From positions 192,001 to 256,000 of the forward strand of contig CP084167.1 in the NCBI GenBank assembly GCA_021513715.1: a stretch of DNA of 64,000 bases, given 5' to 3'. The translations under genes were made by a program, and so were the position numbers. Positions within the stretch are counted from its first letter, which is position 1. Each line of letters begins with the position of its first letter. This stretch comes from Candidatus Heimdallarchaeum endolithica (GTDB taxonomy: Archaea > Asgardarchaeota > Heimdallarchaeia > Heimdallarchaeales > Heimdallarchaeaceae). Below the pieces are notes generated by a model. The model did not search any database and was not told the origin of the DNA. It saw only the letters and a list, made by a program, of their open reading frames with translations. This document shows, piece after piece, positions 1 through 64,000 of the stretch.

Positions 1-331
1 AAATAATTGTTGTCTCTTTTGCTTCTTGTTCATTTGCGATTTCATTAGAAAGAGATGTAGGATCATTAAAACCTAGATCATTAGGATAGAAAACAACTTC
101 AGCTTCAATATTGTTAACTACATCCATAACAGCTATGGTTTTTACTATTGATCCATAGAAGAAAATACTTGAAAAAATAGCTGCACCAAGAATAAGCCCA
201 GCAACAATTGAAAGAGATCTTCGCTTATATGAAATAATTGATTTAAGTGCAAGTTGTATATAATTCATCATAGCTGTATATTTTCCTGAAATACTCTTCA
301 TCATTGAAGTAAGTTTGTTTGAAATATTCAT
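1..331 (-). CDS. ABC transporter permease, FtsX/MacB family (N-terminal part; runs off the window edge)
   Basis: ATG at 331 overlaps the TGA of the upstream ATPase (ATGA); reads MNISNKLTS...LALKSIISYKRRSLSIVAGLILGAAIFSSIFFYG, a typical FtsX-permease N-terminus. Not in the ORF track. Confidence 0.8.
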   Translation of the reverse strand, partial: MNISNKLTSMMKSISGKYTAMMNYIQLALKSIISYKRRSLSIVAGLILGAAIFSSIFFYGSIVKTIAVMDVVNNIEAEVVFYPNDLGFNDPTSLSNEIANEQEAKETTII

Positions 332-1062
332 TTTCTTTCACTCCTACGTTTGTTTAAAATAGAAACTTGTTCTTCAGCAAGTTTTCCATTACGTAAAATA
401 TATAAACGATCTGTCTGTTTTGCAGCTTCATGATCATGCGTAACCATAACGACAGTTATATTCTTCTCTTTACTCAATTGCTTGAACAAACTAATTATTT
501 CACGTCCAGTTACAGTATCAAGATTACCACTAGGTTCATCACAATAGATAATTTTTGGTTCATGAGCCAAAGCACGTGCTATTGCCACTCGTTGTTGTTC
601 TCCCCCTGAAAGTTGCTCTGGTAAATGATTCATTCTTCCATAAAGACCTACACTTTCTAGAAAAGAAACAGCTTTTGCTGTAGCTGTTTTATCTTCTTCT
701 CCTCTTAAAATCATTGGAAGTTTTACATTTTCTAAAGCTGTAAGGTAAGGAATTAAACTGAAATTCTGAAAAACAATTGAAGAGGTTTTTCTTCTAATTT
801 CCAAGTATTCTTTGTTTGTTAACTTTTTTAGATTTGAGCCTACAATATATACATCGCCATCCGTTATTGTCTCTAAAGTTGATAAAATATTTACTAAAGT
901 GCTTTTTCCTGAACCACTTGGCCCCATTATGGCTACAAATTCTCCCTTTTTTATTTTCATGTTAACTCCTGTAAGAACTTTAACTATTGTATCCTTATCT
1001 AGTTTAAAGTTCTTTATCAGACTTCTAGTTATTATAATATTTTCTGCACTATTGTTACTCAT
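328..1062 (-). CDS. ABC transporter ATP-binding protein (LolD/SalX/MacB type)
   Basis: Walker A GPSGSGKS, signature LSGGEQQRVAIARAL, Walker B IIYCDEP, H-loop VTHD. Confidence 0.95.
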   Translation of the reverse strand: MSNNSAENIIITRSLIKNFKLDKDTIVKVLTGVNMKIKKGEFVAIMGPSGSGKSTLVNILSTLETITDGDVYIVGSNLKKLTNKEYLEIRRKTSSIVFQNFSLIPYLTALENVKLPMILRGEEDKTATAKAVSFLESVGLYGRMNHLPEQLSGGEQQRVAIARALAHEPKIIYCDEPSGNLDTVTGREIISLFKQLSKEKNITVVMVTHDHEAAKQTDRLYILRNGKLAEEQVSILNKRRSERK

Positions 1063-1583
1063 TAAGCTCCGAGTTATATGGAAAAATATAAAGGTATCTT
1101 TATAAAAAACGATTAATATTAATCAAAAAACTTTGAATTCTTTTCAAACTCCTTTAAAACCCATATTCCTTCTCATAGAATAAAATAAAATATGAGAATG
1201 ACTGCAGAAACACCTAACAAGCAAAAACCTAATATTAAACCTACTATTCTATTCTTTAAGTGCCTTTTTATTAAATCCCCAATGAACCCTCCAATAGGTA
1301 AAAAAATTGATAACACAATAAACAAATACAAATCAAAATGACCTTGTACTACGTGAGTTGTACCTCCTACAACAGCTTTAACTAAAATAATAAAAAGAGA
1401 AGTACCAGAAGCTACAATAGGAGTATATCCAAAACCTAATATCATCAATGGAGAAATAAGCCATCCTCCAGAAGAACCAAGAAGGCCAGTAATAAAACCA
1501 ATTAATAATCCAAAAACTACAATAACGGGAATACTTATTCTAAACTCATAGTCATCCCTTTTTATAGTTATAAAAGGTTTCAA

Positions 1584-1968
1584 CCATGAGTTGAAATTTT
1601 ACGTAATTTCTTCAGGACTCTACCCAACCAATCAACAAACTTAGCGAAAGTTGTGAAGACTGGATTAAGAGAACATGAAAGACACAGTCTTAATTAAGTT
1701 CTCTAAGGGGTTCATCTCCTTATCCCGGGCACTCATAACTCCCAAAGGGAAGACCGGGTGTCGTAGGAATGAAACCTACGTCTTTAAGCATATAGCTCAA
1801 GACACTAGATAAATGAGAATTAAATATATAAAGATAGCTGAAAAGTTGTGACACTCCCTAATATCTTGTATGTATTCTTTATTTTTGCAAATGTGTTTCA
1901 GGTTGTTATTGGTATGATAACTCCACAAACTAAAAATTTAGTTTATTATGTAAAAAAGTATCTCATGG
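1584..1968. mobile_element. Non-autonomous MITE-like insertion with imperfect terminal inverted repeats, no target duplication and an internal structured RNA-like segment
   Basis: Ends CCATGAGttgaaattttacgtaat and (reverse complement) CCATGAGatacttttttacataat match 18/24; precise removal restores the host reading frame; no credible protein inside. Confidence 0.85.
1610..1803 (-). ncRNA. Putative structured ncRNA inside the 1584-1968 element
   Basis: Minus-strand TTTATATA (1825-1832) lies about 22 nt upstream of consecutive stem-loops: GTCTTGAGC/GCTT-A-AAGAC, GTAGG/CCTAC, CCCGG/CCGGG enclosing TCCC/GGGA, TAAGGAG/CCCCTTA, AGAGAAC/GTTCTCT enclosing AAGAC/GTCTT, AACTT/AAGTT. GC-richer than the genome; 3' end approximate. 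Confidence 0.6.
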
Positions 1969-2534
1969 ATAATGAAACCTTGCAAAAAAAGCTATCTTAT
2001 GTCTATGCTCTTCTTGTTCTTTTCTTACTTGTTTCAATTCGTGAATTTTATCTCTTCTATATGTTTCGATACCTAGTTTCTTCTTTTTTCTTGATTCAAA
2101 TAACATTTTAACGCTTAGTAATAGAGCTAATGAGAACAATATTGAAAGTAAAACTACTTCAGGTATCATATCTGTAATTAAAGCTCCCAAAAAAGTAGAA
2201 ATCATAGCAGGAATTAAAAAAGCAAAGGCAAATTTAAAATCAATTTCCTTCCTTTTTCTTGCTCCAAGCACACCAACCAGAGAAATAAAAACTGTAGAAG
2301 ATAAAGTTGTTCCTACAACAGTAGGCATTTCATATTCAAATAATACTGCTAAGATAGGAACAATGAATACTCCCCCACCAAGTCCAGCTATTACGCTTAA
2401 TATGCCAACAACAAGTGCAATTATCGAAATCAAGAATAGTATAGTGGGAGACAATAGCATAACTCTTGATGATAAAAACATATTTATAAAACTTTTTCGA
2501 ATTAAAAACCTAAAAGAAGTTAGAAATTAAATTT

Positions 2535-3494
2535 TTATTTTTTTATGTTATTTCTTAAATAAAGTAAATGGCTTCTTAACGTTGCAGGGCTGACTTTACA
2601 TGTTCGCGCTAGAAAAGCTTGATTAAATAAACTAATATTGATTTTTTCAGCAATCATTTCTGATGCTAAAAAAATACATGCTACACTTAGGACACTAGGT
2701 CGTCTGCTTTTAGCATCTATTTTAGAAAGTTTAACTGCAAATAGCTCTATTGATGTTAAAATTTTATCAATATCTAGTTCAGTAATCTCTAGAGTGTTTC
2801 CGACATTTTGTAACTCTTGCCTAATTTGCCCCCTAATTGATAAATCAGATCTTAAGGTTGCCATATGTTTTGTTACCCAAACACTTGTAGATGACTTAGT
2901 ATAAGTTAAATTATTTGTGATAATATAATCTCGAACTGCTTTGGAGCTAATCTTACAGCCATAGCTTTTAAAAATATCAACTACAGTACGAATACTTACT
3001 GGAATATTTAGATTTTTTGAAAATATTATTGCTAAAGCCGATGCTAGCAAAAAAATGTTTGAAACCTTATTTCCTGCTCTTTTTTCTGCTTCGTATCTCT
3101 TTCTTAATTCATACATTATTTGGTTTTTTTGATTTGATGAAAAACCTAATTTTGTTAAAATGTTTAATAATCTTGATTTATTCTCTTCTATTGCATCATA
3201 TTCCAATTTTTTTTCAGCAAACCACATTCTCTGAAATTGTGCTCTACTTTCTCCTGGAGATACTTCAAAAGATGAAAAATAAGTATTTTTACTTCTTCTA
3301 CTTTCTGGGCTGCCAAAACGATTTTTTCTCCAATCAGTTGAATCACTATCAATAAAATGATCTGAACTATACCTTTGGTCAATAACAAGACCACATTTTC
3401 TACAAACAACATCTGAAACTGTTTCAATAAAATTACTTCCCCCACACTCAGGACACACAATTTTAACCTTTTTCTCTTGCTCTGTTCTCATCAT
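2535..3494 (-). CDS. Divergent TFIIB/TFB-like protein (Zn ribbon plus two cyclin-fold repeats)
   Basis: N-terminal CPECG...VVCRKCGLVI zinc ribbon; second cyclin repeat SRRPSVLSVACIFLA...QAFLARTCKVSPATLR. Confidence 0.75.
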   Translation of the reverse strand: MMRTEQEKKVKIVCPECGGSNFIETVSDVVCRKCGLVIDQRYSSDHFIDSDSTDWRKNRFGSPESRRSKNTYFSSFEVSPGESRAQFQRMWFAEKKLEYDAIEENKSRLLNILTKLGFSSNQKNQIMYELRKRYEAEKRAGNKVSNIFLLASALAIIFSKNLNIPVSIRTVVDIFKSYGCKISSKAVRDYIITNNLTYTKSSTSVWVTKHMATLRSDLSIRGQIRQELQNVGNTLEITELDIDKILTSIELFAVKLSKIDAKSRRPSVLSVACIFLASEMIAEKINISLFNQAFLARTCKVSPATLRSHLLYLRNNIKK

Positions 3495-3753
3495 TTCTCT
3501 TCATGAAACTTTTCTAATTGTACTATTTAAAGCGACAGAGAGGGTGCATTGAAAGTGAATATTATTGTTAAACAAATTAAGTCGATTAAATTTTTTAGTT
3601 GAGCTCAGTAAGTGTTTTTTATGTCATGTAAATATTACAAAAACATAGTTTGGAGTATTACATATTTTATATTAAAGATGAAAAATCAATAAAAGAAGAA
3701 ATTACTTTCAAAACTTACATAGTCATTTTGTAGTAAGTTCATAATAAAAAAGA

Positions 3754-4650
3754 TTATTTAGAAAGAAAAGCACTTAATCTTTTAGCTAAAACAAAAGTTT
3801 GAACATTTCTTCCTCCATAAGTGAATGTTTTAAATGTCCGTAATTCTAGTTGCTTAATTATTTTTTTAGTTTTAACTACAGGCCATACATATTCTTCTTT
3901 CTTTATTTTACTTTTGATGAACTTAATAACATAAGATAAATTCTTGAAGAAGTTAAGAATAATATTAAAAACAGAAACAGTTTCTTCTGTAATAAAGAGA
4001 AGACCAGAGGAGTATAATAGTTGTTTACATTTCTTTACAATAGTGTAGTTCTCTTCTTTTTTTCTTCCTTTAAGCGCAAAAAGGAGAATGATGTTCATAA
4101 AAGGGCCATCAAGGTTATTCATTTTTTCAAGAGAAAAGGGCTTCAATTCCATTTTCTCCAATATTTTTACATTATTAACCTCTGCCTTGGGACTGATGAA
4201 AGTAATTGAAGTATCACGAGCAATTACACCTATTCCTTTCTCTGTCATTCTTTCTGCAAAAGCTCCTACATTCTTTCCAATAAGCAAAGTTTTTCCATCC
4301 TTAAGTAGAACTTCGATATCTTTTTCTATTTGAGGGCGTAATTTGTTAATATTTACAACTTGTTCAACTTTTTCTTTTAAACCATGCATTTTCTGACTAA
4401 AAACACTACTTTTCTTTACTTCCTTATCTTCTTTTTTTTCCTTTTTCTCAGCTTTTACTTTTGGAATACTAGCGATTTCCTCTGTCTCTTCTTTCTTTTC
4501 ATGTCTAAAAATCTCTGGTAGATCAGGAATAGTTTCATTTTCTGCATTATTTCCAACATTTATATTTCTATCTTTGTCTTCTCTTTTATTTTTGCTCACT
4601 TTTATTCCCCTAATTTTTTTATTTAGAGATAAGTTCTTGCCAACTTGCAA
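3754..4650 (-). CDS. Hypothetical protein: charged N-terminus, possible degenerate SAM-methyltransferase-like C-terminal fold; real start may be the GTG near 4599
   Basis: Long ORF; C-terminal pattern (GPFMNIILLFAL...CKQLLYSSGLLFITE) resembles class I MTase motifs but lacks a clear GxGxG. Confidence 0.5.
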   Translation of the reverse strand: MQVGKNLSLNKKIRGIKVSKNKREDKDRNINVGNNAENETIPDLPEIFRHEKKEETEEIASIPKVKAEKKEKKEDKEVKKSSVFSQKMHGLKEKVEQVVNINKLRPQIEKDIEVLLKDGKTLLIGKNVGAFAERMTEKGIGVIARDTSITFISPKAEVNNVKILEKMELKPFSLEKMNNLDGPFMNIILLFALKGRKKEENYTIVKKCKQLLYSSGLLFITEETVSVFNIILNFFKNLSYVIKFIKSKIKKEEYVWPVVKTKKIIKQLELRTFKTFTYGGRNVQTFVLAKRLSAFLSK

Positions 4651-5257
4651 TTTCTTCTAATATATCATATTTTGTTGGTAACTCATCATTAGCTCTTTTA
4701 AGTTTTTGTGCATATTGAGTAAATTTATGCAAAGTAACTCCAGAAATACCTGATTGCATAAGTTTATCTTTTGTATCTTCAATTTCACTTATAACTTGAG
4801 TAATTGTTTCTTTAGTTATCTTTCCTATTTCTTTTATTTTTGATCTTAAAGTTTCTAAATGCTCTGTTGGGCTTAACCCCATAGTTACTCTTGTTTCAAA
4901 TCCTGAAGAAATAACTTCCAGAACTTCTTCTTTTGCTTCACTCCAACTACTCACATCATTGTCATTGTAATATAAAACTGCTAAATGTACTGCTAATTGC
5001 TTCAATATTGTTTCTAATGAATCATCAGTTATTTCAGGAAGATTATGAATAAGACCCATCCTTATTAAAATTAAATCTCGATTTATATTAGCGTATGTAT
5101 ATTCCTTTTCTGATAATTCATTAATAGCTTTTAACCTTTTAATAAGACTGATATATCGATCTTTATCCATAGAAATAAAGTCATCTCTTGTTAAATAAGG
5201 TGTAAGTTTCTCTCCTATTTTCTTCCATAAAGGAATAGATTCAGTACTTTTTTCCAT
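4619..5257 (-). CDS. Hypothetical helical protein
   Basis: 212-aa ORF, normal composition, co-oriented with neighbours. Confidence 0.7.
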   Translation of the reverse strand: MEKSTESIPLWKKIGEKLTPYLTRDDFISMDKDRYISLIKRLKAINELSEKEYTYANINRDLILIRMGLIHNLPEITDDSLETILKQLAVHLAVLYYNDNDVSSWSEAKEEVLEVISSGFETRVTMGLSPTEHLETLRSKIKEIGKITKETITQVISEIEDTKDKLMQSGISGVTLHKFTQYAQKLKRANDELPTKYDILEEIASWQELISK

Positions 5258-5332
5258 ATTTTATTTTATTTTCTCTATATTTAATAATGTTTTTGGGAGA
5301 TTTTAAAAAAAGAAAGAAAAAATAGAATTCAA

Positions 5333-7075
5333 CTATTTTTCTAAAACACTAGAATCTACATATCCATACTCAACCAATTTAGCTAATACTTTATGAACAG
5401 ATTCTTCTATTGTTTCTTTATCAGTTTCGCAAACAATTTCAGGATTAGTTGGAGGTTCATAAGGATCATTGACTCCAGTGAAATTTAGTATTTCACCTGC
5501 TTTTGCTTTCTTGTATAATCCTTTTACATCTCTAGATTCACATACTTCTATGGGAGCTTTCACATATACTTCCATAAAGTCTCCTATCAGTTGTCTTATC
5601 TCATCTCTTACTGCTTGATAAGGGGCGATATTAGCCATCAAAACAATAACGTTATTACGAGTTAGCATATGAGCAACAAAACCAACTCTTCTGATATTTT
5701 CATCTCTATCATGTTTACTGAAACCTAAATCTTTGGTTAGATATTGTCTTACAACATCCCCATCAAGACGTTCTACATGATATCCTCTTTTCTTTAATTC
5801 TTGAGCAAGAGCTTTAGTTATTGTTGTTTTTCCAGACCCGCTAAGTCCAGTGAATAGTAGAGTAACACCTTTCTGTTCTACTTTTACTTTACCATTATAA
5901 GCATCAGTTAAAATCATAGCTACTTCAGGACGAGTAAACTCTCTAGGAAGCATTTGTCCTTCTTTTAACATTTGTCTAACCTTTGTTCCTGAAAGATAGA
6001 CATGACTCTCTTTTCCATGAGGACAAGTCTTTTGAGTAGCCATTTGCTCACATATTTTACAATAAAAAGCATGCTCAAATTTAAATGGTTTAATCTTTAG
6101 ATCATTATCACTGAATTGATCAAAAATCTCTTGGGCTTCATAAGTACCATAATAATTACCAACACCAGCATGGTCACGACCTATAATAATATGAGAACAA
6201 CCATAGTTTTGCCTAGCTATAGCATGCATGATAGCCTCTCTTGGACCTGCATAACGCATGTTTGCTGGAAATACACCTAAAAAGAATCTGTCTTTTGGAT
6301 AATATGCATTTAGAATCACTTTGTAAGTTTCCATTCTAGTTTGAACTGGAACATCATCACTTTTTGTTGAACCAACAAGAGGATTAATAAATAAACCATC
6401 TACAGACTCTAAAGCTACTTTTTGTAGATATTCATGAGCTCTGTGTATTGGATTTCTTGTTTGGAAAGCCACAACTGTTTTCCACCCTCTTTTGGTAAAT
6501 TCAGCCCTAGTTTGTTTTGGGGTGAAACGATATTCAACAAAATCTTTATGAGGAAGATCATCGATTAACAGAATTTCTCCTCCTAGGTAATAGCTTTCTG
6601 TTTGATAAAGAGCAGCTACTCCTGGATGAGCACTATCCTCTGTTTTATAAACATTAAGTGCTTCTTTCTTTTTATTTGGATTATAAATGTCAGAAACTGT
6701 CATTAAACCCATATATACGCCATTCCACTTTAGTGTAATTTCATCTCCTTTACTTAAACTTCCAGCAAAAGAATCATCAACTGGAAGAGTTACTGGAATT
6801 GGCCAAACAACTCCATTTTTTAATCGCATTGTTTCAACAACGCTAATATAGTCTTCTTCAGTCATAAATCCAGTTAGAGGTGAATAAACCCCTGTAGCTA
6901 TGCATTCAAGATCAGCTAGTGTTCTTTCATTTAATTCTAAGACAGGTAATGTTTTTGCTTTTTCAACATAATTATATCTTTCTTCTTCGCTTATTATATG
7001 TTTGTCTATAAGTTTTCCTCCATGGGGAGGAACAAGCTTTTGAAGGTTTTTTTCTAATTCTTTATTGTCACTCAT
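5333..7075 (-). CDS. sat: Bifunctional sulfate adenylyltransferase / adenylyl-sulfate kinase (Sat-CysC, PAPS synthase)
   Basis: ATP sulfurylase motifs [33 protein letters not shown]; C-terminal APS kinase [30 protein letters not shown]; SD-like AGGTGA upstream. Confidence 0.95.
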
Positions 7076-7326
7076 TTACTTCACCTATAATTTACGTAAA
7101 CAACGTAACTATTCAGAAAAGCAAAAAACTAGTTACTTATAAATTATTTGATAAAACAGTAACAAGATAGTTATTAATTCAATTTTTGGACAGTAAAGAA
7201 TTAAAAAATTAAATTAAATAATATAAAATAATAGGAAATCAAAAAGTAGGAAAATAATACTATATTAATGCGAATATACCTAATCATTTAAAAATCAAAC
7301 ATTAATTTGAGAAAATAACTATTAGA

Positions 7327-8238
7327 GTGAAAGCTATGAAATTAAAAGAACTTCCAGATAGAGCACAGTTTGTAAGTGGAGACAGTGCATGTTCAGGTTG
7401 TATGGCTTCAAATATTGCAATAAATGTTATGCGCATTTTAGGGAAGAAAACAATTGTAAGTGTTCCTCCTTGTTGTCTAAGTGTTTTTGGAGGAACTTTT
7501 CCTAATCTTAACTGGGATGTTCCCTATTTTCATCTACAATTTGCAAATACTGCATCAACAGTCACTGGAATTTCAAGAGCATTAAAAGCTCAGAATAAGG
7601 ATGATATAGTAGTATTAGGAATGGCAGGAGATGGAGGTACAGCAGATATAGGATTACAAGCTTTATCAGGAGCTGCTCAAAGAGATGAAAATATACTATA
7701 TATTTGTTATAATAATCAAGCTTATGAAAATACAGGAATACAAGCATCAGGATTAACTCCTTATGGTTCTTGGTCGTCTACAACCCCTGTAAGGGGCAAA
7801 TCTAGAGGAAATGAATGGTTCCCAAAAGATATCCCAAGAATACTTATTGCACATGAAGCTACATATGTTGCAACTGCATCAACTGCTTTCATTCAAGACT
7901 TTATAAACAAAGTAGAAAAAGCAAAGAAGATGAAGGGGTTCAGATATTTAGAAGTCTTATCTGTCTGCACACCAGGATGGAAAGTACCAACCCATTTGGG
8001 CCCACAATTAGCAAAAGAAGCTGTTGAATCAGGTTATTGGTTACTGATTGAATATGAAAATGGTATAGTAAAAATTAACAGAAAACCTAAATTTAAAGGA
8101 TTAGAAGGATTTTTGGCAAAACAAGGAAGATTCAAGAATATAACTCCAGAACAAGTTGAAAAACTCAAGGAATATATTGATAGAAGATGGAAAATATATA
8201 GAGGATTAGAAAAAGCGACGAATCCTAAAGAAACCTAA
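7327..8238 (+). CDS. porB: 2-oxoacid (pyruvate/ketoisovalerate):ferredoxin oxidoreductase beta subunit
   Basis: ACSGC, TPP-binding GDGGTADIG...YNNQAYENTG, CTPGW. Confidence 0.9.
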   Translation: MKAMKLKELPDRAQFVSGDSACSGCMASNIAINVMRILGKKTIVSVPPCCLSVFGGTFPNLNWDVPYFHLQFANTASTVTGISRALKAQNKDDIVVLGMAGDGGTADIGLQALSGAAQRDENILYICYNNQAYENTGIQASGLTPYGSWSSTTPVRGKSRGNEWFPKDIPRILIAHEATYVATASTAFIQDFINKVEKAKKMKGFRYLEVLSVCTPGWKVPTHLGPQLAKEAVESGYWLLIEYENGIVKINRKPKFKGLEGFLAKQGRFKNITPEQVEKLKEYIDRRWKIYRGLEKATNPKET

Positions 8239-8321
8239 GATAAAAATTAAGTTCCTAATATTATTTTTTTAATATCGGAAAAGAATAAATATGAGACTAT
8301 ATACAAAAATATAGGTGCTTA

Positions 8322-8684
8322 TTGTTGGCAGAATCAGTAGACACTGAAAAAGAGATTGAAGAAGTAAAATTGATCTTGAAAAATATGGTTCAATCAGTAA
8401 TTGACTTCTGTTCAAAATCTGGAAAAATAACAGCTTCAGAAAAAAGAATTATTAAAGCAATGAAAGAAGCAACAAAAGATCTTGAAGATGATATAATTGC
8501 TTTATATAAAGAGCAAGCTGATAATATTGAGGATATGACTTTACTCGATGTAGTAAACAAAAATAGAGCTAAAATACTGAACGACATTTATAAAGCTGCT
8601 ATTACTCCTAAAAGACATCTACTATCTAAAGAAGCACAAGAAGTAATTAATATGGTAGCCAACGACTTGTTAGGGCATGGATAA
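8322..8684 (+). CDS. Hypothetical protein
   Basis: 120-aa ORF with AGGTG SD-like motif upstream of a TTG start. Confidence 0.7.
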   Translation: MLAESVDTEKEIEEVKLILKNMVQSVIDFCSKSGKITASEKRIIKAMKEATKDLEDDIIALYKEQADNIEDMTLLDVVNKNRAKILNDIYKAAITPKRHLLSKEAQEVINMVANDLLGHG

Positions 8685-8769
8685 TAAAATTTCATTATTT
8701 ATTCTATATCTTTTATACAAGAAGTTTTCCAAAAGAGAAAATTAAAAAACCCAGTGAAATCTTTTATTT

Positions 8770-8835
8770 GTTGAGAAAATGATTAAGTTACCCCTGTCTG
8801 AACTATGATGATAATTGCATATTATGATTCTCAAC
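8770..8835 (+). ncRNA. Box C/D methylation-guide sRNA
   Basis: 8-bp terminal stem GTTGAGAA/TTCTCAAC; box C ATGATTA (8779-85); 12-nt guide AGTTACCCCTGT; D' CTGA (8798-8801); C' ATGATGA (8805-11); 12-nt guide TAATTGCATATT; box D variant ATGA (8824-27); T-run after. Confidence 0.75.
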
Positions 8836-8899
8836 TTTTTCTATTTTTACACATTTTAAAAGAAAGATATTATATAGATGCAAATTAAAAAAGATTCTG

Positions 8900-11890
8900 A
8901 TGAACTATTACAGTTGTACAAACTGTAACTCAAAAATTGAGATAGAATGGGATTTCTGTGAAAATTGCAGAGCTGAAATTATTAAATGTAAAATATGTTT
9001 TACACCCTTTAACAAAGAAGATTTAGCTTATCAATGTCCTTTTTGCAGAAGTCTATTTCACACTGATCATTTAGAGCAATGGTATAAAATAAACGAATAT
9101 TGTCCACATTGTAAAAAAGTGGAAAAAATAAGCGATTTTATTAAAATCTCACTTAGTTCATTTCGTGAATATAGATTTGATTTAGACAAAGATGGAAAAA
9201 TTGACCCTTCTTTACTTACACAGATGAATTTTCAAGGAGGTTTTTGGCAATCTCAGAAGTTAATTCTTGAAAAATTTGAACAAAAGATTAGTTCTGTTGA
9301 AAAGAAGTTTTACGTAGCGTCTCCTCCAGGTTCAGGAAAAACGATTGTGGGTCTTGAAATTGCAAAAAGGATAGCAAAGAACACTCTAGTCTTGACACCT
9401 AATTTTTCTACTCAAGAACAATGGATAGATAAAATAAAATTGTTTCTTAATAAAGAATCTAATATTATTAACACAATGATAGGTGCAAATGACCCGAAAT
9501 CAAGTGCTCCGATAACAGTAATGACCTATCAACGTTTTTCAGTTTATTCTCAAGATGAAGAAATGTTAATTCATTTTGCAGAACAGATGTGGTTAAAAGA
9601 TATAAATGAAGATGATAAAGAATTTATTGAATCCTTGAAAAAAAACAATTACGAAGAATATAGCATAAGATTAAATGAATATATCAATAAAATAAGACAT
9701 AAAATAATAAAAGGAGATTTTACATTTTCTGATATAAAAATTAGAGATATTCTACATAAAAACACTCTAGAAATAATTGATACACTAAAAAACAAAGGAA
9801 TTGGACTAATAATTTTAGATGAATGCCATCATCTTACATCAATATGGGCATATATTGTAAATTACCTTATTAAGGAATTTAACAGCCCTTTCATTTTAGG
9901 ATTAACTGCAACCCCTCCAATTGATATGAATACCGAAAGTGAAGAAGTAGGAATATATGAACTACTTTTTGGAACGGTTGATATTGAAATTCCTACTCCT
10001 GCGGCTGTGAAACAAAAAAACATTGCACCTTATCAAGATTTGTTATATCTCACCTATCCCCAAGAGGATGAAATAAGAGAAATAGAAGAAGAATTCAAAC
10101 CTTTAAGAAAACTTTTTTCTTCATTTAAATATAGAGATCTTAAAGGACCTCTTGAATTTCTTAAAGAAGAATATAAAAATAATCAGTTAAACACATTAAA
10201 AAAATATAAAAACGATGATCTACTGAATAAAATAAATCAACTTTTTGAAGAACAAGAAGAAATTGATCAAGAAATTTTTACATTAAATGAATTATTTATA
10301 ATTCTCCATTCTTACTACTGGAATTATGTTAAAAAACAAGAGAACTTCAATTCTAAAAAAACCTTGGACTATTATAATAAATTAGAGAGATTTTTCGAGA
10401 AATTTGTGAATGTAGAAGATTTAATAAAAGAAAAAGAAAAAACATTTAGATTTCTTAATTCTAGTAAATCAAGACTAAATGCAGTTGTTGATATTTTGGA
10501 GCACGAATTTTTACATTTAAAAGAGAAACTGCGTTCAGTCGTAATTTATGATTTTTCTGCAGAAAATTTATCGTTGAATATTCTAGAAAAACTCATTTCA
10601 AATTCAACAACTAATCAATTAGATCCAGTTTCTATCTCATCATCGTCAATATTTACAGATAAAGATATAGCCAATCAAATACTAAAAGAAAGTGAAAGAT
10701 GGAAAGAGAATTTTAAATTTGACATCAAACTATCAATCAAAGAAACAGAAAATAATAAAATCGTTCAAATCGAAGGAAATGGACTAGATTGGAGAACAGG
10801 AATATATACTCTTCTTTTTACTTATTTGCTTGAGAAGGGGATAACAAAATGTTTGATTGGTCCAAGAAACATATTAGGAGAGGGTTGGGATTCTGTTAAA
10901 TTAAATACACTTGTAGATCTAACTTCAGTATCAGCCTACCAAACTGTTATCCAAACTAAAGGAAGAGCATATAGAGTAGACGAAACAGATTACCTAAAAA
11001 TAAGTAATATTTGGGATATAGCAGTAATTGATCCTAGTTTACCTTTTGGACTTAGCACTTTTTATAATATACAAAGAAAACATGAACACTTTTATGGATT
11101 ATCAGAAGATGGTATAATAGAAAAAGGGATAGGTCATATTTATCCCTCAATTTATGAAGATATAAGTGAGATAGCAAAAGACATCAGTAAATTTAACAAA
11201 ATTATGATAAACAAGGCATTACAAAGAGAAAAAACTTATAACCAGTGGAAAATTGGAGAAAAATATGATAATGTAGAATTATTATCTTATGACTTAAAAT
11301 TTGAAGATAGAAACTTTATCATTCCTGTTGTGAATGATGCTTATGGAGTTATACGATATAAAAATTATGGAAAAAGGTTTTCACGCAAGGGGTATATAGA
11401 TTTTGAAGAGAAACTAATCACAGACTTACTATCTAATGCTTTTCAGAGTCTTATTCTATTAAATGAATATAAAATATCTCAAGAAAAGAAAAATGAAACC
11501 TTATCCTTAATAAGTGATGAAATAAAAAATGCAACTTTTAGTCAAAGAATGGGAAATTATTATCGTTTATTGCTTCCAAGTATTAATCCAAAAGTCGAGT
11601 CTGTACTAGATACCATGCTTATGCTTCAAAATGCGAATATTGGAATTTCAATTAAAGAGTTAACTGAAAATGGAACAATAATCAAGAATAGCAACAAGAT
11701 TGAAGAAACAATGCTTAAACAGTTAATTGTTTTTGGATTTTCATTCTTAAAAACTGAAGAAATTAATCAACTTCTGGTTATTTGGAATAGAGTAGTTGCA
11801 CTTGGAGAAATAATAAAAGAAGAAATTGTTCAAGAGAAAGAAAGACATAAAAGGATCTTCAAGGTAAATAAAAAAATAATATGGATGTAG
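8900..11890 (+). CDS. SF2 (ResIII/XPB-like) DExH helicase with N-terminal zinc ribbon and RING-like finger
   Basis: CTNC..CENC ribbon; CKIC-x12-CPFC-x4-HTDH-x10-CPHC RING-like; Walker A SPPGSGKT, DECHH, GLTATP, GEGWD, QTKGRAYR. Confidence 0.85.
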   Translation: MNYYSCTNCNSKIEIEWDFCENCRAEIIKCKICFTPFNKEDLAYQCPFCRSLFHTDHLEQWYKINEYCPHCKKVEKISDFIKISLSSFREYRFDLDKDGKIDPSLLTQMNFQGGFWQSQKLILEKFEQKISSVEKKFYVASPPGSGKTIVGLEIAKRIAKNTLVLTPNFSTQEQWIDKIKLFLNKESNIINTMIGANDPKSSAPITVMTYQRFSVYSQDEEMLIHFAEQMWLKDINEDDKEFIESLKKNNYEEYSIRLNEYINKIRHKIIKGDFTFSDIKIRDILHKNTLEIIDTLKNKGIGLIILDECHHLTSIWAYIVNYLIKEFNSPFILGLTATPPIDMNTESEEVGIYELLFGTVDIEIPTPAAVKQKNIAPYQDLLYLTYPQEDEIREIEEEFKPLRKLFSSFKYRDLKGPLEFLKEEYKNNQLNTLKKYKNDDLLNKINQLFEEQEEIDQEIFTLNELFIILHSYYWNYVKKQENFNSKKTLDYYNKLERFFEKFVNVEDLIKEKEKTFRFLNSSKSRLNAVVDILEHEFLHLKEKLRSVVIYDFSAENLSLNILEKLISNSTTNQLDPVSISSSSIFTDKDIANQILKESERWKENFKFDIKLSIKETENNKIVQIEGNGLDWRTGIYTLLFTYLLEKGITKCLIGPRNILGEGWDSVKLNTLVDLTSVSAYQTVIQTKGRAYRVDETDYLKISNIWDIAVIDPSLPFGLSTFYNIQRKHEHFYGLSEDGIIEKGIGHIYPSIYEDISEIAKDISKFNKIMINKALQREKTYNQWKIGEKYDNVELLSYDLKFEDRNFIIPVVNDAYGVIRYKNYGKRFSRKGYIDFEEKLITDLLSNAFQSLILLNEYKISQEKKNETLSLISDEIKNATFSQRMGNYYRLLLPSINPKVESVLDTMLMLQNANIGISIKELTENGTIIKNSNKIEETMLKQLIVFGFSFLKTEEINQLLVIWNRVVALGEIIKEEIVQEKERHKRIFKVNKKIIWM

Positions 11891-11894
11891 AGAA

Positions 11895-13397
11895 ATGGAA
11901 AGTAAAAAAAGAAATCAACTTATCTCTAAAAAGAGGAAAGAAGTTAGAGTAAAAACTAACAATTTCATAAAAAAAGGAGGAGTTGAAGATTACAACTTTT
12001 ATTCCAAAAATATTTCATATAATCAAAGAGAATTATTAATAGATTTTCTTAATTGGAAGATAAAAAATCAAAGGGAGATTATTTTTGATGGCTACTACTC
12101 CAGAAACACAAAAAATGATGATAGTAATCAAGAAACACTTTCTGATTTGTATCCTCTTAATAGAACAACTGACACAAAGAAAATATTAGAAGAGACATTT
12201 ACAATATGGAGTTTTATTTTTCCTAATATCTTCCTTTTAGGTTTCTCATCTCTACTTAATTTTCTTATTCTCTGCTCATTTTCTAGAGCTGAAAGTAGCA
12301 CTCAATCATCTTTAGTTTCAACATGGTTATATATATTTATGTTCGCATTTTACCCTATATTCTCTTTTCTAATTGGTTATGAAGCCTTTAAATTACTATT
12401 TTATTTATTAAAAAAATCTGTTGATAGAACTAGGCATCAGAATTTTAGAATCGAAAACAGTGCTCAAGCAATAGGTATTTTAATATTGATGGTTCTTTCA
12501 CCCGTTCTGCTTTATGTCTCTTTCAATAAGAATATAAATCTAACAACTGCATATTACGCTACTTTCATACTTATTTTAGCTAGTTCTTTTTTCCCTATCA
12601 TCCTCATTTTTTCATATTTTATTGTAACAAGACTAGTAGAAACTTCAAAAAACAAGAAAAATATAAAAGCAATATTCTCAAAATTAAAAGAAAAAGAGGA
12701 ACTACCTGAAGAATGGAATTTATCTCAAGTTTCTTTTGGTAATAAAAAAGAAATGTTTTACAAAGTCCCTCGCAGAGAAGTTAAATGGAAAAAACTTTTA
12801 CAACCTTTTTACTTTAAAGATTACGAAAACAACTATGAAAAATTTCTAAACTTCAAGTATTTCACTTCTTATAAACAAAGAACAAAAATCAAAGAAGATT
12901 TGAAAAAAGATTACAAGTATTTTGCCCTGATTTTAGGTAGTCTAATTGTCCTAATTGTTTCTGTAGTCTTTTTTGTTATTTACTTTTGGGAAGAAAATTA
13001 CACCTATAAGCTCATAGTTCTCTATCTGTTGTTCAGTTTTATAATAGAAGCAATGATAAAAACAGAACAAGTCTTTTTTGACGATCTTTACATGAGCTCA
13101 ATAAATGATGTACTAAAAAAAGAATATGTAGTTAAATGGAAAATCATAGATAATCATTTATTCATACTAACAACGAAAAACAAGGTTCTAAAATCAACAC
13201 CGATAATAAAAATAAAAAGCATAAAATCAGACTTAGTCATGCCTGAAATTTTTCTTAACAAAAATCAAGAAATGTCTTTAGAGATTACTTTTGAAAATTC
13301 TCGAAAGTTTATACTATTTGGATATAAAAAAGAACGATTAGAAGGTATTAGAAAAAAAGTCATTAAGTTAAAAAATAAGGTATCTAGCTTGAGTTAA
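11895..13397 (+). CDS. Multi-pass membrane protein of unknown function
   Basis: About 6 hydrophobic segments; starts 4 nt after the helicase stop. Confidence 0.7.
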   Translation: MESKKRNQLISKKRKEVRVKTNNFIKKGGVEDYNFYSKNISYNQRELLIDFLNWKIKNQREIIFDGYYSRNTKNDDSNQETLSDLYPLNRTTDTKKILEETFTIWSFIFPNIFLLGFSSLLNFLILCSFSRAESSTQSSLVSTWLYIFMFAFYPIFSFLIGYEAFKLLFYLLKKSVDRTRHQNFRIENSAQAIGILILMVLSPVLLYVSFNKNINLTTAYYATFILILASSFFPIILIFSYFIVTRLVETSKNKKNIKAIFSKLKEKEELPEEWNLSQVSFGNKKEMFYKVPRREVKWKKLLQPFYFKDYENNYEKFLNFKYFTSYKQRTKIKEDLKKDYKYFALILGSLIVLIVSVVFFVIYFWEENYTYKLIVLYLLFSFIIEAMIKTEQVFFDDLYMSSINDVLKKEYVVKWKIIDNHLFILTTKNKVLKSTPIIKIKSIKSDLVMPEIFLNKNQEMSLEITFENSRKFILFGYKKERLEGIRKKVIKLKNKVSSLS

Positions 13398-14100
13398 GAA
13401 CATAAGGTATTTTATTCATTATTCTTAATTCCTTTTTTTCTGGAGAAAAAGCGCACCTTACAGCTATTATTTTTACTCCTCCTTTTGAACTTTCAACTAG
13501 TTCATTAGCAAAATTTCTATCACGTTTCCAATTAGGACTAAAACTCTTAGCATCTGATCTTTTTACTATAAAAACAATAAAAGCTTCATATTTTTTTTCT
13601 TGAACTGCTTTTTCAAGTTCTTTTAAGTGTTTTACTCCTCTCCTTGTCGGGGCATCAGGAAAAAAAGCAATGTTTTTTTCCACTAATGTTACGCTTTTTA
13701 CTTCAACTAAAGCTTGCTTATTTTCTTTTAAATTTTCTAGTAAAAAATCAATTCTACTATCACCAAAACTAAATTCACTCTTAAGAATCTTATAGTTTTG
13801 GAAATCTTTGATTTTACTCATGTCAGATTGAAAGAGTTTGTTACTAACCTGTGAATCAATGTTTACCCAAGTGCTGTTTTCTGCTTTAACACCAATTAGA
13901 GAATATTTTGTTTTTCTATTCATCCTAGTCTCTTTTCTTACAAAGACTTCAACACCAGGTAAAAGCAATTCTTTTAATCGTCCAGGATCTGGAACGTGGC
14001 AATACTCAACTTTTTCATTAGAGTAGAGTTCTATTTTAGCTAAAAATCTGTTAGGCCTATCTAGAAATCTAGCATAAGTATATTCTCCTTCTATTATCAT
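13384..14100 (-). CDS. sfsA: SfsA family DNA/RNA nuclease
   Basis: RPNRF, HVPDPGRLKELL, SRIDFLL, VEVKSVTL, FPDAPTRRGVKHL. Confidence 0.95.
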   Translation of the reverse strand: MIIEGEYTYARFLDRPNRFLAKIELYSNEKVEYCHVPDPGRLKELLLPGVEVFVRKETRMNRKTKYSLIGVKAENSTWVNIDSQVSNKLFQSDMSKIKDFQNYKILKSEFSFGDSRIDFLLENLKENKQALVEVKSVTLVEKNIAFFPDAPTRRGVKHLKELEKAVQEKKYEAFIVFIVKRSDAKSFSPNWKRDRNFANELVESSKGGVKIIAVRCAFSPEKKELRIMNKIPYVLNSS

Positions 14101-14221
14101 TATTGAGGAGAGAGTTATTTAAAAACTATTAATGTTTTTGGTAAAAAAACCTAAAACCTTAATATTTGTCCGACAAAAAAATAGAAAGAAATAAAAAGAG
14201 ATAATTATTTTTATACTTAAG

Positions 14222-14252
14222 GAAGATTCAACTTAGTTGAGTCTTCTTTTTC
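14222..14252. terminator. Intergenic stem-loop downstream of the histone gene
   Basis: GAAGATTCAAC-tta-GTTGAGTCTTC (11 bp, one G-T) followed by a T-run on the + strand. Confidence 0.4.
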
Positions 14253-14275
14253 CCTATCAAATCTTGTCGAGAATT

Positions 14276-14479
14276 TTATACATCTCTAGCAGAGAGTGTC
14301 TTTCTGTTGTTAGCCTTTGTTCTTTCAGCAGCAGATTGAATCAATCCAGCTACTTCAGTATTGAGTGCCTCAATAAAGTCTGAACTCATTTGGAATTCTC
14401 CAAGGCTCTTAACATATTCTCGAACTTTTGATTTGACGATAAGGATATCAGCTTTTGATGCAGTCTTCTTTTTCGCCAT
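14276..14479 (-). CDS. Histone-fold protein, truncated-alpha3 type (face-to-face/Bd0055-like) with short Lys-rich N-terminal extension
   Basis: LIVKSKVREY...MSSDFIEALN...AAERTKANNRKTLSARDV; RKT..RD end with no full alpha3; strong SD GGAGGT. Confidence 0.85.
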   Translation of the reverse strand: MAKKKTASKADILIVKSKVREYVKSLGEFQMSSDFIEALNTEVAGLIQSAAERTKANNRKTLSARDV

Positions 14480-14505
14480 AGTTCTAACCTCCTAAAAGGT
14501 TCAAG

Positions 14506-14528
14506 TACTAGTTATAAAAGAACTAGTA
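14506..14528. promoter_or_regulatory. Inverted repeat (putative operator) at the histone promoter
   Basis: TACTAGTT-7 nt-AACTAGTA abutting a minus-strand TTTAAATA box. Confidence 0.4.
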
Positions 14529-14724
14529 TTTAAACTTTAGTCTAAAATTAAAGAAAAAAACCTCTAAGTTAATCCTATAACTTGTCTGAATCTAAATAGT
14601 AATCTAACCGCTTGTAATTAATAAAGAAAGTAATAGCGCGTCTAGATGGAAAATATCGAAATATAAGGTTTTGAACGTGACTTTTAATAGTATTTCTAGA
14701 AAAGAGATTATAAAAAAGATTTTT

Positions 14725-15921
14725 CTAAAATCGAGTATTTACAAAAACAATTGGGTCTTCAGGCTGCTCTTTATCCTTTAATTCTTCGATTTTAGTAATC
14801 ATTGTTCTTATATCTTCTTCTCTAATATCTCTTCCACCCAACCCTGCAATAAAGTTTATTATAGGAATATTAAGACCATATAGTGCGTTTCTGACTTCAG
14901 CAAAAAACTGTCCTGTTGATCCATAAGACAAACTTCTATCAAAAACTCCAATTGCTTTCTTATCTTTCAAGGCTTCTCTTATTTCTTCAAAGGGGAAAGG
15001 TCTGAAGAACCTGATTTTAAGAAGACCTATCTTTATTCCTTTTTCTCTTAATTCATCAACTACTGTCCTTGCTGTTCCTGTTGTTGACCCCACAACTGTT
15101 AAGGCTATTTCAGCGTCTTCTAACTTGTAAACATCTACTAATCCTCCATAATTTCGTCCGAATCTTTTTGCGAATTCTTCATTTACTTCTTGAATGACGC
15201 TTTTTGCTTTTCTCATTGCCATATGCATTTGATATTTGGCTTCCATGTGATAAGCTGGAGGAACAATTATTCCTTGAGCTAAAGGTCTTTCTATATCCAA
15301 ATAAGCATGCTCAGGTTTATAAGGAGGAAGAAACTCATCAACTTCTTTTTCTCCCAAAATTTCAACAGTATCAGAAGTGTGGGTAAGAATATATCCATCA
15401 CCACAGACCATTATTGGGAGTAATACATCCTTATTTTCAGCAATTTTGTAAGCTTGAATAATCATATCAAAAACTTCCTGATTATCCTCAACATAAACTT
15501 GAAGCCAAGCAGTATCTCGTTCAGGCATAGTGTCTGAATATTCAGGCCAGATACCCCCAGGACTCATGAGTGTACGGTTAGCTACAAACATCACAACAGG
15601 TAAACGCATTCCACCAGTAGCAGCTACTACTTCATGCATATAAGCTAAACCTTGAGAAGCAGTTGCAGTAAAAGTTCGAACTCCTGTACCTTGTGCTGCT
15701 GCTACAACAGTCATTGCACTATGTTCAGACTCTACTCTAACATATTCAGCATCAAGATCACCTGAAGCACAGTAATCAGCAAGGTATTCAACGATCGTTG
15801 TTTGAGGAGATATAGGATAAGCAGCAATAACTTTTGGTTTTGCACGAACAGCTGCTAAAGCTACTGCTTGATTTGCTGTAATCATATCTTTATAGGTCTC
15901 TTTTTTGAGCATGCTAAACAA
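14725..15921 (-). CDS. porA: 2-oxoacid:ferredoxin oxidoreductase alpha subunit
   Basis: AAYPISPQT, VESEHSA, TATASQGL, VANR, DGYILTH, RFFRPFP, GLGGRD. Confidence 0.93.
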   Translation of the reverse strand: MFSMLKKETYKDMITANQAVALAAVRAKPKVIAAYPISPQTTIVEYLADYCASGDLDAEYVRVESEHSAMTVVAAAQGTGVRTFTATASQGLAYMHEVVAATGGMRLPVVMFVANRTLMSPGGIWPEYSDTMPERDTAWLQVYVEDNQEVFDMIIQAYKIAENKDVLLPIMVCGDGYILTHTSDTVEILGEKEVDEFLPPYKPEHAYLDIERPLAQGIIVPPAYHMEAKYQMHMAMRKAKSVIQEVNEEFAKRFGRNYGGLVDVYKLEDAEIALTVVGSTTGTARTVVDELREKGIKIGLLKIRFFRPFPFEEIREALKDKKAIGVFDRSLSYGSTGQFFAEVRNALYGLNIPIINFIAGLGGRDIREEDIRTMITKIEELKDKEQPEDPIVFVNTRF

Positions 15922-16122
15922 AAAAAAGACAATTATTTATTAAAGTTCACTATACAACTCTATTTTTATATAAGTAATTCTAGTCAAAAAAAAACTTACA
16001 CAATCTTCATCCTTATAATTAGAAATAATATCATTCAAGATAACAATATTCAAAACAATAAATAAAAACAATAACAAAAATAGAAACAAAACAAATAAAA
16101 TTTTGAAAGATAATACAAAAAA

Positions 16123-16266
16123 CTACTCTTCTTCTTTAGGTTTTGTCGGGATTTTACCTTCCAACTTTTTAGCTATTTCATCTACATCTGAACTTGATTC
16201 CCCAGTTTTTTCAAGTAATTCTTTTTTCAATTCTGGATCCATTTTTCTATCTTCTTCTTCTGACAT
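16123..16266 (-). CDS. Small charged hypothetical protein (47 aa)
   Basis: MSEEEDRKMDPELKKELLEKTGESSSDVDEIAKKLEGKIPTKPKEEE*; GAGTGG upstream; below the ORF-track cutoff, and it explains the antisense ORF 16103-16297. Confidence 0.6.
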   Translation of the reverse strand: MSEEEDRKMDPELKKELLEKTGESSSDVDEIAKKLEGKIPTKPKEEE

Positions 16267-16359
16267 TTTAACCACTCAAGAATTCTTTAATTTATAGAGA
16301 GTTTTAAAAAATAAAAAGATTGTGTTTGTTCTAGCATATTTTTTCCTAATTAGTTAAAA

Positions 16360-17363
16360 AAGCATGTCCAAAAATTAATTTTTATTAATGTGGGGGTTTA
16401 TGTCGGAATTATGACTTACTTTCAGATCATAGACCCCCACAAAGTAAGAGAATTCATAATCATTAATGAACCTTTCCTTAAGAAACTGGTGAAAGAGGAA
16501 CCGAGAGAAAGTAAGAGAGGGAGAAAAAGAATAGCAGAAAGGTGGGTGATACTGGCTTTAGCAATTATTGCGAGAATAGAAGGAATAGCTTGGAGGAAGT
16601 TAGAGGAAAAGTTGTCTTTATGCGCTTTTTTGATAGAAGAGGGGTGGATGAAGAAGATTCCTTCCAAATCTACTTTTCATGCAGTGTGGAGAGCGACAGA
16701 AAGTAAGTTGCTGGAGCGGTGGATAATAGATTTAGGTAGGGAAATAGTGAGGAAAAAAGGCTTGAAATCTATGGCAGTGGACAGTTCAGGTTTTAAAATT
16801 CGTCAGGCTTCTGTTTGGCGTTTTCTCAAGTGGGCAAGAGGAGGACTAAAGAAAACCTCTAAACTTTTCTGGAAGATACACCTTATAGTTGGTTTACCCT
16901 CTCGAGCTATAGTCTCTTTAGCTCATTCTGCTAGTAACACTCACGATAGTAAAGTCTTCGGTTTGCTCTGGCAGAAACTTCCTTCTGCACTCTTGAGACC
17001 TTTCTTGCGATTTTATGGAGACTGTGCCTACTGGACAGAAAATATCGTGGGACTTCTAAAACAACATTCTTTCTTCCCCGTCATTCCTCCAAAAAGTAAT
17101 GCTCGTTATCCCTCTCCTCCTCCCCTCGGACCAATAATTCAAGCTCATCGTCTCTACCCTGGTCTGTATCGCCATAATCATCATCCCGAGTATCGTAGTA
17201 GTATTGAACACGTCTTTGGTCTCCTCAAACTCTCTCTTCCCCCAATCCTTGATCGTTTACCCTCCACCATCCTCTCTACCTTGTACAGTTCTCTCTTCTG
17301 TTACAACTACCTTTTACTCCTTCGGACCGTTTAGTTGGTGAAAAAGAATTTTTGGACATGCTT
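16360..17363 (+). mobile_element. Insertion sequence copy 1 (1004 bp; DDE_Tnp_1 clan, IS5/IS982-like)
   Basis: 17-bp TIR AAGCATGTCCAAAAATT/AATTTTTGGACATGCTT; 6-bp target duplication TTAAAA (16354-59, 17364-69). Confidence 0.95.
16390..17334 (+). CDS. DDE transposase (likely start ATG 16411)
   Basis: AVDSSG, KIHL, HDS, GDCAY, YRSSIEHVFGLLK catalytic motifs. Confidence 0.92.
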   Translation: MGVYVGIMTYFQIIDPHKVREFIIINEPFLKKLVKEEPRESKRGRKRIAERWVILALAIIARIEGIAWRKLEEKLSLCAFLIEEGWMKKIPSKSTFHAVWRATESKLLERWIIDLGREIVRKKGLKSMAVDSSGFKIRQASVWRFLKWARGGLKKTSKLFWKIHLIVGLPSRAIVSLAHSASNTHDSKVFGLLWQKLPSALLRPFLRFYGDCAYWTENIVGLLKQHSFFPVIPPKSNARYPSPPPLGPIIQAHRLYPGLYRHNHHPEYRSSIEHVFGLLKLSLPPILDRLPSTILSTLYSSLFCYNYLLLLRTV

Positions 17364-17625
17364 TTAAAAAAAAACATTTGAGAACGACTATAATTTAAGA
17401 ATAGCAAATTACTATTAAAATTGTTTTAAATATTTTTATATTTAATAGTTCTCTTTATTAAAGAAAGACGGGGTTTTATTATATATCTCTTTTTTCTACT
17501 ATTAGAAGTTTTTATTACTATAATAAATAAAAAGAGGAAAAAAGTTGTAAAAATTTCTCAATTTTTTATAACTTTCTGAGATAAAAATAATGCTTAAAAA
17601 TAGAGGGGATATTTAACCTATAATT

Positions 17626-18216
17626 ATGATTAGTGAAAAAGACGCATCACAAAGAGAACCAAGGTTTGATTTAAATAAAGAAGAATTGCTAAAAGCAATT
17701 GTTGATGCAGTTGAATCATTTAGAGACTTTGAACACAAGGTAGATTGGCAACCGGTAGCTATTGACACTTCAACTATTGCTAGATATATAGCATATGGAC
17801 AATTTGAATCATTTTTAGGAGCATCACAACATCCATCATGGGTCAACTTGTATAACAGAATAAACTATTTTCTTAAAAAATTCGTAGAAAGAAAAGGTGG
17901 AAAGTGGTATTTTCCAAAGGATTTCTCAAAAAAAGTTGAAGAATATCTTAAAGAAAATCTAGAAACATTAGATTTTCCTCCTGACTTGCTAGATCCCCAA
18001 AAAGTTACTGACAAGAGGAGCAATTTTATGAAAAATCAGGAAAAGGAATCAAGTTTTAAATCTGATTTTGTTGTCATAAATTTTGGAGATTATATCCAAG
18101 AGAAGAAAATATTTGTATGCAAGATCTGCAAAGAAACCTTTGAAACAAAAAAATCTATAATAGAACATATAAAGAATCATTCTCTGGAATCATTTTTATC
18201 AGTAAGTAATCTTTAA
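17626..18216 (+). CDS. Hypothetical protein with C-terminal C2H2 zinc finger
   Basis: FVCKICKETFETKKSIIEHIKNH. Confidence 0.75.
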   Translation: MISEKDASQREPRFDLNKEELLKAIVDAVESFRDFEHKVDWQPVAIDTSTIARYIAYGQFESFLGASQHPSWVNLYNRINYFLKKFVERKGGKWYFPKDFSKKVEEYLKENLETLDFPPDLLDPQKVTDKRSNFMKNQEKESSFKSDFVVINFGDYIQEKKIFVCKICKETFETKKSIIEHIKNHSLESFLSVSNL

Positions 18217-18318
18217 CTTTCTAACTAGCAACTGTTTTTTCTTTTTTTGATATTATGCTTATTTTAAATAATTATCAGCAATGAATTTTTAAGTGTTAAA
18301 TACAATATTTCTTAAAGG

Positions 18319-19383
18319 ATGTCTATTAAAACTCTTGAGAAAAAAATTACTCCAACAGTTAAAAAATTAGTAGAAGAATATTGGTTATTAGAAGAAACTG
18401 ATAAAATTTTGATTATAAGTGATTATCCTACATCAACTGACTTTGTTAACAAGCAGATTCATTTGCTTTCTAATATGATAGAAAGAAATTTACTAGCAAG
18501 AAGTATAAAAAGAATTATTGAAACAAATTTTCCTAATCCAACTAAAATCTATTTTATTGAACCCACATATCGACATCATACTGATCCTAACGACCCTATA
18601 TTAAACAAAAAAGTGAATGAAAGTGATCTTGTATTCACATTAACTTATTTTTCTCTTACAGGAGTCAAAATTTTTAATGATTTACTCAAAAAAAAGAAAA
18701 TTAAACAATGTTCATCTCCCCAAATTTCTATAGATGATTTTCTCCCAAATGGGCCAATAGATGTTGATGTGCCCTATTTAGAAAAACTAACAACCACACT
18801 TTATAAAATAATGAATAAATCTAATGAATTTAGAGTTTTTGACCCTTCTGGGAGTTTTCTTGAAATTAAAATCAATAAACGAACAGATATTTACTGTGAC
18901 ACAGGAATTTTCAAGGAAAAAGGACAAATAATGAATATTCCTTCTGGAGAAGTAGGAATAGATATTATTGAACCAGAGAAGGATAGCGTACTTATTAATG
19001 GAAAACTGAATATTTTTCCAGGTTGGACTGAAGATCTTTCTGAGCAGATAACTTTGTGGATAAAAGACAATTTTATTACAGAAGTAAAGGGAGGAGGAAA
19101 AAAAGGAAAAATGATGTCAAAGCTTATAGAAAAAACTACTCTCTATGTTGATCAGTTTGGTATAGGAACAAACCCTAATGCTAAAAACCCTCTCTCTCTT
19201 ATTGTTGCTGATAAAATACAAGGAATGGCACATGTATCTATTAATCCTGTTAAATTTGAGGAAAATCACTTTTTCTTTCCTGTAGATCACTTAATAATCG
19301 ATAACGCAAAATATACTAGATCTCATCTTTTTTATTTGGGGGAGAAAAAGAATAATAATCATCTTTTCTCGTTCTTTTTATAA
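18319..19383 (+). CDS. M29 (AmpS/AmpT-like) aminopeptidase homolog, divergent
   Basis: NIPSGEV, QFGIGTNP, DKIQGMAH motifs; some metal ligands appear substituted. Confidence 0.65.
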   Translation: MSIKTLEKKITPTVKKLVEEYWLLEETDKILIISDYPTSTDFVNKQIHLLSNMIERNLLARSIKRIIETNFPNPTKIYFIEPTYRHHTDPNDPILNKKVNESDLVFTLTYFSLTGVKIFNDLLKKKKIKQCSSPQISIDDFLPNGPIDVDVPYLEKLTTTLYKIMNKSNEFRVFDPSGSFLEIKINKRTDIYCDTGIFKEKGQIMNIPSGEVGIDIIEPEKDSVLINGKLNIFPGWTEDLSEQITLWIKDNFITEVKGGGKKGKMMSKLIEKTTLYVDQFGIGTNPNAKNPLSLIVADKIQGMAHVSINPVKFEENHFFFPVDHLIIDNAKYTRSHLFYLGEKKNNNHLFSFFL

Positions 19384-19453
19384 AATAACTAATTCACTTA
19401 CTTAAAATATATTCTTCCCAAAATTTTTTATTGGTCTATTATTAGACCATATC

Positions 19454-20746
19454 ATGCCCGAAAATTATAAATTTGCAGATGAAGTCAAACCTACAGATTC
19501 ACTTGTTAGGTTAAGAGGTTGGATTTATAGAATAAGAACAATGAAAAAGAAAATATTCATTGTTTTAAGAGATGCATCAGGACTTATACAGTGTGTTGCA
19601 AGTAAAGAAGAATTACCAGAAAAGGTTTGGAATAATTTAGAAAATGCTGCTGTTGAAAACTCAATTATCATAGAAGGAAAACCTGTAGAAGACAATCGGG
19701 CAATAAATAATGTTGAAGTTCATATAACTGACTTTAAATTTATTCACAAAGGCGAAGTCTTTCCTATTTCTAAAGATCAAAGTCAAGAATTCATCCGTGA
19801 TAATGCTCACTTATTCCTAAGAAGTCAAAAAGCTGTTAACATTATGAAAGTAAAAGCTTCTGTTCTTAGAGCAGCTAGAGAATGGTTTTACAACAACAGT
19901 TTTTATGAAACGACTCCTCCTATACTAACTGGTTCTGCTTGTGAAGGTGGAGCAACACTTTTCAGTCTTAAATACTTTGATAAAACTGCTTATCTTAGTC
20001 AAAGTGCTCAATTATATTTAGAAGCGCTAATATATGGTTTAGAAAAAGTTTATTCTGTCACACCTAGTTTTAGAGCAGAAAAAATGCGAACAAAAAGACA
20101 TGTCAACGAGTTCTGGCATATTGAAGGAGAAGAAGCTTTTGTAGACTTTGAAGGAAATATGAATATACAAGAGGAGCTTGTAACTTACATAGTTCACTAT
20201 GTTCTTGAAAACAATAAAAAAGAATTGAAAGCTCTTAATAGAGATACAACAGAACTTGAAAAAATCAAAACTCCATTTAAAAGAATAACTTACAAAGAAG
20301 CAATTGATATTTTGAATGATAACGGATTTAACTTAAAATGGGATGATGACATAAAAACAGAAGAAGAAAGAACTTTATCTAAAATTATTGGAGAACCTTT
20401 CTTTATTACAATGTATCCTGCTCACCATAAACCATTCTATGTTAAAATCGATCAAAATGACCCTAAATGGTGTTTTTCTGCAGATCTGATTGCGCCTGAA
20501 GGTTTTGGAGAGATTATTACTGGTGGACAAAGAGAAGACGATTTAGAAACACTTGTTCGACGAATTGAAGAAGAAGGATGGAGCACTGAGGATTATAAAT
20601 GGTATATTGATTTAAGGAAATATGGTTCTGTTCCTCACTCTGGGTTTGGTCTTGGAGCAGAAAGGATCACTTGGTGGTTATGCGGTTTAGACTCTATTCA
20701 AGAAACTTTACCTTTCCCCAGAACTAGAAATAGAGTTTATCCTTAA
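19454..20746 (+). CDS. asnS: Asparagine--tRNA ligase
   Basis: OB fold LRGWIYRIR...VLRDASG, ACEGGATLF, YLSQSAQLYLEA, FRAE...RHVNEFWHIE, PHSGFGLGAER. Confidence 0.93.
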   Translation: MPENYKFADEVKPTDSLVRLRGWIYRIRTMKKKIFIVLRDASGLIQCVASKEELPEKVWNNLENAAVENSIIIEGKPVEDNRAINNVEVHITDFKFIHKGEVFPISKDQSQEFIRDNAHLFLRSQKAVNIMKVKASVLRAAREWFYNNSFYETTPPILTGSACEGGATLFSLKYFDKTAYLSQSAQLYLEALIYGLEKVYSVTPSFRAEKMRTKRHVNEFWHIEGEEAFVDFEGNMNIQEELVTYIVHYVLENNKKELKALNRDTTELEKIKTPFKRITYKEAIDILNDNGFNLKWDDDIKTEEERTLSKIIGEPFFITMYPAHHKPFYVKIDQNDPKWCFSADLIAPEGFGEIITGGQREDDLETLVRRIEEEGWSTEDYKWYIDLRKYGSVPHSGFGLGAERITWWLCGLDSIQETLPFPRTRNRVYP

Positions 20747-20751
20747 TTTTT

Positions 20752-21720
20752 TTATTTTCCATATATCTCTTTATTTATTATATTTGGAGGAATATTACCC
20801 TTTAGGCATTCAATCATATTTTCTGCAGCCATTACAGCCATCTTATTCCTTGTTTCTATACTTGCTGAACCAATATGTGGGAGAATAACTACATTAGGAA
20901 GTGAATAAAATGCTTTTGGAACTTCTGGTTCATTGTAAAACACATCTAATCCTGCGCCCATTATTCTTTTATCTTGTAAAACTTTGATCAATGCCTTCTC
21001 ATTAACTACTTTTCCTCTTGCTGTGTTTATCAAGTAAGTTGAGTGTTTCATTAATTCAAACTCCTCCCAATCAATTAAATGGTGTGTTTCTGATGTATAA
21101 GGGCAATGGATGCTTATATAATCACTTTCTTTTAACAAAGTATCAAGTGAAACAAATTTAGCATTTAATTCTTTCTCTAAATCTTTTTTTCTTGTTCTAT
21201 TAAAATAAATTATTTTCATCCCGAATCCTATTGCTCTTCTTGCTACTGCTTCTCCTATTCTTCCCATTCCTATGATACCAATAGTTTTATTTTTGAAATC
21301 TCCACCAAGAAAAAGCATTGGCCCCCACCCTTTGAATCTTTGTTCTCTTACAAATTTATCTGCTTCTACAATCCTTCTACTTACTGCGAGAATTAAAGCC
21401 CATGTCAAATCTGCTGTTGCATCAGTAAGAACTCCAGGAGTGTTTGTTACAGGAATTTTTAGTTCAGTAGCTGCCTGGATATCTATATTGTCATATCCTA
21501 CTGCATAGTTTGATATAGCTTTAATCCCTGTTTTTTCTATAATCTCTTTGTCGATTTTATCAGTTAACAAGCAAATTAATCCATCTGCACCTTTTGCTCT
21601 ACTTAGAAGTTCTTCTCTTGAAATAGGTTCATTTTTTTCGAAAACTTCAACTTCAAAGCCATTCTTTAACAATAGTTCTATTCCTTCTCTTGGTATTTTG
21701 CGAGTAACAAAAATTTTCAT
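20752..21720 (-). CDS. gyaR: Glyoxylate reductase / D-2-hydroxyacid dehydrogenase
   Basis: AVGYDNID, TNTPGVLTDATADL, GMGRIG, NTARG, GLDVF..EP, PHIGSA. Confidence 0.9.
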   Translation of the reverse strand: MKIFVTRKIPREGIELLLKNGFEVEVFEKNEPISREELLSRAKGADGLICLLTDKIDKEIIEKTGIKAISNYAVGYDNIDIQAATELKIPVTNTPGVLTDATADLTWALILAVSRRIVEADKFVREQRFKGWGPMLFLGGDFKNKTIGIIGMGRIGEAVARRAIGFGMKIIYFNRTRKKDLEKELNAKFVSLDTLLKESDYISIHCPYTSETHHLIDWEEFELMKHSTYLINTARGKVVNEKALIKVLQDKRIMGAGLDVFYNEPEVPKAFYSLPNVVILPHIGSASIETRNKMAVMAAENMIECLKGNIPPNIINKEIYGK

Positions 21721-21760
21721 TTCAAATTAGAAAAAATGAAAAATAATAAAAAAGTAGTGT

Positions 21761-22549
21761 TTAGACGAAGCTTTCTCTCAAAGAAGATCTGGGAGGAAGA
21801 ATTTTTTCTTTTTCTATTTGTTGTTGTTTTTGAGACATTAAAGTTAGTTGTTTCTTAATATTTTCAGATTCTTTTATTAAAGGTTGAGTATCTATACCCA
21901 ATTTGAAAAAGTCATTTATAACCTCAACTATGTGTAGAGCTGCTTCTGGGTCAGGAAAGTTAATTGTAGCTGGGGTTAGCAAAGCTATTCCTACTATTTT
22001 TCTCAGCAATGCTTCACTCATTATAGCTCCTGATAAACCCAAAACAACCCCATCTTCATATATTTCAACTGCATATTTCTTCAATTCATCGGCAATTTCT
22101 TTTTCTGCTGCTGTAATAACTATTTTTTTATCAGGTCGTACTTGAACAGGAATAGCGTCTAAACATACTATATATTTTGCATTTAATTCTCTATCAACCC
22201 AATTAATCAATCCTTCAGCAACTGCGAGATAAGAACTTTGAGGGACAGGGTAGTTAATCGATATTAACACAATTGACCCGTCATCATTTGAATAAATAAG
22301 GTAAGGATGTTTAAGTACGTTGTCAGTAAAGATTACAACTGGAGAAAGGAACTTAGATTTGAAAAAACCTATTTCTTTTAACTTTAAAGAAGAGATCATT
22401 TGATTTGAAATAATAGGCCCTATTACTCCTGAAGTAGGATATGTAAGGAAAACTACGGGGTTCTTGAATTCGATATCCTTTTCTTGAACAATCAAAAACT
22501 CATCTTTACTTATACAAATATCTTCATTTATCATTTTCAACTTTATCAC
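21761..22549 (-). CDS. PAC2-family proteasome assembly chaperone (PbaA/B-like)
   Basis: YPTSGVIGPI, GVVLGLSGAIM, FPDPEAA, IDTQPLIKESENIK. Confidence 0.85.
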   Translation of the reverse strand: MIKLKMINEDICISKDEFLIVQEKDIEFKNPVVFLTYPTSGVIGPIISNQMISSLKLKEIGFFKSKFLSPVVIFTDNVLKHPYLIYSNDDGSIVLISINYPVPQSSYLAVAEGLINWVDRELNAKYIVCLDAIPVQVRPDKKIVITAAEKEIADELKKYAVEIYEDGVVLGLSGAIMSEALLRKIVGIALLTPATINFPDPEAALHIVEVINDFFKLGIDTQPLIKESENIKKQLTLMSQKQQQIEKEKILPPRSSLRESFV

Positions 22550-22601
22550 TACATAATAGTTTTTCTTTAAACAGATAAATTTTTCTGATTTCTTAATTTA
22601 T

Positions 22602-23537
22602 TTATTCTTGTACTATTTCTGTCTCCTTTTCAACTATAAACAAACCAACTATTATTAGAATAGCACCAATAGCAAAAACAAAAGTGATTGTTTCTCCAAG
22701 GAAAAAAACAGCTAATAGTGCAGAAATAACTGGAACTAATACTTGAATAACTCCTACTTCAGTTGTGTGCATATAAGCAAGAATATCTAACCAGAAAGTA
22801 TAAGCTAAAGCAGTAGATACTATTGCTAACAAAAATACTAGAACTAGTCCTAAAAAGTTAATAGAAATTGAATAAGGAAAAATAAAAAAGGCTATAGGAA
22901 ATAACAAAATACTACTTAATAATAAATTTAGAAAGGTAATAAATAGTGGATCATCTTCAGTATAGAATTTTTTAAGCAAAACTGTATATATTGCCCAACT
23001 TAAACCAGAAATTAAGGCAAGTAAATTTCCAACTACAGTAGAAGAAGAAAAAGAAGATAGTGAAAAATCAAGTGATTTTATCTCATTGTCAAAAATAACT
23101 AGAAAACTTCCTATTATAGTCACAGAAACGCCTATTATTTGATTTCTTTTAATCTTCTCTTTAACTAAAACAAATGCTATTAACGGAATAAAAGCTACAT
23201 TAATATTTAACAAGAATGAAGATGAAGAAGCTGTAGTTTTTTTTACTGCAAAAAACAAACAAATTGGCATCAAAGAAACAAAAACGCTTGTAATAAGAAG
23301 AAAATGCCATTTCTCTTTAATTATTTTTTCTACATCTTGTTTTGAAGGTCTCTTTTCTCTACTTTTAAAGAAAAAAATTACCACTAAAGTGAGAGCAGCT
23401 AGAAAATATCTAAAGAAAGAAAGTTGAAAAGGAGACAATTGTTTAGTTTGATCTATTATATACTCTCCAATTACAGGAGCAAGAGCCCATCCAAAAACTA
23501 TGACTCCAACCTTCAAATAATGTAATGTGTTTTTCAA
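22602..23537 (-). CDS. EamA/DMT family transporter
   Basis: About 10 TM segments with duplicated EamA motifs (FFRY, GNLLALISGLSWAIY, PVISALLAVFFLGE). Confidence 0.9.
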   Translation of the reverse strand: MKNTLHYLKVGVIVFGWALAPVIGEYIIDQTKQLSPFQLSFFRYFLAALTLVVIFFFKSREKRPSKQDVEKIIKEKWHFLLITSVFVSLMPICLFFAVKKTTASSSSFLLNINVAFIPLIAFVLVKEKIKRNQIIGVSVTIIGSFLVIFDNEIKSLDFSLSSFSSSTVVGNLLALISGLSWAIYTVLLKKFYTEDDPLFITFLNLLLSSILLFPIAFFIFPYSISINFLGLVLVFLLAIVSTALAYTFWLDILAYMHTTEVGVIQVLVPVISALLAVFFLGETITFVFAIGAILIIVGLFIVEKETEIVQE

Positions 23538-23645
23538 ACTATTCAGAGATAAAAAAGAATTTTTTTAAATGTACTGTAATATTTCTCCCGTTTCAAGCAA
23601 ATTTTTATAACTACCTTCTTTTCTGTTCAATCTGTTGATGTTCCA

Positions 23646-24725
23646 ATGTTCTTAATGGGAGCAAGTTTTGTAAAATGGATAAAACTTCTATGGGAGAACA
23701 AATTTAAGATACACATCAAATATTGGCCAAAAGCTTTAGCAATTACATTAGTAACTTTTCTTTTTTCACCTTTTGTAATATTTGAGCAAATTATATGGAA
23801 CAGAAAAATTAAGAAACTTAAAATAGAAAATGACCCAATATTTATTATAGGACATTGGAGAGGAGGAACAACTTTTCTGCAGGAATTGATGTTAAAGGAT
23901 AAAAGGTACTATTATCTCAATATGGTTGAAGCAACTTTTCCACATCAATTTCTAACTAGTTATTGGTTTACAAAAGCAATAATGTCTCCACTTATTCCAA
24001 AAAAACGTCCAATGGATAATATGAGAATGAGTGCAAAAACTCCTCAGGAGCATGAGTTTGCTCTTACTAATTATTGTTTACTTTCTCCTCTTACAGCTCT
24101 TTTCTTCCCGAAAAATAAAGAAAAATATTTGAAGTATTGCTCTTTTGAGCAATCTAGTGAAAAAGAATTAAGAAAGTGGAAAGAATCCTTTAGATATTTA
24201 ATTAACAAACTCACAATTAGAGGAAAAGGAAAACAACTATTACTCAAAAATCCCTTAGATACTTTTAGAGTTAAACTTATTCTCGATTTATATCCTAATG
24301 CAAAATTCATTCACATTTATAGAGACCCTTACAAAGTATTTTTCTCTACAGTAAAGTTATACAATACAAATACAAGACTATTCTTTTTGCAAAAACCAGA
24401 TTTTAATATAAGAGATTTTATTTTTGATATGTACAAAGAAATGTACAAGAAGTTTTACAAAGACTTTGATTCTATTCCTAAAGAAAATATTATAGAAATT
24501 AAATATGAAGATTTTTGCCAAAAACCTATTGAACAATTAGAAAAAATCTATTCTCATCTTCAATTAGGGGATTTCAGTAAGGTTAAACCAGATATTCAAT
24601 CATACTTAGATACTCTTCGTGAATACAAACCAGATAATTACAAAATTGACCCTATAGTTGAAAAAGAGATTTATGAAAACTGGAAAGAAACTATTGAAAG
24701 ATGGAATTATAAAAGACCTATTTAA
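23646..24725 (+). CDS. PAPS-dependent sulfotransferase family protein
   Basis: 5'-PSB loop IFIIGHWRGGTT, LLKNP, 3'-PB motif FIHIYRDP...S, IKYEDF. Confidence 0.88.
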   Translation: MFLMGASFVKWIKLLWENKFKIHIKYWPKALAITLVTFLFSPFVIFEQIIWNRKIKKLKIENDPIFIIGHWRGGTTFLQELMLKDKRYYYLNMVEATFPHQFLTSYWFTKAIMSPLIPKKRPMDNMRMSAKTPQEHEFALTNYCLLSPLTALFFPKNKEKYLKYCSFEQSSEKELRKWKESFRYLINKLTIRGKGKQLLLKNPLDTFRVKLILDLYPNAKFIHIYRDPYKVFFSTVKLYNTNTRLFFLQKPDFNIRDFIFDMYKEMYKKFYKDFDSIPKENIIEIKYEDFCQKPIEQLEKIYSHLQLGDFSKVKPDIQSYLDTLREYKPDNYKIDPIVEKEIYENWKETIERWNYKRPI

Positions 24726-24752
24726 ATTAGTTAAAATTATTAAAAAAAGAAA

Positions 24753-25775
24753 TTATTTTCTTTTCTTCCTGTATATTACGAATTTAGATAATTCTACAGA
24801 AAAGAAAACTAAGTAAGGATATAGAAATATGGGTGTTAGGTATTCTGTAAAATACGGACTTGAATAAACATCTCTGAATATTTCACCCATTTTAATGAAT
24901 GGGTAGAGAATAGAATAAGCAGGATTATGTTTATGTTCAACAGGGTAAGGAGAAGCTGCACCAGTATAAATGTATCCTGTTTTCTTTGCTTTTAATTCAT
25001 TAAAAATTGCATTTTCTGAAAACTCAGAAACATTAAGTGTTGTCCATGAATAAACAGGTTCTGGTTTGTGCATATCTGTCCCCGTAATTATACCTAGATT
25101 ATTTTCTAAACAGAAGTCTTCAGAAATTTTATCATATGTTTCTTGGTTAACTATTTCAATATAATCTACACCCCACTCAAGAAACTGTTCTCTTGAAGGC
25201 TGATCATGGCAAAACTCTTCTGACCAAGGAATGTGGTTTACTACTACCAGCCCTCCAATAGAATGTGCTGATTCTATTATTTTTTTAAATTCTTCATCAG
25301 AAGGAGTATAAGAATAGCTACTATGTGTCTTTAATTTTTCATAATCTTCAGCTGAAACTTCAGGAGGGAGAATAATATTAAGATGACTTCTATCTGTAGT
25401 CCATTCCATTCCCCTCAACACTTTAATGGTGTCATTAAATTCTTTTCTCGCTAATTCTAATATTTCTTCAACGCCATCAAATGTATTATGATCAGTAAGA
25501 ACCATAGCATTAAAGCCCATGGAGATATGCCAAAGGATATTCTGTCTAGGAGAAAGATAACCGTCAGAATAATAAGTATGAGAATGAGCATCTAATAATA
25601 TATTCCACTGAGAATGATTATATTCAGGAGTGTAAGAGAAATTATCCCAATCATTATCTGAATATATATATTCTGATGGCTCAACATAAGCAAATTTTAC
25701 AGAAATTGCAATAAATGTTCCAAAAAGAAGAGTAAAAATAAAAAATCTAATTAGAAATTTATAAATCCATTTCAT
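24753..25775 (-). CDS. Membrane-anchored PHP-domain phosphoesterase
   Basis: DAHSHT..SDG, LTDHN, GMEWT, NH, GTDMH; N- and C-terminal TM helices. Confidence 0.85.
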   Translation of the reverse strand: MKWIYKFLIRFFIFTLLFGTFIAISVKFAYVEPSEYIYSDNDWDNFSYTPEYNHSQWNILLDAHSHTYYSDGYLSPRQNILWHISMGFNAMVLTDHNTFDGVEEILELARKEFNDTIKVLRGMEWTTDRSHLNIILPPEVSAEDYEKLKTHSSYSYTPSDEEFKKIIESAHSIGGLVVVNHIPWSEEFCHDQPSREQFLEWGVDYIEIVNQETYDKISEDFCLENNLGIITGTDMHKPEPVYSWTTLNVSEFSENAIFNELKAKKTGYIYTGAASPYPVEHKHNPAYSILYPFIKMGEIFRDVYSSPYFTEYLTPIFLYPYLVFFSVELSKFVIYRKKRK

Positions 25776-25829
25776 ATCAAAAAAAAAACAAAGAAGATTT
25801 TAACTCTTTTTAATCTATGATGTTTTACT

Positions 25830-26642
25830 TCACTTTATTTCTTCAAAAAACAGATCTTTGATTTTAGTATCAAAAAAAGCGAGGAAATAAGGCACTCTAT
25901 TAAAGTCTGGGTCATATTTTATTGGTTCCCCTTCAAGGTTAGTACATACTCCTCCTGCTTCTTCAAGAATTAGTTGAGGAATGCCAAAATCATGAGGACT
26001 TGCCATATGATACATCTGAATAGCTGCTTTTCCCTCTAAAATAGAAATCATGCTGTGATGAGCACTCATTGAATCTAACTTTGTAAAGCCTAATTTTTCT
26101 AGAATGTTTACGTACTCGTCACATCTTTTTTGTGCATATTTTTTTTCTGGTGAAGAAGGTCTCTTAAATGAAATTTTTTCTCCTAAACTATTAGTAACTA
26201 GAACACCTTTTCCTTTTTCTGCATAAAAAAGTCTGTCAACTGCAGGAAAATATATTCCACTAGCTATAAATGTTAATTTATCAGATAAAGCTACACCAAT
26301 AGCAAAATCTGATCTATTTTTTGTATATGCAAGTGTTCCATCTAAAGGATCAAGATGAAAACAAAGTCCTGTTTTGTCTTGTTTAAACCATTTTACTCTA
26401 TCTGTAACTTCTTCTGCATTTATTCCAACATCAGGTAGAGAAGAATAAAGAATTTCAAGAGCAATATCTTGTACAAAATCATCAATGTCTGTATGCGCAG
26501 TAGAACTTTCTTTAACCAATTCTGGAGGAAGATCACTTTCTTTTGGTTGATTAGTTACTTTACCTCTCATGAGGTTTAATATCATTCCTCCAGTGACTAA
26601 AATAGGTTTTAATACATTATAATACTTATAATTAGACATCAT
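25830..26642 (-). CDS. Inositol monophosphatase / CysQ-like (PAP phosphatase) family protein
   Basis: AEE, LDPLDGT, PHDFG...EEAGG. Confidence 0.85.
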   Translation of the reverse strand: MMSNYKYYNVLKPILVTGGMILNLMRGKVTNQPKESDLPPELVKESSTAHTDIDDFVQDIALEILYSSLPDVGINAEEVTDRVKWFKQDKTGLCFHLDPLDGTLAYTKNRSDFAIGVALSDKLTFIASGIYFPAVDRLFYAEKGKGVLVTNSLGEKISFKRPSSPEKKYAQKRCDEYVNILEKLGFTKLDSMSAHHSMISILEGKAAIQMYHMASPHDFGIPQLILEEAGGVCTNLEGEPIKYDPDFNRVPYFLAFFDTKIKDLFFEEIK

Positions 26643-26716
26643 TGTTCAAAACAAAAAAATAAGTTAATATTAAATCTTTTTAGTTTAATGATTAAGAATA
26701 AAAATGTAAAACTTTT

Positions 26717-27880
26717 TTAGATTTCATTTAAAAAGAAACATCTCAGCATTTTCTTACCAAAATTGTTAGGTTGTAAACATCTTAAACAATCAATGCAAGC
26801 TGAACGGCTTTGTCCGTTTTTTAATTTTGCAGGAAAATCAGGTTCTATAATAAATGGTTTACTCATTGAAATTAAGTCAACAATTTTGTTATCGAGTAAA
26901 GCATCCATTGTTTCTTTTGTCCGTATTCCATCAACAAGAGCAAGTGGAGTGTTTTTAATCTCTTTTTTTATTCTCATTGCATGACCGCCAAATGTTGGTT
27001 GTTCCAAAGGCGACTTTCCTTTACTTGAATCTACATATCGCGCTCTTTTCTTTCTAATTTCTCTATTTTCTTCAGGTCCTCCTCCTGATATTTCAATAAA
27101 GCTGATTGAATTTTTTGACAACCATTTCATTACTTGAATTGATTGTTCTATTGTCAATCCCCCTTCTGTAGCAAAATCATCACTGTTGATTTTTACACCT
27201 ACCACTTCATCTTTTCCTATTCTATCTCTAATTGCTAAATAGACATCTAGTAGTAAACGAGCTCTATTTTCTAAACTTCCACCATATTCATCTTTTCTTT
27301 TATTAACAATATCAGATAAAAATTGGCTTATTAGGTATCCATGAGCTGCATGAATTTGTACTCCATCAAAACCTGCTTCTAAAGCAAATTCTGCTGAATC
27401 AGCAAAATCATTGATTATTTTTTTTATTTCAGCCATAGAAGCTTGTCTAGATTGCCATTTTTCAGATCTGTACTTTGATGCACTAATTCTGTCATCTCTA
27501 CAATAGTATCCTCCATGGTTCAATTGAGCAATAATTGGAGTATCATAAGTATGAACAATTTCAGTTAACATTTTCATTTTTTTAACATGCTCATTGTTAC
27601 ATAATCCAGATTGCCTTTGGTGAGCTTTTGCTTTTTCATTAATATATGAATGACCTTTGATAATTAATCCTACTCCCCCTTTTGCAAGTTTCTCATAGTA
27701 GTCAAAAATAGGTTCTGTAAGTAAGCCATCGTTTGTTGACCAATATGAAGTAGTTGCTGACCTTACTAATCTATTTTTTAGTTCAAGTTTTCCTAGTTTA
27801 AAGGGAGTAAATATTTTACTCATGTAATGCTTTGATTTTTGCTTGTTTTTTAATTTTTCTAGGATAAAAATAAATTTCAC
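26717..27880 (-). CDS. NADH:flavin oxidoreductase (old yellow enzyme family); likely start MSKIF at 27823
   Basis: LKNRLVRSAT, AGFDGVQIHAAHGYLISQFLS, RKDEYGGSLENR. Confidence 0.92.
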   Translation of the reverse strand: MKFIFILEKLKNKQKSKHYMSKIFTPFKLGKLELKNRLVRSATTSYWSTNDGLLTEPIFDYYEKLAKGGVGLIIKGHSYINEKAKAHQRQSGLCNNEHVKKMKMLTEIVHTYDTPIIAQLNHGGYYCRDDRISASKYRSEKWQSRQASMAEIKKIINDFADSAEFALEAGFDGVQIHAAHGYLISQFLSDIVNKRKDEYGGSLENRARLLLDVYLAIRDRIGKDEVVGVKINSDDFATEGGLTIEQSIQVMKWLSKNSISFIEISGGGPEENREIRKKRARYVDSSKGKSPLEQPTFGGHAMRIKKEIKNTPLALVDGIRTKETMDALLDNKIVDLISMSKPFIIEPDFPAKLKNGQSRSACIDCLRCLQPNNFGKKMLRCFFLNEI

Positions 27881-27975
27881 TTAAATTTACCTTTCAAATA
27901 AATATTTTAATTCATTAAAATGATATATCTTATTGAATTACTGATAAAAAGAAAAATATTCTTTTTAACATACTA

Positions 27976-28979
27976 AAGCATGTCCAAAAATTAATTTTTA
28001 TTAATGTGGGGGTTTATGTCGGAAGTATGAATTTCTTTCAGATCATAGACCCCCACAAAGCAAGAGAATTCATAATCATTAATGAACCTTTCCTTAAGAA
28101 ACTGGTGAAAGAGGAACCGAGAGAAAGCAAGAGAGGGAGAAAGAGAATAGCAGAAAGATGGGTGATACTGGCTTTAGCAATCATTGCTAGAATAGAAGGG
28201 ATAGCTTGGAGGAAGTTAGAGGAAAAGTTGTCTTTATGCGATTTTTTGATAGAAGAGGGGTGGATGAAGAAGATTCCTTCTAAATCTACTTTTCATGCAG
28301 TGTGGAGAGCGACAGAAAGTAAAATCTTAGAGCAGTGGATAATAGATTTAGGTAGGGAAATAGTGAGGAAAAAAGGCTTGAAAGCTATGGCAGTGGATAG
28401 TTCAGGGTTTAAAATCCGTCAAGCTTCTGTTTGGCGTTTTCTCAAATGGTCAAGAGGGACACTAAAGAAAACCTCTAAACTTTTCTGGAAGATACACCTT
28501 ATAGTTGGTTTACCCTCTCGAGCTATAGTCTCTCTCGCTCATTCTGCTAGTAACACTCACGATAGTAAAGTCTTCGGTTTACTCTGGCAGAAACTTCCTT
28601 CTGCACTCTTGAGACCTTTCTTGCGATTTTATGGAGACTGTGCCTACTGGACAGAAAATATCGTTGGACTTCTTAGCCAACATTCCTTTTTCCCTGTTAT
28701 TCCCCCAAAAAGTAATGCTCGTTATCCCTCTCCTCCTCCCCTCGGACCAATAGTTCAAGCTCATCGTCTCTACCCTGGTCTGTATCGTCGTAATCATCAT
28801 CCCGAGTATCGTAGTAGTATTGAACACGTCTTTGGTCTCCTTAAACTCTCTCTTCCCCCAATCCTTGATCGTTTACCCTCCACCATCCTCTCTACCTTGT
28901 ACAGTTCTCTTCTCTGTTACAACTACCTTTTACTCCTTCGGACCGTTTAGTTGGTGAAAAAGAATTTTTGGACATGCTT
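27976..28979 (+). mobile_element. Insertion sequence copy 2 (1004 bp, same family as 16360-17363)
   Basis: Same 17-bp TIRs; 6-bp target duplication ATACTA (27970-75, 28980-85). Confidence 0.95.
28006..28950 (+). CDS. DDE transposase (likely start ATG 28027)
   Basis: Same motifs as copy 1; about 14 amino-acid differences over 314 by manual count. Confidence 0.92.
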   Translation: MGVYVGSMNFFQIIDPHKAREFIIINEPFLKKLVKEEPRESKRGRKRIAERWVILALAIIARIEGIAWRKLEEKLSLCDFLIEEGWMKKIPSKSTFHAVWRATESKILEQWIIDLGREIVRKKGLKAMAVDSSGFKIRQASVWRFLKWSRGTLKKTSKLFWKIHLIVGLPSRAIVSLAHSASNTHDSKVFGLLWQKLPSALLRPFLRFYGDCAYWTENIVGLLSQHSFFPVIPPKSNARYPSPPPLGPIVQAHRLYPGLYRRNHHPEYRSSIEHVFGLLKLSLPPILDRLPSTILSTLYSSLLCYNYLLLLRTV

Positions 28980-29121
28980 ATACTAAATAAAAAACAATAT
29001 TCCTTTTAACAACTTCACCATCATCTTAATTTTTATTCATAATATCCACGTTTTTCTCAAAGATTGTTAGGAAAAAAGTGAATAATCTAAATTTCTATGA
29101 TTTATTTCTCAAAAACCTTTT

Positions 29122-31206
29122 CTAAATATGAACAGCTCCTTCGTATAACATCAAGTTTTCTCCAAAAACATTTTTAACTTCTTCATTAATTTTTAATGCT
29201 ATTTTAGGGTTTAATTCTCCAATATATTGTTGAGGAAGTTCGATATCTTGTAGATTTTGAGTTAGTCGATGAATTTTTCTTCTTAAAATAAAACTATCTT
29301 TTGAAGATAAAATAATTACACTAAAGTTTCTTTTAGGACTATGCTCCATTATTATCTTATTGTTTCCATAACTAATGATCATTACTTTACTTTGCATTGG
29401 ATTAGAGAATAACTCTTCTATCATATCTTTTACTGCAACGATAAAACCTCCAAACATCAATTCATCTCTAAATTGGCTGGATCTTTTGATTGTATAGTTC
29501 AGTAGAGGGATTCCTGAAGGATGAACTATTAAAAGTGCTAATATCGAAGTTCTTAATTCTTTTTCATACTCTGATAATTGTCTAATGCTAATACTTTCCA
29601 TTTCTTTTATTTCAAATTGGAAAGTTTCCTTTTGAAATGATGTTTCTGTTTTATCTCTTGAAAAAAGTTCTTCAAGTTCATTTATTCTATTTTCTATTAA
29701 ATGGTAATATTTATCCTTCTTTCTTTCTTTTTTAGTTAAATTTAAGCGATCTTTTGCTTTTTGTAGAATATTAAAAGAATTAGTATATTTTCCTTTTAAT
29801 GCGTATATTTTTGAAAGAACCAAGAGGATTATTACATGTTCTATTGTCTTATTTAACTCTTCATAGAATGGTTCTAAATCAGTTATGTATTGTTTTGCTT
29901 TTTCTAAGTATTCTTCTTCTTGAAAAGAATCATATTGCTTTAAATTTACCAAAGATAGTTGAAGAAGTATTTTTGCAGAGAAAAATCCTGTTCCTCTTGT
30001 ATCACTTATAGACAATGCTTTCTCCAGGTATTCACTTGCTTTTCCATAATTCATATTATCAATTTCTAAAAGAGCACTAAAGAGATTGTAATAACCGTGA
30101 ATGAATCCTTCTTTCTTTTTATTAGTTTCTTGAAGAAAATTCATTATTATTTTCATTTTTTCTTTGTTGCCCAGAAAATAATAGAGTTCACCTAAAGAGC
30201 AATAAACCTGTAGTTCATGTGCGTTAATTTGTTCTAATATACTAACAGATTCTTCATATAATTCTAAGGCTGATTGAAAATCTCCTTTAGCTATAGCAAT
30301 TTCTCCTAGAGAAAAATGTATTAAAGATTGATTCTTATAATCACCTACTTCCAAAAAAATCGAGAGTGATTCTTTTAGCAACTTCTCAGCTTTATCTAGC
30401 TCATATCTAATTGTGCAAATTGTTGCCAGATTTGCTTTTGCTGCAGCTATACCTCTTTTAGCTCCTACAGCTTTATAGTATTTTATTGCTTCACTTATAA
30501 ACTCAAATGAATCAGAGATTCGTCCTACATATCTGTAAATTACTCCTCGTATATTATACAACCTTCCAAGATGATAACGATCTCCTAGTTCCTTTGCAAT
30601 CTGAAAAGCTACATCAATTTTGTTTTCAAGTTTTAAAAGAGGTGCAGATATTCTCTCTTTCCAAATGTCAATAGCATGAGCAAAAAGAAGGAGGTCATTT
30701 ATAACGAACTTTTCTTTATCTAAATCCTTATGAAAAATGATTGATTCATGATAAAGTTCTTGCATATAATGCCTATATTGATTTTCACTTTCCATATTTG
30801 CATATGCATTAGCTAATAGAGAATAGCAATGCAACCTAACTATTTTTTCTTCAGGATTCTTGTTTAGTATTTTCAAAGCAATATTAATTACTTTATCATT
30901 TTCTGTTCTTCTTATTAGAGCGTTCCCCCACCATAACTCAATACTTTCGCTCTGATACTTATCAAGAAGTTCTTCAAGAAGATTATAATTACTAGAAATG
31001 AATAGAACTTTGCCTAGTGAATATAAGAAATAAAGTGAAGGAGAAGAGAGATTATCTAAAACTTCCAAAAGAATATCTTTCAATACATCCATTGAAGTTT
31101 TTTTATTTACTTTTGATGAATAATTATTTATCATATCCTGTTCTTCTCTGGTGAAAAGAGGAATATAATGACTATATTCCCTAGGAAAACTGTATGCTAC
31201 TGACAT
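29122..31206 (-). CDS. TPR-repeat protein with C-terminal longin-like domain
   Basis: TPR motifs (YNIRGVIYRYVG, HFSLGEIAIAKGDFQSALELY); C-terminus LLIVHPSGIPL...DELMFGGFIVAV...SYGNNKIIME. Confidence 0.75.
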   Translation of the reverse strand: MSVAYSFPREYSHYIPLFTREEQDMINNYSSKVNKKTSMDVLKDILLEVLDNLSSPSLYFLYSLGKVLFISSNYNLLEELLDKYQSESIELWWGNALIRRTENDKVINIALKILNKNPEEKIVRLHCYSLLANAYANMESENQYRHYMQELYHESIIFHKDLDKEKFVINDLLLFAHAIDIWKERISAPLLKLENKIDVAFQIAKELGDRYHLGRLYNIRGVIYRYVGRISDSFEFISEAIKYYKAVGAKRGIAAAKANLATICTIRYELDKAEKLLKESLSIFLEVGDYKNQSLIHFSLGEIAIAKGDFQSALELYEESVSILEQINAHELQVYCSLGELYYFLGNKEKMKIIMNFLQETNKKKEGFIHGYYNLFSALLEIDNMNYGKASEYLEKALSISDTRGTGFFSAKILLQLSLVNLKQYDSFQEEEYLEKAKQYITDLEPFYEELNKTIEHVIILLVLSKIYALKGKYTNSFNILQKAKDRLNLTKKERKKDKYYHLIENRINELEELFSRDKTETSFQKETFQFEIKEMESISIRQLSEYEKELRTSILALLIVHPSGIPLLNYTIKRSSQFRDELMFGGFIVAVKDMIEELFSNPMQSKVMIISYGNNKIIMEHSPKRNFSVIILSSKDSFILRRKIHRLTQNLQDIELPQQYIGELNPKIALKINEEVKNVFGENLMLYEGAVHI

Positions 31207-31287
31207 TCTTATTTACATTATATTAACTAATCTTAAAAATATTATCTTGTTGCGTCTACAAGAAAAAGTGTTCAAGAGTATTAGTAA

Positions 31288-33351
31288 TTAATTTTTTTTG
31301 ACTTTAAACAGTTTCTCAACAAATGAATCAATATCTCTTAAAGCAAGTTCATCAATTTTACCGAAATATTTTTCTTTAAACAAGCTTTTTGAAGCTACAA
31401 AATTAACTAATTGATGCATCTTCCTACGTAATAAGAAACTATCTCTAACTGTAAGAATTACAATTGAAAACAAATTTTTGTAAAACTCAATCAAAAGTTT
31501 ATACTGCCCATGATCAACACTTAAAGACTTTGATTCTTGTGAATAGAATAATTCATCAAGTAAATGTCTTATTGCTGAAACAAAACCACCAAAAATCATA
31601 TCGTCACTTATATATAACTCTTCAGAGCGATAGGTTCGAATAGGGATACCGCTTGAATGAAAGATTAATACAGCTATTGTTATACTTTCAATAGGAGAAC
31701 CTAGTTTTTTAGTTTGTCTAATAAGAATTTGAAAAATTGTATCGATATCTTCCTTAAAATCAATATAAGCAGTTTCTGTTTCAGCAATAGTCTCTGAATT
31801 TAAACATTTACTAATCTCTGTTATATTTTCTTCATATTTATTAATAAGTTCTGGAAAATACTGTCTAGCTATATTCTCTCCAGTTTTCAATAAAAATAAA
31901 GAAGTTTCAAAGTCTAAAAGTATTTTTCTTATTTTAGCTCGAATTAAATATATCTGAGCAAGTTCTTTGAATTTCGCCTTTTCTTCTAAAAATGTGATTA
32001 TATCTTCTATACACTTGTCTGCTTCTATTACATCTTCCACTTTTGAAGCTAGATTATACTTCAAAAGAAGCAAAATTAATAGCAATACTAATGATTTTGA
32101 ACTTGTCCATTCATCACCTGTTCTATCTGCAATTCCAATTGCTTCATAAAGAAAAGACTGTGCTTTACCAAAGTTTTTTTTCAAAAATTCAATGAAACCT
32201 TTTAAATACAAATAAAAACTCTTATTTTGCGAATATAGATTATTATCTTTATTTTGAAAACTTGAAACAAGTAAAGATTCTGCTTTATTTACCTTTTTTA
32301 GATTTAAGAGATATTCAATATACTTGAGTTTTATTTGAAAAGAAAAACTATTTTCTACTTTAAAAAAGGAAAGTGATTCATCAAGCAAATCAAGGGATTT
32401 TTGAAACTTTTCATTAACAAAATAGTAATCAGCAAGCTTTGAAAGCAAGATACCTTGCAACGAAGAACTATAAGAAGCATATTTTCTTAAAAGGTTTAAT
32501 GATTTATCATAAAACAACTTTGCATCTTTAACATGTCCCATTTGAAGATAAAGATCTCCAATTTCAGAATTAACTTGAATAGCAAACCTTACTTCTTTTA
32601 ACATATCTGCAAGTGCAAGAGAACGCAAAAACAGATGTTGAGCTGTTGAAAAATTGTTTTTTCTTAATGCAATTAATGCAGACAGTCTAAGTTCCATTGA
32701 TTCTAAAATTCTATCTTCTAGTGTTCCTATAATTTCAGAAGTGTGAATAAGAAGATCTTTAGCATAAGAGATATGATTTTGTAGAAAATTTAAACTGATT
32801 TCAATAATTAAAATATAAGAATAAAAAAGTTTGAATAGAACTTTATGTTTTTCTCTATTTTCAATATCTTCAACAAGGAAACTATTAACTATAACATCTT
32901 TAGTTTCTCGAATATTGAATTCTTTTCCTGAATAAATATAATAAATAAGTTCAACACTAGTTAACAGTAGTTTCAATAAAGGATAGTTTGTTTTTTCTCT
33001 TAATTGATTCAATAAATTTTTATCTTTTCTAATGTCATCAGTGCTAGCAAGTTTTAGAAAAGCATACCATAAACCTATTTCAGCTGAATCAGTCTGTTTA
33101 TAGATCGTTTCTAGATTTTGTATATCTGATGTGTGGTATAATAGCCTACCTAGCGCAAGCATAAAATAAGAAGTGTGGTTATTTTCTTTACTAAAGATAT
33201 TAAGCAATAATGCTCTTATATCGTTTAGACTAGACATTTGGTTCAAAGAAGATAGTTTTTGAAATTGCTCTTTCTCATTATCATTAAATAACTTATAGAA
33301 TGGGAGTATTTCTTTGGGTATCTTTACATCTTGATTCAATATATGAGACAA
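31288..33351 (-). CDS. TPR-repeat protein with C-terminal longin-like domain (paralog of 29122-31206)
   Basis: TPR motifs (EIGDLYLQMGHVKDAKLFY); C-terminus VLIFHSSGIPI...DDMIFGGFVSAI...DHGQYKLLIE...DSFLLRRKMH. Confidence 0.75.
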   Translation of the reverse strand: MSHILNQDVKIPKEILPFYKLFNDNEKEQFQKLSSLNQMSSLNDIRALLLNIFSKENNHTSYFMLALGRLLYHTSDIQNLETIYKQTDSAEIGLWYAFLKLASTDDIRKDKNLLNQLREKTNYPLLKLLLTSVELIYYIYSGKEFNIRETKDVIVNSFLVEDIENREKHKVLFKLFYSYILIIEISLNFLQNHISYAKDLLIHTSEIIGTLEDRILESMELRLSALIALRKNNFSTAQHLFLRSLALADMLKEVRFAIQVNSEIGDLYLQMGHVKDAKLFYDKSLNLLRKYASYSSSLQGILLSKLADYYFVNEKFQKSLDLLDESLSFFKVENSFSFQIKLKYIEYLLNLKKVNKAESLLVSSFQNKDNNLYSQNKSFYLYLKGFIEFLKKNFGKAQSFLYEAIGIADRTGDEWTSSKSLVLLLILLLLKYNLASKVEDVIEADKCIEDIITFLEEKAKFKELAQIYLIRAKIRKILLDFETSLFLLKTGENIARQYFPELINKYEENITEISKCLNSETIAETETAYIDFKEDIDTIFQILIRQTKKLGSPIESITIAVLIFHSSGIPIRTYRSEELYISDDMIFGGFVSAIRHLLDELFYSQESKSLSVDHGQYKLLIEFYKNLFSIVILTVRDSFLLRRKMHQLVNFVASKSLFKEKYFGKIDELALRDIDSFVEKLFKVKKN

Positions 33352-33433
33352 ACATAAATAAAAAATAAAAAGATATCTGTAGTTTTTAGTATTTAAGAGA
33401 ATTTTTTTATCTTATAAATTTAAAAGAAAAATA

Positions 33434-35425
33434 ATGGAGATTAGAGGAGAAAATATATTTATTAATATTTTAAGAAAAATTAATAACCACAAAATTACAA
33501 TTAATGAATTAAAATCGATTCTATTGAAATTTTACTTTATTTTTCATTCCTCTTTATATTCTTCAAAACAAATTAATAAAGAAACATCGTTAATAGAACT
33601 AATCAATTTAAGTCAAGATGATAAGCTTATACTTATTTCACTAGAGAAATTTGCTGTTCTAAAAAAAGAGTTTCCATTTAGTGTTTTTGAACAGATAGAA
33701 AATATAGTAAAAACACAGAGTGAAATTGAAATATTACAACTAATCCAAGAAAAAGCAAGATTAACAGGACAATATTTTACCAACAAGCATTTAGTGAAAA
33801 GGGTCTATAAATTATTGGACTTTTTTAACAAATCCTCTACAAAAACTAGGACAGTTATTGATATTTCCTCAGGAATAGGTGATTTTCTCTATCCAGCTTT
33901 TGAAGACCCATCTACTATTCCTTTTTCAGTAGAACTCGATCCAATTATTTTTGAGTTTCAAGTTTTTAAACTATTTTTTACATTACAGGATTATAGAAAA
34001 AGAAAATTACTACCTTTAATCACAATAAATGGAGACAGTATTTTTGGTTACAATGAAATTTTGATAAAGCAAATGTTAGAAAAAAAAGATACAAGTTTTT
34101 TGAAACTTTTATCTGAATTAAGAGAAAAAAGACAAGAAGCGATTTTTAGTAAGAAAGAACTTTCTTTTCAAATTATTAAAGAATGTTTAGAAAAAAGAAT
34201 TGAACTCTCAAAAAGGTATCCTTCCTTATCTAATTTTAATTTTTATATTTACTTCCCAGAGATTTTTTTTAATGAATCTCTTAAACTTCAGAAAAATTCT
34301 TTTGACTTTGTTATTGGAAATCCTCCATGGATAGAACACAAGAGAATCAATTATAAATATAAAGAATTCATGAGAAGAGAACCTTACAAAAGTAAAATCT
34401 TTGGAAAATATAATTTTGCCTTACCTTTTTTGATAATTGCAGAGAATCTATCCAAAGACAAAGTGGGGTTAGTATTACCTTTTGGAATCTTAACTGATTC
34501 TTATGGTAAAAAGTGGAGAAAACACCTTAGAGATTGTAGATACAATGTTGAAATTTACGCTGATTTAGACCATTCTTTTGATAATGTTTCAAATGAATTC
34601 TTCATGTTAATAATGCATTTTAAGAATAAATGCGATTATATCAAATTTTGTAAAGAAAAAGAAAAACATGAACTCAGAATAAATCATAATTTCATTTTCC
34701 CACCACTTTTCTTACTTTCTAATTTTTGTCCTGAAAATCAATGTGAAATCAGATCTCTCTTAGAAATTTTTCCTAAGTTAAGAGAGTATGCATTCATAAG
34801 AAGAGGATTAACGATAACAAAGAAATATAATGAAACATATAATAAAGAAAACAAATATTCAAATGAAATTAAATCTGTAGAAATAGTAAGACACAATATC
34901 TTTTCAAAGAATTACAAAGAAGGAGTTATAAATTTTGAAGTTTTTCCAGGAAAAGAAAAAATAGTTTATGACAAGAAAGTACTAGGCGCACCAGGAGATT
35001 TTCAAATATTTGAAAAACCAAAAATAGTTCGTAGGAATAGAGGAAAAAAGCATTTTATTGGTTTGGACTTAAAAGGTTACTATGTAAATGACATTTTTGA
35101 TATCATAATTCCTGATGAATATATAGATCTTTATGGCTTATTTGGTTATCTTTCTTCTTCATTTGTTCAATTTCTAGTAGAAAACTTTATTGTAAGAGAT
35201 ATAACTTCAAATCTTTTTAGAGAGTTACCTATTCCTTATCCTTCTTCTGATATCTGGGTAAAAATGAAAATTATTACAGAAAAATGGGTTAAATCAAATA
35301 AAGATTTTATTCAAGCTAAGATTTTTAGAAATAGTATTGATAAAGAAGTTTTTGATTATTTTAGATTATCACAAAAATTAACAAAAAAATGCTTTGAAAA
35401 AACTTCTCTTTATTGGATTGAATAA
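33434..35425 (+). CDS. N6-adenine DNA methyltransferase (Eco57I/TaqI-like gamma class with C-terminal target-recognition domain)
   Basis: GQYFT, DISSGIGDFL (motif I), FDFVIGNPPW (motif IV). Confidence 0.85.
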   Translation: MEIRGENIFINILRKINNHKITINELKSILLKFYFIFHSSLYSSKQINKETSLIELINLSQDDKLILISLEKFAVLKKEFPFSVFEQIENIVKTQSEIEILQLIQEKARLTGQYFTNKHLVKRVYKLLDFFNKSSTKTRTVIDISSGIGDFLYPAFEDPSTIPFSVELDPIIFEFQVFKLFFTLQDYRKRKLLPLITINGDSIFGYNEILIKQMLEKKDTSFLKLLSELREKRQEAIFSKKELSFQIIKECLEKRIELSKRYPSLSNFNFYIYFPEIFFNESLKLQKNSFDFVIGNPPWIEHKRINYKYKEFMRREPYKSKIFGKYNFALPFLIIAENLSKDKVGLVLPFGILTDSYGKKWRKHLRDCRYNVEIYADLDHSFDNVSNEFFMLIMHFKNKCDYIKFCKEKEKHELRINHNFIFPPLFLLSNFCPENQCEIRSLLEIFPKLREYAFIRRGLTITKKYNETYNKENKYSNEIKSVEIVRHNIFSKNYKEGVINFEVFPGKEKIVYDKKVLGAPGDFQIFEKPKIVRRNRGKKHFIGLDLKGYYVNDIFDIIIPDEYIDLYGLFGYLSSSFVQFLVENFIVRDITSNLFRELPIPYPSSDIWVKMKIITEKWVKSNKDFIQAKIFRNSIDKEVFDYFRLSQKLTKKCFEKTSLYWIE

Positions 35426-35465
35426 TAGGGTTAAACAACAGAAACAATAGAGGAATATTAATAAT

Positions 35466-35657
35466 TTAATCATCGATTCTTTCAAAAATGGTTTCCAATT
35501 CTTCTTGATCTTCTACCATTCTTTCTTGAATGAGAAATTCACTAAGAGCGTCTACTATTAGCTCTGTTCGATTTTTATAATTCCCCTTCTCCATCATTTC
35601 TGCTATCCATTTCATCATAGCTTCTGTCACTTTAAATGTAATCAGCTTTTTTTTCAT
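35466..35657 (-). CDS. Ribbon-helix-helix (CopG/ParD-like) regulator
   Basis: LITFKV...GNYKNRTELIVDAL. Confidence 0.85.
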   Translation of the reverse strand: MKKKLITFKVTEAMMKWIAEMMEKGNYKNRTELIVDALSEFLIQERMVEDQEELETIFERIDD

Positions 35658-35677
35658 CTTAACCCCATATTCAATCT

Positions 35678-35704
35678 TAGATATCTACTATATCACAATT
35701 GTGA
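35678..35704. promoter_or_regulatory. Palindromes upstream of the RHH gene (possible autoregulatory operator)
   Basis: TAGATATCTA (35678-87) and TCACAATTGTGA (35693-704). Confidence 0.4.
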
Positions 35705-35828
35705 ATAGAAATAAATATGTTTTTGTCGTGAAGGAAATAGTATTAGCGCGGTATTACGAAAATTAATAAATAAAAAAATTATACAAAAGAATATTTTTTT
35801 TTGCGATTTTTTAAGATATTAAAATATC

Positions 35829-36944
35829 TTAATAATCTTCTTCATCTTTTAACGCTCTTGTTTTCCAACTAGAGTATTTGCTCATTATTTCTTCAAGATT
35901 TGAAGAAATACTTCTTGCCAAATCTGCCGCTTTAATTCTTTCTGCTTCATCTTTTTTATCATTATTAGAAGTTTGAATAATTGGTCTGGATTTGCTTTTT
36001 TCTATTTCTTTAACTATTTCCTCTTCTTTCTGTTCTTCAATTTTATTAAGCCATTTTTGGAAACGATTTAGTTCTTCTAGCTCTGAGCGATGATCTCTTA
36101 TCATTTGATATATCTCATTCCTTATTGGTCTAGAAGTATCCCAAATCATCTGCCAAAGCAAATCAGATTGGTATTCAGTTAATTTGTGGCCCATTCTTTT
36201 TCCTATCCAGTCAGCAAATTTCCAGAATTTCTCTGCTAAAATATCAGCTATTTTTTTTGATGCAGTTTTCTCATCATAGTTAATGCTTAACACAGTTTGT
36301 ACTCCTTCCAATTCTCTTACCACATATTTTCTAATGTAATCATATAAACGGGGAAAAGATTCAAGTTCTTCTTTTTCTTGAATTTGCTTATGTTCTGGAG
36401 TCTTTTCATCCACTTCAGCTTTTTTTGTTCTTATTTTTTGAACTAATTCATCTACAGAACTATAACCATTTTTCTTTGCTATCATTGCTAATGCAGAATT
36501 TATAGAATAAAGAAGGGTAGTTGGGTGTTCTAATTTTGATTCTTTGAGTAATTCTTCAACAGGTAGTTCTGAACCTATATTTCCTAAGGATAAAGCTGCT
36601 CTACTCTTTACTCTTACACTTGGGTCTTTTTTTAAGGAAACAAGTAAAGTTGTGATTGCTTGAGGAGAAGTAAACCTACCTAAAGCTCTAGCAGCAGCAA
36701 GTCTTATATCTTCATCGTCGTCCATCAAACAATAGATTAGTATCTCGATTGCTCTATGGTCTCCAATATCTGAAAGAGCAACAATAGCAGTGATTCTATT
36801 TTCTTTTATTTCTTGTTGAACACATTTAATTAGAGGTTCAACTCCTCTTTCATCCTTTAGTTCTCCAAGAGTAAGTATCGCATCTCTTCTAACTATTTGA
36901 TCAGAATCTTCTATTTGCTTGAGAACTTTTTTAATATTAACCAT
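35829..36944 (-). CDS. HEAT-repeat (PBS-lyase-like) protein
   Basis: VRRDAILTLGEL, IRLAAARALGRF, VKSRAALSLGNI repeats. Confidence 0.85.
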   Translation of the reverse strand: MVNIKKVLKQIEDSDQIVRRDAILTLGELKDERGVEPLIKCVQQEIKENRITAIVALSDIGDHRAIEILIYCLMDDDEDIRLAAARALGRFTSPQAITTLLVSLKKDPSVRVKSRAALSLGNIGSELPVEELLKESKLEHPTTLLYSINSALAMIAKKNGYSSVDELVQKIRTKKAEVDEKTPEHKQIQEKEELESFPRLYDYIRKYVVRELEGVQTVLSINYDEKTASKKIADILAEKFWKFADWIGKRMGHKLTEYQSDLLWQMIWDTSRPIRNEIYQMIRDHRSELEELNRFQKWLNKIEEQKEEEIVKEIEKSKSRPIIQTSNNDKKDEAERIKAADLARSISSNLEEIMSKYSSWKTRALKDEEDY

Positions 36945-37073
36945 ATCATTATGTTTTAATTTTTTAAATATTTTAATCTATTGTTTTCCTTTGTTACTTT
37001 ACAGCAAAATAAAATGTAAAAAGATTTTTCAATAAAGGGAAAGTCTAAAAATATGAAAAAATAAGTAAATCTA

Positions 37074-38039
37074 ATGAGTGCAAATACTAACATTATTCCT
37101 CCTAAATTAAAAGAGAAACTAGAAAAACAGCAATATAGAATAGCTGGAAATCACTCTGCAGTAAAAATATGTACATGGTTAAAGCATGCATTAAAGGGAG
37201 AAGGTTTTTGCTATAAACAGCAATTTTATGGTATAGCTTCTCATCGTTGTTTGCAGTGTACTCCTGCAACAATTTGGTGTAATCTAAAATGTATATTTTG
37301 TTGGAGAAGCGCATCATGGTACAATAAAGAGTTAATGAGAGGAAAAGTTGACAAACCAGAATACATTATTAATCAAATGATAGAACACCAAAGAAGATTA
37401 ATTTCAGGTTTCAAGAATCATCCAAAAGTTGATCCTAAACTATACGAAGAAGCTTACAACCCAAAACATGCAGCAATTTCTTTAAGTGGAGAACCAACTT
37501 TTTACCCCTTATTACCTGAATTAATCCAAGAGTTCCATGACCGTGATATGACGACTTTTCTGGTAACTAATGGTACTAATCCTGAAATGTTAAAAAAACT
37601 CGACCCTCTTCCAACTCAACTTTATGTTACTCTAATAGCCCCAACCGAAGATAGTTTTAAAAAAACAGCTCGTCCTTCTTTTTCAAAGTTATGGAATAAA
37701 GTAATGGAAACAATCGAACTTCTTCCTTCACTTGATACTAGAAAAGTTGTTAGATTAACTCTAGTAGATGAAAACTATAACATGGTAGAACCAAAAGCTT
37801 TTGCAGACTTATTTTTGAAATCAGAAGCACATTTTCTAGAAGTAAAGGGTTTTATGAGTGTGGGAGACGCTAGAAAAAGACTTCCTTACGAAATCATGCC
37901 TAGATTTCCAAAAATATATGAATTTGCAAAGAAAATTATAGAAAATACAGAACTATCTATTATTGATACAAAAGAAGATTCAGCAGTAACATTAATAGCA
38001 AAAAAAGATTATAGCTGGAGAAAAAATTTAGGAAAATAG
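37074..38039 (+). CDS. taw1: tRNA 4-demethylwyosine synthase (radical SAM)
   Basis: HSAVKICTW, CYKQQFYGIASHRCLQ, CNLKCIFCWR, AISLSGEPT, TFLVTNG, EVKGFM. Confidence 0.95.
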   Translation: MSANTNIIPPKLKEKLEKQQYRIAGNHSAVKICTWLKHALKGEGFCYKQQFYGIASHRCLQCTPATIWCNLKCIFCWRSASWYNKELMRGKVDKPEYIINQMIEHQRRLISGFKNHPKVDPKLYEEAYNPKHAAISLSGEPTFYPLLPELIQEFHDRDMTTFLVTNGTNPEMLKKLDPLPTQLYVTLIAPTEDSFKKTARPSFSKLWNKVMETIELLPSLDTRKVVRLTLVDENYNMVEPKAFADLFLKSEAHFLEVKGFMSVGDARKRLPYEIMPRFPKIYEFAKKIIENTELSIIDTKEDSAVTLIAKKDYSWRKNLGK

Positions 38040-38047
38040 GTAATTCT

Positions 38048-38503
38048 TTACCTATCCAAAAGTGATTTCACAGATATTTGATCTAAGAAACCATGACGAG
38101 ACTTATCGCTAATCCAGTTTTGGGCAGCAAAATCACTAGTGAATACTTCGCATTTAGTTTTAATGTCTTTATTCTTTATCTTAAATTTCTTTTTTCCAAG
38201 AAAAGCAATGTTAGTAATTATTTCCCCTCTCTCTGCAAGTTTATCAGCAATAACTGCAGAAACATTATTAGCTGTATTTTTATCATAACTTGATAAATCA
38301 ATTAAGTAGAATAATCGTTTTTGAGTATTCCCTATCTGTTCATCCAGACATCTATCTAATTCATCAACCATCTTGTCATTAAATTCGCCTTCAAACTTCA
38401 TTCTAACTATAACTTGAGATAGATATTGTACATGAATAGTCATATGTAAACCTCTCAACAATAACTGTTTAGAAGAAAATCCACAAAAGCATTTAAAAAG
38501 CAT
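38048..38503 (-). CDS. STAS/SpoIIAA-like small protein (likely start MTIHVQ at 38443)
   Basis: MKFEGEF...YLIDLS...IAFLG...VFTSDFAAQNWI pattern. Confidence 0.6.
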   Translation of the reverse strand: MLFKCFCGFSSKQLLLRGLHMTIHVQYLSQVIVRMKFEGEFNDKMVDELDRCLDEQIGNTQKRLFYLIDLSSYDKNTANNVSAVIADKLAERGEIITNIAFLGKKKFKIKNKDIKTKCEVFTSDFAAQNWISDKSRHGFLDQISVKSLLDR

Positions 38504-38514
38504 TTGATTAGAAC

Positions 38515-39039
38515 ATGATTAACAAAATGAATGAAATGGAAAACGATTATAAAAAGGAGAAAAAAAGTTTAAATCCTCAAATAAAAAGAAGATTCATAAG
38601 ATTCTCTATAGTTAGTCTAGGTGGTTTAGCTATTAATGAACTTATTATTTTTATTATGCTTAAAATACTTAATCAAATCGCAGAAGAAGATTTATTATTC
38701 ACAATAGGAAAAATAAAAATAGAAAAAATTATCATTTCAACTTTTCTTGCAATAATAATAGTAACAATTTACAATTTTGTTCTAAATAAAATATGGACTT
38801 TTAAAGAAAAAGAAGAAGGAATTGAAGTAAATGTTTTTACTCAATTTATCAAATTTAGTATAGTAGGAGCTTCAGGAACTCTAGTAAACTTAGGTGTAGT
38901 TTATTTATTGGCAACAATAATGAATATTAATGAATATGTATCTACAAGTATTGCATTCATACTATCAGTAATAAATAACTACATTTTTAATGAAATATGG
39001 ACTTTTAATGTAAAAAATAAAAATATGAGAAAGATTTGA
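38515..39039 (+). CDS. GtrA-family membrane protein (duplicated GtrA unit)
   Basis: RFSIVSLGG...NFVLNKIWTF and KFSIVGASG...NYIFNEIWTF. Confidence 0.9.
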   Translation: MINKMNEMENDYKKEKKSLNPQIKRRFIRFSIVSLGGLAINELIIFIMLKILNQIAEEDLLFTIGKIKIEKIIISTFLAIIIVTIYNFVLNKIWTFKEKEEGIEVNVFTQFIKFSIVGASGTLVNLGVVYLLATIMNINEYVSTSIAFILSVINNYIFNEIWTFNVKNKNMRKI

Positions 39040-39159
39040 ATATATTGTTTTAGACATCTTTAACTAGAAGATAATTCATTTTTTAGCCATTTCTTTTAAA
39101 AAATACTTTTATAGTTATAAACGCATAATTAACTAGTTTATTTTCTGGAAGTGAATATT

Positions 39160-39440
39160 TTGAAAAATAAACTAAAAATTTTATTTTTTTTATATTTATA
39201 ATAAGTACAAGTAGTTTTCTTATTATAAAAAATGACACTATAGAAATCAAAAAATCAATTTTAACTAAAACAGAAGAAAAAATAAAACTTTCTTCCTTAC
39301 TTACTGATCATTCACCAATAGAAATAACCTCAAACAGCGATTTTAGTTCTTTTTCTGGTTCAGGAACAAAAAATGACCCTTAAATCATCGAAGGATATAA
39401 TATTACAACGACTAAAAAATACGCAATTTATGTTCATGAA
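39160..39440 (+). pseudogene. Relic N-terminus of a secreted right-handed beta-helix (NosD/CASH-like) surface protein
   Basis: Signal-peptide-like start frameshifted in a T8 tract (39184-91), then LTDHSPIEITSNSDFSSFSGSGTKNDP*IIEGYNITT; TAA at 39381 replaces the Tyr of the usual GSGT..DPYII motif; the rest of the gene is missing. Confidence 0.7.
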
Positions 39441-39523
39441 TTTCAAGAGTGTAGAGATGTAGCAGTACAACTTTATGAACAAGGATATAACAAAAAAAAC
39501 TTGAAAGAGATATTTACTGAATT

Positions 39524-39709
39524 TTACTTTCTTTTGTATAAAAAATAAATAAATAGTGAGACTGTAACAAAGGTAAAGATCAAATAATATACTTCATCAT
39601 ACTTAAACCATAAAAATAATCCCAAAACGATAGTAAGTATGGAAACAAGTAAAAGCAAAAAATTTTCTTTTAATAATTGAGATTTTTCTTGTTTTTGTTC
39701 CTTATTCAT
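39524..39709 (-). CDS. Small two-TM membrane protein
   Basis: 61 aa, two hydrophobic helices, ATGA overlap with the upstream gene. Confidence 0.6.
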   Translation of the reverse strand: MNKEQKQEKSQLLKENFLLLLVSILTIVLGLFLWFKYDEVYYLIFTFVTVSLFIYFLYKRK

Positions 39710-41469
39710 TCTTTTTCCTCTTGTTTTTGGCTTAAAAATTCGAATTCATGTATTTTTAATTGTGATAAATGAAATGGAAATGGTTCTGGGATATAGGAAA
39801 ACTTTTTTCTCCAATCTTTTTTTTCTAAAGTCCATGTGTTGAAATCCAGTGGATTAAAAGGTTTGTTAAATCTTAATGGTTGTTTTATTTTTTCATTGCT
39901 CAATATTTTATCGATTTGCTCTCTAAATTTCGTATAGTAGAATATTTCTGATTCATTTAATATTTCTGCATATTTAGCATCATTAAATACATCATCTGCC
40001 TTCATGAAAAAAACTTCTGCTTTTGGAGGATTATTTTGCCTTAACGAAATTAATCCTGAAATACAAAATGCATATATTGGAAGTTTCTTGTTGTTAAACA
40101 ATATTTGATAAATTTCAGCTGCTCTTGTAAAATAAGATTCAGCTAATTCTAGATATTTTCTGTTATTTTTGCTATTTTCTCCCCACTTCATTAACCAATA
40201 ATGTCCTAATAATAGAGATAATTCAGGGTCGCTAATATCTAATCTTCTTGTTTTTATTATTTGTTCCATCTGCTCTATATTCTCTCTTATTTCGTAAATG
40301 TAAGCTCCATAAGATACTTTTGCATAAGTGTTTATCATATTTGAAGAAACACCAATAATACTGTCATCTCCCTTCGTTTGTATTTCACTTATATATTCCC
40401 ATATTTCATTCAATATTTCATCTATCTGGAATTTAAGATTTTTGAGAGATAAAGATTTTTTGTTATCTTTTATATCCCCTACACGTAAATCATTTCTAAA
40501 CTGACTTTTTACAAAATTTTGTAGTAACTGATAAAATCGTGTTTCCAAAAACAATGCTTTATACTGGAAATAATAAGGTTTAACATTTTCTTTATAAACT
40601 GAATTATCAAGTAAGTGTTCGATCGTTTGCATAGCTTGTGTGTTTTCCATTAAAGCTAAATTCAACTTCTCTTCATTTTTCTCGTTTAGAAACTTTATCC
40701 AAAGCAGTAATAGCTGTGCTTTTATTGAATGAAGTGAAGATTTAGATAGAAGTGTTCTAAATTTATTTATCTCTGAAAGTTCTTGTTTTAGTAGTAAGTC
40801 ATGTGTTGAGATTGCTTTGTTTAAAGCTTCTTCAAACAATTTATACCAAGATTCAAAATCTTTTTTTTTCAGATTAGGAATAGTAAAAAGAAAGTTGTAC
40901 AATGTTAGAACTAGTGTTTGAATATAATTCGTAGCTGATTGTATTATTGTTATTTTGTCTTTTTCTCTTTCTACTAGCTTTAAAACTGATTCTAGCTGAA
41001 AATAGTCAAGGAGAAATTGAAGATGCTGTTTTTCTTTTGATAGAAGTATCTCCAACTCTGCAATTGAGGGGAGTAAACTGTATGAAATGGTTTTATTTAT
41101 GCAAGCTTCTAAAGTAAAGTACGGATTCAGCCCTTTAAGTTTAGAAAATACTTCTGTAAAAGCAGATAGAGTAGGATAAAGTAATTTTTGAGAATGACAC
41201 TTTTCAACAGCATACCAAAGTTTAGCTAAAGTATTAACTACAAGATCAAAATATTCTTTTCTGTATATCCTTCTTACTTTGTTCAAAAGAGAAAAAAAAG
41301 TTTTGAATTTTGTTACTTGATGTATGAAATATTCTAAACCTACATTTTTTTTATTTATTTGTAATATTACTACGTCACATTGTTTTTGAACAATATTTAA
41401 TTGTTCTTTTGGTTCTAAACGCAGAAATTCTTCAATTTCTTTTTTTATTTTATTCTCCATTTTTTTCAC
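39706..41469 (-). CDS. Hypothetical alpha-solenoid/TPR-like protein
   Basis: 587-aa helical ORF; TPR-like helices near the C-terminus. Confidence 0.65.
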   Translation of the reverse strand: MKKMENKIKKEIEEFLRLEPKEQLNIVQKQCDVVILQINKKNVGLEYFIHQVTKFKTFFSLLNKVRRIYRKEYFDLVVNTLAKLWYAVEKCHSQKLLYPTLSAFTEVFSKLKGLNPYFTLEACINKTISYSLLPSIAELEILLSKEKQHLQFLLDYFQLESVLKLVEREKDKITIIQSATNYIQTLVLTLYNFLFTIPNLKKKDFESWYKLFEEALNKAISTHDLLLKQELSEINKFRTLLSKSSLHSIKAQLLLLWIKFLNEKNEEKLNLALMENTQAMQTIEHLLDNSVYKENVKPYYFQYKALFLETRFYQLLQNFVKSQFRNDLRVGDIKDNKKSLSLKNLKFQIDEILNEIWEYISEIQTKGDDSIIGVSSNMINTYAKVSYGAYIYEIRENIEQMEQIIKTRRLDISDPELSLLLGHYWLMKWGENSKNNRKYLELAESYFTRAAEIYQILFNNKKLPIYAFCISGLISLRQNNPPKAEVFFMKADDVFNDAKYAEILNESEIFYYTKFREQIDKILSNEKIKQPLRFNKPFNPLDFNTWTLEKKDWRKKFSYIPEPFPFHLSQLKIHEFEFLSQKQEEKE

Positions 41470-41475
41470 TTTAAA

Positions 41476-43287
41476 CTATATCTCTTCAAGATTTAATTTT
41501 GAAATTGTAGATGGTAAAGGTTCTCCAAACTCATCTAAACCGCGTTTTTCGTATAATTTTAAAAGAGATTTATTGAAATCATCTTCAGAGATAAAAGCTT
41601 TCATTCCTTTTGCTCTTCCTTCAGGCATCGGTTCCCAAAATCGTGGAGGGAGTTTATCAAATTCTCTCGCTTTTCTAGGTTTAAACTCTCTAATATTAAA
41701 CATTCTTTTGAGTATCCAAACCCTTTTTGCAATATTAATAATCTCTTCTCTCTCAAATTTTTCATCAAAAGCAGCTTCTACCATTTCGTGGCAATCATCA
41801 ATATTTAGTGCTGGGCTTATACTATGTGTAAAATGACAGATGATCAAACTATCTTTTAAAGTTTTCAAATCTTGTTGCTCTATTAACGAATCAATAACAG
41901 ATAGTGCACTCTTATCGGGAATGTCACTAGTTGAAGGCCAACCTCTTAAATGACTAGCTCCAACAGCAGCAGTGGCATAACTTAAACCTAAACCCAATTT
42001 TCCCCTTGGATCCCAAGCTGCATAAGGAAGCTTCTTTGTATGCACAGCTAAATCCTCTGTGTTAAAATTTTTAGCAGCATCAACAAGTCCTTCAGCCAGA
42101 ATATCCCCAATTCCTTTGCGATAAGCAATATTGTCAATTAGTTCCATTAGTTTTTCTTTATTTCCAAATCTAATATCTCGATATTCTTTTTCTTTAATTC
42201 TTCCTTTTTCTACTCCTTCCATGATCATTGCAATTATGCTTCCTGTTGAAATCGTATCTAAACCATATTCATTACATCTATAATTTGCTTTGATTATTGT
42301 TTCTGGTTCATCAATAGCACAATTACCTCCAATTAATCCTAAAGTTTCATATTCAGGTTTGGCAATAAATTCTTCATCTGTCCAATTAAAAGAAGAAGCA
42401 TCAATAACTTCAGAGCAAGAAATAACACATTTATAGCATGGTCTTCTTTTTCTTTTATACTTTTCAAGTGCTTTATGGTTTATTTTGTCATGTTTATCAA
42501 ATACCCCGCTCTGGAAATTCTTTGTAGGAAACTGAGAATATTGATTTGCAAGGTCAACTAGCCAACTAGTTCCATGTTGATACAGTAGATGTTTATGCTC
42601 TTTTGCAGTCTTAGCTCTTTTGATTATTTCTCTTCTTATTTTGTCAAATTCTACCTTATTGCCATTTATTGGTTTAGAACTCCCTTTAATACCAATGGCT
42701 TTCAAATTTTTGTTACCAAAAACTGCGCCTAAACCTCCTCTTCCAGCGTTTCTAAACCTATCAGAGGTAACGCAGGCAATTTTTACTTTATTTTCTCCAG
42801 CTGGACCAATGGATATAACACGCATACTTTTTTCATTTTCAAGTTCTCTGAGTTTATCTTCTGTTTGGTGAGTTGTTTTACCCCATAGTAAAGATGCATC
42901 TTTAATTGAAATAATATCGTCAATTATTGAAATATAGACAGGCTTTTCTGCTTTCCCTTCAATTATTATAACATCATACCCTGCAAACCTTAGTTCAGGA
43001 CCAACAAAACCACCAACATTTGTATCTAAAAACAGTCCTGTTAATGGAGATTTAGTACCAATACTATATCTACCAGTAATAGGTACAACTGTTCCTTGCA
43101 GAGGTCCTGAAGCAATAACTATTTTATTTTCTTCAGACAAAGGTTCAATTCTTGGTTTAACCTCTTTATAAAGATAGTAAGTGATAAAACCTGTACCTCC
43201 AAGAAATTTTCTACTTATTTCCTGAGGGATATTTTCAATAGTATGTGTTCTATCAGTAAGATTAATTCGAAGTAAAACTTGTTGCAT
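41476..43287 (-). CDS. aor: Tungsten-dependent aldehyde:ferredoxin oxidoreductase family
   Basis: KSPLTG, IGPAGEN, AGRGGLGAVFG.KNLKA, C..C...C, EYET, GLDTISTG, DSLIICHF. Confidence 0.92.
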   Translation of the reverse strand: MQQVLLRINLTDRTHTIENIPQEISRKFLGGTGFITYYLYKEVKPRIEPLSEENKIVIASGPLQGTVVPITGRYSIGTKSPLTGLFLDTNVGGFVGPELRFAGYDVIIIEGKAEKPVYISIIDDIISIKDASLLWGKTTHQTEDKLRELENEKSMRVISIGPAGENKVKIACVTSDRFRNAGRGGLGAVFGNKNLKAIGIKGSSKPINGNKVEFDKIRREIIKRAKTAKEHKHLLYQHGTSWLVDLANQYSQFPTKNFQSGVFDKHDKINHKALEKYKRKRRPCYKCVISCSEVIDASSFNWTDEEFIAKPEYETLGLIGGNCAIDEPETIIKANYRCNEYGLDTISTGSIIAMIMEGVEKGRIKEKEYRDIRFGNKEKLMELIDNIAYRKGIGDILAEGLVDAAKNFNTEDLAVHTKKLPYAAWDPRGKLGLGLSYATAAVGASHLRGWPSTSDIPDKSALSVIDSLIEQQDLKTLKDSLIICHFTHSISPALNIDDCHEMVEAAFDEKFEREEIINIAKRVWILKRMFNIREFKPRKAREFDKLPPRFWEPMPEGRAKGMKAFISEDDFNKSLLKLYEKRGLDEFGEPLPSTISKLNLEEI

Positions 43288-43396
43288 AACAGTCTTTATT
43301 TTTATAAATTAATAACTTTTACCAAACCTCAAAAACAAAAGTATTGATGTGAAATAAAAAGAAAAGAATAAAAATATAGGCAAAAACAACAGCTAA

Positions 43397-43678
43397 ATGA
43401 AGTACTCTGTCATTCAAAAATGTAAAAAACAAACAGGATATGAAGCTTTACCAGATGAGCAAATTAAGGTAGACTTAGAGAAATTAAAGAAAATACTTGT
43501 TGAAGACGAGTATTTCAAAATTTTAAGAGAAACGAAAGTTGTCTTTATTTTAGAAACTAAAAAAGGTAAAAAAGTTTCTTTTTTTCCATCTGGAAAGATA
43601 TTAATTTATAGAGTAGAAGAAGAGGAAGCACAAGAAGTTGTAAAAAAAATGTCTCTTCTAATTAACAAGACTGTATAA
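43397..43678 (+). CDS. Small hypothetical protein (TBP-like / MoeB C-terminal-like fold)
   Basis: KVSFFPSGKILI...EEEA pattern. Confidence 0.55.
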   Translation: MKYSVIQKCKKQTGYEALPDEQIKVDLEKLKKILVEDEYFKILRETKVVFILETKKGKKVSFFPSGKILIYRVEEEEAQEVVKKMSLLINKTV

Positions 43679-43723
43679 TTTGAAATTAAGAAAATTTATA
43701 TTACAAAACTAAAATCAAATATT

Positions 43724-44515
43724 ATGCAAGGAGGAGTTCATCTTCTTTCAGGCCTAGTTTTAGCAAGTCTTGGAAAGAAAAAAGATTTCAAAGTATCAGT
43801 TACTTTTGGAGCAATTATTCCAGATATCGATATATTCATTGCTGCTTTAGCATATCTTTTTATTGGAGAAAAGGCTGTAATTTTACACAGATCATTTACA
43901 CACAGTATGTTTTCTATTAGTATTCTCTCTTTGCTTATCTACATTTTAGGATTAACAATAAAGAAATATTTTCCAGATAAAAAAATAAGCAAAATGGATT
44001 TTAGAAGTATAAGTATAGGAATAGGTATAGGAATGCTTACACATGTAATTTTAGACTTGTTTTATTTGGTAAAAGTAGCCATTTTTTGGCCTTTTAGCTT
44101 TACTTTTATTGGTTGGCCACTAGTTACAGATCTTCAACTTTCAGTACTTGCTCTAAAAATACTTCAAACTACAGATTTCATGACAGATATATTTTTCTTT
44201 ATACTACCTTTAACTATTATTTCTTTTAAGCAAGATAAATGTAAATATTTTAGGAAACTCCTTATACCATATATAATTATAGACTTACTTTTTACTATTA
44301 TATTCATTTTTGTAGCATTTTTCATTCCGTTATCTTATAATGATTTCTTAGTCTACTTATATTATCCAGGAACATTCTTTTTGCTTTTCTCCATTTTCTC
44401 TCCTCTGATTTTCAAGGAGGTAATTAAGGAGTTCAAATTTGATAATTTTATAATTGTTATAATAGTAGCATTGTTTATTTTTTCTCAATTACTATTTAGT
44501 CTTTTTCTTCTCTGA
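43724..44515 (+). CDS. Membrane-bound metal-dependent hydrolase (YdjM family)
   Basis: H at N-terminus, IPDID, HRSFTHS, THVILD. Confidence 0.88.
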   Translation: MQGGVHLLSGLVLASLGKKKDFKVSVTFGAIIPDIDIFIAALAYLFIGEKAVILHRSFTHSMFSISILSLLIYILGLTIKKYFPDKKISKMDFRSISIGIGIGMLTHVILDLFYLVKVAIFWPFSFTFIGWPLVTDLQLSVLALKILQTTDFMTDIFFFILPLTIISFKQDKCKYFRKLLIPYIIIDLLFTIIFIFVAFFIPLSYNDFLVYLYYPGTFFLLFSIFSPLIFKEVIKEFKFDNFIIVIIVALFIFSQLLFSLFLL

Positions 44516-46150
44516 TTTTTCCTTGTTTGGACTTTTTTTGAAAATATCTACATCTAAATTAGCTAGCCTTCTAAATACATCATGTTTTCCATTAGATTCT
44601 GAGATTATGACAATCAATTTATCAAGTACATCTTTAGGATTAATACTTTTATCAGAAACAAGCAATTCTTGAAAAATAGTTACTAAACCTTCTAAGATAT
44701 CTGAATCATCAGATAAAAATAGTATATTACTAATATTTTGCGTAAGATCCAATGGATTTAGCTCCCTGTTATAAATGAGTTCACAGAAAGAAACAAGAAT
44801 CTGTTCTGTTACGCCTAAATCTTTACTTGACAACATGTTATGGGCTATTTCTACTATGAAATCAGTTGTTATAAGATTTGGTTTATTTGAGATTATCTTT
44901 GAAACAAGATTATATGCTCTTAGAGCTATTAGAGGATGAGGTGAGTTAGTAGCGATTATTTCAATTAATCGAAAAACATTTTGCACATTTTCTTTAGGAA
45001 CATCTATCAATGAATAGTGCTCAATATTTTGAATTGCTGTATAACATATATCTTCATCTTTTGTTTTTTGCATAATAATATACAAACTTGCTAAAGCATC
45101 ATCTATCATTTCTTCTTGAGTTTGTAAGATAATAGATAAAAATAGTTCAATTGCTCTAATTCTAATATTTTTTGAGTGATGAGACTTTAGCATTTTAATA
45201 ATACTTTCAAAATTTTCTTCTGTTACTCTTTTTCTTAAAATCAATGCTTCAAGGGCTTTTAGACCTAATTCTCTGAGTCTATCTTCATAAGTAGCTCTTA
45301 CAATCTTAATAATATTATTAACTAAAAAAGTGGATTTTTCATTGTAAAGAAATACCAACTCAGGATAAGCTGAAATAGCTATTTCTCTAATTCTTTTATC
45401 ATAAGAGAAAGTTAGAAGTTTAGCCAAATTATCTACATGATAATTTAGTTTATTCATTGATTTTGTTTTTGAAATTATTAACTCAAGACATCTAAATGAA
45501 ATCATTCTCATCTCTGAATCATCAGATGTTTTATAAATCACTAAAAACGCTTCTGCAATTCCAAATAGAGGGTTATATGACTCAATTGTTGTAACAATAT
45601 TACTTAAACTACCTATTGCAATTAATCTTTCTTCTTCATCAAAACTTCTTTTTAGAATTTCTGTTAATGTAATTGCTATATCTCGTCCTAAATCAATATT
45701 GTCAATAGGAAGCAATAAAATGGAATTGATTAAACTTCTAACATTAGTCTGTTTAGGTAAATATCTATCTGATTTTATCTGATTAAAAAGTTGAGTAATT
45801 TCAAGTGTATCTTTCTTATTAATTTTAAATCTTGTTGTTCCTTTTCTTATAATTTCTATTTCTTTTGTTAAATTGAATATTTGATTATATTTCTTATTTC
45901 TATTATTAGGTAAATTTTCTTGTTCATCGTCCTCAGAATAAGAAATTAGTCTAGCTAAAGAAGCAGCTGCAGCATCACGTACTTTTGGATTAGGGTCACG
46001 AAGTTGTGCATTTAAAAGAGCATCTAACACCTCTGAATCAGGAAAGTTTGACAGTAATATCGCAGCTTTTTCTCTTTGTACAGGGAGAGAACTCAAACGA
46101 AGTTGTTTTAATAATGCTAATTTCTCATCTTTAGACGAATAACCTGTCAT
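44492..46150 (-). CDS. HEAT/ARM-repeat protein
   Basis: DPNPKVRDAAAASL and many (I/L)RxxA repeats at about 40-aa spacing. Confidence 0.8.
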   Translation of the reverse strand: MTGYSSKDEKLALLKQLRLSSLPVQREKAAILLSNFPDSEVLDALLNAQLRDPNPKVRDAAAASLARLISYSEDDEQENLPNNRNKKYNQIFNLTKEIEIIRKGTTRFKINKKDTLEITQLFNQIKSDRYLPKQTNVRSLINSILLLPIDNIDLGRDIAITLTEILKRSFDEEERLIAIGSLSNIVTTIESYNPLFGIAEAFLVIYKTSDDSEMRMISFRCLELIISKTKSMNKLNYHVDNLAKLLTFSYDKRIREIAISAYPELVFLYNEKSTFLVNNIIKIVRATYEDRLRELGLKALEALILRKRVTEENFESIIKMLKSHHSKNIRIRAIELFLSIILQTQEEMIDDALASLYIIMQKTKDEDICYTAIQNIEHYSLIDVPKENVQNVFRLIEIIATNSPHPLIALRAYNLVSKIISNKPNLITTDFIVEIAHNMLSSKDLGVTEQILVSFCELIYNRELNPLDLTQNISNILFLSDDSDILEGLVTIFQELLVSDKSINPKDVLDKLIVIISESNGKHDVFRRLANLDVDIFKKSPNKEKSEKKKTK

Positions 46151-46534
46151 CTAATTTTAAAGTGTGATTTAAACTATTTATATTTAACCTTAAGGTAAAT
46201 CTAAAATCAAATATTGTATTTTGAAAAAATTTTTAACGAGAGAACTTTCTTTTAAAGTATGAAAGCCCTTTTTCTAATTAATGCTAGTAAACAAGAAAAA
46301 GAAGAAATAAAAGAAAAGCTAAGGGAAGAAGTAGAAGCTATTTTTGGAGATGAACTTACAGAAGAAGAAAGAAAAAATGTTTTGAAAGAAGTAGAGATCA
46401 TCCTAGGAGGGAGGTTATCAGATGAAGAATTAAATAGTGTAAAAAAGTTAAAATTTCATCAGACTTTTGGAACTGGTGTAGATAGACATAATTTAAAAAT
46501 CTACAAACAGAAAAACATTATTCTCTGTAATAGC

Positions 46535-46876
46535 CATGAAGTGCTCTTTTGTACATTTTTGTTATACTAAAAACTAGGTGTTTAAATAGTGAAAAGACAT
46601 TAATAAATTAGAGAGGAAAGGAAAAGAGGAATACCAACTCTCTATTAGCCGGCACGGCGTGTCGGGGTAAAAAAACATGCGCATGAAGGCAGAATCAACG
46701 AATAGTTGAATATAATTTAACTTTCCCGTGTGAGCGGATGATTTTTTCATCCAGTTTCCACGGTGGAGGAGTTCTCAACCTTCTCCTCTGGCTCAATGAG
46801 TGTTTAGTTCTTTCTCTCGAATGAACTAACAGGAGAGTAAGATTTGTGCAAAAAATGTACAAAAATCGAGTTGATG
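46535..46876. mobile_element. Second non-autonomous insertion with inverted ends and internal structured RNA-like segment
   Basis: Left CATGAAGTGCTCTTTTGTACATTTTT vs right (reverse complement) CATCAACTCGATTTTTGTACATTTTT, including a perfect 14-bp TTTTGTACATTTTT; left end resembles the 1968 end of element 1; exact boundary uncertain by a few nt. Confidence 0.78.
46609..46840 (+). ncRNA. Putative structured ncRNA inside the second element
   Basis: TTTAAATA (46581-88) about 21 nt upstream of consecutive stems: TAGAGAG/CTCTCTA, CCGGCAC/GTGTCGG, TCAAC/GTTGA, CCGTG/CACGG enclosing GGATGA/TCATCC, GGAGGAG/CTCCTCT, TTAGTTC/GAACTAA. Confidence 0.6.
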
Positions 46877-46999
46877 ATAGAGTAATTAAACTTGTAGAAA
46901 ATATTAATAGGTTTGTTAGGAATGAAGAACCACTTAACAAAGTAAATTTGGACACAGGATATTAAAAAAGTTAATTAAGGTTAAATAAACTTAATAAAC

Positions 47000-47779
47000 G
47001 TGAAAGAAGATACTATTTCCACGCAGTTGCTAAGACAAATAGTTCAAAATGGAGAATTCCACAAAAAATTGTCATTCTATTTACAAAATCAAATATCTAT
47101 CAAATCACTTCTTTTACGACTCTTAGAAAAGATTCCTTCAGAATTTATTCTTGGTATAAACATATTTGATAGTTTTGGAAAAATAATTGAATCATCAGGA
47201 TCAATTATAGGTCAATATTCTACCATAATTACTTTTGGGCAAAAAAATCAATTCAAGGTTGAATATTCTATCTCAAGAAAAGAAAATAAACAAATTAATA
47301 TTTTACTAATAGGATTTAGTAAAAGTGGAAAATCAAGTATTATTCATAGATTAAACTATAATTCCTTTTTAGGAACAAAACTTCATAACATTGGAATTTC
47401 CACATCCCAATTTTATTTTCTTGGGAAAACACTAAAGATTACAGAAGTTGGCGGAAATATGGATCTAATTACATATTATCTAAATAAGGAAGTAAATAAC
47501 AACTTTGATATAATCTTCTTTGTTCTTGACTACAGTTTTATCTATAAGGAATCATTATACGAGCGAATTTTTGCAATTTTGAAAAAAATTGAAGAGGAAT
47601 ATAAGCTTAAAATAACATTCATTTTGACAAAAAATGACGTGAAAATCACTTCTAAAAACTTTGAGAGAATAACAAAAAAGATAGAAGATATTTCTTTTTC
47701 ACAGAAAAATTTGATTACTTATTCTTCTTTAACAAATAATAATTTTCAATTATTAAAGAAACACATAAAAGCATTATAA
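47000..47779 (+). CDS. Arf/Rag-like small GTPase with N-terminal extension and divergent motifs
   Basis: G1 GFSKSGKS, G3 variant EVGG, IIFFVLD, G4 variant TKND, G5 SSL. Confidence 0.8.
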   Translation: MKEDTISTQLLRQIVQNGEFHKKLSFYLQNQISIKSLLLRLLEKIPSEFILGINIFDSFGKIIESSGSIIGQYSTIITFGQKNQFKVEYSISRKENKQINILLIGFSKSGKSSIIHRLNYNSFLGTKLHNIGISTSQFYFLGKTLKITEVGGNMDLITYYLNKEVNNNFDIIFFVLDYSFIYKESLYERIFAILKKIEEEYKLKITFILTKNDVKITSKNFERITKKIEDISFSQKNLITYSSLTNNNFQLLKKHIKAL

Positions 47780-48625
47780 GTGAAAAAAATGATCAAAGAG
47801 ATATGGTTAGTTTCAAACGATGGTATTCTAATAAAGCATTCAATTATAAAAAAATCAGTTCCTATTGACCCAGATCTGATTGGTGCTTTAATGAGTGCTC
47901 TACAATCCTTTTCAGTAGAATTAACAGGAAAAACTATTAACTATATAGATATTGCAGGAGATGAAAGGCTGATTTACATTCCTTTTTTTAATAATCGTTT
48001 CTTTCTAGTTGCAAGAATAGAATTTGAGAAAGGAGAAAGAGCATTTTTAAAGGAAGTTGAAAATTTCAGATTTCTAGTAACAAGTACTTTTACTGACTAT
48101 GAGACAGAAGAAATAATCGATCGTGAGTTTGGAGATGGTACCTTCTTTTTAAACCTCTTTGAAGAGCCATTCATGCAAGTTCTTGATGTGTTAAAAGATT
48201 ATGCAATAAGAGAAGAAGAAAGAATTCACAATCTAAATATTGACTCAACGAAAAAACTAGATTTCTTCAATAAAGTAGAAAAATATATTGAAAATACACC
48301 ATACAATCTTTTCATTTTAGACAGATATACAAATGAGTTATTATTTCATAAAACAACTTCAAATATTTTTTACTCTGACCACACCTATCTTTTAAAAATT
48401 CTTAATGAAATTAAATTTTCCATCTTTATAAAAGAGAACTTGAATAAGATAGCTTTTACTAATGGAAGCATCGAAGTCATTGCTTACTATTCTGAATTGT
48501 TTGTTTATATATTAGTAAACACTGAATGTCAAAACTCAAGTTTGATATCTCCTCCAGAATTTCCTAAAATGGCTAAAATACTATTAGAGATAAATAACGA
48601 AGAGTCTGCTTATTTTAATAAATAG
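47780..48625 (+). CDS. Longin/roadblock-like domain protein
   Basis: EIWLVSNDGILI...IDPDLIGALMSALQSFSVELTG..INYIDI, typical of Asgard longin-like domains; abuts the GTPase stop. Confidence 0.72.
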   Translation: MKKMIKEIWLVSNDGILIKHSIIKKSVPIDPDLIGALMSALQSFSVELTGKTINYIDIAGDERLIYIPFFNNRFFLVARIEFEKGERAFLKEVENFRFLVTSTFTDYETEEIIDREFGDGTFFLNLFEEPFMQVLDVLKDYAIREEERIHNLNIDSTKKLDFFNKVEKYIENTPYNLFILDRYTNELLFHKTTSNIFYSDHTYLLKILNEIKFSIFIKENLNKIAFTNGSIEVIAYYSELFVYILVNTECQNSSLISPPEFPKMAKILLEINNEESAYFNK

Positions 48626-48663
48626 AGTGAATTGTTGAAGTATTATTAGAAAAAAAAGAAAAG

Positions 48664-50082
48664 CTAATGTGTTCCTTTACTCAAAAGATGTTTAGGAACT
48701 AGTAGTGTTCCAAAAACGCTAATAGCACAAAGAATCCAGATTAAAACAATTAATCCAAACAAACCTCCAACCGATTGTGAAAACTCTGCTGAAAGAGGTC
48801 CAATAATCATTCCTGTACCATAAACAACTGAATAAGCACCCATACTTGATCCATAATTCTCTTTTGGAGATAGATCAGTTAACAACGCTAGAGCTGCTGG
48901 AGGAAAAGCTCCACAACCTATTCCCAAAATAAACATTAAAGGAGATAAATATAGAAGAAGGTTTGGATTATTTTCTTTAGCTTGTTCTGCTCCAATAATA
49001 AGAACTGTAACAAAACCTGCAAAGGAAAACATGCCTATATACAAAAAGGGTTTTCTTCCTATTTTATCGCTTAAAATCCCATTTAGAGGAAAGCCTATTA
49101 GTATCGAACCAAAAATAATTGCAAGAACAATCAATAGCTTGATATCATGTAGATTTAAAGTATGAGCTAATTCTTCAGCATTTGTCAACACAATAGCATA
49201 AAGGCAAATTATTGGTACCCAAACAGGCATCAAATAACGTAAATTTTTATCTTTAATTATAAAAGCAACTTTTTCTCTTATTGTTTGTTCTTTACCAAAC
49301 TTTACAAATTGTTTTTGTTTTAATAATAATATTGCTGCAGCTAGTGAAACAAACAGTAATACTGCTGCAACTATAAATAACATTTCACTTACCATTGCAA
49401 CTCTTTCATAAAATTCAGTTTTTTGAGAATTAGTCATTATAGAAATATCTTCTTTACCAAACAAGATTTCCATAATAAGAAAACCTCCTCCAAATCCCAA
49501 CCCTAGTCCTATAAGTGTCATCGCGTCATAAAAACCCATAAAACGCCCTCTTTTGTTTTCAGGAGCTTCATCAGCTACAATGGAGAGTGTAGAAGCTACT
49601 TGAGCTGCTGCACCAATTCCCAAAATAGAAGAAACAATTAACAATAACATAAACTCTGAAACAAAAGAAAATAGTAAAATCGCTATTGCAGTTGTACTTA
49701 GACCAATATAATAAATAATTTTTCTTCCTATTTTATCTGATAACACCCCAAAAATTAATACTGTAAGTAATTCACTTAATGGATAAACAATAAATATCCA
49801 TGTTTTTTGAACTGAAGAAAGATGAGTTAAATAGTGAGGATAATTCAAGATTGCTATTGCCAAATAAAAACTTGCTCTCATTAAAAGAGTAGTAATAAAA
49901 ACTATTAGAAGAGAACTAGGTATTGATAATAAGTCTTTCAGTTTAGTTCCTAGTTTTTCTTTGTTTTCAGACGTTTTAGAGGACATTTGGCTTAACAAGA
50001 ACTTATAATATATAAACTCTTTTCTTAGAGTAGCAATTCTTTCAAAAAATATTTTTATAGGAGAAAATTTTAAAGCGTGCAT
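48664..50082 (-). CDS. MFS transporter (likely start MSSKTSE near 49986)
   Basis: Motif A twice (GVLSDKIGRK, GILSDKIGRK); about 12 TM segments. Confidence 0.92.
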   Translation of the reverse strand: MHALKFSPIKIFFERIATLRKEFIYYKFLLSQMSSKTSENKEKLGTKLKDLLSIPSSLLIVFITTLLMRASFYLAIAILNYPHYLTHLSSVQKTWIFIVYPLSELLTVLIFGVLSDKIGRKIIYYIGLSTTAIAILLFSFVSEFMLLLIVSSILGIGAAAQVASTLSIVADEAPENKRGRFMGFYDAMTLIGLGLGFGGGFLIMEILFGKEDISIMTNSQKTEFYERVAMVSEMLFIVAAVLLFVSLAAAILLLKQKQFVKFGKEQTIREKVAFIIKDKNLRYLMPVWVPIICLYAIVLTNAEELAHTLNLHDIKLLIVLAIIFGSILIGFPLNGILSDKIGRKPFLYIGMFSFAGFVTVLIIGAEQAKENNPNLLLYLSPLMFILGIGCGAFPPAALALLTDLSPKENYGSSMGAYSVVYGTGMIIGPLSAEFSQSVGGLFGLIVLIWILCAISVFGTLLVPKHLLSKGTH

Positions 50083-50105
50083 AAAAATGCATAACTGACG
50101 TAAAT

Positions 50106-53100
50106 ATGAAATTAAAAAGAAAATACCTTGTGTTTATTCTAATAGTAATGATCAGTATAAGTAGTAATTATTTTTTAGTGAATGGAGAAATAGATGATAA
50201 TTCAAAAGTTCAGGAAGAGATACTAGGTTATTTTCAAGCTTATGAATCTCTTGTTGATTTAGAAACAAGAGCATTATTAGATAGTCAAGGAAAATTACAT
50301 ATTTTTATTAAAATGGACTTAGAAAATCAATCTTTCACTATTTTTCATTTATTTGAGGGAAATTTATCAAAAGTTAAAACTGATTTGAGTTCAGGAACTA
50401 TTTTTAATGCTTTTAACATTGATGATAAAATTGTCTTATTCTATTCGTATCATGGTAATTTTGGACAATTCAATATTGACATGTATGTTTGGGAATCAAA
50501 CCAAAAAGAAAGCAATTCTCTAGTTTATCACTCAAGTTTTTTTGGAAATTATTTCATATATAATGTTCAACTAGTAGACAATGTTTTCTATCTACTATTT
50601 GCAGAACCGATGTTTGAATCAGCAATGGACGAGCATCCAACAACAAAATTCAAAAAATTAACTGTTTTTCTAAATGGAACTTCAACAACTAAAAACTGGT
50701 TTACTAATTTAGAATATAATGGAATTCAATCGTTTTTGATAGTTGATGGAGAGTTGGTTGCATTATACAAGTATATGTTCTTTCCAACAAGATTAATTGG
50801 TGTTTATATAATAAATGATGAACCATACTTAAGTAATTATATTACCTTCAATACTGACTATGATGTTTATTTATCGCTATTTAATCGTACTACGCTTAAT
50901 TTTGCACTAATTAAAGGATCAACTTTCTATACTCACAATTTTAAATTAAATGAAAGTTTATCATTTAAAAACTTCAGCGAATTTCAATTAGGAATGTATT
51001 CCTACTATGATTTTTATCATTATTCTTTTGATTCTTCAATTACATTTCTAATCAATCCAAATCCCCATTTACCACTCGACTCAAATAATACAAGAGGAGG
51101 CTTAATTACAGATTTTACGATTTTAAAATATAATGGGAAAAATATTTCTCAGCAGTTTATTGACATTCCTTTTACTTCCAACATCACAATTTTTGACTCT
51201 ACCTACATTAATTTTCAAACTCCTTCCACATTTTTAGTAAGTAGGACTCAAAGATTTACTGGTTCTCGTTTGATAAATAAAATAGTAATAGAACAAAACA
51301 TTTTTTCTTTGTTAATTTTTTCAAACACTAATATATCTACTAATTGGAATACAAAACCAGTAATTTACGATTTAACATTAGTTAACTTCTTTGAATATGT
51401 CTTTAAAATGCATTGGATTGAACTTACTGTTACATTTATCGTTATTATAATAGTAATAGCTATTTTCTATAAAAAAATGTTAAATCAAGCAAAAAAACTC
51501 TTTAAGTACTTATTAAGGCCAATAAAAACAGGAAAAAATAAATTTATTTTAATATTACTAAATTTATGGGTCTTTATTGTTAGTTCTCTAAGCCTACCCT
51601 TTGATTTATGGCGTTCAAATAAAAAGAGAGCAATAATAACAATATTAGGTTTATCAATTTTAGCGATGATAGTTTTTTCCTCTTCATCATTATTTTCACA
51701 TAAACAAAATATGATGATACAAAGATACTTAGAAGACGCTCATTTAGAAGAAGATGAAAAAGCCTCAGCTACCTTTTCAAGAATGCATAACGTTCTTTCA
51801 GCAAGATGGGGTAGAGTAAACGAATACTCTCCCTTCTATGAGAATTTTTCTTCAGCTGTTATGAACGAGATTCTTTCATCTATTGCTTTGCAGACTAAAG
51901 TTCTGAAAGATATAATTATTGATTCAGATTTTTCAATGCAAATGAGAATTTTATTCAAAAAGGATGCTGAAAGTTCAATTCAGAGCGTAGAATCATATTA
52001 TTCTCTTTCTAGCAACTACAAAAAAATTCTAGAAGAAATCTTGATTTCAGGCAGATTACCAGATAAAATAAATGAAATTATAATCGATGAAACTACTGCA
52101 ATAGCTTTTAACAAAACAGTCAATGATACTATAATCTTTGTTGGCGCAGATGTTTCTGTGGGAGGACTAAAAGAAAGAGTAAACATGACTATTGTAGGTA
52201 TATATGAAAAACCTACAGAACCCGCGCTTTTTAAAATGAGTAGAGATTTTGGTTTATCTTATGATCTTGTAAAAATGATATCACAATATATTGGAGCAAT
52301 AACCTTTAATGATTTTTATTTATCAAGTTTGAAAACTATGCCTGTTCAACATCTCAAATTTGATGGAACTATTCAATTTTTCTATGACTTCTCTTTGGTT
52401 AATTCTAAGAATATGGGACAACTAATAGAGGATTTTAACACCTTACAACCAGGCTATGATCACCCTGTTAATTTTGACTTAGGGGGTTCTTGGGTCATCT
52501 CAACTGAATTAAAATTAGTTTTATTGAGCTTGGTTCCTTCTTATTCATCTACCCAGTTTCTACTTGTATTATTGTCAATTCCTGTTCTCTATTTAGCTCT
52601 GTTCTTAATTTTTGAAACCAATGCCTTATTTGCAACAAGTTTTGATGAAGAAATAAAGATTCTTCGTTCTAAAGGACTATCTACTGCAAAAATAGTTTAT
52701 CTTAATACTGTTATGAAATTTGTAGAATCGCTCATTGCAACCTTTTTAGGTCTAGGAGAAGCAATCCTTATTATTCCTCTTCTTCTTAAATTAGACAAAT
52801 TTGTTTCTTTCAATTTAGATAGTATAATGCCTTCTTTTAAGAATTTACCTTTAATTTTCATAGTTTCATTCTTTGGATTGATAGTTATTACCTTACCTTT
52901 AACAATACGCATGGCTAAAATAAAGAAAGAGCAAATAAGAGATTATAACAAATTTGTCTCTTTCCTTAAGAAGGTAAAAATAGGTAACTACTTCATTATT
53001 GCTGTTGGAGGAGGAATAATTTATGGAGGATTTAAACTCTACCAAACTTTTAGTGAAAATCTCTCTTCGTCTGAGAACCAACTGATTAACATCTTTGTTT

Positions 53101-54383
53101 ATATTATTGGAATAGGAGTAATGATAACTTTATTTGGTTTAGGATTGATTTTAAAAGATTTTCACTCTTTTATTATGGCAGTTTTAAGCAAAACATTGTG
53201 GAAAATTAAAAAGAATATGTTTACATTCTCACTAGTTGAAGTAAAAACAGATATCTCATTATTTAATGATATTTTCTTAACTTACTTACTTTTAGTGGGA
53301 ATTGCTGTTCCTGCAATAGCAGCACCATTAACTATGCAAAATGGCATATTGGAAGATTCTTACTTTATGTCAGGATCTGATATGTACATAAACAATTACA
53401 ATAAGGTTAATTCTAGTATAAGCAACGAAATTGAAGCTCTCCCAGAAGTAGTAGATATTTGCAATGTTTCTCAAGTTGATGCAATGTTTGGAGGAAGACA
53501 GTTAAATTTACTAGTAATTCAAAATGCTTCAGACTTCTATAATACAGCATATAAACCTTCAGAAAGGTTTTTCAAAAATTGGGATGACATAATTCCTCAA
53601 TTGGATAATGAAAAAGAGATAATTGTTTCTAGTAATTTCAAGTTTTTCTTTGATATTAGTGAAATGAAATACCTATTCAACGATATTGAAATGAAGATAA
53701 TAGATGAGTTTGACTATTTCCCTATAATTTATCCTTATGGACCACGAGAATCAGGTGGTACACCTATGATTGTTCTTACAGAAAGCAACTATGAAAAAAT
53801 AGAAGAAAGTTTAACCATTTTTGGGATATTTGGTTATAGATTGTTAATAAATGTTGCAGACAAAACTGATATTGTCCAATTTTCTTCAAGTTTGGAAGAG
53901 AAATACAATCTAGAGATCATCAATGTAGTAGAAAAAGAACATGAAATTTACCAATCCAACCTTCCTTTTTATTCTTCTATAGTCTCAATATTTGTTTTTT
54001 CATTATTAATTTGTACCATTTCAATAATATTTACAAGTATGAGCAATCCTCTTAAGATATTACAGAGAAGAATGGGCAAACATGATATTCTTAAAAAGAT
54101 GGGTATTCCTAACAAACTTATAATTCAGATGAGTTCTTTTGAATTATTTATGATTGGAATACTTCCAGGTCTAATTGGTGGTACAGCGGTAGGTTTTACA
54201 ATCACTGAAATAATTCGCAGGGTGTTAAGAAGTCTCAGAGAGGAGATGTTACCCAATCCTGTTCAATTCCCACCTGTTATTGCTTTAATGATCTTTCTAG
54301 TTATTCCTGCTATGTTTTTCTCAATATTCTATATAACAATGAAAATGCAATTTGCAAGATATCAACCTATGAATTTGGAGTGA
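50106..54383 (+). CDS. Large FtsX/MacB-type ABC permease with N-terminal extracellular domain
   Basis: Signal peptide, beta-rich ectodomain, GRLPDKINEIII, EIKILRSKGLS and ILKKMGIP FtsX motifs. Confidence 0.85.
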   Translation: MKLKRKYLVFILIVMISISSNYFLVNGEIDDNSKVQEEILGYFQAYESLVDLETRALLDSQGKLHIFIKMDLENQSFTIFHLFEGNLSKVKTDLSSGTIFNAFNIDDKIVLFYSYHGNFGQFNIDMYVWESNQKESNSLVYHSSFFGNYFIYNVQLVDNVFYLLFAEPMFESAMDEHPTTKFKKLTVFLNGTSTTKNWFTNLEYNGIQSFLIVDGELVALYKYMFFPTRLIGVYIINDEPYLSNYITFNTDYDVYLSLFNRTTLNFALIKGSTFYTHNFKLNESLSFKNFSEFQLGMYSYYDFYHYSFDSSITFLINPNPHLPLDSNNTRGGLITDFTILKYNGKNISQQFIDIPFTSNITIFDSTYINFQTPSTFLVSRTQRFTGSRLINKIVIEQNIFSLLIFSNTNISTNWNTKPVIYDLTLVNFFEYVFKMHWIELTVTFIVIIIVIAIFYKKMLNQAKKLFKYLLRPIKTGKNKFILILLNLWVFIVSSLSLPFDLWRSNKKRAIITILGLSILAMIVFSSSSLFSHKQNMMIQRYLEDAHLEEDEKASATFSRMHNVLSARWGRVNEYSPFYENFSSAVMNEILSSIALQTKVLKDIIIDSDFSMQMRILFKKDAESSIQSVESYYSLSSNYKKILEEILISGRLPDKINEIIIDETTAIAFNKTVNDTIIFVGADVSVGGLKERVNMTIVGIYEKPTEPALFKMSRDFGLSYDLVKMISQYIGAITFNDFYLSSLKTMPVQHLKFDGTIQFFYDFSLVNSKNMGQLIEDFNTLQPGYDHPVNFDLGGSWVISTELKLVLLSLVPSYSSTQFLLVLLSIPVLYLALFLIFETNALFATSFDEEIKILRSKGLSTAKIVYLNTVMKFVESLIATFLGLGEAILIIPLLLKLDKFVSFNLDSIMPSFKNLPLIFIVSFFGLIVITLPLTIRMAKIKKEQIRDYNKFVSFLKKVKIGNYFIIAVGGGIIYGGFKLYQTFSENLSSSENQLINIFVYIIGIGVMITLFGLGLILKDFHSFIMAVLSKTLWKIKKNMFTFSLVEVKTDISLFNDIFLTYLLLVGIAVPAIAAPLTMQNGILEDSYFMSGSDMYINNYNKVNSSISNEIEALPEVVDICNVSQVDAMFGGRQLNLLVIQNASDFYNTAYKPSERFFKNWDDIIPQLDNEKEIIVSSNFKFFFDISEMKYLFNDIEMKIIDEFDYFPIIYPYGPRESGGTPMIVLTESNYEKIEESLTIFGIFGYRLLINVADKTDIVQFSSSLEEKYNLEIINVVEKEHEIYQSNLPFYSSIVSIFVFSLLICTISIIFTSMSNPLKILQRRMGKHDILKKMGIPNKLIIQMSSFELFMIGILPGLIGGTAVGFTITEIIRRVLRSLREEMLPNPVQFPPVIALMIFLVIPAMFFSIFYITMKMQFARYQPMNLE

Positions 54384-56122
54384 TAAGAATGATACAATGT
54401 ATTGATTTATTTAAAATTTATTTCGATCCTCATTCAGATTACAAGGTCGCTGCATTAAGAGGATTGGATCTATTTGTAGAAAAAGGTGATCTTGTAAGTA
54501 TAGTCGGTCCTTCAGGAGCAGGAAAAACTACATTAATCAAGATTTTGTCAGGATTAGAGGATATTACAGGAGGATCTGTTATTATTGATGAACACCACCT
54601 AGAAAAAATGTCTCAAAAACAACTTAGAGAGTTCAGATTTAGATACATTGGTTTGATTAATCAAAACATTAGTGACAACCTATTTTCTAATCTTTCTGTT
54701 GAAAAGAATCTAATAATCCACAAAAAGTTATTTTACATTCCAAGAGAACAAGCAAGAAAAGAAATCAGAGAAATTCTAAAACTATTAAATTTATATCACG
54801 TGCGTAACAACCTCGTCTCTCGTATTTCTGGAGGAGAAGCTATGCGCTTGTCCCTAGGTGCAGCTTTAGCTAAAAACCCTAAGTTTTTACTCCTTGATGA
54901 ACCTACAGGTCAATTGGATACAAAACATACTAAAGAGGTTATTAATACTATTAAAGATATTAACGAAAACACTGGAAAAACTATTGTAGTTGTGACACAT
55001 GATATACGCTTTAGAAACATATTCAAACACAGCTTTATTATTAGAGATGGAAGGTTAGTAGGAGTAAGCCAAGATATGGAAAAAGATAAACTTGAATTTA
55101 TGACTAGTTCTTCAACAAACAATAGGGCTTATTTAGACAAAAATAACCTTCTCAGAATACCAGATCAAATAAAAATGAAAACTAAACTTTATGATGTAGT
55201 TGAATTTGATGCTCATCCTGCTGGTTCTCTCGGTTTATTTTGGAATCCAGACATTGTAAATAGAGAAGAGATTTATAAAATTCTGAATAAGCCAGTTGAT
55301 GAAGCTATTAAAGAATCTCGAGAAATTTCATATGAAGAGATTGAAGGAATCATCAGTAGGAAATTTAACTTCACAGAGAGCGGAGAAAGCATTTTGCAAC
55401 TAAAGGGAGTATCAAAGGGATATCACTCTCCAGCAGGTTACAATCAAGTAATAAAAAACATTAATTTAGAAATTGAGAAGGGAGATCTCGTGATGATAAC
55501 AGGTCCCAGTGGAGTAGGAAAAACTACTCTCTTTAATTGTATAACAGGGTTAGTAAAAGCAGATGAAGGAGAGATAATCATTAATAATGTCTCACTTCAT
55601 GATAAAGATGAGTATGAAACCTCAATGTTCAGATTAAAAAATATTGCCTATATTACCCAGCATAACAATCTCTTTGAGCCTGTTACAGTTAAAGATAACC
55701 TTCTTGTTCCCTATTTGTTTTCTAAATTAAAGTATGATGAAGAATACTCACTAAATATGGTTGAGGAATGCCAAATAAAACATAAACTAGAAGCCTATCC
55801 TGATGAGCTTTCTGCAGGAGAAAAGCAGCGAGCTTCCTTATCACTTGCATTAACAAGAAAGACACCTATTCTAATAGGAGATGAACCAACGGCTAATTTA
55901 GATAGTGATTTAGCTAGAGCAATAATTGATGTTTTGATGGATGTAGCTGAAAAACTAAAAACAACCGTTATTATTTGTTCCCATGATCTCAGTTTGCTAA
56001 GACCAGGAATGAGACATATAGTCTTAGAAAAGGGCGGAATTCAGTCAGATAAGCGTATAACAAAGAAGGATTTGAAAGAAATAATAGAGTACTTCTTACA
56101 AGTAAAAATAAATGATAAATAA
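54380..56122 (+). CDS. ABC ATP-binding protein with two ATPase domains
   Basis: GPSGAGKT/ISGGE/LLDEPT and GPSGVGKT/LSAGE/IGDEPT; overlaps the permease stop. Confidence 0.93.
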   Translation: MIRMIQCIDLFKIYFDPHSDYKVAALRGLDLFVEKGDLVSIVGPSGAGKTTLIKILSGLEDITGGSVIIDEHHLEKMSQKQLREFRFRYIGLINQNISDNLFSNLSVEKNLIIHKKLFYIPREQARKEIREILKLLNLYHVRNNLVSRISGGEAMRLSLGAALAKNPKFLLLDEPTGQLDTKHTKEVINTIKDINENTGKTIVVVTHDIRFRNIFKHSFIIRDGRLVGVSQDMEKDKLEFMTSSSTNNRAYLDKNNLLRIPDQIKMKTKLYDVVEFDAHPAGSLGLFWNPDIVNREEIYKILNKPVDEAIKESREISYEEIEGIISRKFNFTESGESILQLKGVSKGYHSPAGYNQVIKNINLEIEKGDLVMITGPSGVGKTTLFNCITGLVKADEGEIIINNVSLHDKDEYETSMFRLKNIAYITQHNNLFEPVTVKDNLLVPYLFSKLKYDEEYSLNMVEECQIKHKLEAYPDELSAGEKQRASLSLALTRKTPILIGDEPTANLDSDLARAIIDVLMDVAEKLKTTVIICSHDLSLLRPGMRHIVLEKGGIQSDKRITKKDLKEIIEYFLQVKINDK

Positions 56123-56193
56123 TCATCTTTTTACTTTTTTATCGATAGAAGAAATAGTTTAAAATAGACAACTGATTCTTTCTATCGAACGAA

Positions 56194-57732
56194 ATGAAAC
56201 AAACTTTAGAACTATATTTTGTTACAAGCGGAGAATTACCTAAAGAGAGTATAGAAGATTTAAAACAGTTTATTTTGAAATATGAGCAAGATCTTAATTC
56301 TAAGCGCCCTAAAGGAAAATTCAACATTGAACTTTCCGAGATAAAAGATAAGAAAATATTTCTGTTACTCAATTCAACAGAATCATATGCTCCACACACT
56401 ATTGTTTTACGAATGAGAAAACAGTTAGCTCAAGAGATAGGTAAGAAATACAAAATTGGTCTAAGAGGATTTAAATTTACTAAATATCAAATAGAGAAAA
56501 AACTTAAACTTGAACCAAAGAGAGAATTTACTTTGCCTTTAACCTCAAAACTGGATTTTTTCAAGAAAGAAGATGAACCTTGGGTAAGAATAGAAATAGA
56601 CCCTGAAATTGAAGAGGATTTTGTTGAAAAAGGAGCAATAGAACGAATATTAAGAAGAATAAATGATAAAATATCAAAAGATTATCATGGAGCCAAAAAA
56701 GAACACCATACTGTTGCTTGGTACTCTGGAGAAAAAAATTTGCTAACTTCTAAGAATCCTACAAAAATTCTCGAAAAAGAAGGATGGATTAAAAGAACAA
56801 ATTATAGAAATCAATGGATTTTAACTCCCTCTATCACTGCAGTCGTTGAAGCGATAAAGAAAATAATGGTTGACCACATATATACTCCACTTAATTATCA
56901 GAAAATGATGATACCTAAACTGGTTGACTGGTCTATATGGCTTCGCTCTGGACATGCAGAAGGTATGTTTCAAGGGGGTTTTGAACCTTACTTTGTTGTT
57001 CAACCAAAAAGCGCCAGCCCAGAATATTTTGAGGAAATAGCTGACTATATAACAATAACAAAAACAATTCCTGAAGATAAACTATACGAAAAAATTACGC
57101 CCCCAATTGGAGGATTATCATATGCTCAATGTCCACCTTTTTGGGCTTGGCTTCAAGGAAAAACAATTGCAAAAGATAGCTTACCAATCCTAGTTTATGA
57201 TTGGAGTGGACCAACATATAGATACGAATCTGGTTCTGCTTATGGTTTTGAAAGAGTAGACGAATTGCACAGAATTGAAACTCTGTTTATTGGCACTCCT
57301 AAGCAAGTAAAAGAAGTGGCAACTGAAACAAGAAAGAAATTGAGAGAAGTTTTTGATAAAATCTTTGATTTAGAAGTAAGAGAAGCAAAAGTGATGCCTT
57401 GGTGGTTAGAACAATCTGCAAAAGATGAAGATGAAGAAGAAGATATGCTTGTTGGTACTATCGATTTTGAAGCTTATATGCCTTATAGGGGTTCAAGAGA
57501 TGAAAGTGAATGGCTAGAAATCCAGAATATATCAATTATAGGAGACAAATATCCAAGAGGTTTTAGTGTAAAAACTGAAGGAGGAAAAGATCTTTGGTCA
57601 GGTTGTGGCGGAGGAAGCTTTGAGCGATTTATCACTGCCTTTGTTTCTCAAAAAGGAATAAAAATTGATGAATGGCCTGAACCCTTCCTTAAATATTTAG
57701 ATAATATCCCCGAACCTCCCAAATTCCTTTAA
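56194..57732 (+). CDS. serS: Serine--tRNA ligase, methanogen-type (type 2)
   Basis: Long N-terminal domain; YAQCPPF, SGPTYRYE...ERVDELHRIE, WLEIQN, WSGC.G (Cys/Glu/Cys Zn ligands of type-2 SerRS). Confidence 0.9.
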   Translation: MKQTLELYFVTSGELPKESIEDLKQFILKYEQDLNSKRPKGKFNIELSEIKDKKIFLLLNSTESYAPHTIVLRMRKQLAQEIGKKYKIGLRGFKFTKYQIEKKLKLEPKREFTLPLTSKLDFFKKEDEPWVRIEIDPEIEEDFVEKGAIERILRRINDKISKDYHGAKKEHHTVAWYSGEKNLLTSKNPTKILEKEGWIKRTNYRNQWILTPSITAVVEAIKKIMVDHIYTPLNYQKMMIPKLVDWSIWLRSGHAEGMFQGGFEPYFVVQPKSASPEYFEEIADYITITKTIPEDKLYEKITPPIGGLSYAQCPPFWAWLQGKTIAKDSLPILVYDWSGPTYRYESGSAYGFERVDELHRIETLFIGTPKQVKEVATETRKKLREVFDKIFDLEVREAKVMPWWLEQSAKDEDEEEDMLVGTIDFEAYMPYRGSRDESEWLEIQNISIIGDKYPRGFSVKTEGGKDLWSGCGGGSFERFITAFVSQKGIKIDEWPEPFLKYLDNIPEPPKFL

Positions 57733-57770
57733 CATTCATTTTTTTCTTTTTTTATCAAAAATAATTTATA

Positions 57771-58823
57771 TTGCTTGTTCAAATAATATTTGAAATGAAA
57801 AAAGTAATTGATTTGCGTTCTGACACCTTAACTTTACCGCCTAAAGAGATGTTAGAAACAATTTTAACAGCTAAATTAGGCGATGATGTTTGGAGAGAAG
57901 ATCCTACTGTTCAAGAATTGGAAGCTTTAGCAGCTAAAAAATTAGGTAAACAAGCAGGGTTATTGGTTACTAGTGGAACCCAAGGAAATTTAGTTTCAGA
58001 GATGACTCATTTAAACAAAGGAGAAGGAATAATTTTAGAGGAAGAAAGCCACATCTACTTGTACGAAGCTGGTGGTATAGCATCAATAGTCGGAGCTTTA
58101 CCTTATTTGATCAAAGGAGAAAACGGTTTAATGGATGTTAAAGACATTGAAGCGATTCTTTCTAGACCGTATAATGTTCATTTTGCTGACCCTAAATTAG
58201 TTTGCATTGAAAATACTCACAATAGAGGGGGAGGAAGAGTTATTCCTAAATCAAACATGGACGAAATAGCAAAAATGGCTCATGAATATGATGTTCCTGT
58301 ACATATTGATGGAGCTAGATTATTTAATGCTTCTGTGGCATTAAATATTTCTCCTGCAAAACTAGTAGAACATGCAGATTCAATTCAGATTTGTCTAAGT
58401 AAAGGACTTGCATGCCCAATTGGTTCAATAATTGTAGGAACAGAAGAGTTCATAGAAAAAGCTAGAAAAAATAGAAAAAGGGTAGGTGGAGGAATGAGAC
58501 AAGCAGGGGTTATTGCTGCTCCAGGAATATATGCTCTTACTCATATGATAGATAGATTAAAAGAGGATCATAAACATGCTAAGATGATAGAAAAAGTTCT
58601 TAAAGAAAAGGAGGATATAATTGTCAAACCTGTGGATACAAATATCGTAATTATTGACCTCTCAAAGTCAGAATGGAGTGCAGAAACTTTAAGTAAAGAA
58701 CTAGAAAAACAAGGAATTTTGGTTACACAAATGGGAACCAAATTAATTCGTTTTGTAACTCACTTTAATATAAATAGAGAAGATATTGAAAATGTTATAA
58801 AAACTATCTCAGAGGTTTTTTAA
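57771..58823 (+). CDS. ltaE: Low-specificity L-threonine aldolase (likely start MKKVIDLR near 57795)
   Basis: DLRSDT, GDDV..EDPT, SGTQGN, ENTHN, HIDGARLFNA, CLSKGL, GGGMRQAG. Confidence 0.95.
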   Translation: MLVQIIFEMKKVIDLRSDTLTLPPKEMLETILTAKLGDDVWREDPTVQELEALAAKKLGKQAGLLVTSGTQGNLVSEMTHLNKGEGIILEEESHIYLYEAGGIASIVGALPYLIKGENGLMDVKDIEAILSRPYNVHFADPKLVCIENTHNRGGGRVIPKSNMDEIAKMAHEYDVPVHIDGARLFNASVALNISPAKLVEHADSIQICLSKGLACPIGSIIVGTEEFIEKARKNRKRVGGGMRQAGVIAAPGIYALTHMIDRLKEDHKHAKMIEKVLKEKEDIIVKPVDTNIVIIDLSKSEWSAETLSKELEKQGILVTQMGTKLIRFVTHFNINREDIENVIKTISEVF

Positions 58824-58903
58824 CTATAAAAGCAACATTTTTTATTTTTCATTATGCATTAACAAAGTCTTTTTATAGTTTTCAGTCTAGTATATTTTGA
58901 TAT

Positions 58904-59845
58904 TTGATGTCAATTGATGAGTACCTAGACAGTTTATTATCTGAAGGATCTTCCCCTACAAAAACTGCAATCGCAAAATTAACTAGACTACTTGAAAATT
59001 TTGGAAGTATTATGATTAAATCTACAGAAAGAATTGAAGATGCTATTAATGAATTAGATGCAAGAATAACAGCTTTAGAAAATAAATTAGGAGGAGCACC
59101 AGGAGGAGGAATGAGGATGCCTAGTGCTCCAAGTATAGGAGGAGGTACACCAAGTCCTTCAATACCTTCTGCACCTAACTTGAGTTCTGGACCAACTTCA
59201 GGACCAAATTTAGGAGGGGGAGGTACCCCAGCTCCCAATCTAAGTGGAGCTCCTGCACCAGCACCAAATCTAGGAGCAGGACCAGGTTCGCCTGGATTTG
59301 CAAGTGAAATAGCTAATGCTGCAAAATCTTTACAAAAAGCTCCTGTACAACAATCACCAGCCCCCGGCGGACCAGGACCTATGGGAGGTGGAGGAGTAGG
59401 ACCATTAGGTGGACCAACAGCATCAGCGATTTTGGAAGCTAAAGCAAAATTACAAAAAGCTCCTGTACAACAATCATCAACCCCCGGCGGACCAGGACCT
59501 ATGGGAGGTGGAGGAGTAGGACCATTAGGTGGACCATCAGCATCAGCGATTTTGGAAGCTAAAGCAAAGTTAAAGAAAGTTGATCCTGATGCTCATAAGA
59601 AGGAGAGAGAAGAAGCAGCACAAGTATCAAGACCTCTTTCTCCACAACAAGCATTACTCTCTGAGGTTAAAGCAGCTCAACAAAAGAGATCTCAACGAAT
59701 GGAAGAATCAGAAGAAGCTAGTGTAGTATCAGAACCTACTCCAGCTACTCCAAAGAAATCAACAAAACAAATGAAAGAATCGCTTCAAAATGAATTAAGA
59801 GCAGCTTTCAGTAGTTTATTAAATGATGATGAAGAAGAAAAATGA
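58904..59845 (+). CDS. Pro/Gly-rich protein with N-terminal coiled coil, tandem WH2-like motifs and acidic C-terminus (candidate actin regulator)
   Basis: Heptad region IEDAINELDARITALENKL; P/G-rich linkers; helix + L(Q/K)K(A/V) motifs x3; C-terminal amphipathic helix then DDEEEK. Confidence 0.65.
   Translation: MMSIDEYLDSLLSEGSSPTKTAIAKLTRLLENFGSIMIKSTERIEDAINELDARITALENKLGGAPGGGMRMPSAPSIGGGTPSPSIPSAPNLSSGPTSGPNLGGGGTPAPNLSGAPAPAPNLGAGPGSPGFASEIANAAKSLQKAPVQQSPAPGGPGPMGGGGVGPLGGPTASAILEAKAKLQKAPVQQSSTPGGPGPMGGGGVGPLGGPSASAILEAKAKLKKVDPDAHKKEREEAAQVSRPLSPQQALLSEVKAAQQKRSQRMEESEEASVVSEPTPATPKKSTKQMKESLQNELRAAFSSLLNDDEEEK
59330..59569 (+). repeat. Intragenic tandem duplication, 2 x 120 bp (40 aa)
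   Basis: 59330-59449 and 59450-59569 differ at about 4 positions. Confidence 0.95.
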
Positions 59846-59934
59846 ACAAATTCTTATTCTTCAGTCCCTTTTATTAAAAATATGAGCCCATCTTGTCTTT
59901 GATTATAATTAATTTATTATTTATGTGGTAGAAA

Positions 59935-62022
59935 ATGTATATTCAAAAAACTAAAAATATAATTGAATTTTTGTTAAATGGTGGAAAAGACCTAAAAATA
60001 GAAGAAGAGTTACTAGAACAAGTTCAGCAGTTTAGTAAAACAATTGAAACTGGAGAAATCGAGGAAATTCCCAAAAGTATAAGTAATATCTTCAATCTTT
60101 CATGGAACTCATCAATAGATATTGAACATAAGGAACAATTCTTGTCTTTACTATTTATATTGTATGCAAAAGATTTAATTGATATTAAAATTCTAAAAGA
60201 AAATTTTCAACATTTTCAGCTCACAAATGATTTAAAACATGAATATGTAATTATGTCTTTCTTAATTTATTCAATCAAGAATAACAAGAGTAAAGAAATA
60301 GACTATATTCAATATCTAAACTTTTGTAGAGAAATTGGCATAAGACCTAGATATTTCTCAGAATTTAAAACAATTCTAGAAAAACTTGAACTACCTTTTT
60401 CTATTAGTCAAAAAGATCAAAATTTGGCAGAAAAATTAGAAAAAGTGGTTAAATTTTTACAGGAGAAATCCAACTATTTAGAAGAGTTTATACCCAATTT
60501 TCAGACAGAAGTGCTTGAATATCTAGATTTCTTTATAGATTACAAATTATTATCTGAACTAGATTTAAAATACTGTGATTTTGTTGTTTCTAAACTTTCT
60601 TTAGATAAAAAAGTAACTATTCCTGAAGTGCAAAAAAAGATTGAAAATCTTCTTAATAAGAGCAAATATCCTATAGTCCCCATTACTTACAAGCCATTTT
60701 TTGAAAAGATAAGAGAAAAAATTGAACCTAGAACAGTGAAATTAGAAGAACTGGCAAATACTCCTCCTAAATTAGTTAAGGAGTTTGCTTCAAAAAAAGC
60801 TTATTCTTGTCATAAACTAGCTCAAAAAGTAAGAATTACTTTTTTGGGTGGTGGAGGAATAGGAAATATGGCTATCCTTATTCAACATAATAACGATGCT
60901 ATTTTGCTAGACTATGGAATGAGTGTTAGTAACTATTCTATTCCTCGATGGCATCCAACTTTAAGAACAGTAAAAGCAATACTTGTAACTCATGCTCATT
61001 TAGACCACATTGGTGCTCTACCTTACCTAATGAATACTGATGAAGAAAAAAGATGGTATGGAAGTGTAAATACAAAGATTATAGGAGAAAAGTTACTTTT
61101 CAACACTTCTGCAATGCTAAAAGGAATACCTGACGAAAAACTATTCTCACCTTATTTGAAAGCAATAAAAAGTGAATCAACACTTATTGATTTCTTTAAC
61201 AGGTTTAACCCATTAAAACCTAAAAAACCTATAGAAATTTCTCCAGAGTTTCTAATTACACCTATTTCTTCTTCACATGTTTTTGGAAGTTATGGCTACT
61301 TGATTGAAATTTTTGGAAAAAGAATTTTGTTTACTGGAGATTTTAAATTAGAAAAAAGCAATCTCTTTAGTGGAGCCAAACTTCCTACAGATGCAGATGT
61401 AACTATTTTTGATGGAACCTATTATAATCGAAAGCTATCGAAGGTTGATAATGAAACAACTGTTTTAAATGCAGTTAAACAAAACAGTAAGGTCATTATT
61501 CCTGCTTTTTCTGTTGGTAGAGCACAAGAAATGTATTCCTTACTGGAAAAACTTCGTCTAACTAAAGAGCATAATATAAAAATTGTTGGATTAGCTAGCG
61601 AAATAACTAAATTAATGGGTATCCCAGGAGATCATACATTGTTAAAAAGCATGAATGCTGACGAATTTGAAGATGGTGATATTGTAATAGCAGGAAATGG
61701 TATGCTTCAAGGAGGAACTTCCAGACTACTATTGGAAGAAACAAGAAATGATGACAATGTTGGAGTAATTATTTGTGGTTATCAAGCACCAGAAACTTTA
61801 GGTTATTCACTAAAAACAAATCATCCTGTCGCTTTGAATCAATATTCTCAACAAATTTATAACCTCCAAATAAGTGGACATACCACACCCAAAAATTTGG
61901 ATGTGTTTATTTCAGAACTTAGTGGAAAAAAAATAATGGTTCATACTCCAGAAAATATTATAGTTAAACACAAAGATATAGTTGTCCCTAAATTTAGTGA
62001 AACTTTGGCATTAAACGTTTAA
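59935..62022 (+). CDS. Metallo-beta-lactamase / beta-CASP ribonuclease (CPSF3-like) with roughly 290-aa N-terminal extension
   Basis: LLDYG, THAHLDHIGAL, SHVFGS, FTGDF, PAFSVGRAQE, GYQAPET, SGH, VH. Confidence 0.88.
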   Translation: MYIQKTKNIIEFLLNGGKDLKIEEELLEQVQQFSKTIETGEIEEIPKSISNIFNLSWNSSIDIEHKEQFLSLLFILYAKDLIDIKILKENFQHFQLTNDLKHEYVIMSFLIYSIKNNKSKEIDYIQYLNFCREIGIRPRYFSEFKTILEKLELPFSISQKDQNLAEKLEKVVKFLQEKSNYLEEFIPNFQTEVLEYLDFFIDYKLLSELDLKYCDFVVSKLSLDKKVTIPEVQKKIENLLNKSKYPIVPITYKPFFEKIREKIEPRTVKLEELANTPPKLVKEFASKKAYSCHKLAQKVRITFLGGGGIGNMAILIQHNNDAILLDYGMSVSNYSIPRWHPTLRTVKAILVTHAHLDHIGALPYLMNTDEEKRWYGSVNTKIIGEKLLFNTSAMLKGIPDEKLFSPYLKAIKSESTLIDFFNRFNPLKPKKPIEISPEFLITPISSSHVFGSYGYLIEIFGKRILFTGDFKLEKSNLFSGAKLPTDADVTIFDGTYYNRKLSKVDNETTVLNAVKQNSKVIIPAFSVGRAQEMYSLLEKLRLTKEHNIKIVGLASEITKLMGIPGDHTLLKSMNADEFEDGDIVIAGNGMLQGGTSRLLLEETRNDDNVGVIICGYQAPETLGYSLKTNHPVALNQYSQQIYNLQISGHTTPKNLDVFISELSGKKIMVHTPENIIVKHKDIVVPKFSETLALNV

Positions 62023-62194
62023 AAGTTACATTTTCTTTATAAACTTTTTAGCAAATAACAGTATTTTTTTATTTGAAGTTATATTTTTAAAAATATATTT
62101 AATTATTTCTAAAGATTTTTATGATAAATTATTTAAATAATAAAAGGTAAACGAATATAAGAGGTTCACTTATTGCTTTTAGTTTGACTTCTGT

Positions 62195-63598
62195 TTGTTT
62201 AATTCCACAGATTGTTGTTTATGGGTGAATTTAATGGAGTTTCGAAAGAGGTATAAAGCATATTTAAGAAAAGATATTGAAAAAATAGCAGAAGAGAGGA
62301 ATTTTCCTCAAGAAGTTATAGAAGAGATTAAACTTCTATCTCTTGTTTTTCCTTTTAAAACAAACAATTATGTTATGGACGAATTAATTGATTGGGAATA
62401 TTATAAATCAGACCCTACTTTTCTAATAAATTTTCCTCAGAAAGAGATGCTTCCTCCAAATGTCTATAATAGATTAAAAGATATTTATTTAAAAGGAAAC
62501 AAGGAAGAGCTTTTTCGCTATATTCACCAGATACACTTCGAACTTAATCCTCATCCAGCAGGACAACTTCAATATAATATTCCCCAATTCCAAGGAGAAA
62601 TAATAGAAGGAATTCAACATAAATATAGAGAAACAGCATTAGTCTTTCCTATTCAAGGTCAAACATGTCACGCATACTGTACTTTTTGTTTCAGATGGCC
62701 CCAATTTATTAAAGAAAAAGAGTGGAAGATGTGTTTACGAAATCCAGATAAGCTTGTAGATTATTTACAAATGCATCAAGAGGTTCAAGATCTCCTCATC
62801 ACTGGTGGAGACCCTATGATTATGCAAGCCAATGTTCTAAGGAGATATATTGACCCCATCATTGAAGCTGATATAAAACATCTTAAACGAATAAGAATAG
62901 GTTCAAAGACGCTAAGTTACTGGCCTTATAGATATTTAAGCGACAAAGACCATGAAGATATTTTAGATCTTTTTTCTGAAATTGTTGAAAACAAAAAACA
63001 TTTAGCTTTTATGGCTCATTTTAATCACCCTAATGAGTTAAAGACAGAAGCTGTAAAGGAAGCAATAAAAAGAATTTTGAAGACTGGAGCTGTGATAAGA
63101 ACGCAATCACCAATTTTGAAACACATAAATGACTCTCCTGAAGTATGGTCAGAAATGTGGATCAAACAAGTAAACCTAGGAATGATCCCTTACTATATGT
63201 TTATTGCCAGAGATACAGGGGCAAGACATTTTTTTGAGCTTCCTTTATTTGATGCATGGAAAATTTATATAAAAGCTTACAGTTCAGTTTCAGGTCTTTC
63301 AAGGACAGTAAGAGGACCAGTTATGAGTTCTTTATATGGAAAAATCCATGTCCTAGGAGTAAATAAACTAAACAATAATGAAGACGTATTTGTTTTAAGA
63401 TTCATTCAAGCTCGTAACCCTAATTGGGTAGGAAAACCTTTCTTTGCCAAGTTCAATAAACAAGCAACTTGGATAGATCAGCTTGAACCCTTATTCGGAG
63501 ACAAATTCTTCTTTGAAAAAGAAAAATACTTACATGCATTTGAAGAAGATTTAGAGGCTGCAATAGTTAAAGATACAGTTACAGAAGATGAAACATAA
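62195..63598 (+). CDS. KamA-family radical SAM aminomutase-like protein (likely start MEFRKR at 62234)
   Basis: QHKYRET, CHAYCTFCFR, TGGDP, HFNHPNEL, PYYMF. Confidence 0.88.
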   Translation: MFNSTDCCLWVNLMEFRKRYKAYLRKDIEKIAEERNFPQEVIEEIKLLSLVFPFKTNNYVMDELIDWEYYKSDPTFLINFPQKEMLPPNVYNRLKDIYLKGNKEELFRYIHQIHFELNPHPAGQLQYNIPQFQGEIIEGIQHKYRETALVFPIQGQTCHAYCTFCFRWPQFIKEKEWKMCLRNPDKLVDYLQMHQEVQDLLITGGDPMIMQANVLRRYIDPIIEADIKHLKRIRIGSKTLSYWPYRYLSDKDHEDILDLFSEIVENKKHLAFMAHFNHPNELKTEAVKEAIKRILKTGAVIRTQSPILKHINDSPEVWSEMWIKQVNLGMIPYYMFIARDTGARHFFELPLFDAWKIYIKAYSSVSGLSRTVRGPVMSSLYGKIHVLGVNKLNNNEDVFVLRFIQARNPNWVGKPFFAKFNKQATWIDQLEPLFGDKFFFEKEKYLHAFEEDLEAAIVKDTVTEDET

Positions 63599-63612
63599 TG
63601 AAAAAAAGAAGA

Positions 63613-64000
63613 TTATTTTCCCAGACCAATTGCTAGGATTTTTACTCCTTTTTCTCTAAATTCCTTATAGTCAAATGCTCTTCTTCCATCGATAACTACA
63701 GGATTTTTCATTTTTTGAATAAAGAACTCAGCAGATAAATCTCTGAACTCTTTCCATTCTGTGATTAAAATTACTGCATCAGTTTCTTTAACAGCATCTT
63801 CCATGTTCTCACAATAAATTAATTTCTCATGTGCAATCTCTTTTTTCGCGTTTTCTAAAGCTACAGGGTCTGTTGCTTTTATAGTTACCCCTTCTTCTAG
63901 TAATTTATTTATTAGAATTAAAGAGGGTGCTTCTCTCATATCATCTGTATCTGGTTTAAAAGCTAAACCCAAAAGGCCAATCGTCTTACCCTTTATATCT
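63613..64000 (-). CDS. UDP-glucose/GDP-mannose dehydrogenase family, C-terminal part (gene starts beyond the window)
   Basis: GLAFKPDTDDMREAPS, TEWKEF, IDGR. Confidence 0.92.
   Translation of the reverse strand, partial: DIKGKTIGLLGLAFKPDTDDMREAPSLILINKLLEEGVTIKATDPVALENAKKEIAHEKLIYCENMEDAVKETDAVILITEWKEFRDLSAEFFIQKMKNPVVIDGRRAFDYKEFREKGVKILAIGLGK

Follow-up and report, generated by a model that had tools for sequence, protein, structure and literature searches.

A TauE/TSUP gene of Candidatus Heimdallarchaeum endolithica is interrupted by a protein-free MITE whose internal RNA, by sequence comparison, is homologous to the omega RNAs linked to tnpB. The MITE has spread to NC-AT-N sites, with AT on both sides of the insertions. 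It probably descends from a tnpB element that lost the gene and kept the ends, TATA box, and omega-RNA scaffold, and it is probably retained by way of its guide and moved in trans. Here, we report its structure, copies, and landing sites, starting from a window of 64,000 nucleotides (contig CP084167.1, positions 192,001 to 256,000) of a 3.33-Mb genome in a single contig; the sister species in the genus is Ca. Heimdallarchaeum aukensis PM71. The original prediction took the insert for a candidate RNA-guided element with an internal copy of its target; the insert is not a new bridge-RNA system.

Both halves of the interrupted gene matched PF01925 in a profile search (5′ half, 1967 to 2481, E value of 2e-25; 3′ half, 1173 to 1585, E value of 3e-18; both on the minus strand), and the insert between them is free of open reading frames, as had been predicted. 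The orthologous gene of H. aukensis is uninterrupted (intact, 310-aa type), with two extra codons and YPW at the junction. This YPW is obtained only if 379 bp are excised and one AT is retained, so that the element is 379 bp long and leaves one AT behind (1586 to 1966 with the duplicated AT core; minus strand, left end to right end), which replaces an earlier estimate of 385 bp. Removal of 385 bp does keep the frame, as claimed, but only since 385 and 379 are equal modulo 3. The core lies at 1965 to 1966 at the left-end junction and at 1586 to 1587 at the right-end junction, where it forms the last bases of the RNA scaffold. Imperfect inverted ends, given earlier as CCATGAG...CTCATGG, are present, but their terminal CC and GG are host sequence. 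The left end (1945 to 1964, minus strand) has a T-tract motif about 7 to 9 nt inside the core, and the right end (1588 to 1607, minus strand) overlaps the 3′ end of the RNA scaffold. On the minus strand, the order is left end, AT-rich spacer (1833 to 1944; poorly conserved between copies), TATA box/promoter, RNA of about 220 nt, and right end at 1586. A palindromic target was considered and rejected: the 9-bp arms (1574 to 1582 and 1973 to 1981) belong to the host, the empty orthologue has a different sequence in one of them, and the landing sites have nothing in common beyond NC-AT-R.

In this genome, the element occurs as 19 long copies whose ends are the same (one without the right-end part; 18 to 19 by count) and as six fragments; H. 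aukensis has 12 matches to the MITE, and metagenomes have nine loci. A search for a parent element by DNA similarity in this genome, H. aukensis, and the metagenomes returned only further MITE copies. The insertion had been thought to lack a target duplication; the empty site is 379 bp shorter and has a single AT, and filled sites have AT on both sides. Six further empty sites also show a single AT where the filled sites have two (a seventh that was compared is more diverged and is not among them), and AT stood at both junctions in 41/41 tallied insertions from six families. In two truncated copies, the break falls precisely on an internal AT. Spacer identity between copies was 53 to 90% (33% in one with a deletion) and that of the RNA region was 83 to 98%, with the RNA region better conserved than the spacer in each copy compared. 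Abundant dispersed repeats and 11 transposase/integrase families were noted previously in this genome (PMC8813620); the passages of that paper on repeats and transposases contain no description of the 379-bp element.

The TATA box and the consecutive stem-loops of the original prediction were both recovered. The archaeal TATA box (1825 to 1832, minus strand) lies 20 nt upstream of the first hairpin, giving a predicted start near 1804, and the hairpin run spans 1586 to 1804 (z, −2.0 on the minus strand and −2.9 on the plus strand). This run, of about 220 nt on the minus strand, was identified as a TnpB omega-RNA (reRNA) scaffold by alignment and by comparing a sequence model of the MITE with tnpB 3′ regions. 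Built from MITE copies alone, the model matched the 3′ region of tnpB elements in other Heimdallarchaeaceae (E values of 4e-7 to 7e-3) and no other kind of locus, one MITE fragment excepted; the RNAs of the TnpB families resident in this genome were unmatched. The homology spans from hairpin 1 (1780 to 1804), which derives from the last tnpB codons (SQWL in the parents), to the same terminal hexamer. Between them lie hairpin 2 (1763 to 1779), stem 3 with its inner hairpin and a 3′ bulge (1724 to 1758), and a region (1614 to 1718) in which two conserved motifs (1708 to 1718 and 1614 to 1625), common to tnpB-linked RNAs, flank hairpins 4 (1668 to 1704) and 5 (1628 to 1663), all on the minus strand. 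A sister genus has 353-bp deletion derivatives comprising the left end, TATA box, 20 nt, and first hairpin, spaced as in our insert, and in their tnpB parent the distance from TATA box to ATG equals that from TATA box to hairpin in these MITEs. Covariation among the MITE copies alone was weak (4 pairs, 9/500 shuffles; covariation score, 84/500).

RNAalifold pairs the bulge of stem 3 (1731 to 1736) with the six terminal bases (1586 to 1591). Bulge and end are near-invariant within the MITE family and show compensatory changes across families (bulge/end, ATGAGT/ACTCAT, ATAAGT/ACTTAT, and ATGATT/AATCAT; in a second, canonical clade, TCAAC/GTTGA versus TCGAC/GTCGA). For the 5 bases that precede the final T, the complement was found in 10/11 of the families' own RNAs versus 40/100 cross-family comparisons. 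This predicted pairing corresponds to the pseudoknot described for TnpB omega RNAs, which involves the terminal scaffold bases (PMC10711439; 10.1101/2023.11.20.567912). The ATGAGT bulge had been noticed earlier as a match to the element's own end, and this relation stands, but instead of serving as a donor-binding loop, the bulge pairs with the RNA's own 3′ terminus. In H. aukensis, a canonical-clade TnpB element (L050/L016, 2602597 to 2604400) sits inside a MITE copy, exactly at the AT of the pseudoknot bulge.

The identity on which the original prediction rested, between 1768 to 1777 in hairpin 2 and the host flank at 1971 to 1980, is exact, and the 2-bp core, subterminal inverted repeats, and non-coding RNA give a superficial fit to IS1111. 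The 10-mer is nevertheless near-invariant between copies whose flanks are unrelated, and this missing covariation already refutes the bridge-RNA reading. The probability that the RNA and 15 nt of one or the other flank share some 10-mer is 0.006 per site, and about 30 sites were examined; over 27 other scored loci, no match of the hairpin to a flank exceeded 6 nt, and one further copy (L029) has a 10-nt flank match to another part of the RNA. The match to the landing site is a chance one. Hairpin 2 aligns with a hairpin of the tnpB-linked RNAs and, by that alignment, appears to be an inherited scaffold hairpin and not a target-binding loop; a guide, if the TnpB model holds, would be read instead from the host flank beyond the right end. 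The IS110 DEDD recombinase gene (PF01548), which might also have served as mobilizer, was absent from both complete, single-contig genomes (0/2; this one and H. aukensis), Rfam gave nothing near the gathering score for the insert RNA, and the RNA is homologous to those linked to tnpB. The MITE shares with IS110/IS1111 a short core, subterminal inverted repeats, and a non-coding RNA but has neither a target-matching loop nor a DEDD recombinase, and its RNA is of TnpB type; we give an IS110/IS1111-like non-autonomous element with an internal bridge RNA almost no credence. The broader part of the original prediction, a non-autonomous mobile element with a structured RNA and its own promoter, presumably moved in trans, is borne out.

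Longer elements with the same end design, which the original prediction suggested looking for, were found by genome self-comparison, and their sole coding content is TnpB (PF07282, NF040570), with no transposase. The shared end design is AT, about 7 bases, and a T-tract motif, mirrored at the opposite end; related elements end in true inverted repeats, which contain tandem units and lack a hairpin. The AT-core TnpB elements fall into three clades that are about 23 to 30% identical to one another: an Asgard clade with an alternative RuvC-II glutamate, a canonical clade, and a third. Homologues of the alternative-glutamate clade in other Heimdallarchaeaceae sit in inverted-end elements, those whose 3′ region the MITE model matched, and this genome holds 14 to 18 copies of its resident alternative-glutamate clade. 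The cognate tnpB of the MITE is absent from this genome and from H. aukensis. Resident TnpB relatives are 39 to 43% identical to the cognate clade and have the same TCAT end and landing pattern, many with open frames; one resident TnpB lies at G000, 1568854 to 1570314. H. aukensis has 23 TnpB hits and no Y1 gene. A genome of another order (G045) carries about 80 AT-core ends, mostly in omega-RNA MITEs of 340 to 360 bp, together with 31-bp inserts (L291, 3501 to 3531; L293, 3649 to 3679; L294, 1463 to 1493) that contain nothing but two overlapping ends and are flanked by AT at each side. More distant TnpB relatives (L075 and L076; Thorarchaeia-like by nearest named hits) are without AT-core ends; their GTGAAC-type motifs look like ones reported with aCas1-linked TnpB.

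The landing sites are biased on one side. T stood two bases before the left AT at 1/30 sites versus a background of 37% (p = 2e-5) and at the mirror position at 14/30 sites (p = 2e-4 versus 1/30 at the left), counts that depend partly on family history as the copies are related, each site being a separate insertion. Families ending in TCAT, that of the insert included, land at C-AT and avoid T one base further out; those ending in TGAT land at TC-AT (9/10 here; repeated in relatives), and a family ending in CCAT lands at G-AT (5/5). The pattern recurred in a genome from a different order whose ends are TCAT and whose TnpB is unrelated: TC preceded AT at 0/18 sites versus 8/19 at the mirror position. 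In statistical terms, the motif at the element's own right end is avoided at landing sites. A TnpB TAM would lead one to expect this: in a filled site the element's end stands before the same target, so TAM and end have to be different. The tallies yield a predicted TAM of CCAT for the empty site (1965 to 1968, minus strand; family pattern VCAT, where V is not T), and landing sites alone give three testable TAM predictions (VCAT, TCAT for the 1,487-bp family, and GAT for the 1,516-bp family). From TnpB biology (PMC10711439; 10.1101/2023.11.20.567912), the predicted guide is host tauE read through past the right end (1566 to 1585, minus strand), and the TAM would lie in the host DNA ahead of the left end. 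Searched for as CAT plus a 12-nt match, guides toward other genomic sites were found only at the filled site itself.

We propose that transcription would start near 1804 on the minus strand and read through the right end, each MITE copy thereby making a guide against its own empty site. TnpB would be needed in trans. The cognate clade is missing from this genome; the resident alternative-glutamate clade is the most likely source and would cut the VCAT empty site, whereas a filled site, with TCAT at its right end, would be spared. The insert would then be restored by repair from a filled chromosome copy (homing or retention, after the model in PMC10055086), and a trans-acting enzyme would move the MITE. 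The simplest reading of the landing bias would be that copies at TAM-bearing sites are restored after loss and others are not. The MITE model misses the resident RNAs and the resident proteins are 39 to 43% identical to the cognate clade, so their use of this RNA in trans is conjectural. The RNA could instead be an idle passenger of the same origin, used by no resident TnpB and retained either through descent or because it belongs to the right end, with the landing bias coming from the mobilizer. The missing cognate tnpB in both genomes agrees with such a passenger, as do the habit of MITEs of retaining parental sequence and a bias already seen in very recent copies (97 to 98% identical). We nonetheless think it unlikely: the RNA is better conserved than the spacer and its promoter keeps a fixed spacing, a symmetric mobilizer fails to explain a one-sided avoidance of TC, and families with similar ends show opposite preferences.

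A PATE of IS200/IS605 type (HUH, Y1) would make the likeness of TAM and terminal motif incidental and the shared AT neither core nor duplication. Sequence alone reads equally well as insertion after CAT with an end in TCAT and as an AT core, Y1 DNA-guided targeting typically gives family-specific targets (PMC10055086), and short hairpins are possible in some ends. We regard this as very improbable, however, since the sole Y1 tnpA of this genome has different, canonical hairpin ends and is itself split by a MITE copy, H. aukensis has no Y1 gene and yet 12 MITE matches and 23 TnpB hits, and the ends of related elements are the hairpin-free inverted repeats described above. For the same reasons, Y1 TnpA was rejected as the mobilizer. 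The element with that gene (L043; G000, 923629 to 926979) is a GC-richer canonical IS605 with Y1 tnpA and tnpB, and the MITE interrupts tnpA near its start; removal with one AT kept restores the frame. Standalone omega RNAs and PATE-like, ORF-less IS200/IS605 derivatives, as presented in PMC10691335 and PMC10055086, are like the MITE in being protein-less, with ends plus omega RNA, and in depending on transposase and TnpB in trans. The MITE differs in its inverted ends and repeated AT in place of hairpin ends, in having its own TATA box fused to the first hairpin, and in a host without an intact Y1 transposase.

As to the mobilizer, we favor exchange over a 2-bp AT core, IS607-like, though at somewhat less than even chances; a DDE enzyme with a 2-bp duplication comes after it and is possible rather than probable. 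The 2-bp core, the symmetric predicted joint, and the two copies that break at an internal AT lean toward serine-type exchange, and the true inverted ends lean toward DDE. The IS607 family (IS607, IS1535, ISXfa1, and CboIStron; PMC6188088, PMC10711439, and 10.1101/2023.11.20.567912) has a 2-bp core at both junctions that recurs in the TAM and the RNA scaffold, a pseudoknot with the terminal bases, tandem end motifs, and a single core copy in the empty site, all as in the MITE. Unlike IS607, the core of the MITE is AT and not GG, its terminal inverted repeats are symmetric, and a MerR-type serine TnpA is lacking in both genomes. DDE-associated and solo TnpB (DDE-1 to DDE-6, PMC10691335; partners ISL2, IS630, and IS1031, PMC13565253) and TIR-borne Fanzors also place TnpB and omega RNA between TIRs, with a short duplication included in the TAM and scaffold. 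In contrast, a single end type is common here to at least three unrelated TnpB clades, and genes of IS630, ISL2, IS701, and IS1595 type are absent.

AT-core ends were found on no transposase among the IS481-, IS6-, IS5/IS982-, and ISH3-like elements or those with PF13358, PF13359, PF13546, or PF12762, and on no autonomous element among the ends inspected in two other genomes. Further candidates were set aside: resident DDE elements have other ends and longer duplications, domains of IS630, ISL2, IS701, and IS1595 were found in neither genome, tyrosine integrases number one in this genome and zero in H. aukensis, Cas1 is high-scoring, apparently of CRISPR type, and patchy across the family, and true IS607 occurs in relatives with different ends and not here. 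Canonical IS607 (MerR-type serine TnpA plus a long downstream open reading frame) is present in other genera of the family (L089 to L097). With a MerR-HTH serine TnpA absent, the only serine recombinases in either genome are two host proteins of other architecture that are not beside tnpB. This pair (catalytic domain plus short recombinase-like domain; L040, 1213 to 2046, and L041, 1201 to 1950) is vertically inherited, present in 26/26 Heimdallarchaeaceae, and syntenic, with no mobile context, and a search of 43 further genomes from the class did not find it. It was likewise not found in the genome of another order that holds about 80 AT-core ends, and it therefore cannot be the general mobilizer; that it serves as one for this genus is doubtful. 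Speculatively, the pair may have a housekeeping role, such as chromosome dimer resolution; H. aukensis is without any tyrosine recombinase hit.

The MITE resembles a PATE or standalone omega RNA, with an IS607-like core dinucleotide and TIR ends as in the DDE-TnpB branches, and departs from each family in a defining feature. Standalone omega RNAs and TIR-bounded TnpB were known already; on the AT-core inverted end type, we found no paper in the literature searched. More tentatively, Heimdallarchaeia may have a class of transposons with AT-core inverted ends, no transposase of their own, and possibly a host-encoded mobilizer, which would have repeatedly recruited unrelated TnpB clades with TAMs ending in AT and given rise to promoter-plus-guide MITEs kept in place by resident TnpB. 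If true, an archaeal lineage near the eukaryotes would have an arrangement resembling that of Fanzors. On our main reading, the MITEs are guide-only parasites of a TnpB system that have reached about 20 copies and broken host genes. TnpB has been linked chiefly to IS200/IS605 and IS607, a matter named as an open question (PMC10711439), and an Asgard end type found with several TnpB clades and no known transposase bears on the move of TnpB into TIR transposons, as with Fanzors.

The window and genome carry other small mobile elements. A second MITE family of about 350 bp (window 46536 to 46875, plus strand; seven copies) has AT-core ends, lands at TC-AT, and carries the omega RNA of a canonical 1,487-bp TnpB element. 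Two copies of a 1-kb IS5/IS982-like DDE element, with its own inverted ends and a longer duplication, lie at about 16346 to 17379 and 27976 to 28979 in the window (about 25 in the genome). IS481-like and IS6-like families are also present, as is a 110-bp MITE of an ISH3-like element in about 25 copies (G000, e.g., 1305551 to 1305664).

Follow-up and report, generated by a model that had tools for sequence, protein, structure and literature searches.

The window analyzed here is a stretch of 64,000 nucleotides from the genome of Candidatus Heimdallarchaeum endolithica, a single contig of 3.33 Mb that is 92.6% complete. Within it, a 2-hydroxyacid dehydrogenase gene is interrupted by an insert of 342 bases without a protein gene (46535–46876), and the boundaries that a first-pass annotation had assigned to this insert were borne out by our analysis. 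The features are as follows:

1585–1967, minus strand: sister miniature E1, which has the same end class, carries the omegaRNA of another TnpB lineage, and splits a tauE gene (end comparison, covariance model, shared motifs)
16363–17367 and 27995–28999 (approximate): two IS5-like DDE copies, with about 33 copies in the genome, AAGCATGTCC tips, and 6–7-bp AT-rich duplications
46259–46537, plus strand: 5′ remnant of the 2-hydroxyacid dehydrogenase gene, to codons N-S-H (Pfam PF00389; intact 330-aa orthologue in a sister genome)
46535–46538, plus strand: left junction C/AT/G, with C from the target, AT as shared core, and G as first element base (empty sites of sister genomes, intact metagenome allele)
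46547–46560, plus strand: left subterminal motif with a TTTTGTACA core, in a perfect 14-nt inverted repeat; kept in the tnpB parents and in other genera
46581–46588, plus strand: archaeal TATA-like box TTTAAATA, recognized by sequence; an identical motif lies upstream of tnpB in full elements
46609–46720, plus strand: miniature-specific 5′ leader with two hairpins, the conserved one at 46649–46665 (comparison of miniatures and tnpB parents)
46721–46875, plus strand: TnpB omegaRNA scaffold with stems 46726–46763 and 46765–46786, a closing stem, and a terminal hairpin (homology to 3′ ends of tnpB elements, covariation, covariance model)
46775–46779, plus strand: pseudoknot strand TCAAC, with its partner GTTGA at 46870–46874 (96% of cells paired; compensatory changes in 3/5 pairs)
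46851–46864, plus strand: right subterminal motif, the inverted copy of the left motif (perfect 14-nt inverted repeat)
46873–46876, plus strand: right junction G/AT/G, with G from the element, the AT core as last two scaffold bases, and the final G from the target
46876–46892, plus strand: predicted guide, about 16–17 nt of right flank, as expected from TnpB biology (bioRxiv 10.1101/2023.08.09.552727)
46876–46965, plus strand: 3′ remnant of the same dehydrogenase gene; the 621 bp between two CATG sites are absent

In a sister genome of the same genus, the dehydrogenase is intact with 330 aa, and an intact allele and the second CATG site were also seen in sediment and vent metagenome contigs (the second CATG in contig X3). 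The element occupies the place of the 621 bp that extend from a CATG in the N-S-H codons to a CATG in the H-D-R codons, and the window copy carries an adjacent deletion reaching this second CATG. The element itself is real, multicopy, and mobile as a unit. The genome carries 8 short copies; there are six near-identical relatives of 354–357 bp at about 80% identity, one older copy that is truncated by an IS5-like element, and fragments. Near-identical copies at other flanks, with identical boundaries, are present in vent and sediment metagenome contigs. The first-pass annotation had proposed a family of elements and had named a lack of further copies as evidence to the contrary; many copies were found. 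Its stable hairpin-rich segment (plus-strand fold, z = -3.5) and its TATA motif, at 46581–46588, were likewise recovered, and an RNA start is predicted from the sequence near 46608–46612. The postulated inverted ends held in part: there is a perfect 14-nt subterminal inverted repeat (46547–46560/46851–46864), but the tips are not true terminal repeats, as they share only AT, and comparison with empty sites shows that the outer C and G are supplied by the target. The left subterminal motif is presumed to be a binding site of the mobiliser.

AT is contained in both junctions of 39 elements from three end-related groups. Three empty sites in a sister genome, for which the junctions are unequal, read GATA, CATT, and CATT, with the first base coming from the left junction and the last base from the right junction. 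The overlap is therefore exactly AT, whether as a recombination core or as a duplication of 2 bp, and the unequal junctions together with the empty sites rule out models with 4-bp or 3-bp duplications. On the 3′ side of the insertion, the target base is under constraint, being G in 31/39. The bases adjoining the right-hand AT vary freely between elements, unlike the tips of DDE transposons, which are conserved. CATG-ended elements target each other: E1 fragments start at internal CATG sites (G000 1375194 and 1184271), and a tnpB element sits within an E1 copy (G001 2602597–2602747). Two insertions (L417, G002 C27:9617–9654, and G000 1568692) adjoin host sequence similar to a half site, a hint that att-like targets are preferred.

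The last 155 nt of the element correspond to the omegaRNA that three tnpB-only elements of this genome carry, and both ends are common to them as well. Partial matches to the 3′ half fall at the ends of tnpB genes for 445–452-aa proteins (NCBIfam guided_TnpB), and these tnpB elements measure 1.5–1.6 kb, agree with the window element at both ends, and contain no second gene. The 445-aa TnpB lineage has three copies in the genome, and its D-E-D catalytic triad is intact by sequence. An alignment of 16 right ends, drawn from both tnpB elements and miniatures and spanning three genera, supports four helices plus a pseudoknot that connects a hairpin loop to the last element bases. On this alignment, on which we also drew the structure, 93.6% of cells are paired and 16/29 pairs show two-sided changes, counts that derive from related sequences and are not probabilities; none of 500 shuffles was as high, and slid structures were 40–50% paired. 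The pseudoknot occurs as TCAAC/GTTGA, TCGAC/GTCGA, and TAGTC/GACTA within the alignment and as TCGGC/GCCGA and TCACC/GGTGA outside it, which makes five forms across lineages, and near-identical metagenome copies lengthen it to 6 bp. The covariance model found two distant tnpB loci that were absent from its building set (E 1e-14 and 5e-12), and its matches lie in 9 of 81 genomes of the class, all of them inside the family; Rfam gave no match at gathering threshold or with a useful E-value for either miniature or for the longer leader. A pseudoknot beside the guide is a conserved and required core of TnpB guide RNAs (bioRxiv 10.1101/2023.08.09.552727). The homology to tnpB 3′ ends and the covarying pseudoknot therefore identify 46721–46875 as the scaffold, which abuts the right end and whose hairpin loop pairs with the bases adjoining the guide; by analogy, we infer that the guide is the right flank of the element.

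The first-pass annotation had pointed to internal CATGAAG and AGTTGA matches to the ends, and the recognition that these would imply is not supported. CATGAAG occurs in 12.6%, AGTTGA in 50%, and both in 5% of dinucleotide shuffles, and at the internal CATGAAG and ATCAAC, six sibling copies read CATAAAG and ATCAAAG. A supposed match to the host flanks fares no better, since the interior motif stays the same in copies whose flanks are unrelated. What does match the right end in a meaningful way is the loop TCAAC (46775–46779), which pairs with GTTGA (46870–46874). We therefore give hardly any credence to an IS110/IS1111-type bridge-RNA element, whose RNA would pair with its own ends and with the target: such short internal matches, the subterminal inverted repeats, and the 2-bp core would suit it, but the matches do not exceed chance and are not conserved, no RNA loops covary with target and donor, the interior does not depend on the flanks, the RNA has its homologues at tnpB 3′ ends, and the genome (92.6% complete, one contig) has no PF02371 match.

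In conclusion, the element is mobile as a unit, is joined to its target via the shared AT in C/AT/G, and has the omegaRNA of the 445-aa TnpB lineage as its 3′ 155 nt. We regard it, with a probability of about 0.85, as a non-autonomous, protein-free derivative of a Heimdallarchaeia tnpB-only transposon that carries promoter-like sequence and a TnpB guide RNA.

The 5′ leader (46609–46720) is not found in the tnpB parents and has no significant Rfam match. The leader and its conserved hairpin recur in miniatures of two other genera, where the leaders are longer and include an extra GC-rich domain that has been lost in the Heimdallarchaeum copies. By eye, the topology does not fit an HDV-type ribozyme. 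TnpB normally trims its guide from the tnpB mRNA (PMC10278001), and the chances seem even that the leader is a stabilizing or processing element that replaces this mRNA. A leader specific to miniatures and conserved across three genera is new.

The target sites suggest how the guide could be used. In 9 of 10 insertions of the window element's family, the base 5′ of CAT is T (p = 4e-4; background 34%), and in this family the own end reads TGAT while insertion sites read TCAT. In the E1 and 500-aa-TnpB groups, whose own end reads TCAT, T precedes in only 1/29 (p = 9e-5; background 34%). The IS607 TnpB of CboIStron discriminates TGGG from TCGG at position -3 (10.1101/2023.11.20.567912), and the TCAT/TGAT pattern parallels this discrimination between TAM and self. 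In the proposed mechanism, the TATA box would drive an RNA of leader, scaffold, and flank, which TnpB would load in trans; the ribonucleoprotein would cut the empty site (TAM 5′-TCAT plus right flank) and spare the occupied site (TGAT), and copies would be kept or restored by homologous recombination after cutting of the empty site. The window copy is preceded by CCAT and not TCAT, which differs synonymously from the sister genome; TnpB may therefore leave the empty site of this copy uncut and the copy unprotected. This missing TAM, and the loss of part of the leader in Heimdallarchaeum copies, would be expected of a decayed passenger, whose RNA would be left over from the parent and no longer used by TnpB. 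We consider this improbable, as compensatory changes preserve the stems and the pseudoknot in the miniatures of three genera, the pseudoknot is lengthened to 6 bp in near-identical wild copies, and the leader is conserved and miniature-specific.

The sister miniature E1, for which 16 complete copies were tabulated, interrupts a tauE gene whose frame is restored on removing E1 plus one CATG. As had been claimed, its ends are related to those of the window element and the interiors have no primary similarity. No fold common to the two RNAs was detected: the covariance model of the window element's RNA misses E1 at E ≤ 1, E1 shares motifs and an end with the 3′ regions of genes for 520–560-aa TnpB proteins in related genomes, and the two interiors are the guides of different TnpB lineages. 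The postulated class of protein-free elements with a promoter and a structured RNA as only cargo is thus correct in that the elements are protein-free, mobile, of one end class, and equipped with promoter-like sequence and structured RNA, but they are not free-standing, as tnpB-only parents exist. In a TnpB tree, the CATG-type lineages fall in well-supported clades; we claim no order of events, since support at the deep nodes is low and our filter removed one lineage.

Further elements with such ends were observed. A locus at G000 1755723–1757599 and 12 similar loci (L003, L004, L006) are tnpB-only elements of 1.8–1.9 kb with CATG/AT ends, whose TnpB of about 500 aa has a rearranged site: the glutamate that is canonical in RuvC-II is absent (VVVGYPK), and a glutamate precedes the zinc finger. 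Another TnpB lineage (424 aa) has CATG-type ends at G000 598111–599493 (L005), and families f5 and f6 (L047, L048, L051, L302–L327) comprise relatives that are CATG-ended, bear subterminal palindromes of the TTTGTCTGACAA type, and reach up to 35 end matches per genome. In a comparison of the sister genomes (G000 2833124–2834727 versus G001 L012 and L014), two tnpB elements in opposite orientation have exchanged flanks, which points to an inversion of about 17 kb.

Protein-free omegaRNA elements are known as PATE-like elements from IS200/IS605 (Meers et al., bioRxiv 10.1101/2023.03.14.532601). Like these, the window element has no protein gene, keeps both ends of its tnpB relatives, has its omegaRNA at the right end, and needs TnpB and a transposase in trans; unlike these, it has its own conserved 5′ leader, and it has symmetric subterminal inverted repeats with an AT core in place of hairpin ends that are read by Y1 TnpA. 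That omegaRNA-only PATEs exist, and that the genome contains one Y1 tnpA–tnpB element, could point to a classical Y1 (IS200/IS605) PATE moved by this single Y1 TnpA. This is very doubtful, as the Y1 element has other ends and shares no asymmetric hairpin ends with the window element, the left end of the window copy is without a hairpin, and the constraint on the 3′ target base (G in 31/39) is not required by peel-and-paste. The IS607 family (IS607, IS1535, ISXfa1, CboIStron; PMC6188088, 10.1101/2023.08.09.552727, 10.1101/2023.11.20.567912) also has a 2-bp core in both ends and the target without a longer duplication, a scaffold that ends with the core, repeated short subterminal motifs, and a difference at -3 between the TAM and the own end. 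However, the IS607 core is GG and not AT, its motifs lie at different distances from the two ends while they are equidistant here, and neither the copies nor the genome contain a MerR-resolvase TnpA. DDE-associated, aCas1-associated, and solo TnpB elements (Altae-Tran et al., PMC10691335) share the inverted ends around tnpB and the occurrence in Asgard archaea, and the solo elements also the mobilization in trans, but here there is no linked DDE or aCas1 gene and no longer target duplication. In its workings the element resembles a guide-only element of the PATE type that follows IS607-like rules at the junction and the TAM, and the defining features (hairpin ends; TnpA) place it outside both families. 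As far as literature searches of incomplete coverage reach, the end system matches no described family; they returned no paper joining TnpB, Asgard archaea, and such ends.

As to the mobilizing enzyme, no transposase gene lies inside any CATG-ended element examined. The 2-bp AT overlap fits a 2-bp target duplication by a DDE enzyme equally well, and an IS630-like or other DDE transposase, duplicating the AT of CATG, could move the same omegaRNA miniature. In its favor, the inverted ends are symmetric and the target is palindromic, TnpB has been described with DDE transposases and inverted repeats (PMC10691335), and DDE elements are abundant in the genome. We nevertheless consider this rather unlikely, since the tips of the element are variable, joined-end sites are intact palindromes on a virus (see below), and the inspected ends differ, those of the resident DDE families other than the IS5-like element being judged from repeat borders only. 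The IS5-like element (16390 and 28006 in the window) is rejected as mobiliser by its other tips (AAGCATGTCC) and its 6–7-bp duplications. A 150-bp miniature repeat with TAGTACTTCCG-type ends (G000 2525168–2525325 and about 19 copies) is probably related to a 387-aa DDE element.

The variable tips and the symmetric motif at a fixed distance moderately favor a serine-type exchange at AT over a DDE reaction, and we lean slightly toward excision and integration in trans by an enzyme of the serine recombinase type, which would act via the two subterminal TGTACA motifs, with strand exchange at AT and a circle. Candidates for this enzyme were searched for in several ways. No IS607-type TnpA exceeded the family cut-off in the genome, and no serine TnpA with an N-terminal DNA-binding domain was found in any element with these ends in the genomes searched. 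The IS607 TnpA loci of relatives have ends that differ from those of the window element, and one such locus, from another family, combines a T/TA-type junction with ends that are unrelated. In several family genomes (L279–L283), an IS607 TnpA gene is followed by unusually long partner ORFs (640–660 aa). Two chromosomal serine recombinase genes of the resolvase family (240–250 aa; G000 316731–317450 and 405351–406154) show conserved vertical synteny across the family; never seen beside tnpB or inside CATG ends, they are unsupported candidates. Only canonical Cas1 was found in the genome, which discards aCas1, and four metagenome contig sets contained no circle joint of the element ends.

A viral contig (L380, IMGVR_UViG_3300021494_000002) contains six TGTACA-11-CATG-11-TGTACA sites within 7.4 kb (L380:1127–8537; G306 50886–58296) and none elsewhere in its 74.7 kb; the register of these sites also results when the right end of the element is joined to its left end at AT. 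The genes that the sites separate, accessory ones flanked by the early and the structural module, comprise an E1/ThiF-like, ubiquitin-like, and JAB set as well as small ORFs. In the last two sites, the halves that face each other are exact inverted copies. The same virus is also present in L425. A related virus (L423) has a similar GTAC-CATG-GTAC site in the same place, after the same orphan gene and with different cargo next to it, and its sample also holds a Heimdallarchaeum tnpB element. Two other viral matches (L151/L152) were attributed to chance. The orphan gene (P0118/P0119, 328 aa, L380:8554–9564, minus strand) adjoins the site array. Residues 60–170 of P0118 have a resolvase-like order of strands and helices in a model with a pLDDT of 66 from two sequences, and their comparison with the Sin recombinase 5c31 is within noise (Z 4.1, rmsd 3.7, 80 residues, rank 49). 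P0118 has no significant Foldseek match and no relative in the window's genome, and the viral contig, which is 53% complete, has no match to the Resolvase Pfam. Viral sites in joined-end register beside an orphan gene are new here, and the array is cassette-like; the sites could instead be operators. As a tentative and rather speculative extension, the CATG/AT-core ends may be attachment sites of an undescribed integron-like cassette system of Asgard viruses, in which a divergent serine recombinase of virus or host chains gene cassettes via TGTACA-11-CATG-11-TGTACA sites, and whose sites were adopted by several unrelated TnpB lineages and their guide-only miniatures.

Guide-only miniatures were already known, and the window insert alone is a modest addition. 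Together with its relatives, it offers a naturally occurring set of TnpB proteins for which TAMs are predicted (TCAT versus non-T-CAT) and whose RNAs are backed by covariation. The source organisms are close prokaryotic relatives of eukaryotes, and the placement of tnpB within inverted-repeat elements resembles the Fanzor arrangement. The viral site array is a concrete lead toward the missing mobiliser, and if the cassette model is true, TnpB lineages and guide-only miniatures would move without ever carrying a transposase.

Follow-up and report, generated by a model that had tools for sequence, protein, structure and literature searches.

A near-universal coiled-coil protein family of Asgard archaea with candidate VASP-like actin-binding helices

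The gene at 58904-59845 of the window, the whole 64,000-nucleotide stretch of archaeal DNA analysed here, encodes the long form of a protein family present in nearly all Asgard archaea, mostly in single copy, and comprising a coiled coil, a disordered arm and two kinds of conserved helical motif. We propose, with a probability of roughly one half, that these proteins may act as oligomeric, VASP-like actin binders or adaptors whose flexible arms present short actin-binding helices; the oligomeric state, the binding of actin and the activity are what we infer from the sequences. Asgard archaea possess actin filaments and crawl with dynamic protrusions. Profilins and gelsolins have been named as their main actin regulators, while neither a nucleation machinery nor formins or Ena/VASP proteins are known from them (PMC9433394, PMC13716822) and the nucleation machineries have been stated to be undiscovered (PMC9433394). 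A single-copy gene with VASP-like motifs in about 95% of Asgard genomes offers an inexpensive and direct way to ask whether a factor of this kind is older than the eukaryotes. Should its partner be something other than actin, the protein would still merit identification, as a core Asgard component that lacks annotation, carries an invariant docking helix and is also found fused to GTPases. New in this work are the parsing of the motifs, the scored comparison with VASP including the motif spacing, and a negative co-immunoprecipitation (co-IP) check.

Architecture and distribution of the family

The ORF 58904-59845 (+) reads as 313 aa from a TTG codon and as 312 aa from the ATG at 58907, its second codon, which agrees with the homolog starts and is the likely start of the 312-aa long-form protein (P0001). 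The ORF and all the motifs listed in the preliminary description were recovered in the order given there, and the Asgard origin it had suggested is borne out by the homologs, which carry the name Heimdallarchaeaceae; the genome is one 3.33-Mb contig. The elements are as follows, with the basis of each in brackets:

58904..59845 (+), whole ORF, long form of a pan-Asgard coiled-coil/Pro-arm/end-helix family (homolog profile searches)
58913..58942 (+), short N-terminal amphipathic helix, aa 3-12, kept in long and short forms (alignment, AlphaFold2)
58961..59089 (+), coiled coil, aa 19-61 (AlphaFold2; best database matches mostly trimeric coils)
59090..59296 (+), arm rich in Pro and Gly, aa 62-130, disordered, containing short repeats of PNL type and no adjacent prolines (AlphaFold2, composition)
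59297..59341 (+), type-I repeat 1, helix + LQKA, aa 131-145, WH2/GAB-like (alignment, profile)
59330..59579 (+), tandem duplication of 120 bp, recent, 2.1 copies at 95% identity (origin of repeat 2)
59420..59461 (+), type-I repeat 2, helix + LQKA, aa 172-185 (duplication product)
59540..59581 (+), type-I repeat 3, helix + LKKV, aa 212-225 (alone among the three in having a strict L-basic-basic-V signature)
59585..59626 (+), charged helix, aa 227-240 (conservation among Heimdallarchaeaceae)
59642..59692 (+), type-II helix, inner copy, aa 246-262, ending in KR, FAB/C-like (profile)
59693..59761 (+), linker, acidic then Pro/Thr, aa 263-285 (alignment)
59762..59821 (+), type-II helix, terminal copy, aa 286-305, counterpart of the pan-Asgard short form's end helix (most conserved stretch)
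59822..59842 (+), short acidic tail, aa 306-312, lacking Trp (sequence)

AlphaFold2, run with 15 homologs, placed helices at aa 3-12, 19-61, 131-143, 172-183, 212-222, 227-240, 246-269 and 286-311, joined by low-confidence linkers with no compact fold (pTM 0.20) and with about half of the chain disordered. The N-terminal coiled coil proposed earlier is supported by the second of these helices and by coil matches in the databases. The helices formerly called a fourth WH2 motif and a C helix lie at aa 248-261 and 289-305, followed by the acidic tail at 307-312. The linker at aa 263-285 carries an acidic run followed by Phe in many homologs, the Phe being absent from the Heimdallarchaeum protein. 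As the preliminary description had cautioned, the long-form protein has no C-terminal Trp and no long poly-Pro: it contains neither Trp nor a Pro-Pro dipeptide, and all 15 close homologs lack Trp. The longest Pro run is 1 in this protein, 1-2 in close homologs and 4-7 in many short forms, those of Lokiarchaeia having true polyproline (runs of 4-7 Pro).

Of the 30 genomes of Heimdallarchaeaceae, 26 contained the gene according to a profile built from its close homologs, which also gave weak matches in other classes. Iterating the search led to a short form of 130-200 residues with a short helix, a coiled coil, a Pro-rich arm and an end helix, whose profile matched 172 of 189 Asgard genomes that were at least 90% complete. 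Seven of the genomes missed by this profile hold the long form, so that at least 179 of the 189 encode a family member, mostly as a single copy per genome. All named matches to the family are from Asgard archaea, and the databases label its members hypothetical; our literature searches by topic and accession found no description of the family, many subscription papers lying beyond their reach. Features in the ESM Atlas provided a lead linking the two forms; the atlas contained unnamed Asgard clusters only, all structural matches having TM < 0.35, and Foldseek with the short-form model returned no match. The N-termini of the long and short forms aligned with an hhalign probability of 97.9 (E 6.6e-13, 57 columns), which for a coiled coil is weak evidence taken alone. 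The short-form profile retrieved long forms (P0157, P0182) from 1.84 billion proteins, and the end helix of the long form is near-identical to that of some short forms. Judged on these alignments, the coil at the N-terminus and the end helix are homologous between the two forms. In sister families, second paralogs (L068:4630-4959, L069:4222-4602, L070:4430-4897) retain the coil and Pro arm, with a short PPKL/PKF tail taking the place of the end helix; two of them adjoin a Rab-like GTPase gene.

The end helix follows the consensus P-x-S-x-R-x-x-x-M-x-E-L-K-x-L-F-x-K-R (core RxxxMxELKxLFxKR), with an invariant Glu and a near-invariant Leu-Lys across the phylum. The long-form protein has two copies (aa 246-262 and 286-305), both scoring above 99.998% of the background, so the former fourth WH2 motif and C helix represent one motif type, and the segment at aa 248-261 is an end-helix copy, not a fourth LKK repeat. 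Every conserved motif of the family is an amphipathic helix, type II ends in basic residues and about half of the chain is disordered, features that would also suit helices binding membranes or each other in a tethering or condensate scaffold with no specific protein ligand. We regard such a scaffold as unlikely: the AlphaFold2 monomer models (pTM 0.20 and 0.40) show no fold-back, and conservation of the Glu without exception, and of the Leu-Lys nearly so, points to a specific protein partner and not to a bilayer. In another reading, the end helix would serve as a MIM1-type motif for the MIT domain of Vps4, in an ESCRT accessory protein. It does follow a flexible arm at the C-terminus, with an LxxxFxxL spacing resembling that of MIM1, but the family has Ala or Leu where MIM1 is defined by an Arg ahead of its second hydrophobic residue, and no ESCRT genes were recognised among the recurring neighbours, which makes this identity highly improbable. 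Elsewhere in the genome, a protein with a coiled coil, Pro/Thr repeats and a short terminal helix (C1:1817238-1818014) is encoded two genes from a UEV/Vps23-type, ESCRT-I-like gene (C1:1819421-1820083).

The helix-LKKx repeats and the WH2 and WASP-family tests

In the alignment of 15 homologs, most of which share 36-45% overall identity, the invariant positions are L142, K144, L222, K224, D226, E253, K260, R261 and the greater part of aa 285-305; the LxK motifs, whose loss in homologs had been named beforehand as grounds for rejection, are thus conserved at L142/K144 and L222/K224. A simple repeat pattern had four matches in the 1.0 million residues of the genome's ORFs, three of them in the long-form protein. 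Repeat 2 lies within the 120-bp tandem duplication (59330-59579), which is absent from the near-identical protein P0002, so that two repeats are the norm in the family. Type-I repeats number two to three in Heimdallarchaeaceae and one to three in other families of the order; a further family of Heimdallarchaeia has one repeat per protein, and most short forms have none. The LKK repeats are thus a later addition, the end helix being older. Their arrays have one to three copies with a period of 28-40 residues, as WH2 arrays do. Family-wide, the Leu and one Lys are conserved, most repeats read LKKA, LQKA, LTKV or LKSV, and 6 of 40 carry the strict L-basic-basic-T/V signature (as given in PMC9433394). 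A second protein of the same genome (C1:707608-708951) has about nine 28-residue helix + LKKV/LKPV-like repeats and no Pfam match. Its frame stops at 448 aa, beside transposase-like genes, and its relatives, at about 900 aa, have a C-terminal half that is a long helical-repeat region; it was found in 8 of 61 genomes, within its own family only, one relative adjoining a small-GTPase gene.

The preliminary description had proposed a WASP/WAVE/WASH-like candidate with three or four WH2-like motifs. Three helix-LKKx repeats do exist, one with the strict signature, but as WH2 motifs they found no support: the Pfam search it had proposed gave no match at the gene, in its own genome or in five related genomes with LKKV/LKKA arrays, even at E 10, and none of 41 repeats matched PF02205, a model of low power for motifs this short. 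Motif profiles retrieved no WH2 peptide from the PDB, and both gave only chance-level matches in PDB and Pfam, e.g. the twinfilin N-terminal helix and a plastin EF-hand, under default filters that were unable to find even the VASP FAB. No WH1, WHD or WAHD regulatory domain was matched at the N-terminus in Pfam or PDB. The PRD-WH2-C-A order proposed earlier likewise did not hold, there being no acidic-Trp end and no polyproline in the long form, and the supposed C element being the family end helix; an internal acidic run with Phe occurs in some homologs only, and no terminal acidic-Trp region was found.

The coiled coil matched the Pfam model CCDC53 (PF10152) at aa 22-66, with 25.5 bits against a cut-off of 24.6, over model positions 5-49 of 147, and 7 of the 15 close homologs matched at E<=1. 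Homology to CCDC53 was rejected: 100 Asgard genomes gave two weak matches, neither over the cut-off nor identified as a family member, and the coil fits the trimers of haemagglutinin HA2, reovirus sigma-1 and GCN4 at least as closely as CCDC53. We judge the match to be that of a generic coiled coil, and the coil itself is probably trimeric. Since there is no WH2 match, the CCDC53 match was not reproduced and the acidic-Trp motif is lacking, as is Pro-Pro, membership of the WASP/WAVE/WASH group fails; by the tests run on its sequence, the long-form protein is not a member.

The actin and profilin that had been expected of an Asgard genome are represented here by a conserved-cleft actin and a profilin-like gene, together with gelsolin and ARPC4-like genes. 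The actin matched the PDB entry 'HC1 actin' at E 1.5e-196 and eukaryotic actins at about 1e-160, and keeps, at the positions known from actin, the cleft and acidic pair that bind such motifs. The genome also encodes one divergent actin-related protein (Arp), a two-domain gelsolin and an ARPC4-family protein (C1:33248-33730, 161 aa), which is over the Pfam cut-off (E 3.6e-9), lies far from both actin genes and has counterparts in two further genomes (G066, G303). A profilin-like ORF (C1:1344112-1344525) has a weak, profilin-looking match to Loki profilin (E 0.03), and the Pfam profilin model had no match in the genome. A true WASH/WAVE-type nucleation-promoting factor, its coil ancestral to the CCDC53, BRK1 and WASH coils and its C-terminal part activating a primitive Arp complex, would draw on the divergent Arp, the ARPC4-family gene, the CCDC53 match and the helix, acidic run and Phe of many homologs. 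It is nevertheless very unlikely, given the near-absence of CCDC53 matches among the 100 genomes, the equal or better fit of the coil to other trimers and the lack of Trp; moreover, no eukaryotic-looking full-length match was seen among the sequences inspected from the best 150 of 1.84 billion proteins, and Lokiarchaeum (L.) ossiferum has the short form and no ARPC4 match.

Throughout Heimdallarchaeaceae the gene is flanked by a threonine aldolase gene upstream and a beta-CASP nuclease gene downstream, with other neighbours elsewhere, and no cytoskeletal or actin genes adjoined the family gene at the loci examined. Two genes upstream, the window encodes a methanogen-type seryl-tRNA synthetase (56194-57732; Pfam tRNA_bind_4 and class II core). 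A radical-SAM protein at 62195-63598 is, to judge from its CxxxCxxC context, of the lysine-2,3-aminomutase type.

Comparison with VASP and the question of the partner

Human VASP carries a GAB at 223-239, a FAB at 259-278 and a tetramerising coil at 343-380 (PMC10340426). The GAB and FAB sequences from that paper were scored against profiles of the two motif types, the end-helix profile being ungapped and built from 83 Asgard end helices only; the comparisons were chosen post hoc, after the likeness had been seen, and the background was an archaeal proteome. On the end-helix profile the FAB reached 24.0 bits, more than all 934,431 windows of the proteome and more than the long-form protein's own end-helix copies (17.0 and 14.3 bits); none of 20,000 shuffles attained this score, and 20.2 bits remained after the nine most FAB-like profile rows were dropped. 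The GAB scored 20.4 bits with one gap on the type-I profile, a value reached by none of 1,500 shuffles and none of 1,500 random 17-mers, random peptides attaining 10.8 bits at most. The distance from the last repeat Leu to the helix Glu (L222 to E253) is 31 residues, with 30-32 in the family and 31 in VASP (L235 to E266); in other families of the order it is 19-23. At PDB scale, HMMER gave E 2.5 for the FAB and E 87 for the GAB, no better than chance matches, and an EVH1 domain was matched in neither Pfam nor PDB, the N-terminus being all helical. The likeness to VASP is measurable, although not significant at the scale of a database, and supports a protein that may work like VASP and not membership of its family.

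The family's L. ossiferum orthologue, UYP45916, is flanked by UYP45915 and UYP45917; as the upstream gene corresponds by mass to GNAMCCOK_02218, UYP45916 is GNAMCCOK_02219. In the proteome its mean log2 value is 18.47, above the 17.38 of profilin Pro2 (bioRxiv 2025.11.30.690169). It is not among the Lokiactin co-IP rows listed, with ratios from +10 to -1.06 and 841 further rows in the table (bioRxiv 2025.11.30.690169 supp. 2), and so, as far as those rows go, was not enriched with Lokiactin. Within the same limits this result weighs against stable Lokiactin binding by the short form; the type-I repeats are outside its scope. Profilin Pro1 was not enriched in that experiment either (ratio 0.31; bioRxiv 2025.11.30.690169). 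The short form of two Loki genomes (L102:3537-4154, L103:4667-5284) lies immediately behind an Elf1-like gene; the mild enrichment of Elf1-like protein among the listed rows (ratio 1.36) is a sign of background there. A co-IP-enriched 38 kDa 'Arf' was considered as a carrier of the module and discarded, the 38.12 kDa candidate having an unrelated roadblock-like tail.

In many Lokiarchaeia, Arf/Rag-like GTPases carry the whole coil, Pro-arm and end-helix module as a C-terminal fusion (examples being P0086, P0133, L199, L204, L209, L213, L214 and L253-L265), with up to four fusions per genome and three in tandem in one of them (G169). The end helix alone is also found behind a Rab-like domain, and it terminates membrane proteins that have Pro/Thr arms. 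Possible membrane-bound relatives are two proteins, one of the same genome (C1:1958282-1959175) and one at L125:67-1905, which are anchored in the membrane and combine a coil and a Pro/Thr arm with a terminal helix of similar pattern (LRxEMLxEL). The GTPase fusions and the similar helix on membrane proteins indicate a mobile docking unit, whose partner may be actin or another protein. A general docking adaptor with a non-actin partner, in which the coil anchors the protein to itself or to copies fused to GTPases while a conserved Asgard protein recognises the end helix as a short linear motif, e.g. of small-GTPase signalling or membrane remodelling, would account for these fusions, for the solitary end helices and for the missing enrichment of the short form in the co-IP rows listed. 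It leaves the added helix-LKKx arrays and their VASP-like spacing unexplained, however, GTPase coupling is compatible with actin binding, and the co-IP also missed Pro1, its listed rows omitting 841 of the table. We consider this adaptor a real but not a likely possibility.

Proposed mechanism and relation to known systems

If the VASP-like reading holds, the coiled coil would bundle three chains into a trimer, each type-I repeat (helix + LKKx) would hold G-actin in the barbed-end cleft, as WH2 or the VASP GAB does, and the basic type-II helix would bind the filament or the cleft, like the VASP FAB or the arcadin-2 end helix. Six to nine clustered monomer sites beside filament-binding helices could then bring about nucleation, elongation or bundling independently of Arp2/3, much as the EVH2 module of Ena/VASP or the tandem-WH2 nucleators do. 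The short form, with one type-II helix and, in Lokiarchaeia, true polyproline, would be the ancestral minimal version, and the GTPase-fused copies may couple the module to a switch through the shared coil. Heimdallarchaeia are the class closest to eukaryotes. More speculatively, and with the odds against it, the family might represent an archaeal forerunner of the eukaryotic GAB-FAB/WH2-C module: a trimeric, Arp2/3-independent nucleator or polymerase, which would have acquired its tandem G-actin sites in Heimdallarchaeia and be linked to small GTPases through the shared coil.

The WASP-family VCA region and CCDC53 resemble the Asgard protein in the order of coil, Pro-rich region, WH2-like repeats, amphipathic basic helix and acidic stretch, and in the weak CCDC53 match. 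It differs from them in lacking a WH2 match, the acidic-Trp motif and WH1, GBD and WHD domains, and its acidic stretch is not terminal. The tandem-WH2 nucleators Spire, Cobl and VopL/VopF share the two to three helix-LKKx repeats, the disordered arm and the oligomeric scaffold, whereas the Asgard repeats have no WH2 score and were added to an older module.

Among archaeal proteins, arcadin-2 of Pyrobaculum binds the crenactin groove with an end helix on an unstructured linker (PMC5173319, PDB 5LY3). The two have in common a conserved C-terminal helix on such a linker, docking in an actin groove being a feature of arcadin-2; its core is different, its gene lies beside crenactin and it depolymerises filaments, and the likeness drawn here is one of architecture. 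Asgard gelsolins have a WH2-like linker in 2DGel and a domain X in 1DGelX (PMC7444086, PMC9433394). No other Asgard proteins have had a WH2-like motif described, and domain X is also a predicted coiled coil, but the family protein has no gelsolin domain. Equating domain X with the family module was rejected, as gelsolin tails of five genomes did not match the family profiles.

Ena/VASP has no database-level homology to the Asgard protein, whose coil is N-terminal and probably trimeric where that of VASP is C-terminal and tetramerising, and which has no EVH1 domain, no polyproline in the long form and an extra terminal helix. Its GAB-like repeat is two residues longer, occurs in one to three copies and has a helix that runs directly into the Leu. 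Both proteins combine a Pro-rich arm, a helix followed by L-basic-basic-V, a basic helix 31 residues further on and a coil, oligomerising in VASP and probably so in the Asgard protein.
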